The position numbers and the translations under genes are program-made. DNA of 64,000 bases from Deltaproteobacteria bacterium (GTDB taxonomy: Bacteria > Myxococcota_A > Polyangia > Polyangiales > JADJMO01), in NCBI GenBank assembly GCA_025363655.1, contig JANYDK010000037.1, positions 6,191-70,190 of the forward strand, written 5' to 3'. The notes below the pieces were generated by a model, which did not search any database, was not told where the DNA came from, and saw nothing but the letters and a program-made list of their open reading frames with translations. The number at the start of each line of letters is the position of its first letter. Positions within the stretch are counted from its first letter, which is position 1. Below are positions 1-64,000 of the stretch, piece after piece.

Positions 1-6
1 CCGCAG

Positions 7-1026
7 GTGCAGACGCAGGCGCATACGGAGGCCGAGCAGCAGCCGGTCCTCCAAGTCGAGGGTCTCTCCAAGTGGTTCCCCGTCGAGCAAGGGATCTTCC
101 GGCGCGGCGACAAACAGTTGCGCGCGGTCGACGGCGTCGATTTGCACGTGCTCCCGGGCGAGACGCTCGGCCTCGTCGGCGAGAGCGGTTGCGGCAAGAG
201 CACGCTCGGTCGCACGGTCTTGCGTCTGCTCGATCCGACGGGCGGGCGCATCGTCTTCCAAGGGAGCGACATCACCCACGTTTCGCAGCGAGATTTGCGG
301 CCGCTCCGTCGGCGCATGCAGATCATCTTCCAAGACCCGTACTCGTCGCTCAACCCGCGGATGACGGTCCGCCAGATCGTCGGCGAGGCGATTCAGATTC
401 ACGGGCTGGCGAAGAACGCGAAAGAAGAAGAGGCGATGGTCGAGGCGCTGCTCCAGCGCGTCGGCATGCGACCCGAGGCGATGAATCGATATCCGCACGA
501 ATTCTCGGGCGGTCAGCGGCAGCGCATCGGCATCGCGCGCGCTCTCGCCGTCAAGCCGACCTTCATCGTCTGTGACGAACCGATCAGCGCGCTCGACGTC
601 TCGATCCAGGCGCAAATCGTCAACCTCCTGCAAGAGCTGCAGGAAGAGATGGGGCTCTCGTATCTCTTCATCTCGCACGACCTCAAGGTGGTCGAGTATC
701 TCGCGCATCGCGTGGCGGTGATGTACCTCGGGCGCGTCGTCGAGCTCGCGCACACCGTCGACCTCTACCAGTTCCGTCACCATCCCTATACGCGTGCGCT
801 GATGAGCGCGATCCCGATCGCCGATCCCGAGAAGCGGCGCGTGCGCATTCTCCTCGAGGGCGACGTTCCGAGCCCGATCGATCCGCCCTCCGCTTGCTCG
901 TTCCATCCGCGTTGCCCGCGCTTCGAGAAGGGGAAGTGCGACGTCGAGACGCCGCCGCTGCGAGAAATCATCGAGGGAACAGGGCATTTCGTCGCGTGTC
1001 ATTTTCCGCATCAGGACGACCCGTGA
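7..1026 (+). CDS. Oligopeptide/dipeptide-type ABC transporter ATP-binding protein (OppF/DppF-like)
   Basis: Walker [13 protein letters not shown] signature [15 protein letters not shown], Walker [13 protein letters not shown], Opp/Dpp-type C-terminal Cys tail (CSFHPRCP...C). The frame is open to the window start, so the true 5-prime end may lie upstream. Confidence 0.9.
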
Positions 1027-1739
1027 GCGACGAGCAGGCGCCCGCGAGCTCGTGGGAGAAGCTCGACTCCCGGCTGCAACGCGGCGCAGTCGAGCTCGAC
1101 GAGGTCGTGTCGATCGCACGGCTGCTCTCGACCCATCTCGACGAGCAACATCGTCGCCATCGCATCGACGGTGACCTCTCGCCGGGGCGAATCGAGGTCG
1201 CCGATGGGCAAGAGCCGCGTCTCCTCCCGAAGGGCACCTTCGAGATGCCGAAGGCCTACATCGCGCCGGAGGCTTGGGCCGATCATCCGACGCCGGCGGC
1301 CGATCAGTTCTCGATGGCGTCCATCCTCTACGAAGCGCTCTGCGGCGGTCGCGCGTTTCCTGGCGACACGGTGGAGAAGATTCGTGTGTCGATCACCACT
1401 GGTCAACGCGTGCCGCTCGCGGCGCGGGTCCCGGGGCTCGCCGATGCGGTCGATGGCGTCTTCGAGAAGGCGCTCGCGTTCGATCCCGAGGAGCGCTACG
1501 CGAGTTGTTCGGCGTTCGCCGATGCGCTGGTCGCGGCGATCGAGAAGTCGCGCAAGGCCGAAGGGGTGCTGGTGCAGAAGCCGTCGTCGGCGCCGCGTCC
1601 GTCGAGTCGTCGGCAGATGCTCGGGCGCTACGAGCTCGACGACGGAGGCTCGCCGCCGCTCCCTTGGGGAAAGCTCCTTCTCGCAGCGGTGATGCTGATG
1701 GTCGTCGCCGGGCTCATCGCGCTCTTCTCCGGCAAGTGA
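1023..1739 (+). CDS. Membrane-anchored kinase-like protein (C-lobe only, predicted pseudokinase)
   Basis: APE motif YIAPEAW and C-lobe helices are present. The catalytic loop is degenerate (DGDLSPGRI in place of HRDLKPxN). There is no GxGxxG/VAIK N-lobe. C-terminal TM helix [21 protein letters not shown] 1023 overlaps the upstream TGA (GTGA). Confidence 0.6.
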
Positions 1740-1758
1740 CGCTGGGTTAAGACGTCGC

Positions 1759-2625
1759 ATGCTCCCCCCGTCGCTCCCGCCGTGGCCGCTCGTCGATTCG
1801 CTGCTCGTGCGTGCGCTCGAAGAAGACCTCGCCGGTGGTGACCTCACCTCGGAGGCTTGCGTCGAGCCGGGGGTCCGCGCGCACGCGACCTTCGTCGCTC
1901 GTAGCGAGCTCGTCGTCGCCGGGCTGGCGGTGGCCGCGCGCGTCTTCTCGCTCCTCGACGTCAGCGTGAAGATCGGCGACGCGGTCGTCGACGGGACGCG
2001 TGTGCAAAAAGGACACGCGCTCCTCCACGTCGACGGCAATGCGCGCGTCCTCCTCGCGGGTGAACGGGTCGCGCTCAACCTCGCACAGCGCATGTCCGGG
2101 GTCGCCACGCTGACGCGCAAGCACGTCGATGCCCTCCCCGCGGGGTCACGCACCAAGATCGTCGACACGCGCAAGACGACGCCAGGGCTCCGCGCGCTCG
2201 AGCGTTACGCGGTGCGCTGTGGTGGCGGTCACAGTCATCGCGACATGCTCGGCAGCGCGGTCCTCATCAAGGACAACCACATCGTCGCCGCCGGTGGCGT
2301 GACGGCGGCCATCACCCGTGCGCGTGCTTCGGCGCCCCACACCTGCAAAATCGAGTGTGAAGTCGAGTCGTTCGCGCAGCTCGACGAGGCGCTGGCGGCG
2401 GGGGCCGACATCGTCCTCCTCGACAACATGGACGACGACATGACGCGGGAAGCCGTCGGCCGTGTGCGCGCGAAGGTCGGCGATCGCGTGCTCGTAGAGG
2501 CCTCGGGCGGCATCTCGCTCCCGCGCATCGGCGCGCTCGCGTCGCTCGGGGTCGACGTCATCTCCGTCGGTGCCCTCACGCATTCGGCTCCGGCGGCCGA
2601 CGTCGCGCTCGATCTGTCCTTGTGA
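1759..2625 (+). CDS. nadC: Nicotinate-nucleotide pyrophosphorylase (quinolinate phosphoribosyltransferase)
   Basis: ERVALNLAQRMSGVAT, DTRKTTPGLR, RCGGGHSHR and VLIKDNHI motifs typical of NadC; 288 aa. Confidence 0.9.
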   Translation: MLPPSLPPWPLVDSLLVRALEEDLAGGDLTSEACVEPGVRAHATFVARSELVVAGLAVAARVFSLLDVSVKIGDAVVDGTRVQKGHALLHVDGNARVLLAGERVALNLAQRMSGVATLTRKHVDALPAGSRTKIVDTRKTTPGLRALERYAVRCGGGHSHRDMLGSAVLIKDNHIVAAGGVTAAITRARASAPHTCKIECEVESFAQLDEALAAGADIVLLDNMDDDMTREAVGRVRAKVGDRVLVEASGGISLPRIGALASLGVDVISVGALTHSAPAADVALDLSL

Positions 2626-2653
2626 GGGGTGGCGTGCGCTATTCTCGGCAGCG

Positions 2654-4297
2654 ATGGAGCCGACAGCAGCGGGGGTGCTGGCGAAGACGCCGCTCGCGCA
2701 CCTCATCGTCTACTGCGTGGAGAAGCGGCTCCGCGGCGCGCTCGTCTTTCGGCCCGAGGGCGACACCGAGGCTGCCAACGCCGACGTGGTCACGCTCGTC
2801 GATGGCTTCCCCGCGAAGATTCGTCTGGCCGATTCGATCGAGCACCTCGGTCGCGTACTCCTCGAGCTCGGGGCCATCGACGAGGCCGCGTACAACGAGT
2901 CGCTGATGGCGATGTCCCGCGGCGAAGGGCTGCAGGGACAAATCCTCATCGAAATGGGGAAACTCGACGCTGGTACGCTCGAGCGTGGGCTGCGCACGCA
3001 GATCGGGCGCAAGCTCGGTCACGTCTTCTCGCGCCCCGCGAGCACGACCTACGCGTACTACGACGGACAAGATTTTCTCGGACGCTACGGTGGTCCCGAG
3101 CTCCATCCGGTCGATCCCTTTCCGACGATGTGGGCCGGCATCCGGATGCATCCTTCGCCGCAGCACGTCGACGCGACGCTCGAGCGCGTGGTCGGTCAGA
3201 CGATGCGACTGCGCGATCCGAACGCGGTTCGCTTCGAGCTTTCGCGCTCCGAGCGTTCGCTCCTCGAGTTGCTGGCACGGGCGCCGGTCACCGTCGAGCA
3301 GGTCATCGAGAGCGCGGTCGCCGACACGCGATCGACGCGGTTGCTCGTCTACGCGCTCCTCATCTCCAAGCAGCTGGAGCTCAGCGGTCCCAAGGGGCAA
3401 TCGATGGCTCCGCGCGGCTACAGCAGCATTCCATCGCCGGCACGCGTGGAAATCTCGCAGGTGGTCACCAGCCCCGCCGAGCTCGCGCGCACGTCGTCGG
3501 CGCCGGCGCCGAGCACGCCCGTGAGCACGCCCGAAGGTCCGGCGACGGGCCTACGCGCCGAGATCCTCGCGAAGGCAAAGGCGATCGCGAAAGAGAACTA
3601 CTTCGAGATGCTCGGCCTTCCGCGGGACGCCAAAGAGGATGACGCGAAGAACGCGTATTTCCGCCTGGTGAAGACCTGGCACCCCGATCGCTTGCCGATC
3701 GAGCTCGGTGATTTGAAGTCCGAGGTCGGTCGCGTCTTCGCGCTCATGGCCGAGGCCTACCAGACCCTGAGCGATCAAGATCGCCGCATCAAGTATCTGC
3801 AGGTGCTCAAAGAGGGCGGAGGCACGCCGGAAGAGCAGGCCGAGGTCGCGCGGGCGATGGAGGCGGCGGGCGCTTACCAGAAGGCTGATTTCTTGGTCGG
3901 CAAGGCTGCCTTCGTCGACGCCGAGCCGCTCGCCAAGCTCGCGCACGAGCTCGATCCGACGGTGCCCGATCACGTGGTGCTCTGGTACTGGGTGCAGGCG
4001 AACAAGCCCGAGCGGCGCGAGGCAGGTCGCTACGACGATCTCATCCAGCTCCTCGGCGCCGTGCTCGCCGATCATCCGCGGCACGAGCGAGCGCGCTTCT
4101 ATCGCGCGTCGCTCTTGAAGATGGCCGGCCGAATCAGCGACGCCATGCGCGATTTCAAGGAGATCGTCGAGGCGAACCCGAAGCACACCGAGTCGGTTCG
4201 CGAGGTGCGGCTCTACACGATGCGCCAAGATCGCGACAAGAAGCAGAAGGACGAGGGGGCGGGCTCGCTCTTCGGCCGGTTCATGAAGAAGAAGTGA
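2654..4297 (+). CDS. J-domain (DnaJ-like) protein with DUF4388-like N-terminus and helical TPR-like C-terminus
   Basis: J-domain with HPD (ENYFEMLGL...YFRLVKTWHPDRL). ATG 2654 was chosen because the longer ORF start at 2570 overlaps nadC. Confidence 0.8.
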   Translation: MEPTAAGVLAKTPLAHLIVYCVEKRLRGALVFRPEGDTEAANADVVTLVDGFPAKIRLADSIEHLGRVLLELGAIDEAAYNESLMAMSRGEGLQGQILIEMGKLDAGTLERGLRTQIGRKLGHVFSRPASTTYAYYDGQDFLGRYGGPELHPVDPFPTMWAGIRMHPSPQHVDATLERVVGQTMRLRDPNAVRFELSRSERSLLELLARAPVTVEQVIESAVADTRSTRLLVYALLISKQLELSGPKGQSMAPRGYSSIPSPARVEISQVVTSPAELARTSSAPAPSTPVSTPEGPATGLRAEILAKAKAIAKENYFEMLGLPRDAKEDDAKNAYFRLVKTWHPDRLPIELGDLKSEVGRVFALMAEAYQTLSDQDRRIKYLQVLKEGGGTPEEQAEVARAMEAAGAYQKADFLVGKAAFVDAEPLAKLAHELDPTVPDHVVLWYWVQANKPERREAGRYDDLIQLLGAVLADHPRHERARFYRASLLKMAGRISDAMRDFKEIVEANPKHTESVREVRLYTMRQDRDKKQKDEGAGSLFGRFMKKK

Positions 4298-4298
4298 C

Positions 4299-7277
4299 GT
4301 GAACGCGCGCTTCGCCAGGCTTCGTGCGCTCGCCGAGGCGTGCGATGCGGCCGTCGCCACCGAGGTGCGCGCGCTCCTCCCGCGCGACGTCGACGAAGGT
4401 ACGTCGGTGTTGGCGCAGGTGATCTCCGCGGTGTATCCCGCGCTGCGTCCGCTCGCCGTCTCGCGGGTCGATGCGCTCGGGCAGATCGCCAAGGAAGGCT
4501 GGCGCGCGCCGCGCAAACGCGCCGAATTGGTGCGACGAATCCTCACTGCCTGCGGTGGCAAGGCCGAAGACGGCGCGGCCGTGCGCAAGGGCCTTCGTCG
4601 GGCGACGGCGGCCGAGAGGTTGCGCATCGCTCTTCGCGAGCTCGAGCCGGAGATCGAAATCGACGTCACGGCCCGCGAGTGGAGCGATCTCGCGGAGGCG
4701 CAGCTGGAAATCGCGCTCCTCGAAGCGCGCATCCACGTCGAGGCTCGCTTCGGGCCGATCGTCGGCGGCGGCGGAGAACGCAACGGGTTCGTCGTCATCG
4801 GGCTCGGCAAATTGGGCGGCGCCGAGCTCAACGCCGGGAGCGACGTCGACCTCATGTTCATCCACGAGAGCGATGAAGGCTGGGCGTCGCGTGTCGCTAC
4901 CATCGGAGAAGGAAGTGGTCGCGACGACGTCGATGCGCTCCGGCCGTTCGACGCCTTCACGCGCATCGCCAGGCGACTCGTCCCCACGCTCGAGGAGCAC
5001 GACGACGACGGCTTCTGCGCGCGCATCGATTTGCGTCTTCGTCCCGAGGGTGGCAGCGGCCCGCTCACCAACTCGATCGCTGCCGCGGCCACTTATTACG
5101 AGACGTTCGGACGTGGCTGGGAGCGGGCGGCGCTCGTTCGTGCGCGGCCGGTGGCAGGTGATCTAGGCGTCGGTGAACGCGCGCTCGCCGAGCTCGTGCC
5201 CTTCGTCCATCGACGCACCGTCGATCCCTCGATCGCCGCCGAAATGCACGAAATGGTGCGTCGCGCGCGGGTCGAGCTCTCCGATGCGCCGGCACGCGAT
5301 CTCAAGCTCGGGCATGGCGGCATCCGCGAGGCGGAGTTTTTCGTGCAGACGCTGCAGCTGATCTGGGGCGGCAAAGATCCATCGGTGCGCGCGCAGAACA
5401 CCCTCGACGGTCTGCGGCGTCTCCGTGCGCGTGGATACGTCACCGATCGCGAGGCGCGCGGGATCGAGTCGGGGCTCCTCTTGCTGCGTCGCATCGAGCA
5501 TCGCGTGCAGCTTGCGAGCGGGGTGCAGACGCACCTCTTGCCGGAGCCGGGGCCGGAGCGAGAACGGCTCGCGCGCTCGCTCGGTCATCGCAACGAAGCG
5601 GCGCTCCTCCAGGCGCTCGATCGCGCGCGCACACGAATCGCCGAGCGTTTTGCGTCGCTGACGGCGGGTCGCGGCTCGCGGGAGGGACGCGAAGACGCGC
5701 GGATCGACGCCGTGCTCCGGGCCTTCGATGCGCAGGATGGAGAGCTCGAGCTCGAGACCGACGTCCTCGAGCTCGGTCTCTCGCCGGAGCGCATCGCTGC
5801 GTTGCGTGCGCTCGCACGGAGGCCCGATGCGCCGCTCGGAGGGCGCACCCGCGAACGTCATCCGAGCTTCGCCCGCGCGCTCGTCGCCGCCATCCTCGAT
5901 GCCGCGGATCCCGACTTGGCCGCGGGTCTCGTGCGCACGTTCTTCGAGCGACTGTCGCCGCCGGGGGTCGAGAGCTACGTCAAGGCGCTCGCCACCGACG
6001 AGCGTGCGCTCCGTCGCTTCGTCGGGCTCTGCGGCACCAGCGCCTACCTAGGCGGCTCGCTCGTCGGTCACCCCGAGCTCGTCGATCGGCTCATTTTCAC
6101 GCCTCCGGTGGTGAGCGATGCCGGCCGAGGCGCGCGTCTCCTCGCGGAAGAAGTCGCTCAACTCGGGCACGATGCGCGGAGCGATCCGGAAGAGTTCGTG
6201 GGAGCGCTGCGGCGGGCCAAGGCGTCCCTCGAGCTCGAGGTCGGGCTCGCCGATCTCGCGGGGGAGATCGACACCCGCTCGGCGTCGCGCGCGCTCTCGA
6301 CGATGGCCGAGGCGACCGTCGAGTCTGCGACCGTGTGGGCCCTCGAAGAGCACGCACGCAGACGTGGCGTCGGTCATCTCCGCGGGCTCGCGGTCTTGGC
6401 GATGGGCAAGCTCGGAGGGCGGGAAATCGGCTACGGATCCGATCTCGACGTCGTCTTCGTCTACGACCCGACGGCCCTCGACGAGGTGGGAGTCGATCGC
6501 TTCGAGGCGGGAGAAATCTACGGTCGCATCGCCGCGCGCATCGTCCGCTTGCTGGCGACGCCGCACGCCGATGGTCCGGGCTACGAGCTCGACACGCGCC
6601 TTCGCCCGAGCGGCGAGCAAGGACACCTCGTCGTCTCCATCGACGCGTTTCGTGCGTATCACTCCGGTCAGAGCGCGGCCGGTGATGCGTTTCCCAAGGC
6701 CGCCGATTGGGAGCGGCAAGCGCTCTTGCGACTCCGTGCGTGCGCGGGAGATCCACTCGTGGGGCGCGCCGCCGAAGAGATCGCGCGCGCCGCTGCCTAT
6801 GCACGTGGTCCGGCCTCGGCCGAAGAGCTCTTGCGCATGCGTGGTCGGCTCGAGAGTGAAATCGCGCGGGAAAGACAGGGTCGATACGACGTGAAGCTGG
6901 GCAAGGGCGGGCTCGCCGACGTCGAGTTCGCGGTGCAGTCGCTGCAGATGAGGCATGGCAGCGATCCCTCGGTGTGCTCGACGGAGACGCTCTCTGCGCT
7001 CGATGCGCTCGAGGCCCATGGTGCGCTCAGGCCGCAACAAGCGACGACGCTCCGTGATGGGTATCGTTTCCTCCGTCGTCTCGAGCAACGCGCGCGCATC
7101 GTCCATGGTTCGGCGGCGGCGCTCCTCGAAGAAGGCGCAGCTGGCTTGCCGCCGCTCGCGCGAAGCATGGGCTATCGCGATGGCGTCGAGCGCACGGCGG
7201 TCGAGCAGATGTTGGCCGCTTACGGCGACGTCACCACCGAAGTGCGCGCGGTCTTTCTCGAGGTCGTGAATGGGTGA
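4299..7277 (+). CDS. glnE: Bifunctional glutamine synthetase adenylyltransferase/adenylyl-removing enzyme
   Basis: Two nucleotidyltransferase modules (GLGKLGGAELNAGSDVDLMFIHE and AMGKLGGREIGYGSDLDVVFVYD); 992 aa. Confidence 0.9.
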   Translation: MNARFARLRALAEACDAAVATEVRALLPRDVDEGTSVLAQVISAVYPALRPLAVSRVDALGQIAKEGWRAPRKRAELVRRILTACGGKAEDGAAVRKGLRRATAAERLRIALRELEPEIEIDVTAREWSDLAEAQLEIALLEARIHVEARFGPIVGGGGERNGFVVIGLGKLGGAELNAGSDVDLMFIHESDEGWASRVATIGEGSGRDDVDALRPFDAFTRIARRLVPTLEEHDDDGFCARIDLRLRPEGGSGPLTNSIAAAATYYETFGRGWERAALVRARPVAGDLGVGERALAELVPFVHRRTVDPSIAAEMHEMVRRARVELSDAPARDLKLGHGGIREAEFFVQTLQLIWGGKDPSVRAQNTLDGLRRLRARGYVTDREARGIESGLLLLRRIEHRVQLASGVQTHLLPEPGPERERLARSLGHRNEAALLQALDRARTRIAERFASLTAGRGSREGREDARIDAVLRAFDAQDGELELETDVLELGLSPERIAALRALARRPDAPLGGRTRERHPSFARALVAAILDAADPDLAAGLVRTFFERLSPPGVESYVKALATDERALRRFVGLCGTSAYLGGSLVGHPELVDRLIFTPPVVSDAGRGARLLAEEVAQLGHDARSDPEEFVGALRRAKASLELEVGLADLAGEIDTRSASRALSTMAEATVESATVWALEEHARRRGVGHLRGLAVLAMGKLGGREIGYGSDLDVVFVYDPTALDEVGVDRFEAGEIYGRIAARIVRLLATPHADGPGYELDTRLRPSGEQGHLVVSIDAFRAYHSGQSAAGDAFPKAADWERQALLRLRACAGDPLVGRAAEEIARAAAYARGPASAEELLRMRGRLESEIARERQGRYDVKLGKGGLADVEFAVQSLQMRHGSDPSVCSTETLSALDALEAHGALRPQQATTLRDGYRFLRRLEQRARIVHGSAAALLEEGAAGLPPLARSMGYRDGVERTAVEQMLAAYGDVTTEVRAVFLEVVNG

Positions 7278-7289
7278 GACGCTCTCACC
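7273..7289. terminator. Hairpin GGTGAGA-CGC-TCTCACC embedding both convergent stop codons
   Basis: 7-bp perfect stem with a 3-nt loop. The glnE TGA (7275-7277) and the minus-strand TGA (7285-7287) sit in opposite arms. No U-tract. Confidence 0.4.
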
Positions 7290-7647
7290 ACGCCGCGCGC
7301 GTGCAGTGCGAGCAGTCCGCCCACTTGTAACAACCGCCGCCCGAGGTGCCTTTGCCGCCGTCGCACGAGTCGAGGCTGAAACACTCGGCCTTCGTCGCGC
7401 CGTCGTAGGGAGCATGGACCCAGCAGTAGTTGCCCGTCGTGTTCTCCATCCAATAGCAACCGGCCCCCTCGATGCGCGTGCACGGATCGGCCTTCTGGGG
7501 CGCTTCGCTCGCGGCGGGAGGTGCGGGTGCCTTCGAGGCCGCCACCGGATCGGCGACGATGGGGAGCGGCTGACTGCACGCAGCGAAAAGCGCGGCGAGT
7601 GCGCCGAGCGTGCCGAGCATGCCGAGCATCGAGAGTGTGCGCATCAT
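7285..7647 (-). CDS. Small Cys-rich lipoprotein, unknown function
   Basis: Signal peptide with lipobox (ALAALFAAC) and a Pro/Ala linker, followed by a Cys/Trp-rich C-terminal module with 8 Cys (CYWMENTTGNYCW...CYKWADCSHC). Confidence 0.6.
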   Translation of the reverse strand: MMRTLSMLGMLGTLGALAALFAACSQPLPIVADPVAASKAPAPPAASEAPQKADPCTRIEGAGCYWMENTTGNYCWVHAPYDGATKAECFSLDSCDGGKGTSGGGCYKWADCSHCTRAAW

Positions 7648-7790
7648 CTACCTCCCAGGTTCACGTTTCCTCGTCACAACGCTCGAACCGCCGCAGTGGA
7701 TTCCGCGAGCAGCCGCGCTTGCTACCAAGTTCTTCCCGCGCTCTTCTCGCGCATCACGTGGAACGTGCGCGCGGCGCATCGGGGGGGGCC

Positions 7791-8588
7791 ATGGATTCCA
7801 TCGAACAGTTCAAAGAGAACCAGAAACAGGCCTGGAAGTCGTTTGCGTCGCTCGAAATGTTCACTTCGTTGGGGGCGCCGGCGCTGGTGAGGTTCGCGTC
7901 GGTCGCCAGCGGCGCCAAAGTGCTCGACGTCGGTTGTGGCACCGGTGTCGTCGCGATCCACGCGGCGACGAAGGGCGCGCGCGTCACCGGTGTCGATCTC
8001 ACGCCGGAGCTGATCGAGCACGCGAAGGCCAACACCGAGATCGCCGGCGTATCGCTGGAATGGAGGGTCGGGGACGCCGAAGCCCTGCCCTTCGCCGACG
8101 GTTCGTTCGACGTCGTGCTCAGCCAGTTCGGGCACATGTTCGCGCCGCGGCCGGAGGTCGCCGTCGCCGAGATGTTGCGCGTCCTCCGACCCGGAGGCGT
8201 CGTCGCTTTTTCGACGTGGCCGCCCGAGTTGTTCACTGGGCGCTTCTTCGCGCTCAACGGCCGTTACGCGCCGCCGCCGCCGCCGGGGATCGCGCCGCCG
8301 ACGCAGTGGGGTGATCCCAACGTCGTTCGCGCGCGTCTCGGGGAAGGAGTGCGCGACGTGCGCTTCGACCGGAGCTCGATCATGCTGCCGGCCGTGAGCG
8401 CTCGTCACGTGCGACCGTTCATGGAGGCCAACATGGGACCGCTCGCCCGGCTGGTGAAGATGCTCGCGAGCGAGCCGGAGAAGCTGGCGGCCTTTCGCCG
8501 TGACATCGACGCGCTCGTCGAAGAGTACTTCGAGGACAACCGCCTGCGACAAGATTTTCTCATGTCGCGCGCGACCAAGCTCGGCTGA
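7791..8588 (+). CDS. Class I SAM-dependent methyltransferase
   Basis: SAM-binding motif VLDVGCGTGVVA and post-II motif LRPGGVVAFSTW. ATG 7791 chosen; the upstream part of the ORF is Arg-rich off-frame-like sequence. Confidence 0.85.
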   Translation: MDSIEQFKENQKQAWKSFASLEMFTSLGAPALVRFASVASGAKVLDVGCGTGVVAIHAATKGARVTGVDLTPELIEHAKANTEIAGVSLEWRVGDAEALPFADGSFDVVLSQFGHMFAPRPEVAVAEMLRVLRPGGVVAFSTWPPELFTGRFFALNGRYAPPPPPGIAPPTQWGDPNVVRARLGEGVRDVRFDRSSIMLPAVSARHVRPFMEANMGPLARLVKMLASEPEKLAAFRRDIDALVEEYFEDNRLRQDFLMSRATKLG

Positions 8589-8607
8589 GCTTCGGCGAAG
8601 GGCCGGC

Positions 8608-10062
8608 TCACTTCAACGTCATCGTCACCTGCACCTTGGCGGCGCCCGCGTCGCTCTTCACGAGGACCACGCCCGGGTGCGTCGCGTCGTAGCAGGCGCC
8701 CGTCAGTTGCATGTCGACGCCCGAAGGCGCGATGCGGGCGGGCAACGCGATTTCGCTGACACCGCTCGGATCGGGCGTGAAACCGAGCGTGAACGTCTTC
8801 TTCGTGGAGTCGTACGTCGTGACCACGTCCTTGCCCGCGGTGGCGCGCGCGTAGGGACGCACGAGGGCGCTCGTGAGCTTCCATTCGGTGCCGTCGGGCC
8901 TCACCAAGCTGAATCCTTCGGCGTTCCAATCGTCGGCGGCGACGCTGTACTCCCACTCGCTGCTGCTCATCAGTTGATCGTCGAAGGCGTCGTAGTGCCA
9001 CGTCATGTCGGCGATGGTGTCGGGGTTGTCGCGATCGGGATGACCGAATTCGCCGAGAAAAATGGGCACGCTCCACGCAGTGCCGACGGCGGCCCACTTC
9101 TCGATGCCGTTGTGGATGACGTCGCTCTCGAGCGGAGGGAGCGGGTAGAAGTGTGGCGCGAAGACCATCCCGTCGCCGGTGGGCCGCTCGAGCTTGGTCG
9201 AGGCGAAGCCGCCATCAAAGCCGATCGGCTCGACGAACACCAACGTCTGCGGTGCGGCAGCGCGAAGCCGGGCGAGCATCTTGGTGTAGAAGTTCTTCAG
9301 CGTCGTCTGCTCGAAGGCGCCTGATTCCTTGGTGCCGGGGCTCGGCTCGTTGATCGGATCGAAGGCGAAGACGCCGGGTCGATCTTTGTAGCGCGCGGCG
9401 AGCCGATCCCAGAGCGCGAGGTAGTCGACCATGACCGTGCTGCCGTCGGCCCAGAACCCATCGAACGCGCTGCGCACGGCGGGGTCGCTGAGATAGGCGA
9501 GACCCCAGCTCGGACAGTCGTGATGGGGCGCGGGGAGCTTCGAAGGATCGGGGAGCGTCCACGGTGGGAAGCCGTCGCCGCAGAAATTCTCGGCGTAGAT
9601 GTCTTGATGAAAGTCGACGAGGACGCGAATTCCGCGCTTCCACGCCGCATCGATGAGCGCGTCGTAGCGCTTCAAGAAAGCCTCGTCGTCCTTGCCCTTG
9701 GTCGGCTCGACGGCTGCCCAGGTGAACGGCAAACGAACGACGTTCAGGCCCCACGCGGCGATGCGATCCATGTACGACGCGAGCGCGCTGTCGAACGTCG
9801 CGTCGGTGAAATCGAAGGGCATGTACGGCGCCCACTTCGAGCGCCCGCCGGCGTTGACTCCGCGGAGGAGCACGAGCCGATTCTGCGCATCTCGGAAGTG
9901 ACGCCCGTCGGTGTGGAGGCGCCAATCGGTGGCGGCAGGGACGGCGAGCGTGCACGTCGGAGCGGACGCGGTGACCGGGTCGCTCGAGCTGCCGTGGCAC
10001 GCGGAGAGGGTGGTGGTGAGGGCGAGGGAGAGGAGCGTGAGAGAAGCGAAGGCGTGGCGCAC
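8608..10062 (-). CDS. Glycoside hydrolase family 5 lipoprotein (endoglycoceramidase/cellulase-like)
   Basis: GLNVVRLPFTWAAVEP, DFHQDIYAENFCGDGFPPW, FDPINEP (acid/base Glu). GTG 10062 gives the lipoprotein signal VRHAFASLTLLSLALTTTLSAC. An alternative GTG at 10104 overlaps the upstream stop. Confidence 0.8.
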   Translation of the reverse strand: MRHAFASLTLLSLALTTTLSACHGSSSDPVTASAPTCTLAVPAATDWRLHTDGRHFRDAQNRLVLLRGVNAGGRSKWAPYMPFDFTDATFDSALASYMDRIAAWGLNVVRLPFTWAAVEPTKGKDDEAFLKRYDALIDAAWKRGIRVLVDFHQDIYAENFCGDGFPPWTLPDPSKLPAPHHDCPSWGLAYLSDPAVRSAFDGFWADGSTVMVDYLALWDRLAARYKDRPGVFAFDPINEPSPGTKESGAFEQTTLKNFYTKMLARLRAAAPQTLVFVEPIGFDGGFASTKLERPTGDGMVFAPHFYPLPPLESDVIHNGIEKWAAVGTAWSVPIFLGEFGHPDRDNPDTIADMTWHYDAFDDQLMSSSEWEYSVAADDWNAEGFSLVRPDGTEWKLTSALVRPYARATAGKDVVTTYDSTKKTFTLGFTPDPSGVSEIALPARIAPSGVDMQLTGACYDATHPGVVLVKSDAGAAKVQVTMTLK

Positions 10063-10100
10063 GGGTGGATGACAGCAGTCAGGGCGGGGTTCGTCCAGGC

Positions 10101-12824
10101 TCACCCCTCCGCCGGGCCCTCTTCCATCGCCCCGCTCAAGTCGCCGCCGCCGCCCTCCGCGCGTCGCATGCGTTCGGCGATTTCGATCAAGCGACGTTCG
10201 ACGCGTCCGAAGATGCTCGCTGCGGGAAAACGGCCATTTCCGTCGCGAGAGCCGGCAGGGATGCTCGTCAGGAGCTCGATGCCCTGGGTCACTTTGTCGG
10301 CCGCGTAGAGGTGGAATTTTCCGGCGGCGATCGCGGCGGAGACGTCGTCGCGGAGGACGAGGTGCATGACGCAGGAGACGGGAATCAAGACGCCTTGATG
10401 ACCAGTCAGGCCGCGCGCTGCGCAGAGATCGAAGAAGCCTTCGACCTTCGCGGTGACGCCGCCGATGGCCTGCACGTCGCCGAGTTGGTTGACCGAGCCG
10501 GTGACGGCGATGCCTTGATCGATGGGGACGTCGGCGATGGCGCTGAGGATGGCGTAGAGCTCGGTCGACGAGGCGCTGTCGCCTTCGACCTCGCCGTACG
10601 ACTGCTCGAAGGCGATTTGCGCGCGCAAGGCGACGGGGCGCTCTTGGCCGAACATGCCGCTGAGGAAGCCGCGGAGGATGGCGACGCCCTTGGTGTGGAG
10701 CGAGCCGCCGAGGGCTGCTTCGCGTTCGACGTCGATGAGGCCTTCGTTGCCGAGCGAGACGACCGACGTGATGCGCATCGGGTGACCGAACTGCACGTCA
10801 CCGGCGGTGAGCACCGAGAGACCGTTGAGGACGCCGACCGATTCGCCGGTGGTGGCGACGATGACCTCGCCGGCGACGACCATCTCGCGGATCTGTCTTT
10901 CGGCGCCGGCCGTGCGATCGCGTCGCTCTTGCCAGGCGGCGTCGACGTCGGCAGCGATGACCACCGGCGGCGGGCGACTCGCCGAACTGATCTGCGAGTG
11001 CTCGGCCGCGGTCAGCGGACGTGGGGGCGGCGGGATCGTCGGCGGTGGCGCGTCGGGGTCGATGCGCTCGAGGAGCCTCGCTTGGGCGCGCGGCGCGACG
11101 TTCGCGCTTTCTTCGACGCGCTCGTGGGCGATGACGGTGGCGAAGGCGAGCGCCTCTTCGATCGGCTGGAGATAGACGGCGAGCTTGCGCGCGTCCTCGG
11201 CGAGTCGACAGGCGTAGTCGAGGGCGCGTGCGCGTGCGCTGCGATCGAGCGGGCCCCAGCCGCGAAGATTGGCGAGCCGCACGAGGTGCGCGTCGAGCGC
11301 ATGGATGCCGGCGTCGTTGCGATCGATCTCGGAAGGAATTTCGACTTTAACTCGGAAAAATGCGGAGAAATCGGGATCAGCGTCGAGCAGCTGGGCGTAG
11401 AGATCGTGCGAGCCGACGAGCACCACCTTGGTGCTGATGGGGCAAGGGCGCGGCCTCAGCGTCGTCGCGTAGAGCCCCATCGGACCGATCGGATCTTCGT
11501 GACCGACGGCGCGTGCGCGGAGGACGCGCTTCAGGCGATCCCAGGCGAGCGCATCGCCGAGGAGGTCGCGCGCGCGAAGGACGAGAACCCCGCCCGAGGC
11601 CTTGTGGAGCGCGCCGGCGCGGATGCGGGTGAAATCGCTGACGAGCGCGCCGAGGCGCACGCGACGTTCGAGGAAGCCGAACAGATTGGCGAAGGTCGGG
11701 TTGTCCTCGTAGACGACGGGCGGCGAGGGCGCCTCGATGTCGATCGGCTCTTCGGGGCTCGCGTCGCCTTCTTGCAACGCGGCCTCGATGCGGTCGTCGA
11801 TGTGCGAGACGAAGACGTTGACCGCGAAGCGCGAGAGGCGCGTCGCGATCTCGGGATCGGTGCCTTCGTCTTCGTCGCTGCGCGAGGCGTTGCGCGGACG
11901 AGGCGCGGCGGCGGCGCGCAGATCGTCGAGGGATGCGGCCAGCTCTTCGATCACTCGTTCGAGCCAGACGCGCGCCTCGGGGAGCCCGCCGAAGCGGGCG
12001 AAGAGTGGCGCGGCCTCGGCTTCCATCAGCTCGCGCGCGACCTTTTCTTCGAGCGCAGCGCCTGCTTGCTCGAGCTCGCGGGTGCCGGCGCGGACCTTCT
12101 CGGCGGCACCTTCGATGGCCGACGAGAGCTTCTCCTCCGCCTCGGTGAGCGACTTCTTCGTCGACTCGTCGAGCACTTCGAACTGCTCGGCGGTGACCGG
12201 CTTGCCGTGGAGGATGGGGAACGTCTGCACGCCACCGGAGATGGTCTTGATGCCGAAGCCGAGGCCCTTCGCCAAGCCCTCGAGGCTGTTCAAGGCCTCG
12301 CGGTGACGTTGCTTCATCTCGCCTTCGAGAGCGTCACGCGCGGCGCGGAGATCTTGATCGCTCTCGATCGCCGGGAGGCGGGTCTTCACGGCGTCGAGGA
12401 GCCCTTCGACGCCCGCCTCGAGCTCGCGTGCCATGCCCGGTGGCAAGAGAATCGGGCGCGGTGAGCTCGGACGATCGAAGTCGTGGACGTAGACGACGTC
12501 GTTCGGAATGCCGCGACCGGCGAGGCGACGACGGGCGCGCGCGACGACCGCGTGGAGAACGTCGACGTCGTCGGCAGCTTCGACGAAGACGTGGAACCAC
12601 GGATCGCTCGAGAGGATGCCTAGATCGAGCGCGCGCCTCGGCGTCGCCGGCAGGAGGCGGAACAAATCGGGCTCGTCGTCGGCGCCCTCGACCAACTCCG
12701 GGAGCTGGTTCGGGTCGTGCCGCACGGTGGTCTGCACGGCGCTGACGCGGAGCTGATCACGGATGCGCGCGGCGCTCTCGGCGATGGTGGGGACGGCGGC
12801 CTTCTCTTGCGGCGCTTCAGTCAC
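10101..12824 (-). CDS. Lon-like (LonC-type) protease with degenerate AAA-like domain
   Basis: C-terminal S16 proteolytic domain (GDSASSTELYAILSA, IGGVTAKVEGF). No GxxxxGK[ST] anywhere; FVEAADDVDV lies where the Walker A would be expected. Long coiled-coil insertion. Confidence 0.85.
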   Translation of the reverse strand: MTEAPQEKAAVPTIAESAARIRDQLRVSAVQTTVRHDPNQLPELVEGADDEPDLFRLLPATPRRALDLGILSSDPWFHVFVEAADDVDVLHAVVARARRRLAGRGIPNDVVYVHDFDRPSSPRPILLPPGMARELEAGVEGLLDAVKTRLPAIESDQDLRAARDALEGEMKQRHREALNSLEGLAKGLGFGIKTISGGVQTFPILHGKPVTAEQFEVLDESTKKSLTEAEEKLSSAIEGAAEKVRAGTRELEQAGAALEEKVARELMEAEAAPLFARFGGLPEARVWLERVIEELAASLDDLRAAAAPRPRNASRSDEDEGTDPEIATRLSRFAVNVFVSHIDDRIEAALQEGDASPEEPIDIEAPSPPVVYEDNPTFANLFGFLERRVRLGALVSDFTRIRAGALHKASGGVLVLRARDLLGDALAWDRLKRVLRARAVGHEDPIGPMGLYATTLRPRPCPISTKVVLVGSHDLYAQLLDADPDFSAFFRVKVEIPSEIDRNDAGIHALDAHLVRLANLRGWGPLDRSARARALDYACRLAEDARKLAVYLQPIEEALAFATVIAHERVEESANVAPRAQARLLERIDPDAPPPTIPPPPRPLTAAEHSQISSASRPPPVVIAADVDAAWQERRDRTAGAERQIREMVVAGEVIVATTGESVGVLNGLSVLTAGDVQFGHPMRITSVVSLGNEGLIDVEREAALGGSLHTKGVAILRGFLSGMFGQERPVALRAQIAFEQSYGEVEGDSASSTELYAILSAIADVPIDQGIAVTGSVNQLGDVQAIGGVTAKVEGFFDLCAARGLTGHQGVLIPVSCVMHLVLRDDVSAAIAAGKFHLYAADKVTQGIELLTSIPAGSRDGNGRFPAASIFGRVERRLIEIAERMRRAEGGGGDLSGAMEEGPAEG

Positions 12825-12841
12825 CGTCTCTGTCTATCACA

Positions 12842-12862
12842 CCCCAAACGGGCAGCCTGGGG
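12842..12862 (-). terminator. Weak hairpin directly after the panE stop
   Basis: CCCCA-N11-TGGGG abutting the stop codon at 12863-12865. Short stem, large loop. Confidence 0.25.
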
Positions 12863-13831
12863 TCAGATGCCGCAGCGGGCCGCGAGCCGGGCGAGGGCGT
12901 CGAGCCGCTTCTTGCGCGCCTCGGCCAGCGCGTTCACCTCGCGCATCATCGAGAGGTGCTGAACGTCGCGCTCGTCGCCGAAATGGCGATTGAGAAAGAC
13001 GATCGCTTCGGGCGCGCGTGAGCGGGCGAGCTTGATTCCGGTGCGCACCGTGAAGGGCCCGGCGAACGAGAGGATCAAGGACGCGAAGCCGGCGAGCTCG
13101 CCGTAGCCTTTGGCGAGCGCGCGCGACTCCTTCGTCGCTTCGAGCGCGAGCTTGAGGAGTGGCCCGTCGGCGAGGAGCGCGTCGATGGTGCCGCTCGTCC
13201 GGAGCGCGAGGAGCAGTGGAAAGAACGCCAACGTGGTGGCGACGTTGAGGCCGGCGGCGTCTTTGGCGGTGACGACGGGGAGACCGGCGTCGTGGAAGAG
13301 CGCGACCAGTTGCAGGGCGATCGGTGCGTGCGGATCGCCCGGCGGACGAGCCTCGATCACCGTCGGTGAGCTCCGCGGCGTCCAATAGCGAACGTGTCGC
13401 TCGTGCGCTTTGTCTCCTTCGCGCGACGAATCGGGCTCGTATCCGGCGACGCCCGGCATCCCCACGATCAACCGCGCACCGAGCTTTTCGCGGGCGCGCG
13501 CGAGGAGCCCTGGCAAGAGCGGGGTCAAGGTGACGATGCAGCGATGCGGTGGGCCTCCCACGGCGAGTCGATCGAGCAGCGCGTCATCGAGCTGATCGAC
13601 ACGCACCGTCACCATCACGACGTCGGCCTCGGCGGGGATCTCGAGGTACGAAGCGGGCGCGTCGTGGAACGATGCTTCCGGAGAGTGCGGATAGGCGAGC
13701 TGCGTTTTCAGGCGTCGCGGCGCACGTGCCAAGTCGCGGACGACGAAGCACACATCGACCTTGCCGGTGCTGGCGAGGCGTTGCGCGTAGATGGTGCCGA
13801 GCGCGCCTGCTCCGACGACGGCGATGAGCAT
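12863..13831 (-). CDS. panE: 2-dehydropantoate 2-reductase (ketopantoate reductase family)
   Basis: N-terminal Rossmann motif MLIAVVGAGALGTIYA and ApbA/PanE-like length (322 aa). Confidence 0.75.
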   Translation of the reverse strand: MLIAVVGAGALGTIYAQRLASTGKVDVCFVVRDLARAPRRLKTQLAYPHSPEASFHDAPASYLEIPAEADVVMVTVRVDQLDDALLDRLAVGGPPHRCIVTLTPLLPGLLARAREKLGARLIVGMPGVAGYEPDSSREGDKAHERHVRYWTPRSSPTVIEARPPGDPHAPIALQLVALFHDAGLPVVTAKDAAGLNVATTLAFFPLLLALRTSGTIDALLADGPLLKLALEATKESRALAKGYGELAGFASLILSFAGPFTVRTGIKLARSRAPEAIVFLNRHFGDERDVQHLSMMREVNALAEARKKRLDALARLAARCGI

Positions 13832-13932
13832 CCCTCGGCGACGATACCAGAGAGGCGTCCGTTATCAGTGGATCATCCTGTCCGCGGACGTCCCACGCTC
13901 ACCGCGAGGATGCGGGCGCGTAAGGTATCGAC

Positions 13933-15804
13933 GTGCTCCAACGCCTCACTCCCTCGATCTATGCGCACTTCGGCGTCCGCATCGCGGGTCTCGTCCTCCC
14001 TCTCTTCGGTTGCGGCAGCGCCGCCGACAACTTCAACGACGACGATGCGGGCGTCACGAGCGACGACGGCGTCGACAGCGGTGTCGGCTACGACGCGCAG
14101 TTCGACACCAAGCCGTCTCTCGACACGCGCCCGTCGGCCGACGTCGTCGTCGATGACACCGGTTCGAGCAGCGATACTGGGCCCGGCACCGACACGGGCT
14201 CGAGCACCGACACCGGGCCCGGCACCGATACCGCGATCGTCGACAGCGGCACGCTCGACACCGGCACGCTCGACACCGGCATGCTCGACACCGGAATGGA
14301 TGCGCCGGTCGATGCGCCCGCCGATTGCAGCGGAACGCCGCTCGCGATCGATCCTTCGGCGACGCTCGATCCCCTGAAAAATGGGCCTCTCAGCGTCGGT
14401 CACAAGACGTTCGTGGTGCCGAAGCTGAACACGCTGACGTCGGTCAACGTGCGGGTCACCTACCCGACCAACACCGACGGTACGCCCCACGCGGGCAAGC
14501 ACGCCTGGGTGATGTTCCACCACGCGGTCCACGGTCCGTACCCCGGCGTCGTCTACGACAAGTACGACGGCATCTTCGATCGCTGGGCGTCGCACGGCTT
14601 CATCGTCTTCTCCATCGACGGCGCGCGCGTCTTCTTCCCGACCGCGTCCGGCAGCGGCCTCAGCTGGACCCAGCAGCAGACGGTCGCGCAGATGATGAAC
14701 GAGGCGATCACGTATTTTCTCGATCAACAGAAGACGCCGACCTTCGAGCTCGCGTGCCGTCTCGATGCCCGTCGGCTCGCCGTTTCGGGTCACTCGCGTG
14801 GTGGCGGCGCGGCGCTGCTGGTGCCCACCGTGCGCACCGACGGCGCGCTCATCAAGGGCTACGTCGGCTTTCAACCGGTCGATCCAGAAGCCCTCTCGCC
14901 GCCCGCTGGCTACACGATTCCTGGCTTCGACATCCCCGAGCTGTGGCTCGACTCGGCGCTCGACGGCGACGTCGTCTATCCGATCAGCGCGCTCCAATAC
15001 AGCCGCGCGCGCTCGCAGGCGACGCACGTGACGATCCTCGGGAGCAAGCACACCTACACGCTCGATACGCCTTTTCCCGACCAGGGAGGCACCACGGCGA
15101 CGATCACGCCCGACGAGCACAAGGCGGTGTGCAACCAATACGGCGTCGCCTTCCTTCGCGCACGCGTCCGCGATGCATCCCCCGATGTGAACGATCTCAA
15201 TCGCGTGTTCGGCCCGGGAGGCATGACGACGACCGCGAGCTCGGGCAACGTGACGCTGCGTTGGAAGACGCCGATCGCCAGCGTCTACGCTGCGCGCTTC
15301 GACGAAGCGACCGGCGCGGGGCCTGGAAAGACCGACGCCGGCGACGCCATCACCACCGAAGGCAGCGTCGTCGCCACCAGCTACGAGACGTACACGACGT
15401 CGGTGGGCGGCGGCGGCGAAGGCGCGATCGCGAAGCTCATCCACTCGGTGCAATTGACGTGGGGAGGAACCCTCGGCGCGCTGGTGGTGCCCCTGCGCGC
15501 GGGCGCTCTCACGAGCAAGACGGCCGTGGCCTTCGAAGTCGCGAACCCGAGCACTCCCGCGGTCGACAGCGGCACGAGCCAACTCGCGGTCGAGATCGTC
15601 GACAGCCTCGGCGGCAAGTTCACCATCGACGTCGACGCCATCGTCGGCGCCGGATGGCACTTGCGACCGCATCGCCTCTCGGGCGCGTACTTGCCACTGG
15701 CGAAGGTCACCGGCGTCGATCTCTCGCGGGCGACGGCGATTCGCTTCGTGCCCAAGACCGGGACGACGGGCAACGCCCTCCTCGATCTCGTGCGCATCGA
15801 ATAG
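13933..15804 (+). CDS. Secreted alpha/beta-hydrolase (chlorophyllase/PAF-acetylhydrolase-like) with low-complexity linker and unknown C-terminal domain
   Basis: Lipobox LPLFGC and nucleophile elbow VSGHSRGGGAALL. Asp/Thr/Gly-rich repeats follow the signal peptide. The C-terminal roughly 200 aa has no motif I recognise. Confidence 0.7.
   Translation: MLQRLTPSIYAHFGVRIAGLVLPLFGCGSAADNFNDDDAGVTSDDGVDSGVGYDAQFDTKPSLDTRPSADVVVDDTGSSSDTGPGTDTGSSTDTGPGTDTAIVDSGTLDTGTLDTGMLDTGMDAPVDAPADCSGTPLAIDPSATLDPLKNGPLSVGHKTFVVPKLNTLTSVNVRVTYPTNTDGTPHAGKHAWVMFHHAVHGPYPGVVYDKYDGIFDRWASHGFIVFSIDGARVFFPTASGSGLSWTQQQTVAQMMNEAITYFLDQQKTPTFELACRLDARRLAVSGHSRGGGAALLVPTVRTDGALIKGYVGFQPVDPEALSPPAGYTIPGFDIPELWLDSALDGDVVYPISALQYSRARSQATHVTILGSKHTYTLDTPFPDQGGTTATITPDEHKAVCNQYGVAFLRARVRDASPDVNDLNRVFGPGGMTTTASSGNVTLRWKTPIASVYAARFDEATGAGPGKTDAGDAITTEGSVVATSYETYTTSVGGGGEGAIAKLIHSVQLTWGGTLGALVVPLRAGALTSKTAVAFEVANPSTPAVDSGTSQLAVEIVDSLGGKFTIDVDAIVGAGWHLRPHRLSGAYLPLAKVTGVDLSRATAIRFVPKTGTTGNALLDLVRIE
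14155..14300. repeat. In-frame DTG-rich low-complexity repeats
   Basis: Encodes DTGSSSDTGPGTDTGSSTDTGPGTDTAIVDSGTLDTGTLDTGMLDTGMD. Confidence 0.7.
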
Positions 15805-15822
15805 CCGCTGAAGTTGCGGCTA
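15802..15822. terminator. Hairpin TAGCCGC-N7-GCGGCTA embedding both convergent stop codons
   Basis: 7-bp perfect stem with a 7-nt loop. The plus-strand TAG (15802-15804) and the minus-strand TAG (15820-15822) form the outer ends of the stem. Confidence 0.45.
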
Positions 15823-16524
15823 GAGATACCCGCTCATTCCGAACCAGAGATGGATGGACGAGTAGGTGCCCGAGGGAGCGTCGCGGCTCGTCGTCTGGCT
15901 GCCCGAGCCGCTGCTCGACGAATAGTTGTCGGTGTTCTCGGTGCCGGCGGAGACGACGTGATCGTACGAGAGCCCGGTGAGGATGTTGAACGAAGTGGTG
16001 ATGCGGATGATGCCGACGACCTCGGGCGAAATCGTCGTCGCATGCACCGAGGACTTGTCGCCGTAGTCGCCCGACTCGGTGACCGACCCGCCGAGGAACG
16101 AGACGCCGAGACGAGGGACGACGTCGAAGTAGTCGTTGACCGGGATGCGGTACGCGATGCGCGGCGCGAAGAGGTACGCGCTCAGCGTCCCGCCGTCGCG
16201 CGAGCTGTTGCCGTTGGCACTCTCGGACGAGAGGTGGATGGTCGTGAAGCCGAGGGCCGCACCGAAGCCGAACCCGTTCGGGAGATACACGTCGAAGCCG
16301 ATGCGAGGCATCGAGAGTGGATCGTGGACCGCGCCGGCGACGTTGAAGAAGGTCGCGCCGACGCTCGATGAGTTGTCCGGCTTCGCGGTGACGTGGGAGA
16401 GGCCAGCGACGCGCTCGATCGACGGGGACAGCTTGAGGCCGTGGTCGTTGTCGTCTTGCGCGAAGGCCTGCGTAGCGCCCATGACGGACGACGCGACCAA
16501 GAGGGAGATGAAGAGCTTGTTCAT
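15820..16524 (-). CDS. Outer-membrane beta-barrel protein (porin-family-like)
   Basis: Signal peptide MNKLFISLLVASSVMGATQAFA, alternating Gly/aromatic beta-strand pattern, C-terminal WFGMSGYL. ATG 16524 chosen. Confidence 0.55.
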   Translation of the reverse strand: MNKLFISLLVASSVMGATQAFAQDDNDHGLKLSPSIERVAGLSHVTAKPDNSSSVGATFFNVAGAVHDPLSMPRIGFDVYLPNGFGFGAALGFTTIHLSSESANGNSSRDGGTLSAYLFAPRIAYRIPVNDYFDVVPRLGVSFLGGSVTESGDYGDKSSVHATTISPEVVGIIRITTSFNILTGLSYDHVVSAGTENTDNYSSSSGSGSQTTSRDAPSGTYSSIHLWFGMSGYL

Positions 16525-16693
16525 GGAGCCGCCCCACAGCAACGCTCGTGCCCGCAAGAAACGAGGTGCGCCTCCGCATGAAATCGAGGCGAGATGCGGG
16601 CACCATGAACCGGCGAAGGGGGCAGACCTCGACACGAATGTCGTATCGACGCGACACCAGGCCCACCTGCGCCAAGCTGCCAGCGAGGGCCGC

Positions 16694-17308
16694 TTGACGT
16701 CGAGCAAGCCGACAGCGAGCGTGACCGCCGTGCTCGCTCGCGAGGTCTATGCGCAACCGGCCATCGACGTCGCGCGGGCGCTCCTCGGTTGCACCCTCGT
16801 CCACGTCGACGACGGCGTGCGCCGGGGCGGGCGCATCGTCGAGACGGAGGCCTACCTCGGCCCCCACGATCGCGCGTGTCACGCGTCGAAGGGACGGAGC
16901 GCGCGTACCGAGTCGATGTTTCTCGAGCCCGGACACGCATATGTATATTTGATTTATGGAATGTACGACTGCTTCAACGTCGTCACCGATCGCGTCGATT
17001 ATCCCGCTGCGGTGCTGATTCGCGCGCTCGCGCCGCTCGAAGGCTGCCTCGGGGACACCGATGGACCCGGCAAGCTGTGTCGCGCGCTGCGCATCACGCG
17101 TCGCCACGATCGCCTCGATCTCGCGAGCCCGACGTCTTCACTCTTCCTCGAGGCCGGCCCGCCGCCTGCGCACATCGATCGCGGTCCGCGCGTCGGGGTC
17201 GACTACGCCGGGTCATGGGCTCGGCGACACTTGCGCTTCTGGGCTCGGCGCGACCCGTGGGTGTCGGGAGTCTCCGCGGCGATCCGCCGCCTCCGTAGCC
17301 GCGGATGA
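16694..17308 (+). CDS. mpg: DNA-3-methyladenine glycosylase (Mpg/AAG family)
   Basis: GGRIVETEAYLGPHDRACHA, GHAYVYLIYGMYDCFNVV, GPGKLCRAL. The start is uncertain (TTG 16694 or GTG 16721). Confidence 0.85.
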   Translation: MTSSKPTASVTAVLAREVYAQPAIDVARALLGCTLVHVDDGVRRGGRIVETEAYLGPHDRACHASKGRSARTESMFLEPGHAYVYLIYGMYDCFNVVTDRVDYPAAVLIRALAPLEGCLGDTDGPGKLCRALRITRRHDRLDLASPTSSLFLEAGPPPAHIDRGPRVGVDYAGSWARRHLRFWARRDPWVSGVSAAIRRLRSRG

Positions 17309-17327
17309 TCCAACTCGACGCGGGGGT

Positions 17328-17342
17328 GCGGCAACTTGCCGC
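17328..17342. promoter_or_regulatory. Perfect 15-bp palindrome GCGGCAA-C-TTGCCGC between mpg and ctaB
   Basis: Lies 20 nt after the mpg stop and about 80 nt before the ctaB ATG. Could be an operator or a hairpin. Confidence 0.3.
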
Positions 17343-17423
17343 GCAAATCGCTCGGGAAAGTCCCTGTTTCGCCCTCGCCCTGGGCGGCGCGCGGTCCTTC
17401 ATCTGCTAAGCGTCTCCCTCCCG

Positions 17424-18344
17424 ATGAACCCGGTCGTTTCCGCCTCCGCACCCGAGCCCACCGCCGCACGTCCGCGCGCCGGTGTTGGGCAGGTCGCGCG
17501 CGATCTCGTGGCGTTGACGAAGCCGCGCATCACCCTCGTCGTCCTCATGACGGCGGCGTGCGGGATGAAGCTCGCCGGTCACGCCTCCGGGCGCACGTGG
17601 CTCCTCGCGATGGTCGGCACCGCGCTCATCGTCGGCGCCGCCAACACGCTCAACATGTGGCTCGAGCGCGACGTCGACGGGCTGATGGAGCGCACGCGTC
17701 GTCGCCCGCTCCCCGCCGGTCGTCTCTCGCCGAGCACCGCGCTCGTCTTCGGCATCGCGCTCGCCATCGTCTCGCTGCCGATTCTCGCGATCGGCGTCAA
17801 CGCGATGACCGGGCTCCTCGGCGCCGTCGCCCTCGTCAGCTACGTGCTGATGTACACCCCGATGAAGCGCCACTCGCTGCGCGCGCTCTGGGTCGGCGGC
17901 ATTCCGGGGGCCATTCCTCCGCTCCTCGGCTGGGCCGCGGTCACCGGCAGCATCACCGCGCCGGGGCTCTCGCTCTTCGCGGTGCTCTTCGTCTGGCAGA
18001 TTCCGCACTTCATCGCCATCTCGGTCTTCCGCGCCGACGACTACGCGCGCGCCGGCCTCAAGGTCGTTCCGGTCGAGCTCGGTGAGCAGAAGACCAACGC
18101 GATGATGCTCCGCTATGCGGTCATCCTCTTCGCGCTCACGTACTGGCCGTTCTTCGCCCACGTCGGTGGCTACGGGTATCTCGGCATCGCCACGCTGCTC
18201 GGCGTCGCCTTCGTCGCCGCGTGCGCCGTCGGTTATCGCAAGAAGACCGCAGACGGACAGAGGAATCGCTGGGCGCGTGGCGTCTTCGCGTTCTCCATCC
18301 TCTACCTGGTCGCACTGTTCGTCGCGCTCGTCGCGGGGGCGTAG
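17424..18344 (+). CDS. ctaB: Protoheme IX farnesyltransferase (heme O synthase)
   Basis: UbiA-type polytopic membrane protein with [10 protein letters not shown]-like start, [21 protein letters not shown] and multiple TM helices. Confidence 0.9.
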
Positions 18345-19048
18345 TGTCCGAGCCGGGCGAGCCGAGCGAGTCGCACGAGCCGAGTCCGAGCGCGGCGAGC
18401 GATGGTCCGCTCGTGTCGTCGCCGCTGGCGCCGCCGGCTCGCAAGATGCCTTGGCAGGTCTATTTCTTCGGCGCCCTCGCCTTCGCGATGCTGGTGTTCC
18501 TCTTCGTTCGCCTCCGCAAGCAGGCGCCCGATCTCCCCCGCTACGGCCAAATTCCAGCCTTTTCGATGCGTGATCAACACGGCGCGCCGGCCGGCGGCGA
18601 CACCTTGCGCGGCAAGCCGTTCATCGCCGACTTCATCTTCACCTCGTGCAAGGTCTCGTGCCCGACGCTGACCGCGCGGATGAAGAGCGTGCAAGACAAG
18701 CTCGTCGAGGGAGGCCTCGAGGGGAAGCTGCGGCTCGTCTCGATCAGCGTCGACCCGGAGCACGACACGCCCGAGGTCCTTCAGACCTACGCCACCGGAT
18801 GGAAGGCGCGGGAGGGGACCTGGCTCTTCCTCACCGGCAAGAGCGAAGAGCTCGACCGCATCGTCGTCAAAGGCTTCAAGCTCCAGTACGAAAAGGCGCC
18901 CGACAACGTCGGCATCGTCAACATCATGCACGGCGACTGGTTCGTCCTCGTCGACAAGGACGGCGTCATTCGCGGCTACTACGACACCACCGTCCGCGAG
19001 CGCTTCGATCAAATCCTCGTCGACGCCAAACGACTCAGCGAAGGATGA
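18344..19048 (+). CDS. SCO1/SenC family copper chaperone
   Basis: Thioredoxin-fold CxxxC (FIFTSCKVSCP) and one N-terminal TM helix. GTG 18344 overlaps the ctaB stop by 1 nt; alternative ATG at 18446. Confidence 0.85.
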   Translation: MSEPGEPSESHEPSPSAASDGPLVSSPLAPPARKMPWQVYFFGALAFAMLVFLFVRLRKQAPDLPRYGQIPAFSMRDQHGAPAGGDTLRGKPFIADFIFTSCKVSCPTLTARMKSVQDKLVEGGLEGKLRLVSISVDPEHDTPEVLQTYATGWKAREGTWLFLTGKSEELDRIVVKGFKLQYEKAPDNVGIVNIMHGDWFVLVDKDGVIRGYYDTTVRERFDQILVDAKRLSEG

Positions 19049-19049
19049 A

Positions 19050-19610
19050 GTGATGAGCGCAGTGACCACCGAAGATCGCGGGCGCGATCGCACGTTCTTC
19101 TTCTTCAACGCCGCGCTCTCGATCGCCGCGCTCTCGTTCCTCGCCTACATCCTGCTCTTGCGTCGTGGCAGCAACGCGAGCGGCCTCGACCTTCGCTTCA
19201 TGCCCGCGGTCAACGCCGCCTTCAACGCCACCGCCGCCACGCTCCTCACGTGCGGCTGGATCTCCATTCGCCGCGGCGCCCGTCGCGCGCACAAGTACTT
19301 CATGGTCTCCGCCTTCGCGGCGTCGAGCCTCTTCCTCGTCGGCTACCTCGCCTACCACTACGTCCACGGCGACACGAAATTCGCAGGCACCGGCCCCATC
19401 CGCACCGTCTACCTGCTCATTCTCGCCTCGCACATCATCCTCTCGGCGGCGATCGTCCCGCTCTCGCTCTCGTCGTTCTACTTCCAGTGGAGAAAGCGCT
19501 GGGAGACGCACCGCAAGGTGGGGAGAGTCGTCTTGCCGATTTGGCTCTACGTGTCGGTGACGGGGGTGGTGATCTATTTCATGTTGCGGGGGAGCTTGTC
19601 CGCGCATTGA
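19050..19610 (+). CDS. DUF420 family membrane protein (cytochrome oxidase-associated)
   Basis: Four TM helices, H..VHGD and RKVGRVVLPIWLYVSVTGV motifs typical of DUF420. Lies 1 nt after the SCO stop. Confidence 0.8.
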   Translation: MMSAVTTEDRGRDRTFFFFNAALSIAALSFLAYILLLRRGSNASGLDLRFMPAVNAAFNATAATLLTCGWISIRRGARRAHKYFMVSAFAASSLFLVGYLAYHYVHGDTKFAGTGPIRTVYLLILASHIILSAAIVPLSLSSFYFQWRKRWETHRKVGRVVLPIWLYVSVTGVVIYFMLRGSLSAH

Positions 19611-19645
19611 GCGTCGGTGCGAACCTCGCGTAGTGTTGCTGCTCC

Positions 19646-27814: not shown

Positions 27815-28711
27815 ATGGCGGCGAAGAAGACTCCGAAGCGACGCGCTCCCGTGAAGAAGGCGACGAAGAAGCCGATCGCGAAGAAGCCCGTCGCGAAGAC
27901 GAGGCCTGTCGCGAAGAAGAAGCCTGTCGCGAAGAAGAAGCCCGTCGCGAAGAAGCCCGTCGCGAAGAAAAAGCCGGTCGCGACGAAGACTGCGAAGAAG
28001 CCGGTCGCAGCGCCCAGGCCGGCGCGGCCGAAGATTCTGCGACGTGGAGCACAGTCTGGCGTGCATCGCGCGGCTTCGTTCGATGAGGCGCCGGTCTCGT
28101 CACGGCCGGCGCCGACGCTCGCCGATGTGCGCGCCTCGGCCGAGGGAGGGCTCGCCGAGGCGCAATTGGAGCTCGGTCGCGACCTCTTCTGGTCGGAGGA
28201 CGGTGATCCGCTGGAGGCCGTGCAGTGGCTCGAGCGCGCGTCGGCGACGTTGCCCGAGGCGCTCTACGTGCTCGGTTTCATCTACTACCAAGGGCGCGGG
28301 CTGGTGCTCGCCGATCCAGCGCGTTCGCGATCGTTGCATCACGCGGCTGCCGACGCCGGCATCGCCGACGCTCAGTTCGAGCTCTCGATCTACCTCGACA
28401 AAGGCATCGGCGGCGCCGTCGATCGCGAGGGCGCGCGCGTGTGGGAGCGACGCGCGGCCGAGCAGTCGCATCCGCGAGCATGCCTCAACCTCGCGGTGTG
28501 GGCAGCGACGGGAAAATACGGCCCCGTCGAGATGGAGCGCGCCGTCGAATGGTACGGGCGCGCGGCCGACAACGGCAGCGCCGAAGCGGCTTCACGCCTC
28601 GCCATCATGTATCTCCACGGCGTCGGCGTGCCCAAGGACGAGGAGCGCGGACGCTCGTGGTTCGAGCACGCGGCCTCGCTCGGGTACGACTGGACGACGC
28701 GGATGAAATAG
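27815..28711 (+). CDS. Sel1-repeat protein with histone H1-like Lys/Pro/Ala repeat N-terminus
   Basis: N-terminal about 70 aa of KKPVAKK repeats. Then at least four Sel1-type repeats (AEAQLELGRDLF, ALYVLGFIYYQGRG, ADAQFELSIYLDKG, AEAASRLAIMYLHGVGVPKDEERGRSWFEHAA). No signal peptide. Confidence 0.8.
   Translation: MAAKKTPKRRAPVKKATKKPIAKKPVAKTRPVAKKKPVAKKKPVAKKPVAKKKPVATKTAKKPVAAPRPARPKILRRGAQSGVHRAASFDEAPVSSRPAPTLADVRASAEGGLAEAQLELGRDLFWSEDGDPLEAVQWLERASATLPEALYVLGFIYYQGRGLVLADPARSRSLHHAAADAGIADAQFELSIYLDKGIGGAVDREGARVWERRAAEQSHPRACLNLAVWAATGKYGPVEMERAVEWYGRAADNGSAEAASRLAIMYLHGVGVPKDEERGRSWFEHAASLGYDWTTRMK
27851..28010. repeat. In-frame 15/18-bp AAGAAGCCNGTCGCG-type repeats
   Basis: Encodes (K)KKPVA units about 10 times. 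Confidence 0.75.
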
Positions 28712-28760
28712 TCGCGCCGAGGAGACGGACCCTGCCGCGGAACCTTGATAGGCTCCCGGA

Positions 28761-29336
28761 ATGTCGCGTCTTTCCCGCTTCGGCGTGCTCGTGCTCGCGT
28801 GTCTCGCCGCCTCCTCGCTCGCGCCTCGCGCCGGCGCCGACCTGATTCCTCCCGAAGTCAGCGGCTGCAGCGGCAAGAGCGCCGGCGACGGTTGCAAGAT
28901 GGACGGCGGCGGCAGCGGGAAGTGCGCCAAATCGACCTGCAGCAAGCTCGATTACAGCCAAGGCACGCCGCCCAAGTCGAAGACCTACGACTGCCTCAAG
29001 TGCGCGACAGGCGCAGCGCCGACGCCCTCACCGGTCCCCTCGCCCGCTCCGTCCCCCGCGCCTTCCCCTGCGCCTTCCCCTGCGCCTTCCCCCGCGCCTT
29101 CCCCCGCGCCTTCCCCCGCTCCGTCCCCCGCTCCGTCCCCCGCGCCTTCCCCGACGCCGGCGCCGAAGACCGCTCCCTCTTCGACCGACGCCGCCAAAGA
29201 CGGTGGAAGCAAGGGCTGTTCGATGGATTCGACAGGCGTTGGTTCGTCGTCGACTTGGGCGTGGCCTTGGGTCGCCGCGGCCGTCGTCGTCTTCGTTCGT
29301 CGACGCCGTGGCGAAGGCCGCGGCAAAATCGAGTGA
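28761..29336 (+). CDS. Secreted Cys-rich protein with (SPAP)n linker and MYXO-CTERM-like tail
   Basis: Signal peptide, Cys-rich head (CSGKSAGDGCKMDGGGSGKCAKSTCSKLD...CLKC), about 12 SPAP units, tail GCSMD...WVAAAVVVFVRRRR. Confidence 0.7.
   Translation: MSRLSRFGVLVLACLAASSLAPRAGADLIPPEVSGCSGKSAGDGCKMDGGGSGKCAKSTCSKLDYSQGTPPKSKTYDCLKCATGAAPTPSPVPSPAPSPAPSPAPSPAPSPAPSPAPSPAPSPAPSPAPSPTPAPKTAPSSTDAAKDGGSKGCSMDSTGVGSSSTWAWPWVAAAVVVFVRRRRGEGRGKIE
29024..29165. repeat. 12-bp tandem repeat (TCCCCCGCGCCT-like) encoding (SPAP)n
   Basis: About 11 near-identical 12-bp units, in frame inside the CDS. Confidence 0.85.
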
Positions 29337-29378
29337 ATGCGGCGGCGCGCCGTCCGTCAGGGTAACCTGAGCCTCTCC

Positions 29379-29636
29379 ATGCATTTGGTCCGGGTCTTCT
29401 CCGCCATCGTCCTCGCGCTCGGGGTCTTGGTGTTCGCTGCCTGCGGACGGTTCGCGCAGTGCGAGGCGCAGGACGCCAACGGCTTCTCGACCACCTGCTC
29501 CGGCCCCGCCGGCTACGTGTGGACCGGCCACGGCTGCATCTGGACCCGCGCCTGCAACTGCACCGGCGACGACTGCGGCACGCTCTACCAAAGCCAGGAA
29601 ATCTGCGAGACGACGCACGCGCACTGCGGGCCCTGA
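29379..29636 (+). CDS. Small Cys-rich lipoprotein
   Basis: Lipobox VLVFAAC and 9 Cys in about 65 mature residues (CEAQ...CSGPAGYVWTGHGCIWTRACNCTGDDCG...CETTHAHC). Alternative ATG at 29337 abuts the upstream stop. Confidence 0.55.
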   Translation: MHLVRVFSAIVLALGVLVFAACGRFAQCEAQDANGFSTTCSGPAGYVWTGHGCIWTRACNCTGDDCGTLYQSQEICETTHAHCGP

Positions 29637-29652
29637 GCCCATCGTCGCTCAG
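29633..29652. terminator. Hairpin CTGAGC-N8-GCTCAG embedding both convergent stop codons
   Basis: 6-bp stem. The plus-strand TGA (29634-29636) and the minus-strand TGA (29649-29651) lie in opposite arms. Confidence 0.4.
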
Positions 29653-30962
29653 CGATAGACGAAGCGCTCCGCATCGAAGTCCGAATAGGTGTGCGCTCCC
29701 CCGCTGCCGCGTTGCAGATGGCAGGGAGCAGGCGGGATCGGCGTGCAGGTGACGAGGAGCGACTGCGCCTTGCTCCAGGCCTCGGAATGAAACGAGAGCT
29801 GCGCCGAGGCGAGTGTCTCGAGAACGCCCCGCGAGACCGTCAGGAGATCGAAATAATCGCGTCCGTCGGCGGGGCTCGTGAGCTTGTCGAAGGTGACGGC
29901 GCGGATGACGAGATCGGGAATCGCGCGATCGTGGACCGCGTGCGTGGAGAACGAGAGGAGCTCGCTGGTGCCGGCGTCGCCCTTTTCGTCGCCCTTTTCG
30001 TTGAACGCAGTCTGCATGATCATCCAGCGCGTCCCGAGGACCACCTCGCCGTTCGCCTCATCGTCGAGCACCGCCAGCGCGTGACGATCGACGCGGTAAT
30101 TTCCGAAGATCTGCGTGAATGCGAGGTGGACGACGGACTCGGCGGCGGCGTCGGCGTCGAGCTGGACGATCGTCCGCGCGGCCGACTTCAAGGTCGCCAT
30201 GTGCGCGGTCTGGCGTGCGCGCTCGGGGAAACCGAGGTCGTCGAGGAAGGCAGCGGCGGCGGCGTGATCCGACGAGAGCGACGCCAACAGGGCATCGAGC
30301 TTCTCGCCGTGCACCTTCGGAACCTTCCCCGAAGGCGCAGCGATCGTCGGTGCCGGTCCCCACAGCTCGAGCTCGGCGATGCAAGCGTCGTCGACCTTCG
30401 TGCCCTTCGTCGACGCGAGGACGCGCGCACGAATCGTCTTGGCGACGGTCCCTTCGGGCAGCGTCAGCGAGGCTTCGCCCTTGCCCGCATCGATCGGCAA
30501 ATCGAGCTCTTTTCCCGTACCACCGCCATCGAGCACGAGCTGCACCCGGGTGACGCGTCCGTGCAGCGACGCCGACTTCGCGTCTTCGAAGAGTCGCAGC
30601 CCGAGGCCCGCGCGGAGTCGTACGCGCGCGAGCGTTTGCGGATTCGCCAGCTCGGCCTCGACCCACGCGTCAGCGGGCTTCGGCGCGCACCATCCCCCCG
30701 CGGGGTCACCATCGAAGGCGTGCTCGGCGAAGTGCTCTCTGCCAGGATCGTTCGTCTCGCTCGACGCGCGCGTGATCGCGACGGGAAGGCGCACGAGGGG
30801 ACGCGGGCCGGACGGGAGGATGGCGCCGCTGCTCGATGGGGTCGCGTTGGAAGTGGAGGCGATACTGGGATTCGTGCTCGAGCTCGGAGAAGGTGCAGCC
30901 GTCGGAGCGCTCCCACGATCACACCCGAGCACGACGATCGAGAGCCCGAGTAGGGCACGCAT
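29649..30962 (-). CDS. Lipoprotein with discoidin (F5/8 type C)-like domain
   Basis: Lipobox SIVVLGC. ASSE...HAFDGDPAGGWCAP...AWVEAELANPQTLARVRL resembles the discoidin-domain signature. ATG 30962 shares one base with the upstream stop (TGATG). Confidence 0.65.
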   Translation of the reverse strand: MRALLGLSIVVLGCDRGSAPTAAPSPSSSTNPSIASTSNATPSSSGAILPSGPRPLVRLPVAITRASSETNDPGREHFAEHAFDGDPAGGWCAPKPADAWVEAELANPQTLARVRLRAGLGLRLFEDAKSASLHGRVTRVQLVLDGGGTGKELDLPIDAGKGEASLTLPEGTVAKTIRARVLASTKGTKVDDACIAELELWGPAPTIAAPSGKVPKVHGEKLDALLASLSSDHAAAAAFLDDLGFPERARQTAHMATLKSAARTIVQLDADAAAESVVHLAFTQIFGNYRVDRHALAVLDDEANGEVVLGTRWMIMQTAFNEKGDEKGDAGTSELLSFSTHAVHDRAIPDLVIRAVTFDKLTSPADGRDYFDLLTVSRGVLETLASAQLSFHSEAWSKAQSLLVTCTPIPPAPCHLQRGSGGAHTYSDFDAERFVYR

Positions 30963-31861
30963 CAGAGGCACGGATCGGGCTCCTTCGCGTCCGCGCCTTC
31001 GGCGGTCTCCGACTGCCACTCGAAGCTGCACGCCGCGCCGGAAGGGCGGAGATTGCGGCCGAATTTCCGCCACGGGATGGTGACGCCGCATTCGAGGGTG
31101 AAGGTGTAAGTCGAAAGGGAGGTGGTCGTGAGCACCCTAAGGCCCGTCGGGAGGAGCACGAAGACGCTCGGGTCGCACAGCGCCTCGGCGGTCGGCTTCT
31201 GCCCGTCCGTAAGCCCATCGTGCTCGGGCAGCCCCCCGGCTGGAACCTCGCTCTTGCACAGCGCCGTCGTCAACGCAGCTGGGTCTTTCACGTCGTCACG
31301 CATCAGGCGCGCGAGCGTGATCGGGATCGGATCGCCCTCGGGCTCGAGCCACTCGTAGCTGTTCACCTCGAGCGTGCCGCTGATGTAACCGTCCGGACTG
31401 CGGCTCTCGGGTGGCGCGACCACGTAGCTGTCGACGGCCATGCACCACCACGACGCGACGCGGGTGGTGACGACCCCTTCGCTGCACATCTGACGCTCGG
31501 TCTTGATGTTGGAGTCCTTCGGCGGGGGAGGCTTCAGGAAGCTGGCGAACCGCATCCCGAGGAGTCGTCCACTGACGCCGAGGTCGAAATCGAACGCGGT
31601 CGAGTCGTCTTGCTCGACGATGGAGTGGGTGTTGAGGAGGGGCAGACGAATCGCCGGCCCTGCGAGCGGCAACTGCTGCCCGAGCTCGGCATGGGCCGGC
31701 TCTTTCGACGAGCTCGACGGCTTCGACGCCGGCTTCGTCGCGGACGATGACGAAACACTCGCCACGCTCGCGCCGCCCGCAGTCGGCGTCGTCTCGGGCG
31801 CCGTCTTCTTGCTGCACGCCATCGGCAAGAGCAGCAGCACACCCCATCGCTCGAATCTCAT
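30962..31861 (-). CDS. Lipoprotein, unknown function
   Basis: Lipobox LLLPMAC and a Ser/Pro/Thr linker. The start lies 15 nt after the radical SAM stop, with a GGGGG Shine-Dalgarno-like run. Confidence 0.6.
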   Translation of the reverse strand: MRFERWGVLLLLPMACSKKTAPETTPTAGGASVASVSSSSATKPASKPSSSSKEPAHAELGQQLPLAGPAIRLPLLNTHSIVEQDDSTAFDFDLGVSGRLLGMRFASFLKPPPPKDSNIKTERQMCSEGVVTTRVASWWCMAVDSYVVAPPESRSPDGYISGTLEVNSYEWLEPEGDPIPITLARLMRDDVKDPAALTTALCKSEVPAGGLPEHDGLTDGQKPTAEALCDPSVFVLLPTGLRVLTTTSLSTYTFTLECGVTIPWRKFGRNLRPSGAACSFEWQSETAEGADAKEPDPCL

Positions 31862-31876
31862 GCCGACCCCCGAGAG

Positions 31877-33862
31877 CTACGCCACGATCGGCAAACGACG
31901 ACGACGCTGGGATTCTTCCTCCATCTTCACGGCGGAGGCAGGCAACGTCACCGTGCCGAGTGCGTCGGGGAGCGGCAAATTCTGCCCTTTTGCGTACACC
32001 GGGTGACGACCTTGGGTGCGGTACCACTCGGCGACGGAGGCGTTGGCCTTCATCTTCTCGATGACGTTTCGCCAACCGACGCCGGTGTTGTACGCGCAGA
32101 AGCTGATCTCCCCCATCTGCGTGCCGTAGGGGATGATGCACATTTCGGTGCGACGGAAATCGTAGTTGAAGAGATCTTGGAACCACATGCCGGCGACGAA
32201 GAGGACGCGCCACTCGAAGTCGCTGGAGTCGCTCTCGTGCTCGCCGACCTTCTTTCCACGCGCGCCGGTCTGGCTGAGGAACTGCTTCACCAAATCGAAG
32301 AAGCCGTAGCCGGGAGGCGCCTTCTTGGCGTCGAAGTTCTTCAAGAGGGCGACCACCAGCTCGGCGAGCGTGAGCGCGCGGCCGTGGCTGGCGTCGGTGA
32401 TGTCTTGCAAGTCGACGAGGAGCTGCTCGAGGTCGAGGAACTTGGTGAGCGGCACCATCTCCTTCGTCCGCTTGTTGACGAACAGCACCGTGCCGATGCC
32501 GCAGTTGGGATGACAGCCGCACTTCATCGAGCCCCAGTCGGCGCCTTCGCCGAGGAGCTGATCGGTGACGTCGCTGAAGGGGCCCATCGCCGAGAGCGGG
32601 AACCAATCGCGGTGCGGCTCGATGAAGCCGGTCTGCGTCTTCAGGTCGTGCGCGAGGTGACTGAGGGTGTAGCGCTGCGCCGTGCGCACCTCGTCGGTGA
32701 CGTCCTCGTCGCGACCGGTGAAGCTCACCGGTTGAAAGCTCACGACCGTCACTTTGTCGGCGTTTTCCACGGCGAATTCGACGATCGGGCCGACCTGATC
32801 GTTGTTCACGCCGTTGGCGACGGTGACCACCAAGATGACGTCGACGCCGGCGGCGTGCAGGTGCTCGATGGCGCGCTTCTTCACGTCGAAGAGGTTGCCC
32901 ACCTTGCGATGCGCGTTGGCCTCGTTGGTGACGCCGTCGAACTGCAAGTACGCCATGCGGAGGCCGGCTGCCTTCGCCTCTTTCGCGAACTCCGGCTCTT
33001 GCGCGAAGCGAACGCCGTTGGTGGCGCACTGCACCGCGAAATATCCGAGCTGACGCGCGTAGCGAATGGCACGTAAGAAGTGTGGCGAGAGCGTCGGCTC
33101 GCCCCCCGAGAACTGTACGCTCATCTGCCGACGTGGCTCGATGGTCATCGAATCATCGAGAATTTTCGCGATTTCGTCCCACTCCAGCTCGTGCACATAG
33201 CCGACCTGGTTGGCGTCCATGAAGCACGGATCGCACATCATGTTGCAGCGGTTGGTGAGGTCGACGGTGAGCACCGAGCCGCGGCCGTACTTCACGCTCG
33301 ACGAGCCGTGATTGCGCAGCTCGCTGACCGGCGCGAGAAAATCGCGTCCCGGATAGAGCCGCTCGATGCGCGCGAGGAACGTCGGGTCCATCGCCATCAC
33401 GTCCTCGAAGCGCCCGTGCGTCGGACACTCCTTCACCATCCAGATCTTCCCGTCGCGCTCGATGATCTCGGCGCGAATCTCCCCTGGCTTGCCGTCGATC
33501 AGCTCACGCAGATCGCGCTCGCCGGCGAGGATGGCAGTGCGCACTTCCTTGACGCAACGCGGGCAGAGTGAATCGGTGGTGCGCGGCCAACCGAGCTGCG
33601 GATAGGTGCGCTCGCTCCGACGAAGCAGCGGCGCCGGCGCCCACTTCGGATGCAACGGCGCTCCCGGAAAAGCCTCGTTGAGCTTCTGCACCAGCGGCCA
33701 GGCGAGGCTCGCGGCCTTCTGCATCGCGCCTTCGATCGCGAGCGCGAGGCCCGACGCGGCCGTGGGATTTTCCGTCTCGAGGAGGGAGGCGACCCCGACC
33801 GAAAAGCGCTTCGCGTCGGACGCCGGAGACCGCATTGGCAGAGGTTCGTGCGCGTTGCTCAT
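31877..33862 (-). CDS. Radical SAM protein, COG1964 / MJ0619 / tetraether-lipid-synthase (Tes)-like architecture
   Basis: N-terminal zinc ribbon CPRC...ECPTHG, radical SAM CNMMCDPC, SAM-binding VQFSGGEPT, C-terminal MCIIPYGTQMGEISFCAYN. ATG 33862 chosen; the upstream 106 codons are low-complexity. Confidence 0.85.
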   Translation of the reverse strand: MSNAHEPLPMRSPASDAKRFSVGVASLLETENPTAASGLALAIEGAMQKAASLAWPLVQKLNEAFPGAPLHPKWAPAPLLRRSERTYPQLGWPRTTDSLCPRCVKEVRTAILAGERDLRELIDGKPGEIRAEIIERDGKIWMVKECPTHGRFEDVMAMDPTFLARIERLYPGRDFLAPVSELRNHGSSSVKYGRGSVLTVDLTNRCNMMCDPCFMDANQVGYVHELEWDEIAKILDDSMTIEPRRQMSVQFSGGEPTLSPHFLRAIRYARQLGYFAVQCATNGVRFAQEPEFAKEAKAAGLRMAYLQFDGVTNEANAHRKVGNLFDVKKRAIEHLHAAGVDVILVVTVANGVNNDQVGPIVEFAVENADKVTVVSFQPVSFTGRDEDVTDEVRTAQRYTLSHLAHDLKTQTGFIEPHRDWFPLSAMGPFSDVTDQLLGEGADWGSMKCGCHPNCGIGTVLFVNKRTKEMVPLTKFLDLEQLLVDLQDITDASHGRALTLAELVVALLKNFDAKKAPPGYGFFDLVKQFLSQTGARGKKVGEHESDSSDFEWRVLFVAGMWFQDLFNYDFRRTEMCIIPYGTQMGEISFCAYNTGVGWRNVIEKMKANASVAEWYRTQGRHPVYAKGQNLPLPDALGTVTLPASAVKMEEESQRRRRLPIVA

Positions 33863-33962
33863 CGGGCGGGATGTTGGAGGCGCGGGCGCCCCAGCGCAAG
33901 TCACGCGAGGTGTGGCGAACAGCCCCATTGACCCCGGGCTGAGGCCGCGGAACGCAGCCAAA

Positions 33963-34448
33963 ATGCCCCCCGGACCTCGACCAGTGTTTGCCCTTCCCGC
34001 GCTCGCGCTCCTCGGCCTCGTCTTGGTCGGCTGCGCAACGACGGCATCGTCCTCGCTGCCGCCCTCCCTCTCGCCCTCGCCCTCGCCACCGCCCTCGGGC
34101 CGACGGATGAGGACCATCACGCTGAAAGAGATCGGCACGTCCATCGTCGGCGCCCTTCCGACGGAGGTCGTGAAGCGCATCGTCCGCCAACATTTTTCGG
34201 CTCTTCGTCTCTGCTACGAAGCGGAGCTGAAGAAAGACCCGTCCCTCGCGGGGACCGTCTCGACGGCGCTCCTCATCGACGAGGAGGGTGTCGCCACATC
34301 GGTGGAGGCCAACGGCGGCTCGATGACCAACCCGGCGGTACGGGAGTGCATCGTCAAGGTGTTCGCGTCGATGTCGTTCCCGAAGCCAGAAGGCGGAAAA
34401 GTCAAAGTCACGTATCCAATCGACTTCACGAACCACGATGAGAAGTGA
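33963..34448 (+). CDS. Lipoprotein with AgmX/PglI-type C-terminal domain
   Basis: Lipobox LVLVGC, then LPTEVVKRIVRQHFSALRLCYEAELKKDPSLAGTV...NPAVRECIVKVFASMSFPKPEGGKVKVTYPIDF. Confidence 0.7.
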   Translation: MPPGPRPVFALPALALLGLVLVGCATTASSSLPPSLSPSPSPPPSGRRMRTITLKEIGTSIVGALPTEVVKRIVRQHFSALRLCYEAELKKDPSLAGTVSTALLIDEEGVATSVEANGGSMTNPAVRECIVKVFASMSFPKPEGGKVKVTYPIDFTNHDEK

Positions 34449-34535
34449 TGCACCCGCTCCTACCGTGGCGTTCGAGTGGGACAGGTGTGACCTCGCTGCA
34501 TTGACCAAGCGCACATAGAGAGGAACGCTGAGTGG

Positions 34536-35768
34536 ATGCAGTCGTCCCTTCGCTACCTCGGCCTCGCCAGTCTCGTTCCCTTCGCGTCACTTTTCGTCGC
34601 GTGTGGTCCTGCGCCGACGCCGGCCGTCGGCAAGACGGTGATCGAGAAGAAGATGGCAGCCATCGCCGAGCTCGCCTCGCGCGGCACCTATTTGCCGCCG
34701 CCGATCGACGGCATCACGCTCGCTGCGCACGAGATCGATCTCAAGTTGCCGCGCGGGTGCGTGCCGCTCGACGCGCAGGGCATGCTCGGCGCTGCCAAGT
34801 TCGTCGACGACGCCGAATCCGAGCTCCTCAGCGCGTGCAACATCGTCGGTGATTCTGGCGGTATCGACGGTATCGACGGTATCGACGGGAAGGGCGGCAC
34901 GGGAAAGAAGCCCGTCAAGGTGACGGTGGTGCTCATCCGCCATCGCGTGCAGGTCGAGACCGGTGAGGCCGCGGCCTCGGCGCTCCTGCGTTCGCCGGGT
35001 GTTCTCAGCGCGACGACCACCACCATCACCGGCTCGGCCAACGCCGGTGGAGGTGCGGCGCTCAGCCCCGAGGTCGTCGTCACGCTCAACGCACCGACGG
35101 GTGACGGTGCGCGCCCCGGAACGGCGGTCTGGTACGGCGCGCTCGATGGGCTGTACGTGCTCTATGCCGAGGTCGATGGCGACGCCGAATCGATCGCCGC
35201 GTGGGGCGACGCGCTCACCGGGGCGATCATTCCCGGTGCATCGTCACATCCGATTCGCTGGCGTGCGCCGACGGGACTCGCACCCTCACAGTCGGCCTTC
35301 GGACCGTTCAAGATGAGGTTGCCCGAAACGCTCTCGAAGGTCTCGCACGACCAGCGCACCTTCAACGAGTTCATCGGCGACAGCCGCGATCCTCTCGATC
35401 CACGGGACGGCCAGAAATTCGCCACGCTGCGCGACGAGACCGGATTGGCCGTGGGCGGCAGTGGATTTCGCGTCGCGCCGCTTCCCGGAATCGCTCCCGA
35501 CGCGATGGGCGTCGCCAAGATGTCGGCGACGGCACGTGGCGGCACCGCTCTCACGACCTCGTTCGTCGATGCGCCCATTGGGAAGATCGCGCGCGTCGAT
35601 GCCACGCGACCGAGCGGCGATCACGAGGTCTACGCGGCGTTCATGGAAGGCGGTGAGGTGACGGTGATGCACCTCGTCTTCGCGAAGGAGAAGTGGGCAG
35701 CGTATTCGCCGTGGGTCGACGCCAGCTTCGCGACCGTGACGTTCGGTGGAGACGACGGTCCGTACTGA
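34536..35768 (+). CDS. Lipoprotein, unknown function
   Basis: Lipobox ASLFVAC, high GC3, 410 aa, no motif recognised. Confidence 0.6.
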   Translation: MQSSLRYLGLASLVPFASLFVACGPAPTPAVGKTVIEKKMAAIAELASRGTYLPPPIDGITLAAHEIDLKLPRGCVPLDAQGMLGAAKFVDDAESELLSACNIVGDSGGIDGIDGIDGKGGTGKKPVKVTVVLIRHRVQVETGEAAASALLRSPGVLSATTTTITGSANAGGGAALSPEVVVTLNAPTGDGARPGTAVWYGALDGLYVLYAEVDGDAESIAAWGDALTGAIIPGASSHPIRWRAPTGLAPSQSAFGPFKMRLPETLSKVSHDQRTFNEFIGDSRDPLDPRDGQKFATLRDETGLAVGGSGFRVAPLPGIAPDAMGVAKMSATARGGTALTTSFVDAPIGKIARVDATRPSGDHEVYAAFMEGGEVTVMHLVFAKEKWAAYSPWVDASFATVTFGGDDGPY

Positions 35769-35788
35769 GCTCGTGCTAGCGTCGCCGC

Positions 35789-36580
35789 ATGGCGGAGACG
35801 AAAGCGGAGAAGCGAATCGCATTGGTCACGGGCGCGTCGGCTGGGCTCGGCAAGGAGATCGCCTGCCTGCTCGCGAAAGACGGCCACGACGTCGTTCTCG
35901 TCGCGCGCAGTGAAGACAAGCTCCACGCGCTCGCCGACGAGTTGACCAAGACCCACGGCGTCACGGCGCACGTCGTCGCCGCCGATCTCGCGCAAAAAAA
36001 TGGGCCATCAGGCGTCTTCGCCGAGACCGAGAAGCGCGGCATCGTCGTCGACTTCCTCGTCAACAACGCCGGCTTCGGCTCCAACGGCGCGTTCCTCGAT
36101 CTCGATCTCGCGCGTGAGCTCGAGATGGTGCAGGTCAACGTCACGGCGCTGATCGAGCTCACCCATCTCTACGCGGGGCCGATGCGCGCGCGGAAGTTCG
36201 GCCGGGTGATGAACATCGCCTCGACCGCAGGCTTTCAGCCGGGGCCGTACATGGCGACGTATTACGCCTCGAAGTCGTTCGTCGTGATGTTCAGCGAAGC
36301 GCTGGCCTACGAGCTCGCAGGCACCGGCGTCACGGTCACCTGCCACTGTCCCGGTGCGACCGCGACCGAGTTCGCCAAGGCCGCCGGCAACGACAAAACC
36401 AAGCTCTTCGCCAGTGGCGTCGCCGATGCCAAAGAAGTCGCCCTCCACGCGTACCGCGCGATGATGAAGGGTAAATTGCTCGCGGTGCACGGCGCGATGA
36501 ATTGGATTCAGATGGAATCCCTCCGCATCGCGCCGCGCGCGCTGGTTCGGTCGATCGCCGCCGGTTTGAACAAGGGCTGA
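35789..36580 (+). CDS. Short-chain dehydrogenase/reductase (SDR)
   Basis: TGASAGLGKEIA cofactor motif, NNAG, catalytic YYASK. Confidence 0.9.
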   Translation: MAETKAEKRIALVTGASAGLGKEIACLLAKDGHDVVLVARSEDKLHALADELTKTHGVTAHVVAADLAQKNGPSGVFAETEKRGIVVDFLVNNAGFGSNGAFLDLDLARELEMVQVNVTALIELTHLYAGPMRARKFGRVMNIASTAGFQPGPYMATYYASKSFVVMFSEALAYELAGTGVTVTCHCPGATATEFAKAAGNDKTKLFASGVADAKEVALHAYRAMMKGKLLAVHGAMNWIQMESLRIAPRALVRSIAAGLNKG

Positions 36581-36609
36581 CCGAGCGCGCTCGTCACCCG
36601 CGCCCGCGC

Positions 36610-37665
36610 TCAGTCCGCGTTCTTGAACTCGATCGGATACGTCACCGCAACCTTGCCACCCTCGGGCTCCGGGTACGACAGCGTGGTGAACACCTTCGTC
36701 ACGCACGCTTGCACCGTCGCATTCCCCATCGTGCCGCCGCCCGCCTTCACCGCCTCGGGCTCGCCCTTCTCGTTGATGACGAACGACGTCGAAATCGTCC
36801 CTTCGAGCTTCGGATCCTTCTTCAGCTCGGCCTCGTAGCAGGCGCGAAAGCGCGGAAAATTGGCGCGGACGATGCGCTTCACGACTTCCGGCGGGAGGCG
36901 GCCGGTGATCGCCATGCCGGCCTCTTTCATCTTCACGGTCTTCACTTTGCGTCGCCGGTGCGCGCTCAGTGCGTAGACCACGGTCGCGGCTTTTCCCGCC
37001 TCCGGATGGAACGTCAGCTCGGTGCCGGCCTGAACGATGCACGCTTGCAAGGTCTCGCCGTCGAGCGTCCCCCCGACGATTTTCACCGTCGCGTGACCGT
37101 CGGCGCCGGTGAGCGTGAGCTGGAGCCCGATCGTGCCGTCGAGGTCCTTGTCGTAGCTCCCCGCCTTGTCGACGCAGGTCTCGAGCTCGGCGAAGCCGTT
37201 GCAGATCACCTGCTCGGCCGTCTCGGTCGGCATCCCTTCGACGCGCAACGTCTGACCTCGCAGCTGCACTGCGCGAGGTTTGCCGAATCCTCCGCCGGTG
37301 GTGGCGAGGCCGATGCCTTCGCCCCCGCCGAGCCCGCCGAAGAAGCCCAACCCGCCCGCGCCGAAGACGTCGCCGCCATCGGTGAGCGTGCCGAGACCGA
37401 TGCCGCCGCTCGTCGACGCACCGGCGTCCGAGACCGAAGGGCCGGCATCGGCCGTCGAATCGATGGGCTTCACGAGCGAGCCGTCGATGCAGCGCGCTGC
37501 CGTCACCTCGACGACGATGGGCTTCGCGCTGGCACTCGGCTTCGTCGAGGCGACGGTGTCGACGGGTTTGGTGATGTCGCTGCTGTCGCGACCGCGGCAG
37601 CCGTCCGCAAAGAAAGCGAGCACGGCGAAGAGAGCGGCGGAGGAGACGAGCGATACGCTGCGCAT
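36610..37665 (-). CDS. Lipoprotein with AgmX/PglI-type C-terminal domain (paralogue of 33963-34448)
   Basis: Lipobox FFADGC. The C-terminus LPPEVVKRIVRANFPRFRACYEAELKKDPKLEGTI...NATVQACVTKVFTTLSYPEPEGGKVAVTYPIEF is closely similar to the 33963 gene. Confidence 0.7.
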   Translation of the reverse strand: MRSVSLVSSAALFAVLAFFADGCRGRDSSDITKPVDTVASTKPSASAKPIVVEVTAARCIDGSLVKPIDSTADAGPSVSDAGASTSGGIGLGTLTDGGDVFGAGGLGFFGGLGGGEGIGLATTGGGFGKPRAVQLRGQTLRVEGMPTETAEQVICNGFAELETCVDKAGSYDKDLDGTIGLQLTLTGADGHATVKIVGGTLDGETLQACIVQAGTELTFHPEAGKAATVVYALSAHRRRKVKTVKMKEAGMAITGRLPPEVVKRIVRANFPRFRACYEAELKKDPKLEGTISTSFVINEKGEPEAVKAGGGTMGNATVQACVTKVFTTLSYPEPEGGKVAVTYPIEFKNAD

Positions 37666-37703
37666 CGGCCGATGCTCGCACGATTCGCGCGAGCTCGCGT
37701 GAC

Positions 37704-38405
37704 CTAGCGCGCGCGTCGTCGGCCGGTGTCGACCTGCGTCGAGGCGCGTCGTCGACCCATGAAGATGGTGTGACGCGCCCGCGAGCCCTCGCGCGCAGGT
37801 GTCGTCAGCACCTCGACTTCGAAGCCGCACATCTGCATGCGACGCTCGAAGCGCGCGTTCGGGCCCGACGACCAGATCGCCAAGACGCCGTCCTGCTTCA
37901 GCGCGGTGTGGCAAAGTCGAACGCCTGCATCGGCGTAAAGACGCTGATTTTTGGCCTGCGCGAGGGCCGCGGGGCCGTTGTCGACGTCGAGGAGGATGAC
38001 GTCGAAGGTGCGCGGCGAGCGCTTGAGCAGGTCGAAGACGTCACCGACGACGACGTTGGCGCGTCGATCGCGGATTGGATGATCGTTGAGCTGGCCGAGG
38101 TACTGACGGTTCCATTCGACGAGCTCGGGGACCAGCTCGGCGACGGTGACGACGGCGTCCTCGTCCACTCGATCGAGCACCGCGCGGAGCGTGTATCCGA
38201 GGCCGAGCCCGCCGACGAGCACCGCGTTCGCTTCCTCGACGCGATCGATCGCTTGCTCGGCGAGCGCCTCTTCCGAGTCGTGCATGCGATTGGACATCAG
38301 CACTTGCCCCTGCACGCGCACGACCCACTCGTCGCCTCGTTGCGCGAGGACGAACTCGGTGCCGTCGGCGATCTTGGCTTGGGCGATGGTGATGTACTGG
38401 AGCAA
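37704..38405 (-). CDS. Spermidine synthase-like SAM-dependent transferase
   Basis: LMSNRMHDSEEALA, VLVGGLGLGYTL, DVILLDVDNGP. The start is uncertain (TTG 38405 chosen; GTG 38438 would overlap the divergent gene). Confidence 0.65.
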   Translation of the reverse strand: MLQYITIAQAKIADGTEFVLAQRGDEWVVRVQGQVLMSNRMHDSEEALAEQAIDRVEEANAVLVGGLGLGYTLRAVLDRVDEDAVVTVAELVPELVEWNRQYLGQLNDHPIRDRRANVVVGDVFDLLKRSPRTFDVILLDVDNGPAALAQAKNQRLYADAGVRLCHTALKQDGVLAIWSSGPNARFERRMQMCGFEVEVLTTPAREGSRARHTIFMGRRRASTQVDTGRRRAR

Positions 38406-38429
38406 GGCCGGTCTCGTAGCATTGGAACG

Positions 38430-39362
38430 ATGCGCCACGCCAGCTTCGTCTGTTTCTTCGGTCTCCCGCTCCTGGTCGTGAACGCCTGCAGCAGCAAGAG
38501 CGACGCCGTCGCGGCGGCCAGCTCCGACAGCGGGACCGACGCGGTAGACGCGGCCGATCCGGTCTTCGGCGGCGATCGCCCGGTGGAGGTTCGCGTGCCC
38601 GAGGGCTACGATCGGAAGAAGCCTGCGCCGCTCCTCCTCATGCTCCACGGCTTCAGCGCCGGCGCGCTCTCGTTCGAATTCTACTTGAAGATGAGCAGCA
38701 TCGCCGACGCGCACGGCTTCTTCTACGTCGCCCCCGAGGGCACCGTCGACCACGCCGGCAATCGCTTTTGGAACGCCACCGAGGCGTGCTGCGACGACGA
38801 TCACACCGGGGTCGACGACGTCAAGTACCTCACCGGTTTGATCGAGGAAATCAAGGCGTTCTACGCGATCGATCCGAAGCGCATCTACGTCCTCGGGCAC
38901 TCCAACGGCGGCTTCATGGCCAATCGTCTGGCGTGCGATCGCGCGGATCTCTTCGCCGCCGCGGTCAGCCTCGCGGGTGCGGTCTGGCAAGACGTCGGCA
39001 AGTGCAAGCCGTCGGCGCCGGTCGGCTTTCTCCAGATCCACGGCACCGCCGACAAGACGGTGCTCTACGCGGGCGATCCTGGCACCCCTCCACTCACTGC
39101 GCCGTATCCGGGCGCGGAGCAGACGGTGGCGACGTGGGGGAAGAACAACGGCTGCAGCGACGCGCTCGTCGACACCGGGAAGAAGCTGCACGTCGACGCC
39201 GACTTGAAATCGCCCGAGACGAGCGTGCTCGAGCACTCGGGATGCAAAGCCAACGGTTCGGCAGAGCTGTGGAAGGTGGAAGGCGCGCCGCACATCTTCG
39301 CCTTCCCGCCCGAGGCCTTGGAGTCGACCTGGAAATTTCTCGACGCACACGCCAAGCCGTAG
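38430..39362 (+). CDS. Secreted esterase, PHB-depolymerase/LpqC-like alpha/beta hydrolase lipoprotein
   Basis: Lipobox LLVVNAC, LLLMLHGF, nucleophile elbow VLGHSNGGFMA, IHGTADKTV. Confidence 0.8.
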   Translation: MRHASFVCFFGLPLLVVNACSSKSDAVAAASSDSGTDAVDAADPVFGGDRPVEVRVPEGYDRKKPAPLLLMLHGFSAGALSFEFYLKMSSIADAHGFFYVAPEGTVDHAGNRFWNATEACCDDDHTGVDDVKYLTGLIEEIKAFYAIDPKRIYVLGHSNGGFMANRLACDRADLFAAAVSLAGAVWQDVGKCKPSAPVGFLQIHGTADKTVLYAGDPGTPPLTAPYPGAEQTVATWGKNNGCSDALVDTGKKLHVDADLKSPETSVLEHSGCKANGSAELWKVEGAPHIFAFPPEALESTWKFLDAHAKP

Positions 39363-39565
39363 ACCCCCCTACCAGCGACACGCGCACTGCGGTTGTCGCA
39401 CGAGCACGTCGAACGACGCGCGCGCGGCGTGGGCCATTGGCGCCATCGCCCTGATTTTCGCGCATCGAACGCGACGCGCGCGCACGCGACGTCGACCCGA
39501 CTAGGGCGCGGTTTTTCGTCTCGCCGAAGATTGCTGCGCAACTTTGCCCTATACTTCGCGACCTC

Positions 39566-40288
39566 ATGGCTGAAGGCTCGTTCGCGCTCGCGCTCCTCGG
39601 GATGGCCGAGACGATGCGCATCTCGTTTCCGACCGTCATCGAGTCCGTCATCGGCCGCGGCGCCACCCGCGAGGTCTGCAACGGGCGGCTCGATGCATGG
39701 TCGCGTCGCCTGCTCGACGAAGCGAGAATCACTCTCCGAGTGAGCGGACGCGAGGCCGTGCCACGCGACGAGTACTTCGTGGTCATGTCGAACCACCAGT
39801 CGCTCTACGACATCCCGGTGCTGTTCCAGTCGGTGCCGCCGACGCTGCGAATGGTGGCGAAATCCGATCTTTTCCGCGTCCCCGTCTGGGGCGCCGCCAT
39901 GCTCGCGGCCGAGTTCATCTCGCTCGATCGCGACGACAAAGAGCGTTCGCGCGAAGGTCTGCGCGTTGCCCGCGAGCGCATCCGCAGCGGAATCAACGTC
40001 TGGATCGCCCCCGAGGGAACGCGCAGCCCGAGCGGCAAGCTCGGACGCTTCAAGGGGGGAGGCTTCAAGCTCGCCTTCGACACCGGCACGCGCATCCTTC
40101 CGGTCACCATCGACGGCACTCGCAACGTCCTCGCGGCCAAAGGTCGCCACGTGCGCCGCGGTAAGCACGTCGAGGTGACGATCCACGCGCCGATCGATCC
40201 GCAGGCCTACGGCGATCGTCGTGAAGAGCTGTCCCTCGCGGTGCGCACCTCGATCGAATCGAGCCTCCCGCCCGAGCATCGCGGTTGA
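39566..40288 (+). CDS. plsC: 1-acyl-sn-glycerol-3-phosphate acyltransferase
   Basis: HX4D motif NHQSLYD, FISLDR, APEGTRS. Confidence 0.85.
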   Translation: MAEGSFALALLGMAETMRISFPTVIESVIGRGATREVCNGRLDAWSRRLLDEARITLRVSGREAVPRDEYFVVMSNHQSLYDIPVLFQSVPPTLRMVAKSDLFRVPVWGAAMLAAEFISLDRDDKERSREGLRVARERIRSGINVWIAPEGTRSPSGKLGRFKGGGFKLAFDTGTRILPVTIDGTRNVLAAKGRHVRRGKHVEVTIHAPIDPQAYGDRREELSLAVRTSIESSLPPEHRG

Positions 40289-40959
40289 TGTCGAACGTTC
40301 CCTCCGCCGAGCACGATCCCTCCGCCGAGCTCGCGATCGTCGCCGAGGCAAAGCGCCGCTATGCGCGCTACCAACGCGAGGTGGTCGAGGCTTTCGGGCT
40401 CTGTCCTTACGCGGCTCCGGCGCGTGAATCGGGAAGTGTCCGCGTCGAGGTCTCGCTCGATCGCGATCTCGACATCCCCGCGGCGCGGGCGCTCGTCGAG
40501 GTGTTCGCTCACGATCTCCTCTGCGAGGTCGGCCTCATCGTCTTTCCGCTCGTGGAGGCCGATCGGTTGACCTTCGCCCGCTTCGTCAGCGACGTCCGCA
40601 GCCTCGACGCCGAGCTCTCGTCACCGGCCACCGTGACGATGGCCCTCGCCGAATTCCACCCTGGCGCGCCGCTCGATCGCGAGAACGCCGCCCGCCTCGT
40701 GCCCTACCTGCGACGTACGCCCGATCCGACGATTCAGCTGGTTCGTCGGAGCGCGCTCGGCGAGGTCCGCAAGCGCGAGAACCACGGCAGCGGCTTCCTC
40801 GACTTGAAGACGATCGATCTCGAGGCCTTCTTGAAGGGCCCGCCGCCGCCGCCCGCGCTCCACGAACGCATCGCGCTGATGAACTGGCAGACGATCGATC
40901 GAGTGGGCCCCGAGGTCGTCGAGGCCCTGCTCACCGAAATTCACCTCGATCGGCGCTAG
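40288..40959 (+). CDS. Conserved hypothetical protein, possibly DUF1415-like
   Basis: GLCPYAAPARESGSVRVEVS resembles the LCPFA motif I recall for DUF1415. The start (TTG 40285 or ATG 40288) overlaps the plsC stop. Confidence 0.5.
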   Translation: MSNVPSAEHDPSAELAIVAEAKRRYARYQREVVEAFGLCPYAAPARESGSVRVEVSLDRDLDIPAARALVEVFAHDLLCEVGLIVFPLVEADRLTFARFVSDVRSLDAELSSPATVTMALAEFHPGAPLDRENAARLVPYLRRTPDPTIQLVRRSALGEVRKRENHGSGFLDLKTIDLEAFLKGPPPPPALHERIALMNWQTIDRVGPEVVEALLTEIHLDRR

Positions 40960-40974
40960 CGGCGGAGAGTGTGA

Positions 40975-42408
40975 CTAGGGTTTGCAGCCACCGGTGCCGG
41001 CCGCAGGGGCTGCCGGCAGGGCGGTGAGGGGCGAGCAGCCGAAGTCGAACATGTCGAGGAGCGCGTCGCTGTTGGCGTCGCGGTTCGACAGCGCGGGGAG
41101 ATCGAAGAGGGTCTCGATGAAGCGCGCGAGCGACGCGTGCGAGTGGAGCAGGTGCGAGACGTACCCGCGACGCGAGAAGGGCGAGATGGCCACGAACGGC
41201 ACGCGGAAGCCGTAATTGTCGAAGTCGGGCGTGTCGGCGCCGGGCACGCAGGCCTTGGGCGGCGCGACGTGGTCGAAGAAGCCGCCCGACTCGTCGTACG
41301 TGTAGAACATCGCCATGCCCTTGCCGTCTTTCAGCCAGAGCGGGCTCGTCGTCACCGCGTCGTAGACCTTCTTCGTCCACGCTTCGCCGGCCTGAATGTC
41401 GCCCGGGGGGTGCTCGTCGGAGGTGTTGAGCCCGGCGTCGATGAAGACGACCTGCGGGAGCGTACCGTCGGCGAGCTGCTTGAAGAAGTCGGCTTCTTTG
41501 CCGATTTTCTTCGGGTCGTAGTTGCTCGTGAGGAGCGCGCCGTCGAAGACGAGCGTGTCTTCGGTGTAGGCGCCCCAGGTGACGCCCGCCTTCTCCAGCG
41601 AGTCCATGATCAGCGGCGCGAGATCTTTGAAGTCGCTGGCGAGGCCGTTGGTGTCTTTCACGCCGTGCGAGGTGCCGGCGTAGAGGAACGAGCGGTTCGA
41701 CCAGGTGCCGGCGAGCGCATCGCAATGGTAGTGATCGGCGAGCGCGTAGGTGTCGGCGAGGAAGTAATAGAAGGGCAGATCGGTGCGGTCGTAGTAACCC
41801 ATCACGAACTTGCCGTCGGAGACGACCGGCTTGTCGAGGATGGTCGAGTGATCGATCGCGTTCTTGACGAAACCGTCATTTTTCCCGGTGTTCCACATGT
41901 TGTGCATGTTGGCCCACTGGTGCTCGGGATCTTCCTTCTGACACGTCGTCGTCTGATGGAAGGCAGTGACGTTGGCGCCGGCCTTGTCGGGATTGCTGAA
42001 GTCCGCGGAGAAGCCCTCGACGTCCTTGCGCGTCTTCGCGAGCGAGCCGAAGAGGTGATCGAAGGCGCGGTTCTCTTTCATGACGACGATGACGTGCGAG
42101 ATGGGGATCTTCCCGCGCGCGGTGGCGTCGAGGCCGAGCGTGTCGGCGACCTTCGCGCCCGCCTTGAACGTGCAGGCTTCGCGCTTCGACTTGGTCGTGT
42201 CGGTCGGCAGCGGCGAGCAACCGGCGTCGAAGGACGGCGTGGTGTCGGTGCCGACGTCACCGCTCGGAATCGTGTCGAGGCTCGAGTCGACGGGCGCGCC
42301 GGTGTCGCTCGTTCCGGCATCGCTCGACGACGATCCGCAACCGACCGCGGTGAGCCCGAGGGCACCGAACAAACCGAACAAACCGAGGCAAGTGAAGCGT
42401 TGGCGCAT
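40975..42408 (-). CDS. Phospholipase C / phosphoesterase family lipoprotein
   Basis: Lipobox LTAVGC and the phosphoesterase signature ISHVIVVMKENRAFDHLFGSL. Confidence 0.85.
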   Translation of the reverse strand: MRQRFTCLGLFGLFGALGLTAVGCGSSSSDAGTSDTGAPVDSSLDTIPSGDVGTDTTPSFDAGCSPLPTDTTKSKREACTFKAGAKVADTLGLDATARGKIPISHVIVVMKENRAFDHLFGSLAKTRKDVEGFSADFSNPDKAGANVTAFHQTTTCQKEDPEHQWANMHNMWNTGKNDGFVKNAIDHSTILDKPVVSDGKFVMGYYDRTDLPFYYFLADTYALADHYHCDALAGTWSNRSFLYAGTSHGVKDTNGLASDFKDLAPLIMDSLEKAGVTWGAYTEDTLVFDGALLTSNYDPKKIGKEADFFKQLADGTLPQVVFIDAGLNTSDEHPPGDIQAGEAWTKKVYDAVTTSPLWLKDGKGMAMFYTYDESGGFFDHVAPPKACVPGADTPDFDNYGFRVPFVAISPFSRRGYVSHLLHSHASLARFIETLFDLPALSNRDANSDALLDMFDFGCSPLTALPAAPAAGTGGCKP

Positions 42409-42569
42409 CCTCTCGGTGTATCGCGCGGGCGCCTCCTTGTCACCTTCTCGCGCCGTCTCGCGAGCTTGCAAAAGAGAGATCGAATCTTTGCCGAAGCGCC
42501 CACGTCCAAGGGGTGACAAATGTAGGGCGTTGCGTGACAGCACCGCCTTCGGGAGCTAAGAGGCTGTGC

Positions 42570-43721
42570 ATGCGAAAGCGGTCACCGTTCATGTTCCTCG
42601 CGCTGGTTGCCGGCGCCGTCGTGCTCGCGGGCGAGGCTGCCCACGCCGACGACGCTGGCGTCAAAAGTGACGCGGGCGCCGCGAAACCACCGGCCGACAA
42701 AGTGGCCGTCAAACCGACGGTGAAGGTCTCGGGCAACAAGCTCGTCGACGGCAGCGGCGCCCATTTGCGTCTTCGCGGCGCCAACTACGCCGGCACCGAA
42801 TACGCATGCGTGCAAGGGTGGGGCATCTTCTCGGGCCCTGGTGACGACGCGATGGTCGCCGCCATGGAGAAGTGGAAGATCAACGCCGTCCGCGTCCCGC
42901 TCAACGAAGATTGCTGGCTCGGCATCAAGGGCGTGAGCGCCACCTGGGGCGGCAAGGCCTACCGCGACGCAATCGGCACCTGGGTGACGACGCTGCACAA
43001 GCACGGCATCGTCGCCATCCTCGACCTCCACTGGGCTGCGCCAGGCACGCACAAAGCCGGCGAGCAGCAGCCGATGGCCAACGCCGATCACTCCATCGAG
43101 TTCTGGAAGAGCGTCGCCACCACGTTCAAGGACGATCCGGGCGTCATCTACGATCTCTTCAACGAGCCCTACCTCAACCACGCCAAGCTCTCGACCGACG
43201 CGTGGAGCTGCTGGCTCTCGGGCTGCACGGTCGACGGTGGCGACGGCGGGCTCAGTGGCAAGTGGCAGTCGGCCGGCATGCAACAGATGATCGACGCGGT
43301 GCGCGCGGCGGGCTCCAAACAACCGGTGATGGTTGGCGGCCTCGAGTGGTCGAACGACCTCACCGGCTTCCTCACGCACCTCCCGAAAGACCCTGAAAAG
43401 CAGATGATCGCTGCGTTTCATCAGTACCAAGGCAACGCTTGCGGGAGCGACACGTGCTGGAAGAGCACCCTCGCCGCCATCGCCGCCAAGCTGCCGCTCG
43501 TCACCGGCGAGCTCGGCGAAGACGACTGCGGTCACGCCTTCACCGACTCGTACATGGACTGGGCCGACGGCGCCGGCGTCTCGTACCTGATGTGGACGTG
43601 GAACGCGTGGGGCAATCCCAGCGCGACGAGCTGCGGGACGATGAAGTTTCCGCTGATCGCCGATTGGAACGGCACGCCTACGCCCTATGGCATCGCCTTC
43701 AAGGCTAGGCTCGCGAAATGA
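42570..43721 (+). CDS. Glycoside hydrolase family 5 (cellulase-like), secreted
   Basis: Signal peptide, NAVRVPLNEDCW, ILDLHW, YDLFNEP (acid/base), VTGELGEDD (nucleophile). Confidence 0.85.
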   Translation: MRKRSPFMFLALVAGAVVLAGEAAHADDAGVKSDAGAAKPPADKVAVKPTVKVSGNKLVDGSGAHLRLRGANYAGTEYACVQGWGIFSGPGDDAMVAAMEKWKINAVRVPLNEDCWLGIKGVSATWGGKAYRDAIGTWVTTLHKHGIVAILDLHWAAPGTHKAGEQQPMANADHSIEFWKSVATTFKDDPGVIYDLFNEPYLNHAKLSTDAWSCWLSGCTVDGGDGGLSGKWQSAGMQQMIDAVRAAGSKQPVMVGGLEWSNDLTGFLTHLPKDPEKQMIAAFHQYQGNACGSDTCWKSTLAAIAAKLPLVTGELGEDDCGHAFTDSYMDWADGAGVSYLMWTWNAWGNPSATSCGTMKFPLIADWNGTPTPYGIAFKARLAK

Positions 43722-44551
43722 CGCTCCCGCTCTTCACGGTCGATGCCTTCACGACCGAAGCGTTCCGCGGAAATCCTGCGGCCGTCGTCCTCCTCGAGCG
43801 TCCTGCGACGCCGGTCTTCATGCAAGCGGTCGCGGCCGAGATGAACCTCGCCGAGACGGCCTTCGTCGTCCTCCATGGCGGCGGCGGCGAGCGTCACGCG
43901 TTGCGCTGGTTCACGCCCACGACCGAGGTGCCGCTCTGTGGTCACGCGACGTTGGCGTCGGCTGGCGTGCTCTTCACCACCGGTCGTGCCAAGTCGAAGG
44001 TCGCCTTCGACACGGCGAGCGGCGTCCTCGAAATCGAAGACACGCGCGGCGGCGAGCTCTCGATGTCGTTCCCCGCGTATCGCACCGCGGCCGTTCGCGA
44101 GCACTCGTTCGTCGGGCTCGTCGAGGCGCTCGGTCTCCGCGCCGACGACGTGCGCGAGGTACGCCTCGGGCTCACGACCATGCGCAAGCTCCTCGTCGAG
44201 GTGAACCACCGCAGCATCGTCGAGCGCATTTCGCCTCGTTTTTCCGCGATGTTGCAGGCCGAGAACCCCGACGGCGTGAAGGGCGTGATCGTCGCCGCGC
44301 GCGACCTCGGCGGCCGCGAGGACTTCGTCTCGCGCTTCTTCGCGCCCTGGGTCGGCATCGACGAAGATCCGGTCACCGGCTCTGCGCACTGCGTGCTCGC
44401 ACCGTACTTCGCCGACGAGCTCGGCAAGACGCGGATGCGCGCCCGTCAGCTCTCGCGACGCGGCGGCGAGCTCGGCGTCGAGACGAAGGGCGATCGAGTC
44501 ATCCTCTCGGGCGCCTACGTCGTCGTCGCCCGCGGAGAGCTCTGCGTCTGA
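43718..44551 (+). CDS. PhzF family isomerase-like protein
   Basis: LPLFTVDAFTTEAFRGNPAAVVL, ETAFV, PLCGHATLA. ATGA overlap with the GH5 stop. Confidence 0.85.
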   Translation: MTLPLFTVDAFTTEAFRGNPAAVVLLERPATPVFMQAVAAEMNLAETAFVVLHGGGGERHALRWFTPTTEVPLCGHATLASAGVLFTTGRAKSKVAFDTASGVLEIEDTRGGELSMSFPAYRTAAVREHSFVGLVEALGLRADDVREVRLGLTTMRKLLVEVNHRSIVERISPRFSAMLQAENPDGVKGVIVAARDLGGREDFVSRFFAPWVGIDEDPVTGSAHCVLAPYFADELGKTRMRARQLSRRGGELGVETKGDRVILSGAYVVVARGELCV

Positions 44552-44563
44552 GCGGAGCGGCTG

Positions 44564-45325
44564 ATGAGCGTTCGCATCGAGAAAAACGGCCCCGTCACCA
44601 CCGTCGTTCTCCAAAGGCCGGAGGCTCGCAATGCGGTCGACGGCCCCACCGCCGACGCGCTCGCTGCGGCGTTTCGCGCCTTCGACGCCGACGACTCGGC
44701 GAAGGTCGCGGTGCTCTTCGGCGATGGCGGTACGTTCTGCGCTGGCGCCGACCTGAAGGCCATCGGCAGCGACAGGGCCAACCGCATCACGGACGAGGGG
44801 GACGGTCCGATGGGCCCGACGCGCCTCCTCCTCGGCAAGCCGGTGATCGCCGCGGTCACGGGCTTCGCCGTCGCCGGTGGGCTCGAGCTCGCGTGTTGGT
44901 GCGACTTGCGCGTCGCCGAAGAGGACGCCGTCTTCGGCGTCTACTGTCGTCGTTGGGGCGTGCCGCTGATCGACGGAGGCACGGTGCGCTTGCCGCGTCT
45001 CGTGGGGCTCTCGGTCGCGCTCGACTTGATTCTCACGGGGCGCGCCATGGCCGCTGACGAAGCCCTGCGCGTCGGTCTCGCCAATCGCGTCGTCCCGAAG
45101 GGCACCGCCCGCGCCGCCGCCGAAGCGTTGGCCCTGCAAATCGCGGCCTTTCCACAAGGTTGCATGCGCAACGATCGCCTGAGCGCCCACGAACAATTCG
45201 GCATGTCGCTCGACGCGGCGATGAAGAACGAATTCGAGCACGGCAAGCGCTCGCTCCTCAGCCCCGACCTCGTCGACGGCGTCTCGCGCTTCGTCGGCGG
45301 TCAGGGGAGGCACGGGAAGAGCTGA
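44564..45325 (+). CDS. Enoyl-CoA hydratase/isomerase (crotonase) family protein
   Basis: RPEARNAV, GDGGTFCAGADLKA, AAVTGFAVAGGLELA. Confidence 0.85.
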   Translation: MSVRIEKNGPVTTVVLQRPEARNAVDGPTADALAAAFRAFDADDSAKVAVLFGDGGTFCAGADLKAIGSDRANRITDEGDGPMGPTRLLLGKPVIAAVTGFAVAGGLELACWCDLRVAEEDAVFGVYCRRWGVPLIDGGTVRLPRLVGLSVALDLILTGRAMAADEALRVGLANRVVPKGTARAAAEALALQIAAFPQGCMRNDRLSAHEQFGMSLDAAMKNEFEHGKRSLLSPDLVDGVSRFVGGQGRHGKS

Positions 45326-45337
45326 CTCTCATCGCGC

Positions 45338-45892
45338 TCAGTCGTCATCGTCTTCCGTCTCGTCGAAGCCGATGCCGTCGGTGACGCGCACGCTCCCGTT
45401 CTTCGGCGACGGATAGTGGAACGTTCGATAGACCGAGATCACGCAGTTGACGACGTCTTCGTTGGCGAGCGACGAGCCCGGGGCTTCGACGCAGCGGGGC
45501 ACGCCGTCGGGATCGAGGCGGAACGAGACGCGCACCTCACCATGGATGTCGCTCTGTCCGTCGGCGCAATGCTTGAGCTTGTCCCAGCTGTCGCGGTGCA
45601 CCTTGATGACCGCGTTCTTGGCGTCGGGGAGATAACCGTCGGTGGCCACGCTCGAGCAGTCGGGCTCGAGGAACGGCTCGGGGTACTGGCCCTTCTTCGC
45701 CGGCTTGTCGGGCTTGGTCGGGTCATCGTTGCCGCCGCTGGTGCCCGCGCCGGTGCCGTCCTTCGATTCGCCGCCTCCCGACGTGCCGGTGCCGGTCGGA
45801 TCTTTCGCGCCCTTTCCCGAGCCACCGCAGGCGGAGGCCATGACGAGCATGCCGAGGAGAGGAACGCCGAGGGTCGCGAGGAGACGTCGCAT
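45338..45892 (-). CDS. Lipoprotein with Gly/Thr/Ser linker and AgmX/PglI-like C-terminal domain, acidic tail
   Basis: Lipobox LVMASAC. C-terminus HGEVRVSFRLDPDGVPRCVEAPGSSLANEDVVNCVISVYRTFHYPSPKNGSVRV. Ends in ETEDDDD. Confidence 0.6.
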   Translation of the reverse strand: MRRLLATLGVPLLGMLVMASACGGSGKGAKDPTGTGTSGGGESKDGTGAGTSGGNDDPTKPDKPAKKGQYPEPFLEPDCSSVATDGYLPDAKNAVIKVHRDSWDKLKHCADGQSDIHGEVRVSFRLDPDGVPRCVEAPGSSLANEDVVNCVISVYRTFHYPSPKNGSVRVTDGIGFDETEDDDD

Positions 45893-45956
45893 GCGCCCGA
45901 TCTGACGAAGATCTCGGCACGCGGTCAACCTCCGAAAATGTCGCGTCTCACCTGCT

Positions 45957-46334
45957 TCACGCGGGTGGTGCGCTCGCGCGGCTGGCGGCGAGGGCGAGCG
46001 CTGCCCAGCCGATCATGAACGACACGCCCCCGAACGGCGTGATGGCGCCGAAGAAGCGTGGACCGCCGAGGGCGAGCGCGTAGAGGCTGCCGGAGAAGAG
46101 AACGACGCCGATGATGAACGCGTAGCCGGCGATCACGAGTGCGCGTGAGCGTGACGCGAGAAGCCCGACGGCGAGGAGCGCGAGGGCGTGGAACATCTGG
46201 TAGCGGGCAGCGGTCTCGAACGTGGTCGATGCGGCTGGCGAGAGACGGTCCTTGAGGGCGTGGGCACCGAAGGCTCCGCTCGCGACGGCGAGGAGGCCGA
46301 GGATCGCGCCGACCGAAATAAAACGCCTTTCCAT
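45957..46334 (-). CDS. DUF423 family membrane protein
   Basis: GAFGAHAL motif and four TM helices. ATG 46334 chosen. Confidence 0.75.
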   Translation of the reverse strand: MERRFISVGAILGLLAVASGAFGAHALKDRLSPAASTTFETAARYQMFHALALLAVGLLASRSRALVIAGYAFIIGVVLFSGSLYALALGGPRFFGAITPFGGVSFMIGWAALALAASRASAPPA

Positions 46335-46400
46335 AACGCGTTCATATACCTGCTTTCTCAGATGCTTGTCGCACTCGGGCCGAGCACGTAGGGTGCCTGC

Positions 46401-47474
46401 GTGGCGCAATTCCCCGCCGAAATCCTCGACCCGCTCGAACGCCTCGGTGCCGCCTCACAGGGCGACGTCCCGGCGCTCATCGCAGAGGCGCGTGCACACG
46501 CCCCTGGGCCGTTCGCCGACGAGCTGGTCTTCGCGCAGGCCATGGAAGCCGCCGCCGAGCGCAGGGCTGCTGCCGGTGATCGAGCGGGCACGTGGTGGCT
46601 CTGCTGCGCGCTCGCGACCTTGCGTGCGTCGGCGCTCGCCACCGCGCAGGAAGACGCCGAGATCAACGCCGCTCGTCTCTTCGGCGAGCTCCCCCAGTCA
46701 CCCGCCGCGCGCGCGCCCGTCCCCGAGCCTGCTCGTTGGCTCGTCGCGGGCGCCGCCGAGCCCACTCCGGCGGGCGTCTCCATCGAGCTCGCGCGCCGCA
46801 ACGCCATCATCCACCTCGACCGTTTGGGCGCCGAGCTCACCACGCGCGCCGAAGCGATGCGCGGCCAAGCCGACGCCCTTCGCCGTGATCCGTCGCGTCT
46901 CCAGGCCATCGAAGAGGCGATCGCAACCTACGATCTCGCCGCCGGGTCGACGCGCGCTGCCCTCGGTCGCGTCATCGATCACGTCATCGCTCGCAGCGGC
47001 AACGCGACGCTCGCCAAGGCCGGTCAAGACGCGCTCGCCGAGCTCGACGATCGCGCGATTCCGGCCCTCCGTGCGCGCACGCTCGAGGCCCGCCGATCGC
47101 TCGGCTCCACCACCGAGCTCTATGGCGCCAGCGTGGCCATCGAAGAGGCGCCCCAGAGGCCGTCGTTCGCGGGCGCTGCTCCGCCGTCGTTCCGAGGTTC
47201 GCAAGGCTCGCAAGCGGGAGCGCCCTCTCCCGGTCCGGCTCCCGTGGCGATCGCTCCCAGCGCGGGCCCGCCGACGCGCGAGGCCCTCGAGGCGTCGATG
47301 CGCACCGCCTTCGAGCACGCCTGGACGTCGCCCGGCGCAGAGTCCCGCGCAGCCTTCGTGCAAGCCGTGCGCGCCCGCTACGAGCTCGAGACAGCGGCGA
47401 TTCCCGATCCCCAGGCGCGTCAGCAGGCGCTCGACCACTACATCGCCCACGCCGTCGCGCAGTTGCCGGCCTGA
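46401..47474 (+). CDS. Hypothetical Ala-rich cytoplasmic protein
   Basis: Protein-like composition, in contrast to the overlapping 842-aa Arg/Ser/Pro-rich frame. No motif recognised. Confidence 0.5.
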   Translation: MAQFPAEILDPLERLGAASQGDVPALIAEARAHAPGPFADELVFAQAMEAAAERRAAAGDRAGTWWLCCALATLRASALATAQEDAEINAARLFGELPQSPAARAPVPEPARWLVAGAAEPTPAGVSIELARRNAIIHLDRLGAELTTRAEAMRGQADALRRDPSRLQAIEEAIATYDLAAGSTRAALGRVIDHVIARSGNATLAKAGQDALAELDDRAIPALRARTLEARRSLGSTTELYGASVAIEEAPQRPSFAGAAPPSFRGSQGSQAGAPSPGPAPVAIAPSAGPPTREALEASMRTAFEHAWTSPGAESRAAFVQAVRARYELETAAIPDPQARQQALDHYIAHAVAQLPA

Positions 47475-47484
47475 AAGAGCGTAC

Positions 47485-47506
47485 GCACCGCATGATCATG
47501 CGGTGC
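47485..47506. terminator. Perfect 22-bp palindrome GCACCGCATGA|TCATGCGGTGC
   Basis: Begins 10 nt after the stop at 47472-47474. As RNA it forms a 9-bp stem with a GATC loop. Followed by AGGGCAAACCCTTATC. Confidence 0.5.
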
Positions 47507-47559
47507 CGGTAGGGCAAACCCTTATCGCGCAGCGTGGGGTGGCCGTTTATCTTGGCGAC

Positions 47560-48750
47560 ATGACCACCCTCCTCGGTCGCGCTCTTCGGAGCCTCTGCGC
47601 TCTTGGTCTCGTGGGCGTCGCCGCGGCGGCGTGTCATCCCCACAGCTGCCCTGCCAGCGAGCCGTTCTGCAACGACCCGAACATGGGCTCGATTTGGCTC
47701 TTCGCCTACAACGCGCAAGAGACCGACGATTTGCTGGCGAAGCTGCGCGCGCAGAAGGGGCTCATCGCCGTCGCCTACACCGTCGGCTCCGATGGCCGGA
47801 AAATGTTGCAGATCATCGAACAGTGTCAGGTGACCGGCAACTACCACTACGAGCGCACACCGACGACCGATCTCTCGCTGGCGATGCACAGCGAAGACGA
47901 AGCGAAGCTGATGCTCCCCGTCTCGTACGGGGCCTTCTCCGCGGCGTTCAAGCAGTCCTCGACGGTCGAAATCAAGTACCGCTCGCCGGGCAGCTTCTTC
48001 GCCAGCGACGACGCGGTCTCGATCAGCGGCGATTGCAGCCAAGCGACGCACGTCATCGGCAGCCTCTCGGTCGGCGCCTACGAAACCCACATCGCCTCGG
48101 CCCAAGGCGTGTCGGCCAACGCAGGCGCGGCCGGTCAGAACCTCGGCGGCGTCAACTCCTCCGACTCGAGCGAGCAGAAGGTCTCTGCCGGCGACTTCAA
48201 CGCCTGCGAGTCGGGCGACTCGTCCCTCGCCGGCGCGCCCGAACAGTGCGCGCAGCCCCTTCGCATCAAGCTCCGTGAGATCAAGAAGCTCGATCAGAAC
48301 GTCGAGGCCTGCAACGACGACGCGTTCATGGTGCAAGGTCACGGCTATGCGTTCGACGGCAAGGTCTTCACGATCATGAGCGATCAGCTCGGCAAGCTCG
48401 ATTCGAGCGCGCGCGTCCACTTCGCCTGCGACGAATCGCTGATCGACGCCGAGGCCGACGCCGTCACCGAGGTCATGAGCTTCCTCGACCAGAACCCGTC
48501 GGTGAAGGCGCACATCAGCGTGCGCTGCAATACCGCCTCGATGATGGCGATTCCCCCGCTCCTCACGCCGTCGCCCGATTTGCACGCCAACGCGCTGCGC
48601 GGCCTCGTCGGCAAGTACGTCAGCGCGGGGAAGGTGACGATCGACTCCTGCTACGTGCCGGGCTCGACGGGCGTCTTCATCGAGCTGACGGCTGGGTGCA
48701 AAGAGGGTTCGGTGGCGCCGGGCCAGCTCGCGTGCATGGCGGCGAAGTAG
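47560..48750 (+). CDS. Lipoprotein, unknown function
   Basis: Lipobox VAAAAC, 396 aa, many Cys, no motif recognised. Confidence 0.6.
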   Translation: MTTLLGRALRSLCALGLVGVAAAACHPHSCPASEPFCNDPNMGSIWLFAYNAQETDDLLAKLRAQKGLIAVAYTVGSDGRKMLQIIEQCQVTGNYHYERTPTTDLSLAMHSEDEAKLMLPVSYGAFSAAFKQSSTVEIKYRSPGSFFASDDAVSISGDCSQATHVIGSLSVGAYETHIASAQGVSANAGAAGQNLGGVNSSDSSEQKVSAGDFNACESGDSSLAGAPEQCAQPLRIKLREIKKLDQNVEACNDDAFMVQGHGYAFDGKVFTIMSDQLGKLDSSARVHFACDESLIDAEADAVTEVMSFLDQNPSVKAHISVRCNTASMMAIPPLLTPSPDLHANALRGLVGKYVSAGKVTIDSCYVPGSTGVFIELTAGCKEGSVAPGQLACMAAK

Positions 48751-48852
48751 TCCGAGCCGTGGGTGGCGCCTCGCGCGTCTGACATCGTGCTCGTCGGCAA
48801 CTACTTGGCGTTCGGCGTTTGTACGACGTGAGCCCCGTTGCTAACGACGGAC

Positions 48853-49260
48853 ATGCGTCGCCTCTCGATCGTTCTCTTGCCGTGTGTGTCCTGGATGCTC
48901 GCCTGCGGGGGCAAGATCGCCGATGACGCGGACACCACGGACGGTGGGGCGACCGACGCGCCCATCTACTGTCCGACGAACACCGGGTCGGTGACGCACG
49001 TCGTCGAAGCGGACTGCGCCACGTACTGTGGCGTCTATCGCTGCATCGGATGCTCGGAGGCGGCCGACGCCTGCACGCGTGTCTGCGTCGACTTCCTGAA
49101 AGCCCGCCCCACGAGCGTGATGTGGTCGTGCCTCCAGTGCGGCGTCGCCGAGGAGCCGAAGCTGGACTTGCGCCGACTCGCCTGCAGCGACTACGACCGC
49201 GCGGTGATGAAGGTGAGCTTCCCAGCCGGCAGCTGCGTCGAGGCATGCGGCATCCACTGA
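48853..49260 (+). CDS. Small Cys-rich lipoprotein
   Basis: Lipobox SWMLAC and 15 Cys in about 115 mature residues (YCPTN...CATYCGVYRCIGCSEAADACTRVC...CLQC). Confidence 0.55.
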   Translation: MRRLSIVLLPCVSWMLACGGKIADDADTTDGGATDAPIYCPTNTGSVTHVVEADCATYCGVYRCIGCSEAADACTRVCVDFLKARPTSVMWSCLQCGVAEEPKLDLRRLACSDYDRAVMKVSFPAGSCVEACGIH

Positions 49261-49355
49261 TGGCGCGCGTCAATCGGAGCGACTACGCCGTCGACTCGCC
49301 GCCAGAGTTCGATCAGCCGCCGCCGGCCCGACGCGGCTCAGTAAAAGGGCTCGGC

Positions 49356-49605
49356 GACTCAGCTCGAGACTGAGACTACTGTCCCTTGCAGGACCGCGAG
49401 TCGCCGTCCGACTCACCCATCTCGCCGCGAAGGCGAGACGCGTCGCCGTCGGACCGACACGTCTCAGTGAAAAGGCTCGACGAGTCGCCGTCTGGCCGAC
49501 ACGACTCAGTCGAAGGGCTGGACGAGTCGCCGTCGGACCGACACGGCTCGGTCGAAGGGCTCGACGAGTCGCCGTATGCCCGAGTCAGCTCGCCCAAATG
49601 AGTCC
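49356..49605. repeat. Tandem array of about six 40-44-bp units (consensus GAGTCGCCGTCGGACCGACACGGCTCGGTCGAAGGGCTCGAC)
   Basis: Units at 49356, 49398, 49442, 49482, 49524 and 49566; the last three full units are the best conserved. Each unit carries GACCGA-N6-TCGGTC and GTCGA-N5-TCGAC hairpins. Stop-free on both strands. Confidence 0.75.
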
Positions 49606-49846
49606 ACGCGTCGGCTTCGCGCTCACTCGGATGGGTTCCGAGGACATAGCGTCTAGGTTTTGGAGCACTCCTCGTCGGCTTTTTCCGACTCGATCCAAAC
49701 GCATCACTCCGTTGGCTCGGGATCTGGCGCCGTCTCGTATCCGTCAGGCTGACTCGTCGATCGATTCGACTGAGTGAACCTCGGGCTCCAAGGGGTCCCG
49801 TCCTCTCGCGCTTCCCAACCGAATCGCGAAAGGACAGGATCTACCC

Positions 49847-50977
49847 ATGCGTCCCTACGCATCGGCCATTCTCATCGCGCTCGTTGCCCTCGCTGGCGCG
49901 TGCGTCGGGCCATTGCCCGATCGAGAGTCGCCCGTTCCCAACCCGAGCGTGACGACGGCTTCGGTCACCTCGTCCGCCAGCCCGAAGGCGAGCGTCGCAC
50001 CTGTCTCGCCGCCGCTCTGTCTCGCCGATGCCGACGTCGTCGGTTGGGACGAGCCCAAGAATGAAATCACGCTCTGTGCCAAGAATGGAAGCTGCGTCGC
50101 CCTCGGCGCGGGTACACCCCCGCGGGTGACATCGACGCCGAGCACGCCCCTCGCCGATGTCGTCAGCGCGTTTCATCCATGGATGCCCGATGCGCCGCTG
50201 GGGCCGAAGACGGTGATGACGCCCGAGACCATGGTGACCACGTCGGGCGCGCGCGTGCAGCTCGTCGGCGCTCCGCAGAGGTGGGCGAAGGTGCCGTTTT
50301 CCTCGACCAAGCAGGCGCAACTGCTCTGGCTCGCGAAGGACCGGAAGCGCGCGTTGATTCTGCGCATCGTCAGCGACCTCAGCGGATCGAAGCCGAGCCG
50401 TGATCTCGTCGAGCTCGTCGACCTCTCGACGCACGTAGGGCTCGCTCACGCCGAAGTGTGCAATTACGAGATTCACACCGAAGCTTCGGTCGACGACGCC
50501 GAGAGCGCTGCGTGGATATCTTTCGGACACGCCAATCCGATCGTCATCACTGCCCTCGTCGACCTCGCGCATGCGCGCTTCGTCGAGCTCGGCCAAGTCT
50601 CGTCAGTCGGTTACGACGGCTGCGGTCCCGACGACTTCGGCAAGCGCTTCCTGTTCGCGGAACAGGCAGGAATTTTCGACGCTACGCGACGTCGGATCGG
50701 TCGCTCGTTGGTGTCGTTCGATGGAAACGTGGTTGCGCGGCTGGAGGGAGATTTTCCCGACGAGCCGTTTCTCCTCGGCCAGATGAGTGAGATGAGCAAA
50801 GTCATCGATGAAAGTCGACGCGTCGTCGTTCGATCGACGTTCGGCACGCCGAAGGGATCGGGCGGGCCGCAAGCGTCGATTTGTGCGGGGGTGATGCAGA
50901 TCGCGGCGGCGTCGAGTGCTGGAGGAGCTGCGGCGGCGCCGCGATGCCTTCCGCGGTGTGGCGTGGGATCGCCCTAA
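49847..50977 (+). CDS. Lipoprotein, unknown function
   Basis: Lipobox VALAGAC, 376 aa, no motif recognised. Confidence 0.6.
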   Translation: MRPYASAILIALVALAGACVGPLPDRESPVPNPSVTTASVTSSASPKASVAPVSPPLCLADADVVGWDEPKNEITLCAKNGSCVALGAGTPPRVTSTPSTPLADVVSAFHPWMPDAPLGPKTVMTPETMVTTSGARVQLVGAPQRWAKVPFSSTKQAQLLWLAKDRKRALILRIVSDLSGSKPSRDLVELVDLSTHVGLAHAEVCNYEIHTEASVDDAESAAWISFGHANPIVITALVDLAHARFVELGQVSSVGYDGCGPDDFGKRFLFAEQAGIFDATRRRIGRSLVSFDGNVVARLEGDFPDEPFLLGQMSEMSKVIDESRRVVVRSTFGTPKGSGGPQASICAGVMQIAAASSAGGAAAAPRCLPRCGVGSP

Positions 50978-53607
50978 GAACGTGCGCGACGTCGGCTTCT
51001 TCGCATCGCGATTCCTCCGACCAGAAGCCCGCCGAAGGCCACCCACGCAGTCTTCTCTCCATCGTCAGTCACTCCCGCCCGGCAACCGCACCCACTGGAA
51101 GAGCCGCCGGAATCTCCCGACCCGCCATCACTGCTACCGCCGCCATCGACGTTGCCGCCATCCGGATCGCCGATTCCGCCATCTCCCCCACCGCCATCCA
51201 CCGGCGGACGAATCCCACCATCAGGCAACGGCCCAGCATCCGTCGCAGCGCCGTCTCCGCCGACCAGCAAAGCGCGTAGCTCTCCCGGATAGAGCGGGAG
51301 CGAGAGCGCCGACGACGACGAGCCGATGTCGAGGTTGCTCACCAAGTCGTGAATCGTCCCCGTCGCCGGGAGCTTCACCGTCACTCCCGTCTTGGCCACT
51401 AGACCTGTATGAACGACTGCGTAGTACGTTCCGTGGGTGTCGGTCTTGATCTCTCGGACAATCACCTCCGGATCACTCGCCGCGCTCGCGACCATCGTGC
51501 TCGGCAGGGCCGGCAACGCCAGATAGGCGGCGTTGAAAGCGCGCGTGTACTCGGGAAATCCTCGGCTGAAATTGCTCGAGGCGAGATATCCCACGTAGCG
51601 CGGATCTCCGAAGGCGACGGAGCGGGCCTCGGCGAGCATCGAATAGGGGCCGACGTGATCGACGTCGGTGACGAAGTAGCCGACCTTCTTGCTCATCGGG
51701 CCGGCGGGGCTTCCGGCGTCTTGTCCGTCTTCCTCGTTGAGGTTGAAGTGTCGGACGATCGCGAGGCCCGATTTCGCGCGAAAGGCGTCGAGCTGCTTCT
51801 GCGAGGAGACGGTGAAGAGCCGGCTGAAGGGCATCGCCATGTGCACGCCCTCGACATCGACGTAGCGCGACGGATCGGCAGGCGGCGCGCTGTGATCTCT
51901 CTCGGCGCCACCCTTGGCGAGCGTGTCGGCCGTGGGGGCCTTCATGCGGGTGATCATCTCACCGTATTTTCCGGCGTCGACGAAGGGCTGCCACGGCGTC
52001 GGGGCGAAGCGCCATTGCCAGGGGAGGGTGCCATTGACCTTGTCCCACGTCGGCGGATCGTCGTTGGGCGTCGCCAGGTCGGTGATGTCGGGGACGTGGA
52101 GCGCTTCTTCGACATACGAGCTGAAGAGCACCGCGGCGTCGGGTTGGGTGAGGCGCAGGTGATCGCGAATGTGGAGGAGAAAGTCCCGACGTTTGCCGAA
52201 CCACCAGGCGTAGTACTTGGCGAGCAGCGTCGCGTCGGCCTCCAATTGGGCCCGCGTCGGCGCCGTCACACCTGCGTCTTTCGCATAGCGCGCCAGCGTC
52301 GCGTCGGCGAAGCTGATTGGCCAATTCGAATTGCGCGTCCGAAACCAGGCGCCGACGAAATTGGCCTTTCCTTTGTATTGGCCGATCGTCGCGTCGAGCA
52401 GCTTGTCGACGTCGGTGGCGAACTCCGGATCGGTGACGTCGACGCAGGCGATCTCCGACCAAGAGACGTCGGAGAAGGCGCCGCCGGGCCGCTCGCCGAG
52501 CGGTCGACAACGGCGCTGCTTTCCCAGCGAAGGCGTGCCGGAGGCGCCGTTGCCCATCGCGCCGGCGTATTCGTAATAGGGCATGACGTCGAGCCCGTGC
52601 TTCTGGGCTTGATCGACCATCTGCCCCCACAGCTCGGGCTGCGCGGTGTTGTAATACCAATCATTGCCGCCGCCGTGGGCGTTGTCCCAATACTGGGTAT
52701 ATCCGAAGACGAGCAGGTGTCGCGAATAGGTGTCGACGCCGAGGAACTTGGCGAGGCGCATCTTGGCGTCGAAGACGTCGAGCGACTTGGAGAAGAATCG
52801 ATGCGTCGGATCGCTGCTCCCCATCGACGTGTCGGCCATCTCTTCGCGCCAGAAGACGTGGCGACGCGGCAAATCGGCTGGCGGGAAGTGAATCGGCTGC
52901 TCGAGCGCGGCGTCGGGCGGGGCCTCGAAGAGACGAATGCGGGCGACCGCGGCGCCGGCATCGAGCGGCGAGTCCTTCTTGCGGAAGTGACCGATCACCA
53001 CCCAGAAGCCGCCCGCCGGGGTGCCCTCCCAAACCGCCTTGCCAGCGTCGCGTGAGGCCTTCACGCCTTGGAAGCGCTCTCCGAGATAGAAGAGCGAGCG
53101 CACCGATTGCCACTTACCGGAGAGTGGATACTTGATCGATTCGGGCGAGGGATACGTATACGACTCTCGTGAATCGCCGATGGTCTGGCCGGTGGCGTAG
53201 GTGCGGGTCATCTCGCCGCCGCGGTTGATGACGACGAACTGCCGGCCTTCGTCCTCTGGATACTCGACGACGAGCACGTACGCCTTGCCGGCGACGAGCC
53301 CCTTGCCGGCGCCGATCTTGTAGGCGATCACCTGCGCGTCGTCGGTCATCGGCAGCACCCGCGCCGACTTGCCGAGGACGGTGGCAACCTTGGAGGCGCC
53401 GGGCGGGTCTTCATAGAGCGCGTGCGAATCCGCAGGATTTCCCGTGTCGATCTCGTCGACGAGCTTGAGTGAGCCGAAGGGCGCGCCGAGATCTTCGTCG
53501 GCGTGGGCGTTCGTTTCGAGCACCGCTTGGGCGGCGATCGTCGCGAGCGCGAGGACGGGCGGGAGCGCGACGAGCGAGAGTGCGGAGTGGCGGCGAGTAC
53601 GGTGCAT
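50974..53607 (-). CDS. Large secreted protein with canonical MYXO-CTERM tail, unknown function
   Basis: Signal peptide (ATG 53607), about 800 aa with no motif I recognise, Gly/Asp-rich linker, tail SSSGCGCRAG...WVAFGGLLVGGIAMRRSRRRARS. Confidence 0.7.
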   Translation of the reverse strand: MHRTRRHSALSLVALPPVLALATIAAQAVLETNAHADEDLGAPFGSLKLVDEIDTGNPADSHALYEDPPGASKVATVLGKSARVLPMTDDAQVIAYKIGAGKGLVAGKAYVLVVEYPEDEGRQFVVINRGGEMTRTYATGQTIGDSRESYTYPSPESIKYPLSGKWQSVRSLFYLGERFQGVKASRDAGKAVWEGTPAGGFWVVIGHFRKKDSPLDAGAAVARIRLFEAPPDAALEQPIHFPPADLPRRHVFWREEMADTSMGSSDPTHRFFSKSLDVFDAKMRLAKFLGVDTYSRHLLVFGYTQYWDNAHGGGNDWYYNTAQPELWGQMVDQAQKHGLDVMPYYEYAGAMGNGASGTPSLGKQRRCRPLGERPGGAFSDVSWSEIACVDVTDPEFATDVDKLLDATIGQYKGKANFVGAWFRTRNSNWPISFADATLARYAKDAGVTAPTRAQLEADATLLAKYYAWWFGKRRDFLLHIRDHLRLTQPDAAVLFSSYVEEALHVPDITDLATPNDDPPTWDKVNGTLPWQWRFAPTPWQPFVDAGKYGEMITRMKAPTADTLAKGGAERDHSAPPADPSRYVDVEGVHMAMPFSRLFTVSSQKQLDAFRAKSGLAIVRHFNLNEEDGQDAGSPAGPMSKKVGYFVTDVDHVGPYSMLAEARSVAFGDPRYVGYLASSNFSRGFPEYTRAFNAAYLALPALPSTMVASAASDPEVIVREIKTDTHGTYYAVVHTGLVAKTGVTVKLPATGTIHDLVSNLDIGSSSSALSLPLYPGELRALLVGGDGAATDAGPLPDGGIRPPVDGGGGDGGIGDPDGGNVDGGGSSDGGSGDSGGSSSGCGCRAGVTDDGEKTAWVAFGGLLVGGIAMRRSRRRARS

Positions 53608-53633
53608 GGTTCGCTTTCGGGTTCCTTGGGAGC

Positions 53634-54638
53634 TCATAGATGGTTGTCGAGGAGCCAGGCGTAGACGTCGTGTCCCGCGCTCAAATCGAACGTGCGCGAC
53701 CACGCGTCGTGCCCGACGCCTGGATAGATGGTCATCTGCGCGTCACGGCGGGGCGGCGCCGGACAGGCCAGGAGCTTGGTCATCGGATAGGTCGTTCCGG
53801 TGGTCGCCACCGTGCCGTCGGAGTCGCCGTGAAAGGCCCAGATGGCGACGCGCCCGAGGCTGCATCCGTTGCGATCCCACGCGCTCGTGCCGTTGCCGGA
53901 GATGAGCACCGCCGCGGCGATGGGCGTCGTCGCGATCTCGTTCGCCAGGTAATTCCAGCTCCCGATCGCGCCGCAGCTGAGGCCGGTGAGATAGATGCGC
54001 GCCGGATCGACGTGGTAGTTGGCGATCGCCCACGTGAGGAAGCCTTTGACCGTCGCCGAGCTCGGGCACCCGCTGTCGTTCTGCGGCGAGAGGACGACGA
54101 AGGGGCGCGAGGCCGGCCAGGTGTTGGCCTTGATGTAGCGCGGAGGGCCATTTTTCAAGACCCGATCGAGCTGCGTCGTGCCATCGCCGTCTTCGTCGAG
54201 CCCGTGCCAGAACACCATCAGCGGGCTCGTCGCTCCCGTCGCCGAATACCCCGGAGGGAGATATTCGTAGAAGCCATTCGGGGCCGTCGTCGTGCCATGC
54301 GGGCGAGCGACGAGGCGCGACGAAGAGGGGCCTGCGTCGCCCACCGGTGCGGTGTCCTTGCCGACGTCGATGGAAGTGCCCGTATCCGAAGAGCTCGCAT
54401 CGGGGTGGCTCGCGTCGGCAGCATCGGAGACACTCACCGCATCGGCGTGTGCAGCATCGGCTACGTGGGAGTCGAGCCCGGCGTCGTCGTGCGTGTCACC
54501 CGGCACGGCGATGGCGCTGTCATCCGTCCCGCCGTCGGCGTCGTCGGCGCCAGAGGTGTCACCGTCGGAGCTGCCGACGCACGCGAGCATGCTGGAGCCG
54601 ACGAAGAGAAGAATCGCGAGCAGCTTGCGAGTGGCCAT
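53634..54638 (-). CDS. Alpha/beta-hydrolase esterase lipoprotein
   Basis: Lipobox SSMLAC, Asp-rich linker, LMVFWHGL, nucleophile elbow LTGLSCGAIGS, FHGDSDGTV, GVGHDAW. Confidence 0.75.
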   Translation of the reverse strand: MATRKLLAILLFVGSSMLACVGSSDGDTSGADDADGGTDDSAIAVPGDTHDDAGLDSHVADAAHADAVSVSDAADASHPDASSSDTGTSIDVGKDTAPVGDAGPSSSRLVARPHGTTTAPNGFYEYLPPGYSATGATSPLMVFWHGLDEDGDGTTQLDRVLKNGPPRYIKANTWPASRPFVVLSPQNDSGCPSSATVKGFLTWAIANYHVDPARIYLTGLSCGAIGSWNYLANEIATTPIAAAVLISGNGTSAWDRNGCSLGRVAIWAFHGDSDGTVATTGTTYPMTKLLACPAPPRRDAQMTIYPGVGHDAWSRTFDLSAGHDVYAWLLDNHL

Positions 54639-54715
54639 GACGCCTCACCTTCGCAATCGACGTACCAGTCTCCGAATGAACGAACGGGTCGAGAAAATAG
54701 GCCTTCGAAGGGGGA

Positions 54716-54736
54716 GGGCGGCGTGAGAGGCCGCCC
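54716..54736 (-). terminator. Hairpin repeat copy A (GGGCGGC-GTGAGAG-GCCGCCC)
   Basis: 7-bp GC stem with a 7-nt loop. 20 of 21 nt are identical to copy B, which lies 54 bp away. Confidence 0.45.
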
Positions 54737-54769
54737 CTCGCAGGTAGGCAGGTGGTGCGGTGCGAACAG

Positions 54770-54790
54770 GGGCGGCGTCAGAGGCCGCCC
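54770..54790 (-). terminator. Hairpin repeat copy B (GGGCGGC-GTCAGAG-GCCGCCC)
   Basis: Abuts and overlaps by 1 nt the stop codon of the Kelch-repeat gene (54790-54792). Confidence 0.45.
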
Positions 54791-56058
54791 TACGGCAACC
54801 CGAACGCGCTGAGGAAGCGGCGGTTGCCGCCGAGCTTCTCCAACGTCTGAAAGGCACCGAGCGAACCGCTGCTTGCAATGGAAGACATCTCGACGGCGTC
54901 GGTGCCGGCGCTGCCGTCGTCGAAGCCGGCGATGGAGATGAGAAACGAGTTGCCCGGCGACTCGATGCCGGCGAGCCCGAAGAACGCGTGCGGTGATTTC
55001 ATGGTCACACTGGCCGTCGTCCAGGAGCCGATTGCGCCGCTGGTCGCGTCGGGGAGCGCGTAGTGCACGGCGTGGGTGCCGCCATAGCCACCGACGACGT
55101 AGATGCGTCCTCCGATGACCACGGCCGAGGTGCCGTAGAGACCGGCAGGCAGCGGCGCCGTCGTCGTCCACGCGCCGAGCGTCCCGTCGACTTGGATCTT
55201 CGAGAGATAGACCGTCGTCTCGCGCGGTCCGGCCGACGAAGACTGTCCGCCGATGGCGTAGACGTAGCCAGAGGCGGTGACGGCACCGAGCGCGAAGCGG
55301 CCTGCCGGAAGCGCCGTCGTGTTCGTCCACGCGCCGAGCGAGCCATCGGTGGCGCTGATCGTCGCGACCATCACCTCGGGGTGTACCGTCGGCGTGGCGC
55401 CGGTCGCGCCGCCGATCGCATAGAGGTGCGTCGCCGTCGCGACGACGCCGAGCTTCACGCGATCGTCCGGGAGCTTGCTCGCCGTCGACCAATCACCGAG
55501 ACGAAATCCGCTGGAAATAGGCGCAAAGCGTACGTTCTGCGTGGTCAGCGCGGAGAGGTCGCCGCCGACGACGTAGAGGTGTTTGCCCGAGCTCGCCGCG
55601 CCGCAGCCCGAGCCTGCTGCGGGCATCGCGGTCTCGGTGGTCCAATGCCCGGTCGTCCCGTCGGCGTGGATCTCGAGGCGCAAGACGTCGGGCGTGTGCG
55701 GGTTGCCGCTGGGGACGTCGATGGTGCCGCCGAGCGAGAAGACCGCGCCGATCGTCGGTGAGCCTGTCTCTGCGCCATCTGTCATCGCATCGGGGCCGAC
55801 GTCGCTTGCCGTCTCGCCCGTCTCGCTGACGTCGGCATCGGAGAGCCCGTCGGGGAGAACGTCGGTGTCGCTCGCGCCGTCACTCGTGCCGTCACTCGCG
55901 CCGTCACTCGCGCCGTCACTCGTGCCGTCACTACCACCGCTGTCGACGAGAGGACCGCCGCTGCGCAAGTGCTCGGTGTCGACCGCGAGCGAACACCCAG
56001 CGAGCGCGCAGGCGACGATCACCGATCCGACGCGGAGGCCGTGAACGACGAAAGACAC
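54790..56058 (-). CDS. Kelch-repeat beta-propeller lipoprotein
   Basis: Lipobox CALAGC and repeated blades with GKHLYVVGG, THLYAIGG, GYVYAIGG, GRIYVVGG. The GTG start follows directly after the upstream TAG. Confidence 0.75.
   Translation of the reverse strand: MSFVVHGLRVGSVIVACALAGCSLAVDTEHLRSGGPLVDSGGSDGTSDGASDGASDGTSDGASDTDVLPDGLSDADVSETGETASDVGPDAMTDGAETGSPTIGAVFSLGGTIDVPSGNPHTPDVLRLEIHADGTTGHWTTETAMPAAGSGCGAASSGKHLYVVGGDLSALTTQNVRFAPISSGFRLGDWSTASKLPDDRVKLGVVATATHLYAIGGATGATPTVHPEVMVATISATDGSLGAWTNTTALPAGRFALGAVTASGYVYAIGGQSSSAGPRETTVYLSKIQVDGTLGAWTTTAPLPAGLYGTSAVVIGGRIYVVGGYGGTHAVHYALPDATSGAIGSWTTASVTMKSPHAFFGLAGIESPGNSFLISIAGFDDGSAGTDAVEMSSIASSGSLGAFQTLEKLGGNRRFLSAFGLP
55872..55932. 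repeat. In-frame 12-bp repeats encoding (SDGx)n
   Basis: Encodes SDGTSDGASDGASDGTSDGASD in the Kelch lipoprotein linker. Confidence 0.7.
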
Positions 56059-56937
56059 CTAAAATGCGCCCTTCCATGCAGCGAAGACGCCGCCAGGCAA
56101 GAGCGCGACGCTCGGCGCCGTCGACGCGCCGGTGGACCGCGGCGTCGATGTGCTCGAGAGAAATCCGTACGTTGCCAGCCCGGCGCCGACGACGGCGACT
56201 CCGAGCGCGAGGTCGGCCACGAGGAGCTTGCGCTTGGCCGCGTCGACGGAAGCATCGTCGCAATGCGGCGCGCACTGGCCATCGAGCTGATGCACGTCGT
56301 GCGTGCCGGTGGCTGCAAAATAGGCAAATCCGCCGAGCGCGACGGCCGAGACGCCGACGAAGATCCAGGGCCACACTGGCTTGGCAGGAGGCGCCGCGGC
56401 AGGTGGTTCCGGAGACGTCACCTTCGACGGCGGCTCGTCGAGCTTCGCCGGCGTCTGCGAAGGGAGGGAGATGGCGACGATGCGATTCTTCTCGCCGGTG
56501 ACGAGGACGACGTTCTCCTCGCGCTCGGGCTCGCCGACGACGCGCACGATCAAGCGGTGCTTGCCCGGATCGAGCGGGACGGCCTTTCCATCGAGCGCAG
56601 CAGCGCTGCCGTCGATCTCGAGCGACGCCCCCGCCACCTCGGCGCCGTCACGCGTGAGACGAACGACGATCGAAGGAATCTCTTGGTCGAGCTCACCGAC
56701 CCAGCGGGAACAGTCGGTTTGCACTGGACCCGGACAGGGATCGTGCGCGCACGTGAGGAGCGCTTCACGGGCAGCGCGAAGCTTGCCTGCCGCGCGTAAA
56801 TCCTGGCCTTCGCTGTTGGCGGCGAGGCAGGCCTTCTTCTCCGCGGCGGTCGGCGCCTTGCTCGGCGCACCCGACGCCATGCTCGCGCTCGCGACCACGC
56901 CGAGCAGCGCGGGGATGAGAATGCGGCGACCCTTCAT
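56059..56937 (-). CDS. Secreted/membrane protein downstream of the kinase (Cys-containing N-domain, beta-sandwich-like middle, two TM helices)
   Basis: Signal peptide MKGRRILIPALLGVVASASMASG. TM segments WPWIFVGVSAVALGGFAYFAA and LALGVAVVGAGLATYGFL. ATG 56937 chosen. Confidence 0.6.
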   Translation of the reverse strand: MKGRRILIPALLGVVASASMASGAPSKAPTAAEKKACLAANSEGQDLRAAGKLRAAREALLTCAHDPCPGPVQTDCSRWVGELDQEIPSIVVRLTRDGAEVAGASLEIDGSAAALDGKAVPLDPGKHRLIVRVVGEPEREENVVLVTGEKNRIVAISLPSQTPAKLDEPPSKVTSPEPPAAAPPAKPVWPWIFVGVSAVALGGFAYFAATGTHDVHQLDGQCAPHCDDASVDAAKRKLLVADLALGVAVVGAGLATYGFLSSTSTPRSTGASTAPSVALLPGGVFAAWKGAF

Positions 56938-56984
56938 CGACGGCCATCGTAGCGTCGATCGGCGGTCCTCGTCTCCGACCACAC

Positions 56985-58460
56985 CTACAAGCACTGCTCC
57001 TTGTACACCTTCTTTCCGTGAGCATCGTAGAACCAAGGCGGATCGCAGCTCGGCTTCTTCGGCATCGCCAGAGGCTTCGGAGCAAGCGGTGAAGAGGCCG
57101 ACGGTGCTGCGCTGACGCTCGCGCTCGGAGGCGGCGGTGCGCTCGACGAGGGGTTGACCGACGAAGCCGACACGGCGGCCGACGCAATTGCAGATGCAGA
57201 CGCAGATGCAGATGCAGACGCGGTGACGGTCGGTGCTTCGCGGCCCGGGCTCGGCGCGCTCGTCGCTTCGCGGCCGCGCACGAGGAGAAAGACGATGATC
57301 GCAGCGAGGGCGACGAAGACGACCGCGACGCCTCCGGTGCGACGCGACGATCGTTGCGCCTCTGCGTTCGGGTTTTCTTGCGCGATCGCTCGCGGCACGT
57401 CGGCCGAGGTCTTCGGCACGTCGAACTCGTCGAGCTCGATCGGTCTCGATGCGAGGCCTTCGAGCGCGCCACGCACCTCGGCGTCGTTCATCGATTGGCT
57501 CTCGATGTCGGCGATGACGTCGGCGCGTTGGGTGAGTGAATCGACGGCTACCTTGCGCACCCACTCTGCGAGCTCGGCCATCGTCGCCGGCCGGGCGCAG
57601 GCTTCGAGCGCGCGCGCCATGTCTTTCGCCGTCGCGTAGCGATCACGTGGATCTCGCGCGAGCCCACGGAGCACGACCTCGTCGAACGACGTCGGCACGG
57701 AGCTGGCGAGCGTGCTCGGCGGCGGCACGAGCGCGTGGATGACTTTGTTGAGCGTCTCGACCGGACTGTCGCCTTCGAAGAGCCGTCGTCCGACGAGCGT
57801 CTCCCAGAGCACGACCGCCACCGAGTAGACGTCGGTGCGCCTCGTCACCGCGCCCTGGATTTGCTCGGGCGGCATGTACGAGACCTTCCCCTTGATCTGC
57901 CCATCACGCGTCGTCTGCGCGCGACCTGCTGCCTTGGCGATGCCGAAATCGAGCACGCGCGGGACGCCGTCGACGCCGACGAGGATGTTTTGCGGAGAGA
58001 CGTCGCGATGGACGATGTCGAGCGGATTGCCGCCTTCGTCGCGCGCCTCGTGTGCAGCGTGGAGTCCTTGCAAGACGCCGCAAAGCACGGCGACGACGAC
58101 GTCGTGCGGCACGTGCTCACCGCGCGTCTTCATCGCGCGCACGAGGCGGGAGAGCGATTCACCCTCGACGTAGTCCATCACCAGGAAGAGCTCGCCGGCC
58201 TCGGCGACGACGTCGAGCGTGGGCACCACGTTGGGGTGCCGGACGCGCGCCGCCAGCCGCGCCTCGTCGAGGAACATCGAGACGAACTCGGGATCTTTGG
58301 CGTATTGCGGGTGCAGACGCTTGATCGCGACCGTGCGCGCGAACCCCACCGGACCGAGCAAACGGCCGAAATGCACGCTCGCCATGCCGCCGCTGGCGAT
58401 CTCGTCATAGAGAGCATAGCGACCGACGACGCGAGCCCTACCGCTCGCAGCGCGCGACAT
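56985..58460 (-). CDS. Ser/Thr protein kinase with C-terminal TM helix and extracytoplasmic tail
   Basis: GGMASV...VAIKRL, HRDVSPQNILV, DFGIAK, SYMPPEQ, TM helix VAVVFVALAAIIVFLLV, (SA)n low-complexity segment. Confidence 0.9.
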   Translation of the reverse strand: MSRAASGRARVVGRYALYDEIASGGMASVHFGRLLGPVGFARTVAIKRLHPQYAKDPEFVSMFLDEARLAARVRHPNVVPTLDVVAEAGELFLVMDYVEGESLSRLVRAMKTRGEHVPHDVVVAVLCGVLQGLHAAHEARDEGGNPLDIVHRDVSPQNILVGVDGVPRVLDFGIAKAAGRAQTTRDGQIKGKVSYMPPEQIQGAVTRRTDVYSVAVVLWETLVGRRLFEGDSPVETLNKVIHALVPPPSTLASSVPTSFDEVVLRGLARDPRDRYATAKDMARALEACARPATMAELAEWVRKVAVDSLTQRADVIADIESQSMNDAEVRGALEGLASRPIELDEFDVPKTSADVPRAIAQENPNAEAQRSSRRTGGVAVVFVALAAIIVFLLVRGREATSAPSPGREAPTVTASASASASASAIASAAVSASSVNPSSSAPPPPSASVSAAPSASSPLAPKPLAMPKKPSCDPPWFYDAHGKKVYKEQCL

Positions 58461-58503
58461 GGGCTCTCATCCTACGCGACGGCGCGAGACGGCGCGAGCT
58501 ACC

Positions 58504-59985
58504 ATGAGTGCATTGACGAGCAGACGCAAACGCGACGACGACGACGCGACCACCCTCCACCTCGACGGTTCGCTGCGGGCCGCGCTCGCTCGCGTCGGTG
58601 AGCTCCACTACGTCGCGATGGACTTGGTGGTCATCGAAGGCCCCGACGTCGGCGCGTCGTTTCGCCTCGGCGAAGGCACCAGTCGGCTCGGGACGGCGGC
58701 CGGCTCCGCGGTGCGCCTCACCGACAAGACCGTCTCACGCGCGCACTGCGAGCTGACGTTGCTGCGTGACGCGGTGCGCGTCGTCGACGAGGGCAGCACC
58801 AACGGCACCTCCATCGATGACGTGCGCGTCGGTCGCGCCGATCTCAAAGTAGGCCGAATTCTCCGCGTGGGAGCCACCTCGCTGCGCGCGCAACGGAGCG
58901 ACGAGCCGGTGGTGGTGCCGCTCTCCACTGCCGATCGCTTCGGCGAGCTTTTGGGGGCCAGCGCCGAGATGCGCCGCATCTACGCCATCCTCGAACGCAC
59001 CGCCAAGACCGACGTCACCGTGCTCGTGCAAGGCGAGACCGGCACCGGCAAGGACGTCGTCGCGCGCTCGCTCCACGCAGCGTCCCCGCGCGCGAACGGT
59101 CCGTTCGTCGCCATCGACTGCGGCGCCATCGCCGAGAACCTCATCGAGAGCGAGCTCTTCGGACACGCCCGCGGGGCCTTCTCCGGCGCGAGCAGCGAAC
59201 GTCGCGGGCTCTTCGAAGAAGCCCACGGCGGCACGCTCTTCCTCGACGAGGTCGGCGAGCTCCCGCTCAGTCTCCAGCCCAAGCTCTTGCGTGCGATCGA
59301 GACGCGTGAGGTGCGCCCCGTCGGTTCCAACGTCGGTCGCCGCGTCGACGTACGCATCGTCGCCGCCACCAACCGGCCGCTCGGTCGCGCGATCAACGAA
59401 GGCAGCTTTCGCGAAGATCTCTTCTATCGATTGGCGGTGGTCGAGGTCACGCTGCCGCCCTTGCGTGCGCGTCGAGACGACATCGCACTCCTCGCGCAGC
59501 ACTTCCACGATCGAATCGCCGGCGGAGAGACGCCGCTGCCCGCTGCGCTCTTGCAGTCCCTTTCGCAGCGCGGTTGGCCCGGGAACGTCCGCGAGCTCCG
59601 CAATTTCGTCGAGCGCATCGTCTCGCTCGGCTGGATGCCGGCGGGGGGCGACGAGCCATCGTCGAAGCCGATCACCGCGCCCGTCCGTGCCAGGGGCGAC
59701 GCCACGAACGAGCTCGAGGTGAGCGCCCTCGTCGCCAGTGATCTCCCCATCAAAGAAGCACGCGAGAAGTGGAACGAGCGCTTCGAGCGGCAATATCTCC
59801 GCGCGCTTCTTCTACGCACCGGCGGCAACGTCCGACGCGCCGCCGAGCTGGCGCAGGTCAATCGACGTTGGCTGCAGCGGCTCCTCGCCCAATACGGCGG
59901 TGGCAAGGCGCTCGGGGTTCGAGAAGATGCGTCGGGCACCGAGCCGAGTGATGGCGAAGGCGGAGGCGAAGACGACGCGACCTGA
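58504..59985 (+). CDS. Sigma-54-dependent transcriptional activator with N-terminal FHA domain
   Basis: FHA (RLGTAAGSAVRLTDKTVSRAHCEL...GSTNGT), AAA+ GETGTGKD, sigma-54 contact loop GAFSGA, ESELFGH, C-terminal Fis-type HTH. Alternative start at 58459. Confidence 0.9.
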   Translation: MSALTSRRKRDDDDATTLHLDGSLRAALARVGELHYVAMDLVVIEGPDVGASFRLGEGTSRLGTAAGSAVRLTDKTVSRAHCELTLLRDAVRVVDEGSTNGTSIDDVRVGRADLKVGRILRVGATSLRAQRSDEPVVVPLSTADRFGELLGASAEMRRIYAILERTAKTDVTVLVQGETGTGKDVVARSLHAASPRANGPFVAIDCGAIAENLIESELFGHARGAFSGASSERRGLFEEAHGGTLFLDEVGELPLSLQPKLLRAIETREVRPVGSNVGRRVDVRIVAATNRPLGRAINEGSFREDLFYRLAVVEVTLPPLRARRDDIALLAQHFHDRIAGGETPLPAALLQSLSQRGWPGNVRELRNFVERIVSLGWMPAGGDEPSSKPITAPVRARGDATNELEVSALVASDLPIKEAREKWNERFERQYLRALLLRTGGNVRRAAELAQVNRRWLQRLLAQYGGGKALGVREDASGTEPSDGEGGGEDDAT

Positions 59986-59993
59986 CGCTCAGG
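59981..59993. terminator. Hairpin CCTGA-CGC-TCAGG embedding both convergent stop codons
   Basis: 5-bp stem with a CGC loop. The plus-strand TGA (59983-59985) and the minus-strand TGA (59989-59991) lie in opposite arms. Confidence 0.35.
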
Positions 59994-61641
59994 CGTGAAT
60001 CCACACCACCGTCCCCGTCAGCGCCTGCATCACCCCATGCCACCCCGTGGGGAGCTCGGGCTTGCTGAACGCAAACAGCTTCTGCGCATCGAGCGGCGCC
60101 AGATTGACGCAACCGTGCGAGCGCGGCGTACCGAATTGATCATGCCAATAGGCCGCGTGCAGCGCATAGCCATTTTGGAAATATTGGATGTAGGGCACGT
60201 CGCGGAGCTCGAACTCGGCCTCCGGCTGGTTGCTGTCCATCGTCGCCGCGGCGTGCTTGGTGTGAATGCGGAAAATACCCCGCGGGGTGACGTAGGGATT
60301 GTCTTTGGGGCTCTCGAGCCCACCCGAGCCGGTCGACACCAACGTCGCATAGACCGGCTTCTGGCCGTCGACGGCGAGGAGCGTCTGCTTCGCGATGTTG
60401 ATCTCGATCCAGCGCTCACCCTCTTTGCCCCACTTCGGCATCTTCTTGATCGGATCGAGGCGCACCGCGTCTTCGGCGCTGACGTAGCTGCCGTCTTTCA
60501 GCTCGTGATAGTGAACTCCGAGGACGATGCGCTGCTTCGGCGTCACCTCGAGGGCGGCGCGCCACGGCAGGTCTTCGTCGCTCTCGACCATGTGCTTCTT
60601 CTCGAAGCGAAAGCGTTTGGCGCCCTCCTTCTTCACGAAGACGATCGGGAGATTGAGCGCTCCGGGCCCCGTGCCGCCGAGCTCGACCCCGTGAAAGGAA
60701 GTGCCACGCACGAGGCGCACGCGATCGGCCGGCATCAGCAGCAGGTCGGTGGTGAGGAGCCAACGACGATCGTTTTCGGGTGACTTGAACGTCTGTACGA
60801 AGGAGATGCCGAGTCGCTTCTTCGGCCGCGCGGCGTCGATGGGAATGCAGCCCTGCGCCTTCGGATCGCACTCGGTCCCGCCGTCGTAGGCAGGCCTCCC
60901 GCTCCACGCCAAGTTCGAGAGGTTCGGCACATAGCCGTGCTCGCGGAGGAAGGTCGGCATCGGGTCGTCGCGGTTGTCGGTCGCCCAGGGCGCGAGCACG
61001 CCCGGCGCCGGCTCGAGCGGCAAAGCCCCCTCGGGTAGCGAGCTCAATTGCGGATAATTGCCCTCTACCGCCTCTTCCTTCTCGGCGCCGACGAGCGTGC
61101 GGAAGTGATAGTCCCAATCGGGCTCGAAGGCTTTGGCCTCTTCCTTGGTGGGCAATCGCGCATAAAAAGGCGCGCCTTGATTGCGCACGACTGCGTAGCC
61201 ATAGGGCAGTCCCGCTTCGAGCTGGGGCCTTCGCCACGAAGCGGCGACGATTGCGTCGCTCACGTCGAGCGTCGCTTCCTTGCCGACGCAGACGAAGCCG
61301 CGCGGTTCGATCGGATACCAACCGCCGGGGCAATCCTTGGTGCCGGCGACGCCGCCGCGACGTTCGACGATGGCGCCCGCGCGGAGATAGCCGAGCTTCT
61401 TGCTCGACGTGTTCGGCGCTTCGTAGACCAGGGTCTCCATTGCGCGGCTCGCGAGTTTTCCCTTTTCACCGGCGGCGACGGCGGCGAGCGGCGAGGTGCC
61501 CGACGATTCTCCAGCGCCTTGTCCTGCCGCCACGTCGGGCGTGTCGACGCTGCGTTTGCGGCACGCGACGAGCGTCACGGCGAGCGTCACGGCGAGTGCA
61601 CCGAGGCAGGAAGAGGCGAGGAAAGCGCTCCGGCGGATCAC
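59989..61641 (-). CDS. L,D-transpeptidase (YkuD domain) lipoprotein
   Basis: Catalytic region YALHAAYWHDQFGTPRSHGCVNL. GTG 61641 gives the lipoprotein signal VIRRSAFLASSCLGALAVTLAVTLVAC; the ORF maximum is 61689. Confidence 0.85.
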   Translation of the reverse strand: MIRRSAFLASSCLGALAVTLAVTLVACRKRSVDTPDVAAGQGAGESSGTSPLAAVAAGEKGKLASRAMETLVYEAPNTSSKKLGYLRAGAIVERRGGVAGTKDCPGGWYPIEPRGFVCVGKEATLDVSDAIVAASWRRPQLEAGLPYGYAVVRNQGAPFYARLPTKEEAKAFEPDWDYHFRTLVGAEKEEAVEGNYPQLSSLPEGALPLEPAPGVLAPWATDNRDDPMPTFLREHGYVPNLSNLAWSGRPAYDGGTECDPKAQGCIPIDAARPKKRLGISFVQTFKSPENDRRWLLTTDLLLMPADRVRLVRGTSFHGVELGGTGPGALNLPIVFVKKEGAKRFRFEKKHMVESDEDLPWRAALEVTPKQRIVLGVHYHELKDGSYVSAEDAVRLDPIKKMPKWGKEGERWIEINIAKQTLLAVDGQKPVYATLVSTGSGGLESPKDNPYVTPRGIFRIHTKHAAATMDSNQPEAEFELRDVPYIQYFQNGYALHAAYWHDQFGTPRSHGCVNLAPLDAQKLFAFSKPELPTGWHGVMQALTGTVVWIHA

Positions 61642-61851
61642 GTCCGGCTCATGCCACGAGCCCTCACCAAGGGACCAGTAAACGAGCACCCGTCGTCACC
61701 GGAGAATGCGCTCCTGAACGGAATCGGTGAAAACGCCCGACGTTTTGCCAGTTCCGATTCTTGGCAAGTGCGGCGATTCGCCTAAGGTGCGCCAACTCCG
61801 ACATCGAGCCGTTTTCGAAAGGTCGGACGCTGTTTTCTTGGGAGGCCCACC

Positions 61852-62421
61852 GTGAACCGTAGCATCGCTCTCACTCTCTCTTGTCTGCTCCTCGCCGCCT
61901 GCGCCGCGAGCGCCGACAACTCGACGACCGGGTCCAAGAAGGACGGCGGGGTCGACACCGGAACGGGGACGGTTCCCACGGACGACGTCGGTGGCGGCAG
62001 CGCGGACACCGGCACGGGTGGCGGCACCAAGGACACCGGCACGGGTGGCGGCACCAAGGACACCGGCACCGGCGGCGGCACCAAGGACACCGGGGGCGGT
62101 GGCACGGGTGACGATTCGTGCGGCGCTTCAGCCACCAACCTCGATTGCCAGTCGTGCTGCGCGACCAACCACGACGCTGCGTACCAGGCGTTCGTCGACG
62201 CGCTCCTCGGCTGCGCGTGCAAGTCGGGCGTCTGCCTTACGCAGTGCAAGACGACCGCATGCGCGGCGACGCCGGCCACGCCGACCGCTGCGTGCGACAC
62301 CTGCCTCGGCGATTCGCAGGCCGGCGCGTGCAAGTCGGCGATCGACACTGCCTGCGGTCCGGGCGGTCCTTGCGAGCCGTTCGACACCTGCGCCACCACG
62401 CAGTGCGCAGCGCTCCCCTGA
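61852..62421 (+). CDS. Cys-rich lipoprotein with DTGTGGGTK repeats
   Basis: Lipobox LLLAAC, three 9-aa repeats, then 16 Cys in about 95 residues (CGASATNLDCQSCCATNH...CACKSGVC...CDTCLGD...C). Confidence 0.6.
   Translation: MNRSIALTLSCLLLAACAASADNSTTGSKKDGGVDTGTGTVPTDDVGGGSADTGTGGGTKDTGTGGGTKDTGTGGGTKDTGGGGTGDDSCGASATNLDCQSCCATNHDAAYQAFVDALLGCACKSGVCLTQCKTTACAATPATPTAACDTCLGDSQAGACKSAIDTACGPGGPCEPFDTCATTQCAALP
62005..62096. repeat. 27-bp tandem repeat, three full copies plus a partial copy
   Basis: GACACCGGCACGGGTGGCGGCACCAAG at 62005, 62032 and 62059 (the third copy has 2 substitutions); in frame. Confidence 0.85.
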
Positions 62422-62442
62422 CACGCTGATACCCTGGCCTTC

Positions 62443-63321
62443 GTGCCAGGTCCGAAGGAACAGGTCACGCCCATCGACGACCCGCGCGGTCCGATGGGCG
62501 TGCGCTTTTTCGCGCAGCGATCGGGCGAGTCGCCATCGCGCGCGAAGGTGCCGACGCTGGTCTTCTCGACCAACGCAGGAGCGCTCTCGATCGTCGCCTC
62601 CGTCGCCTCTGAAGAAACGCACCTCGTCGATTCGACGTCTCTCCTCGTCCTCCCCGCGCGCGCCACGGCCATTCTGACGACGCGCAGCCCGATCACGCAC
62701 GTCTTCGCGCTCTCGATCGCCGCCGAGCTGCAAGAGAAGGTCGTTGCGACGTATGCCGGTGAGGTCGATCCGGCGAAGCTCGCGCGTACGCTCTCTTCTC
62801 TCGCGCTCTTGCCGCGCACCAACTGGATGAACGAGATCGTCCATCGGTACCTCTTCGAGCGTTGCGTCTGTCGGAAGCACGACACCGACGCGACGCGGTT
62901 CCTCGAGACCGAGATCGTGAAAGAGGTCTATTTTCTCGTCAAATCACGCGACGAGTCGGCGCAGCGGAAGTCGGTCGTCGAGCTCGACGGGCCGCTCCTC
63001 GCCCGGGCGCTCCGCGAGATCGAAGCGCACCTCTTCGAGGGCGACGTGCTCACGCGTCTTCCCAAGGCCACGCGCGCCAGCGAGAGCTCACTGCTGCGCG
63101 CGTTCAAGCGGGAGCTCGGGCGCGCCCCGCTCGTCTACGTGCGGGAGCGTCGTCTCGACGAGGCGAGCTTGCTCCTCAAGTCGCGTCGCTTCTCGGTCAC
63201 CGAGGTCGCCGAGAAGGTCGGATACGGCAACCTCGCGGCCTTCTCCACCGCGTTTCGTGCGCGCTTCGGCGTGCAGCCGTCGAGCCTCCGCGGCGCCGTC
63301 ACTTCACCACGAGCCCGGTGA
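62443..63321 (+). CDS. AraC family transcriptional regulator
   Basis: C-terminal double HTH (SSLLRAFKRELGRAPLVYVRERRLDEA...VTEVAEKVGYGNLAAFSTAFRARFGVQPS). The start is uncertain (GTG 62443 lies inside the hairpin CCTGGC-N6-GCCAGG). Confidence 0.8.
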   Translation: MPGPKEQVTPIDDPRGPMGVRFFAQRSGESPSRAKVPTLVFSTNAGALSIVASVASEETHLVDSTSLLVLPARATAILTTRSPITHVFALSIAAELQEKVVATYAGEVDPAKLARTLSSLALLPRTNWMNEIVHRYLFERCVCRKHDTDATRFLETEIVKEVYFLVKSRDESAQRKSVVELDGPLLARALREIEAHLFEGDVLTRLPKATRASESSLLRAFKRELGRAPLVYVRERRLDEASLLLKSRRFSVTEVAEKVGYGNLAAFSTAFRARFGVQPSSLRGAVTSPRAR

Positions 63322-64000
63322 CGTCGCGCGTCTCGGTCGCCTTGCGCGCGTCGGTCTTGGCCGTCTTCGCGCTACCGCCGGTGAAGGTGATTCGGTCGAC
63401 GTGACGGAAGAACCATCCATACGCCGGCGTATCGCCCCAAAGGTTGGGATCGGGATATTGGCCGACGTATTCGGGCGGATCTTTCGGCACCGAACCGAGG
63501 CCGCCGCTGACGTCGAGGACGACGTTGGTGAACGTGAGATCGGTGATGCGATGGATGTTGCCGTCCTTGGTCACCGTGCCTGAGATGGGTGAGCCCCAGG
63601 TGTGGCGGGTCGAGGTGCCGACGATGTCGTCGAAGTGGACGCCGGAGATGCTGCCGACGCGGTGCGCGCTGCCGGCGGGCGTGCCGCCGCGATCGCCGAG
63701 GAGGATGAAGAAGGGCGAGCCGACGTCTTTGAACTGGATGCGTCGGAACGCGATGTCGGAGATGAGCGCGCCGTCGACCGACTCGACCGCCATCGCCGCC
63801 TTGTCGGCAGAGTCGATGACGACGTCCTCGAAGGTGACGTGGGTGAAGCCGCCGTAGCTGGCGGTGCCCATTTTCAAGGCGTTGGCGACGATCGAGCGGA
63901 CGATGTGGGCGCGCCGGACGAGGACGTCGTCGACGCCGCGCGCGGTGCCGCTCTTGAGGCAGATGGAGTCGTCCTCGGAGGTGATGGTGACGTCTTCGAT
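63299..64000 (-). CDS. Right-handed beta-helix glycoside hydrolase (GH28 polygalacturonase-like), 5-prime truncated by window end
   Basis: The reading frame is open to position 64000 (IEDVTITSEDDSICLKSGTARG... typical of GH28). The C-terminal 23 nt overlap the convergent AraC gene. Confidence 0.75.
   Translation of the reverse strand: MEDVTITSEDDSICLKSGTARGVDDVLVRRAHIVRSIVANALKMGTASYGGFTHVTFEDVVIDSADKAAMAVESVDGALISDIAFRRIQFKDVGSPFFILLGDRGGTPAGSAHRVGSISGVHFDDIVGTSTRHTWGSPISGTVTKDGNIHRITDLTFTNVVLDVSGGLGSVPKDPPEYVGQYPDPNLWGDTPAYGWFFRHVDRITFTGGSAKTAKTDARKATETRDVTGLVVK

What the first reader, a model, noticed from the sequence alone, without database searches (positions are those of the whole stretch)
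31877..33862. Tes / MJ0619-like radical SAM enzyme in a Myxococcota-type genome
The domain order is an N-terminal zinc ribbon (CPRC...ECPTHG), then the radical SAM CNMMCDPC, then a long C-terminal extension ending in CIIPYGTQMGEISFCAYN. This is the COG1964 architecture shared by archaeal MJ0619. That family was shown in 2022 studies to include the tetraether lipid synthase (Tes / GDGT-MAS), which couples lipid tails into membrane-spanning lipids. Bacterial homologues have been proposed as the source of branched GDGT-type lipids. A copy here raises the possibility of membrane-spanning lipid synthesis in this organism.
Basis: partly seen in the sequence, partly recalled or inferred. Interest (0 to 1): 0.6.

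Follow-up and report, generated by a model that had tools for sequence, protein, structure and literature searches.

The report
Tes-like radical SAM enzyme, bacterial variant
The gene is real and is a clear relative of the archaeal enzyme that fuses lipid tails into membrane-spanning lipids, but it belongs to a separate, untested bacterial branch that lacks one of that enzyme's iron-sulfur clusters, so lipid-tail coupling here is plausible but unproven.

Summary
A minus-strand ORF at 31877-33862 (661 aa; NCBI starts it at 33835, 652 aa) has a Zn-ribbon_HMPTM domain, a radical SAM core and a long C-terminal domain.

Its only close solved relative is M. jannaschii GDGT-MAS/Tes (7TOL, E 6e-67; model TM 0.75).

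It is not an equivalog of characterised Tes:
- It scores 349.6 bits against the NCBIfam Tes cutoff of 450.
- It lacks the N-terminal auxiliary [4Fe-4S] ligands (C73/C77/C80).
- It sits in a separate clade (NJ bootstrap 100).

I call this clade "Type B". Its signature is NRCNMMC, CGCHPNCG, GMWFQD and CIIPYGTQxGEISFCAYN. It occurs in at least 597 GTDB species: Polyangia, many Acidobacteriota, Gemmatimonadota.

"Type A" bacterial homologues (Solibacter, Bryobacteraceae) keep the N cluster and pass the cutoff. Solibacter usitatus apparently carries both types, so they are paralogues.

The catalytic apparatus of Tes is retained: the radical SAM cluster, the 5'-dA loop, the C-terminal cluster Cys, Met439 and Tyr459. 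No conserved operon was found.

Best reading: a lipid-tail radical C-C coupling enzyme (about 0.45). Main rival: a different lipid modification (about 0.35). No bacterial Tes homologue has been tested genetically.

The parts
31877..33862 (-). Complete coding sequence of the Tes-like radical SAM enzyme. It is 661 aa plus a TAG stop at 31877-31879. An alternative start at 33835 gives the 652-aa NCBI product.
   Evidence: (P0001 100% identical)
33587..33862 (-). N-terminal extension (residues 1-92), not covered by the 7TOL match (which starts at query residue 129). The first ~45 residues are variable. The rest (AWPxVQKLN...PKWAPAPLL...PQLGWPR) is conserved in the clade and is predicted as a long helix.
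33392..33586 (-). Rubredoxin-like zinc ribbon (Pfam Zn_ribbon_HMPTM, residues 93-157). Its ligands are C100, C103, C146 and H149 (CX2C-X42-CX2H, against X20 in MJ0619).
33278..33391 (-). Linker (residues 158-195) where MJ0619 has the N-terminal auxiliary [4Fe-4S] motif GCPYDCGLC. Here there is no cysteine and an 11-residue deletion. His185 is retained.
32723..33277 (-). Radical SAM core (residues 196-380). It holds the CX3CX2C motif C206/C210/C213 (33224-33247), SGGEP, ATNG and YLQFDG. It also holds FQPVSFTGR, whose Q377/S380/R384 align to Gln268/Ser271/Arg275 of the MJ0619 5'-dA loop.
32018..32722 (-). C-terminal auxiliary-cluster and lipid-pocket domain (residues 381-615). KCGCHPNCG lies at 32498-32524: C454 aligns to the MJ0619 Cys, while C448 and C450 are extra. 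AGMWFQD lies at 32174-32194, with M559 aligned to Met439. CIIPYGTQMGEISFCAYN lies at 32087-32140, with C575 and C589 (aligned to MJ0619 Cys) and Y579 aligned to Tyr459.
31880..32017 (-). C-terminal tail (residues 616-661) lying beyond the end of the 7TOL match. The start of the GRHPVYAK..LPLP motif, which begins at about residue 618, is conserved across Type B proteins of several phyla.
30962..31861 (-). Downstream 299-aa predicted lipoprotein (MRFERWGVLLLLPMAC...). It starts 15 nt after the stop and is probably co-transcribed. It is not conserved next to homologues elsewhere.
33963..34448 (+). Divergently transcribed neighbour. It is a small lipoprotein with an AgmX/PglI C-terminal domain (myxo_SS_tail) and marks the upstream limit of the gene.

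Best explanation
The gene encodes an intact, strongly conserved member of a bacterial sister branch of tetraether synthase. I call this branch 'Type B Tes-like'.

Shown:
- It has the Tes fold and domain order.
- It has the radical SAM cluster motif and the 5'-deoxyadenosine-binding loop.
- It has a rubredoxin-like metal site.
- It has the cysteines, methionine and tyrosine that align with those at or beside the C-terminal auxiliary [4Fe-4S] cluster of Tes. In the archaeal enzyme that cluster holds the first lipid radical as a carbon-sulfur adduct.
- It has no N-terminal auxiliary cluster.

Inferred mechanism:
1. The enzyme binds the hydrophobic tails of two membrane glycerolipids.
2. It cleaves SAM to a 5'-deoxyadenosyl radical.
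3. The radical abstracts hydrogen from a terminal carbon of one tail. Candidates are iso-branched acyl or alkyl chains, which myxobacteria make (my own background knowledge, not checked here).
4. That radical is parked on a sulfide of the C-terminal cluster.
5. A second SAM is spent on the second tail, and the two tails are joined by a C-C bond.

The product would be a membrane-spanning or macrocyclic lipid of the iso-diabolic-acid type, probably a minor or condition-dependent lipid. The predicted cofactor load is one mononuclear site plus two [4Fe-4S] clusters, against three in the archaeal enzyme.
For: - Full-length homology to GDGT-MAS 7TOL: E 6e-67, residues 129-615 vs 36-513.
- AlphaFold model pTM 0.75. 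Its Foldseek top hits are 7TOM and 7TOL (E 6e-25, TM 0.75), and the next hit is at E 9e-06.
- The best NCBIfam family is Tes, matched end to end (profile positions 2-481 of 486).
- Residues named as catalytic or structural in PMC9433317 are invariant in the alignment with MJ0619: C206/C210/C213; Q377/S380/R384 (= Gln268/Ser271/Arg275); M559 (= Met439); Y579 (= Tyr459); and C454, C575, C589.
- The same signature is identical in 85 of 88 loci across Polyangia, Acidobacteriota, Gemmatimonadota and others, at 56-84% identity. That indicates strong purifying selection.
- GDGT-MAS crystallised with E. coli ester-linked phosphatidic acid in its pocket, so the fold accepts bacterial lipids.
- Type B is common in acidobacterial groups that correspond (my mapping) to the subdivisions 3, 4 and 6 reported to make iso-diabolic acid (PMC13274423).
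- Those aerobes lack Mss (PMC13159169).
Against: - It is below the curated Tes cutoff (349.6 vs 450), while N-cluster-bearing bacterial homologues pass.
- It lies in a separate clade.
- The N-terminal cluster is missing. Its role is unknown, so the loss could matter.
- S. usitatus has two homologues: Acid_5929 (545 aa, 40%, 1e-139) and Acid_2410 (714 aa, 30%, 4e-62). By length and score these look like Type A and Type B. Paralogues in one genome often differ in function.
- Tes homologues were found in only 3 of 14 iso-diabolic-acid-producing acidobacteria.
- No membrane-spanning lipid has been reported from Myxococcota in the papers searched.
- There is no conserved lipid-gene neighbourhood.
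- No bacterial Tes homologue has been tested genetically or in vitro.
Confidence: 0.45

Rival explanations
1. Type B is a functionally diverged paralogue. It uses the same radical SAM plus C-terminal-cluster chemistry on a hydrophobic substrate but carries out a different reaction. [quoted passage not shown]
For: - The clade is distinct, with 100% NJ bootstrap.
- It is below the equivalog cutoff.
- The N cluster is lost, two conserved Cys (C448, C450) are gained, and the N- and C-terminal extensions are conserved.
- Both types co-occur in Solibacteraceae and Bryobacteraceae and apparently in the single genome of S. usitatus.
- In Gemmatimonadota a second, unrelated radical SAM gene sits directly upstream, and one Blastocatellia locus has another such gene in the same place. 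This hints at a multi-step radical pathway.
Against: - Every residue tied to the Tes coupling mechanism is retained.
- No alternative chemistry is known for this fold.
- Archaeal Tes itself makes several products (macrocyclic archaeol, GTGT, GDGT), so paralogues may differ only in substrate.
Confidence: 0.35
2. It is a true orthologue (equivalog) of archaeal tetraether synthase. It converts ether-linked diether lipids into GDGT-type tetraethers, as the finding's title implies.
For: Tes is the best family and structure match. Some JGI records label Type B proteins 'tetraether lipid synthase'.
Against: - It fails the curated cutoff, the N-cluster test and the clade test.
- NCBI names Type B 'radical SAM protein' but names Type A 'tetraether lipid synthase Tes'.
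- No archaeal-type lipid genes are in the window. The one UbiA-family gene is heme O synthase.
Confidence: 0.05
3. It is the 7,8-dihydro-6-hydroxymethylpterin dimethyltransferase of older annotations (methanopterin biosynthesis).
For: Many JGI records carry this name. A GTP cyclohydrolase I gene lies about 2 kb from one distant homologue.
Against: - Lloyd et al. could not corroborate that activity for MJ0619 and showed it is the lipid synthase.
- No pterin genes are conserved near the gene.
Confidence: 0.02
4. It is a TrsS-like radical SAM (seleno)protein or a peptide-modifying maturase.
For: TrsS is the second-best NCBIfam hit at 221 bits.
Against: - The score is far below the TrsS cutoff of 490, and the match covers only the N-terminal half.
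- There is no in-frame UGA.
- There is no precursor peptide or maturase neighbourhood.
Confidence: 0.02

Closest known systems
GDGT-MAS / tetraether synthase Tes of Methanocaldococcus jannaschii (MJ0619; PDB 7TOL/7TOM)
   Same: - Same domain order and overall fold.
- CX3CX2C radical SAM motif.
- Rubredoxin-like CX2C...CX2H site.
- 5'-dA loop Gln/Ser/Arg.
- C-terminal cluster Cys, labile Met and conserved Tyr.
   Different: - About 31-33% identity.
- No N-terminal auxiliary [4Fe-4S] cluster.
- 42- instead of 20-residue spacer in the metal ribbon.
- Two extra conserved Cys in the C-terminal cluster loop.
- About 90-residue N-terminal and about 45-residue C-terminal extensions.
- Bacterial host, probably aerobic (my background knowledge), presumably with ester- or ether-linked fatty-acid lipids rather than phytanyl ethers.
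'Type A' bacterial Tes homologues (e.g. Ca. Solibacter sp. P0548, Bryobacteraceae P0524/P0468, Phycisphaerae P0201; probably S. usitatus Acid_5929)
   Same: Same family and architecture, also bacterial. Found in some of the same acidobacterial families.
   Different: - Type A keeps the CPxxCGxC N-cluster motif.
- Type A scores 463-583 bits on the Tes model and is named Tes by NCBI.
- Type A is only 32-37% identical to the window protein.
- The culture-based link to brGDGT and iso-diabolic tetraesters was made through this type.
Mss, the membrane-spanning lipid synthase of Thermotoga maritima and Thermoanaerobacter ethanolicus
   Same: A radical SAM enzyme shown to couple fatty-acid tails into diabolic acids. 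It is the functional analogue of what is proposed here.
   Different: It is described as only remotely related to Tes and is so far confined to anaerobes. No Mss sequence was available, so no comparison was made.
Degenerate Type-B-like copies (Terriglobus roseus P0125; P0133, P0167, P0127)
   Same: They fall in the same N-cluster-less super-clade (bootstrap 100) at 38-46% identity.
   Different: They have lost some or all C-terminal cluster cysteines. The T. roseus copy sits on an integrative conjugative element. The window protein keeps all the ligands.

Membership tests
Tetraether synthase Tes / GDGT-MAS (NCBIfam NF045702 equivalog) | Radical SAM CX3CX2C cluster motif | tested here: met
   CNMMCDPC, with C206/C210/C213. 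It is invariant in the alignment with MJ0619.
Tetraether synthase Tes / GDGT-MAS (NCBIfam NF045702 equivalog) | N-terminal rubredoxin-type site CX2C...CX2H | tested here: met
   C100, C103, C146 and H149, with Pfam Zn_ribbon_HMPTM at E 6.8e-16. The spacer is 42 residues instead of 20.
Tetraether synthase Tes / GDGT-MAS (NCBIfam NF045702 equivalog) | N-terminal auxiliary [4Fe-4S] cluster ligated by C73, C77, C80 and a His | tested here: not met
   There is no Cys between C146 and C206, and an 11-residue deletion lies opposite GCPYDCGLC. The motif is absent from every Type B sequence and present in Type A and archaeal sequences.
Tetraether synthase Tes / GDGT-MAS (NCBIfam NF045702 equivalog) | C-terminal auxiliary [4Fe-4S] cluster with labile Met439, and the conserved Tyr459 | tested here: met
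   By alignment only: C454, C575, C589, M559 and Y579 are all invariant with MJ0619. Cluster binding itself was not tested.
Tetraether synthase Tes / GDGT-MAS (NCBIfam NF045702 equivalog) | 5'-dA/SAM loop Gln268, Ser271, Arg275 | tested here: met
   Q377, S380 and R384 in FQPVSFTGR are invariant. The numbering offset was checked against C33/H36 and C73/C77/C80.
Tetraether synthase Tes / GDGT-MAS (NCBIfam NF045702 equivalog) | Whole-protein score at or above the curated cutoff (450 bits) | tested here: not met
   The window protein scores 349.6 bits. Other Type B proteins score 299-362, and Type A scores 463-583.
Tetraether synthase Tes / GDGT-MAS (NCBIfam NF045702 equivalog) | Placement inside the clade that contains characterised Tes | tested here: not met
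   In an NJ tree of 54 sequences and 520 columns, the N-cluster-less sequences split from MJ0619 plus Type A with bootstrap 100/100. This is distance-based only. MA_1486, Maeo_0574 and the T. kodakarensis Tes were not available.
Tetraether synthase Tes / GDGT-MAS (NCBIfam NF045702 equivalog) | Overall fold including the C-terminal lipid-pocket domain | tested here: met
   Foldseek top hits are 7TOM and 7TOL (E 6e-25, TM 0.75 normalised to the target). Model confidence is moderate (pLDDT 69.5, pTM 0.75).
Tetraether synthase Tes / GDGT-MAS (NCBIfam NF045702 equivalog) | Tail-to-tail C-C coupling activity, and membrane-spanning lipids in the host | not testable with these tools
   This needs lipidomics, genetics or enzymology. 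No paper found reports it for any bacterial homologue.
Radical SAM (seleno)protein TrsS (NF045646) | Score at or above the cutoff of 490 | tested here: not met
   221.2 bits, with the best stretch covering only residues 128-412.
Mss bacterial membrane-spanning lipid synthase | Sequence homology to T. maritima / T. ethanolicus Mss | not tested
The literature calls Mss only remotely related to Tes.

The most novel reading that the evidence does not exclude
Type B is the missing membrane-spanning-lipid synthase of aerobic soil bacteria. It would be a version of Tes stripped of its surface-exposed N-terminal cluster. It would make iso-diabolic-acid-type lipids in the acidobacterial groups that I equate with subdivisions 3, 4 and 6, in Gemmatimonadota and in Polyangia. 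That would make Polyangia myxobacteria unrecognised sources of brGDGT-type biomarker precursors.
Probability: 0.2. Interest if true: 0.75.

Novelty: new variant of a known kind. Interest (0 to 1): 0.45.

Why it matters
Branched GDGTs are among the most widely used terrestrial palaeotemperature and pH proxies. The enzymes and most of the organisms that make them are still not established, and aerobic producers lack the one proven bacterial coupling enzyme (Mss).

Surveys that count 'Tes homologues' in bacterial genomes do not separate the two paralogous types distinguished here. Only the type that keeps all the Tes clusters has been linked, by culture work, to brGDGT or tetraester production.

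If the cluster-poor Type B enzyme couples lipid tails, then Polyangia, Gemmatimonadota and many uncultured Acidobacteriota become candidate proxy sources. If it does something else, current gene-based source assignments over-count. Either result is directly testable, because culturable Polyangia (Pendulispora, Polyangium fumosum) carry close orthologues.

Tried and rejected
- Exact-match look-ups of the window protein and of P0001 found no annotated contig. I used close homologues instead.
- I looked for a conserved operon by clustering ORFs from 88 loci. Only lineage-specific synteny appeared:
  - YjbQ and a DeoC-family aldolase in some Polyangia;
  - surE-pcm-dedA in Pyrinomonadaceae;
  - a second radical SAM gene upstream in Gemmatimonadota.
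  None of these is present in the window.
- The UbiA-family gene at 17019-18341 was checked as a possible archaeal-type prenyltransferase. It is heme O synthase.
- The PlsC-type acyltransferase, SDR, esterase and phospholipase-C-like genes 2-9 kb away are not conserved next to homologues, so I did not count them as context.
- I tried to confirm by name that S. usitatus Acid_2410 is Type B. Two searches and a cluster look-up returned only unnamed MAG proteins. The assignment rests on length, identity and E-value in PMC10087280 Table S5.
- Supplements of PMC13159169 and PMC8941075 held nothing usable on Myxococcota.
- A literature search for COG1964, MJ0619 and TrsS gave nothing beyond Lloyd et al..
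- The pterin methyltransferase and TrsS readings were considered and rejected (see rivals).
Full report
**1. Observation**

The window is 64 kb of 64-69% GC DNA. On the minus strand an ORF ends with a TAG at 31877-31879. From the ATG at 33862 it encodes 661 aa. A 100% identical NCBI protein (P0001, 652 aa, on a 145-kb contig) starts at the next Met, 33835. Neither start has an obvious ribosome-binding site. The first ~45 residues are not conserved among homologues, so both starts remain possible.

The further upstream extension of the ORF to 34180 overlaps the promoter side of a divergent lipoprotein gene at 33963-34448. That gene carries the myxobacterial AgmX/PglI C-terminal domain.

Pfam finds Zn_ribbon_HMPTM (residues 93-157) followed by Radical_SAM (202-364). 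The gene is real: GC3 is 0.85, there are thousands of homologues, and Polyangia relatives are 74-84% identical.

**2. What it resembles**

- The only solved structure with more than generic radical SAM similarity is M. jannaschii GDGT-MAS/Tes. The match to 7TOL has E 6e-67 and spans residues 129-615 of the query.
- An AlphaFold model built on 40 clade members is of moderate quality (pLDDT 69.5, pTM 0.75). Even so, it hits 7TOM/7TOL far above everything else (E 6e-25, TM 0.75; next hit E 9e-06).
- In NCBIfam the Tes equivalog model NF045702 is the best hit and is matched end to end. The score is 349.6 bits against a curated cutoff of 450.

**3. Cofactor sites**

Lloyd et al. (PMC9433317) define four metal sites in MJ0619:
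- a rubredoxin-type site C9X2C12X20C33X2H36;
- an N-terminal [4Fe-4S] cluster on C73/C77/C80 plus a His;
- the radical SAM cluster;
- a C-terminal [4Fe-4S] cluster with the labile ligand Met439, next to the conserved Tyr459.

They also define Gln268/Ser271/Arg275 as the 5'-dA loop. The PDB chain numbering is native +20. I verified this on C33/H36 and C73/C77/C80.

In the alignment with MJ0619 the window protein keeps:
- the rubredoxin-type site (C100, C103, C146, H149, with a 42-residue spacer);
- the radical SAM motif (C206/C210/C213);
- the 5'-dA loop (Q377/S380/R384);
- Met439 (M559) and Tyr459 (Y579);
- three Cys (C454, C575, C589) that align with Cys of the MJ0619 C-terminal domain.

It has no cysteine at all between C146 and C206, and it has an 11-residue deletion exactly where MJ0619 has GCPYDCGLC. 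The N-terminal auxiliary cluster is therefore absent.

It has only 12 Cys in total. One of them, C279, is not conserved. Two extra conserved ones, C448 and C450, lie in the loop KCGCHPNCG. The role of the N-terminal cluster in Tes is unknown. The cluster implicated in catalysis is the C-terminal one.

**4. A distinct subfamily**

The best 80 are:
- Polyangia, including Polyangium fumosum DSM 14668 and a Sorangium MAG (64-76% identity);
- many Acidobacteriota (Blastocatellia, Pyrinomonadaceae, Chloracidobacterium-like, Vicinamibacteria, Thermoanaerobaculia, Solibacteraceae, Bryobacteraceae, Polarisedimenticolia);
- Gemmatimonadota, Eisenbacteria and a few Proteobacteria-labelled MAGs (56-64% identity).

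In 85 of 88 loci the signature is identical: DLTNRCNMMCxPC, no N-cluster motif, CGCHP[ND]CG, GMWFQD (AMWFQD in one locus) and CIIPY[GA]T[QE]xGE[IV]SFCA[YF]N. The remaining three loci are two copies of the degenerate T. roseus gene and one partial ORF. I call this subfamily Type B; the name is mine.

A search of 50%-identity cluster representatives found only 539 clusters at E<=1e-30 for the whole family. The more distant ones (31-39% identity) carry the CPxxCGxC N-cluster motif. They include a Thorarchaeota protein, a Phycisphaerae protein and an acidobacterial group.

That acidobacterial and planctomycete group is Type A. It includes Ca. Solibacter sp. P0548 and Bryobacteraceae P0524/P0468. 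It scores 463-583 bits on the Tes model, while Type B proteins score 299-362. NCBI accordingly names Type A proteins 'tetraether lipid synthase Tes' and Type B 'radical SAM protein'. Some JGI records do call Type B 'tetraether lipid synthase'.

An NJ tree (54 sequences, 520 columns, 100 bootstraps) gave these results:
- The N-cluster-less sequences separate from MJ0619 plus Type A with support 100.
- The Polyangia sequences are monophyletic with support 100, which is consistent with vertical inheritance within Polyangia.
- Intact Type B on its own, excluding the degenerate variants that branch inside or beside it, is recovered in only 41 of 100 replicates.

**5. Paralogy**

Both types occur in Solibacteraceae and Bryobacteraceae. 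Halamka et al. (PMC10087280, Table S5) list two S. usitatus homologues of MA_1486:
- Acid_5929 (545 aa, 40.2% identity, E 1e-139);
- Acid_2410 (714 aa, 30.1% identity, E 4e-62).

By length and score these match Type A (545-549 aa) and Solibacteraceae-like Type B (about 700-714 aa). This assignment is an inference, because I could not retrieve the named sequences.

The culture-based link between 'Tes homologues' and brGDGT (S. usitatus) or iso-diabolic tetraesters (K. versatilis) was made through the high-scoring homologue. It is therefore not direct evidence for Type B.

Conversely, Zeng et al. report one homologue in E. aggregans, a minor brGDGT producer. It has a Type-B-like score (32% identity, E 4e-61). 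That would fit Type B activity. It could also be the degenerate kind seen in Terriglobus roseus, which lacks the C-terminal cluster Cys and lies on an integrative conjugative element.

**6. Genomic context**

The window gene is followed after 15 nt by a non-conserved lipoprotein gene. Beyond that lie a discoidin-like secreted protein, a Sel1-repeat gene on the opposite strand, and a MoxR-type AAA operon that is syntenic with the closest metagenomic relative.

Upstream, beyond the divergent AgmX/PglI-domain lipoprotein gene and a further hypothetical gene, lie these genes:
- an SDR;
- a PHB-depolymerase-like esterase;
- a PlsC-type acyltransferase (39455-40285);
- DUF1415;
- a phospholipase-C/acid-phosphatase-family protein;
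- a GH5 glycosidase;
- PhzF;
- an enoyl-CoA hydratase.

None of these is conserved beside homologues in other genomes. Clustering the ORFs of 88 loci found no partner shared across lineages. The rest of the window is ordinary myxobacterial chromosome: GlnE, a Lon-like protease, heme O synthase, a Ser/Thr kinase and an FHA-sigma54 activator. The gene therefore stands alone, as archaeal tes often does, and context neither supports nor contradicts a lipid role.

**7. Literature status**

- Bacterial Tes homologues were reported in 2022: 456 of them, in 'Acidobacteria and various Proteobacteria' (PMC8941075). They were proposed as brGDGT enzymes.
- In 2025-2026 papers they are still described as experimentally unconfirmed (PMC11868695; PMC13459092).
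- Sahonero-Canavesi et al. found no Tes homologues in most diabolic and iso-diabolic acid producers, and in only 3 of 14 producing acidobacteria. Mss, their proven coupling enzyme, is confined to anaerobes, so aerobic acidobacteria have no assigned enzyme.
- I found no report of membrane-spanning lipids in Myxococcota.

**8. Interpretation**

What is shown:
- The gene is intact and under strong constraint.
- It has the Tes fold and all residues so far tied to Tes catalysis.
- One cluster is missing.
- It belongs to a separate, widely distributed bacterial clade, which appears to be paralogous to the bacterial Tes type that passes curated thresholds.

What is inferred: it acts on lipid tails by the same two-SAM, cluster-sulfur-adduct coupling mechanism. 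I put this at about 0.45.

The main rival, at about 0.35, is a different radical modification of a hydrophobic substrate. The paralogy and the adjacency to other radical SAM genes in Gemmatimonadota and one Blastocatellia locus support it. The pterin methyltransferase and TrsS readings are very unlikely.

**9. Novelty and score**

A Tes homologue in a (delta)proteobacterial genome is not new in itself, and this protein is one of thousands of near-identical database entries. What appears not to have been spelled out is that it belongs to a cluster-poor paralogous subfamily, distinct from the homologues that underlie the brGDGT hypothesis. I rate it a new variant of a known kind. Interest is moderate (0.45): it bears on a long-standing question and is readily testable, but all the evidence here is by homology.

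Noticed in passing
L048:4514-5761, with orthologues in L052, L056, L085, L086 (Gemmatimonadota); L040:5881-6954 (Blastocatellia): In five Gemmatimonadota loci a conserved ~390-420-aa radical SAM gene of no recognised family lies directly upstream of the Type B Tes-like gene on the same strand. Its best NCBIfam hit is AhbD at 90 bits, far below cutoff. One Blastocatellia locus has a different 357-aa radical SAM gene in the same position. This may be a two-enzyme radical pathway. No counterpart exists in the window.
   Followed up: partly
L006/L007:8001-9875 (Terriglobus roseus DSM 18391, P0125): A 624-aa relative (43% identical) has lost the C-terminal cluster cysteines. It sits between a TrwC relaxase, two integrases and a TraG/TrwB coupling protein, so it lies on an integrative conjugative element. 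It is probably not a working lipid synthase.
   Followed up: partly
window 39455-40285 (+), 37575-39359 (+), 40978-42555 (-), 35780-36577 (+): A loose group of lipid-related genes lies 2-9 kb from the radical SAM gene: a PlsC-type 1-acylglycerol-3-phosphate acyltransferase, a PHB-depolymerase-like esterase, a phospholipase-C/acid-phosphatase-family protein and an SDR. It is not conserved beside homologues elsewhere, so it is probably coincidental.
   Followed up: partly
window 23254-27560 (-): A MoxR-type AAA_3 ATPase is followed by two unannotated genes of about 330 and 590 aa. The same order is found downstream of the closest metagenomic relative (L003). This looks like a Bat/MoxR-like operon conserved by synteny.
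   Followed up: no
window 34536-35768 (+): A 410-aa secreted or lipoprotein-like ORF with no family match contains a short GIDGIDGIDG repeat.
   Followed up: no
L001, L002, L004 (Polyangia loci): A YjbQ-family gene lies divergently upstream, and a DeoC/LacD-family aldolase lies a few genes downstream, of the Tes-like gene in three Polyangia genomes. In L001 the aldolase is next to an FBPase. Neither gene was found in the part of the window that was annotated.
   Followed up: partly
L001:1-8051 (Pendulispora albinea CP089984): About 2-10 kb upstream of the Tes-like gene lies a cluster with PaaA/PaaC-like proteins, another radical SAM protein, a thiolase, an acyl carrier protein, a ketosynthase, a metallo-beta-lactamase-fold protein, a SnoaL-like protein and a class IV aminotransferase. 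It looks like a small fatty-acid or polyketide-type biosynthetic cluster and is specific to that genome.
   Followed up: no
window 17019-18341 (+): A UbiA-family prenyltransferase was checked in case it was an archaeal-type lipid gene. It is heme O synthase (278 bits, above cutoff).
   Followed up: yes
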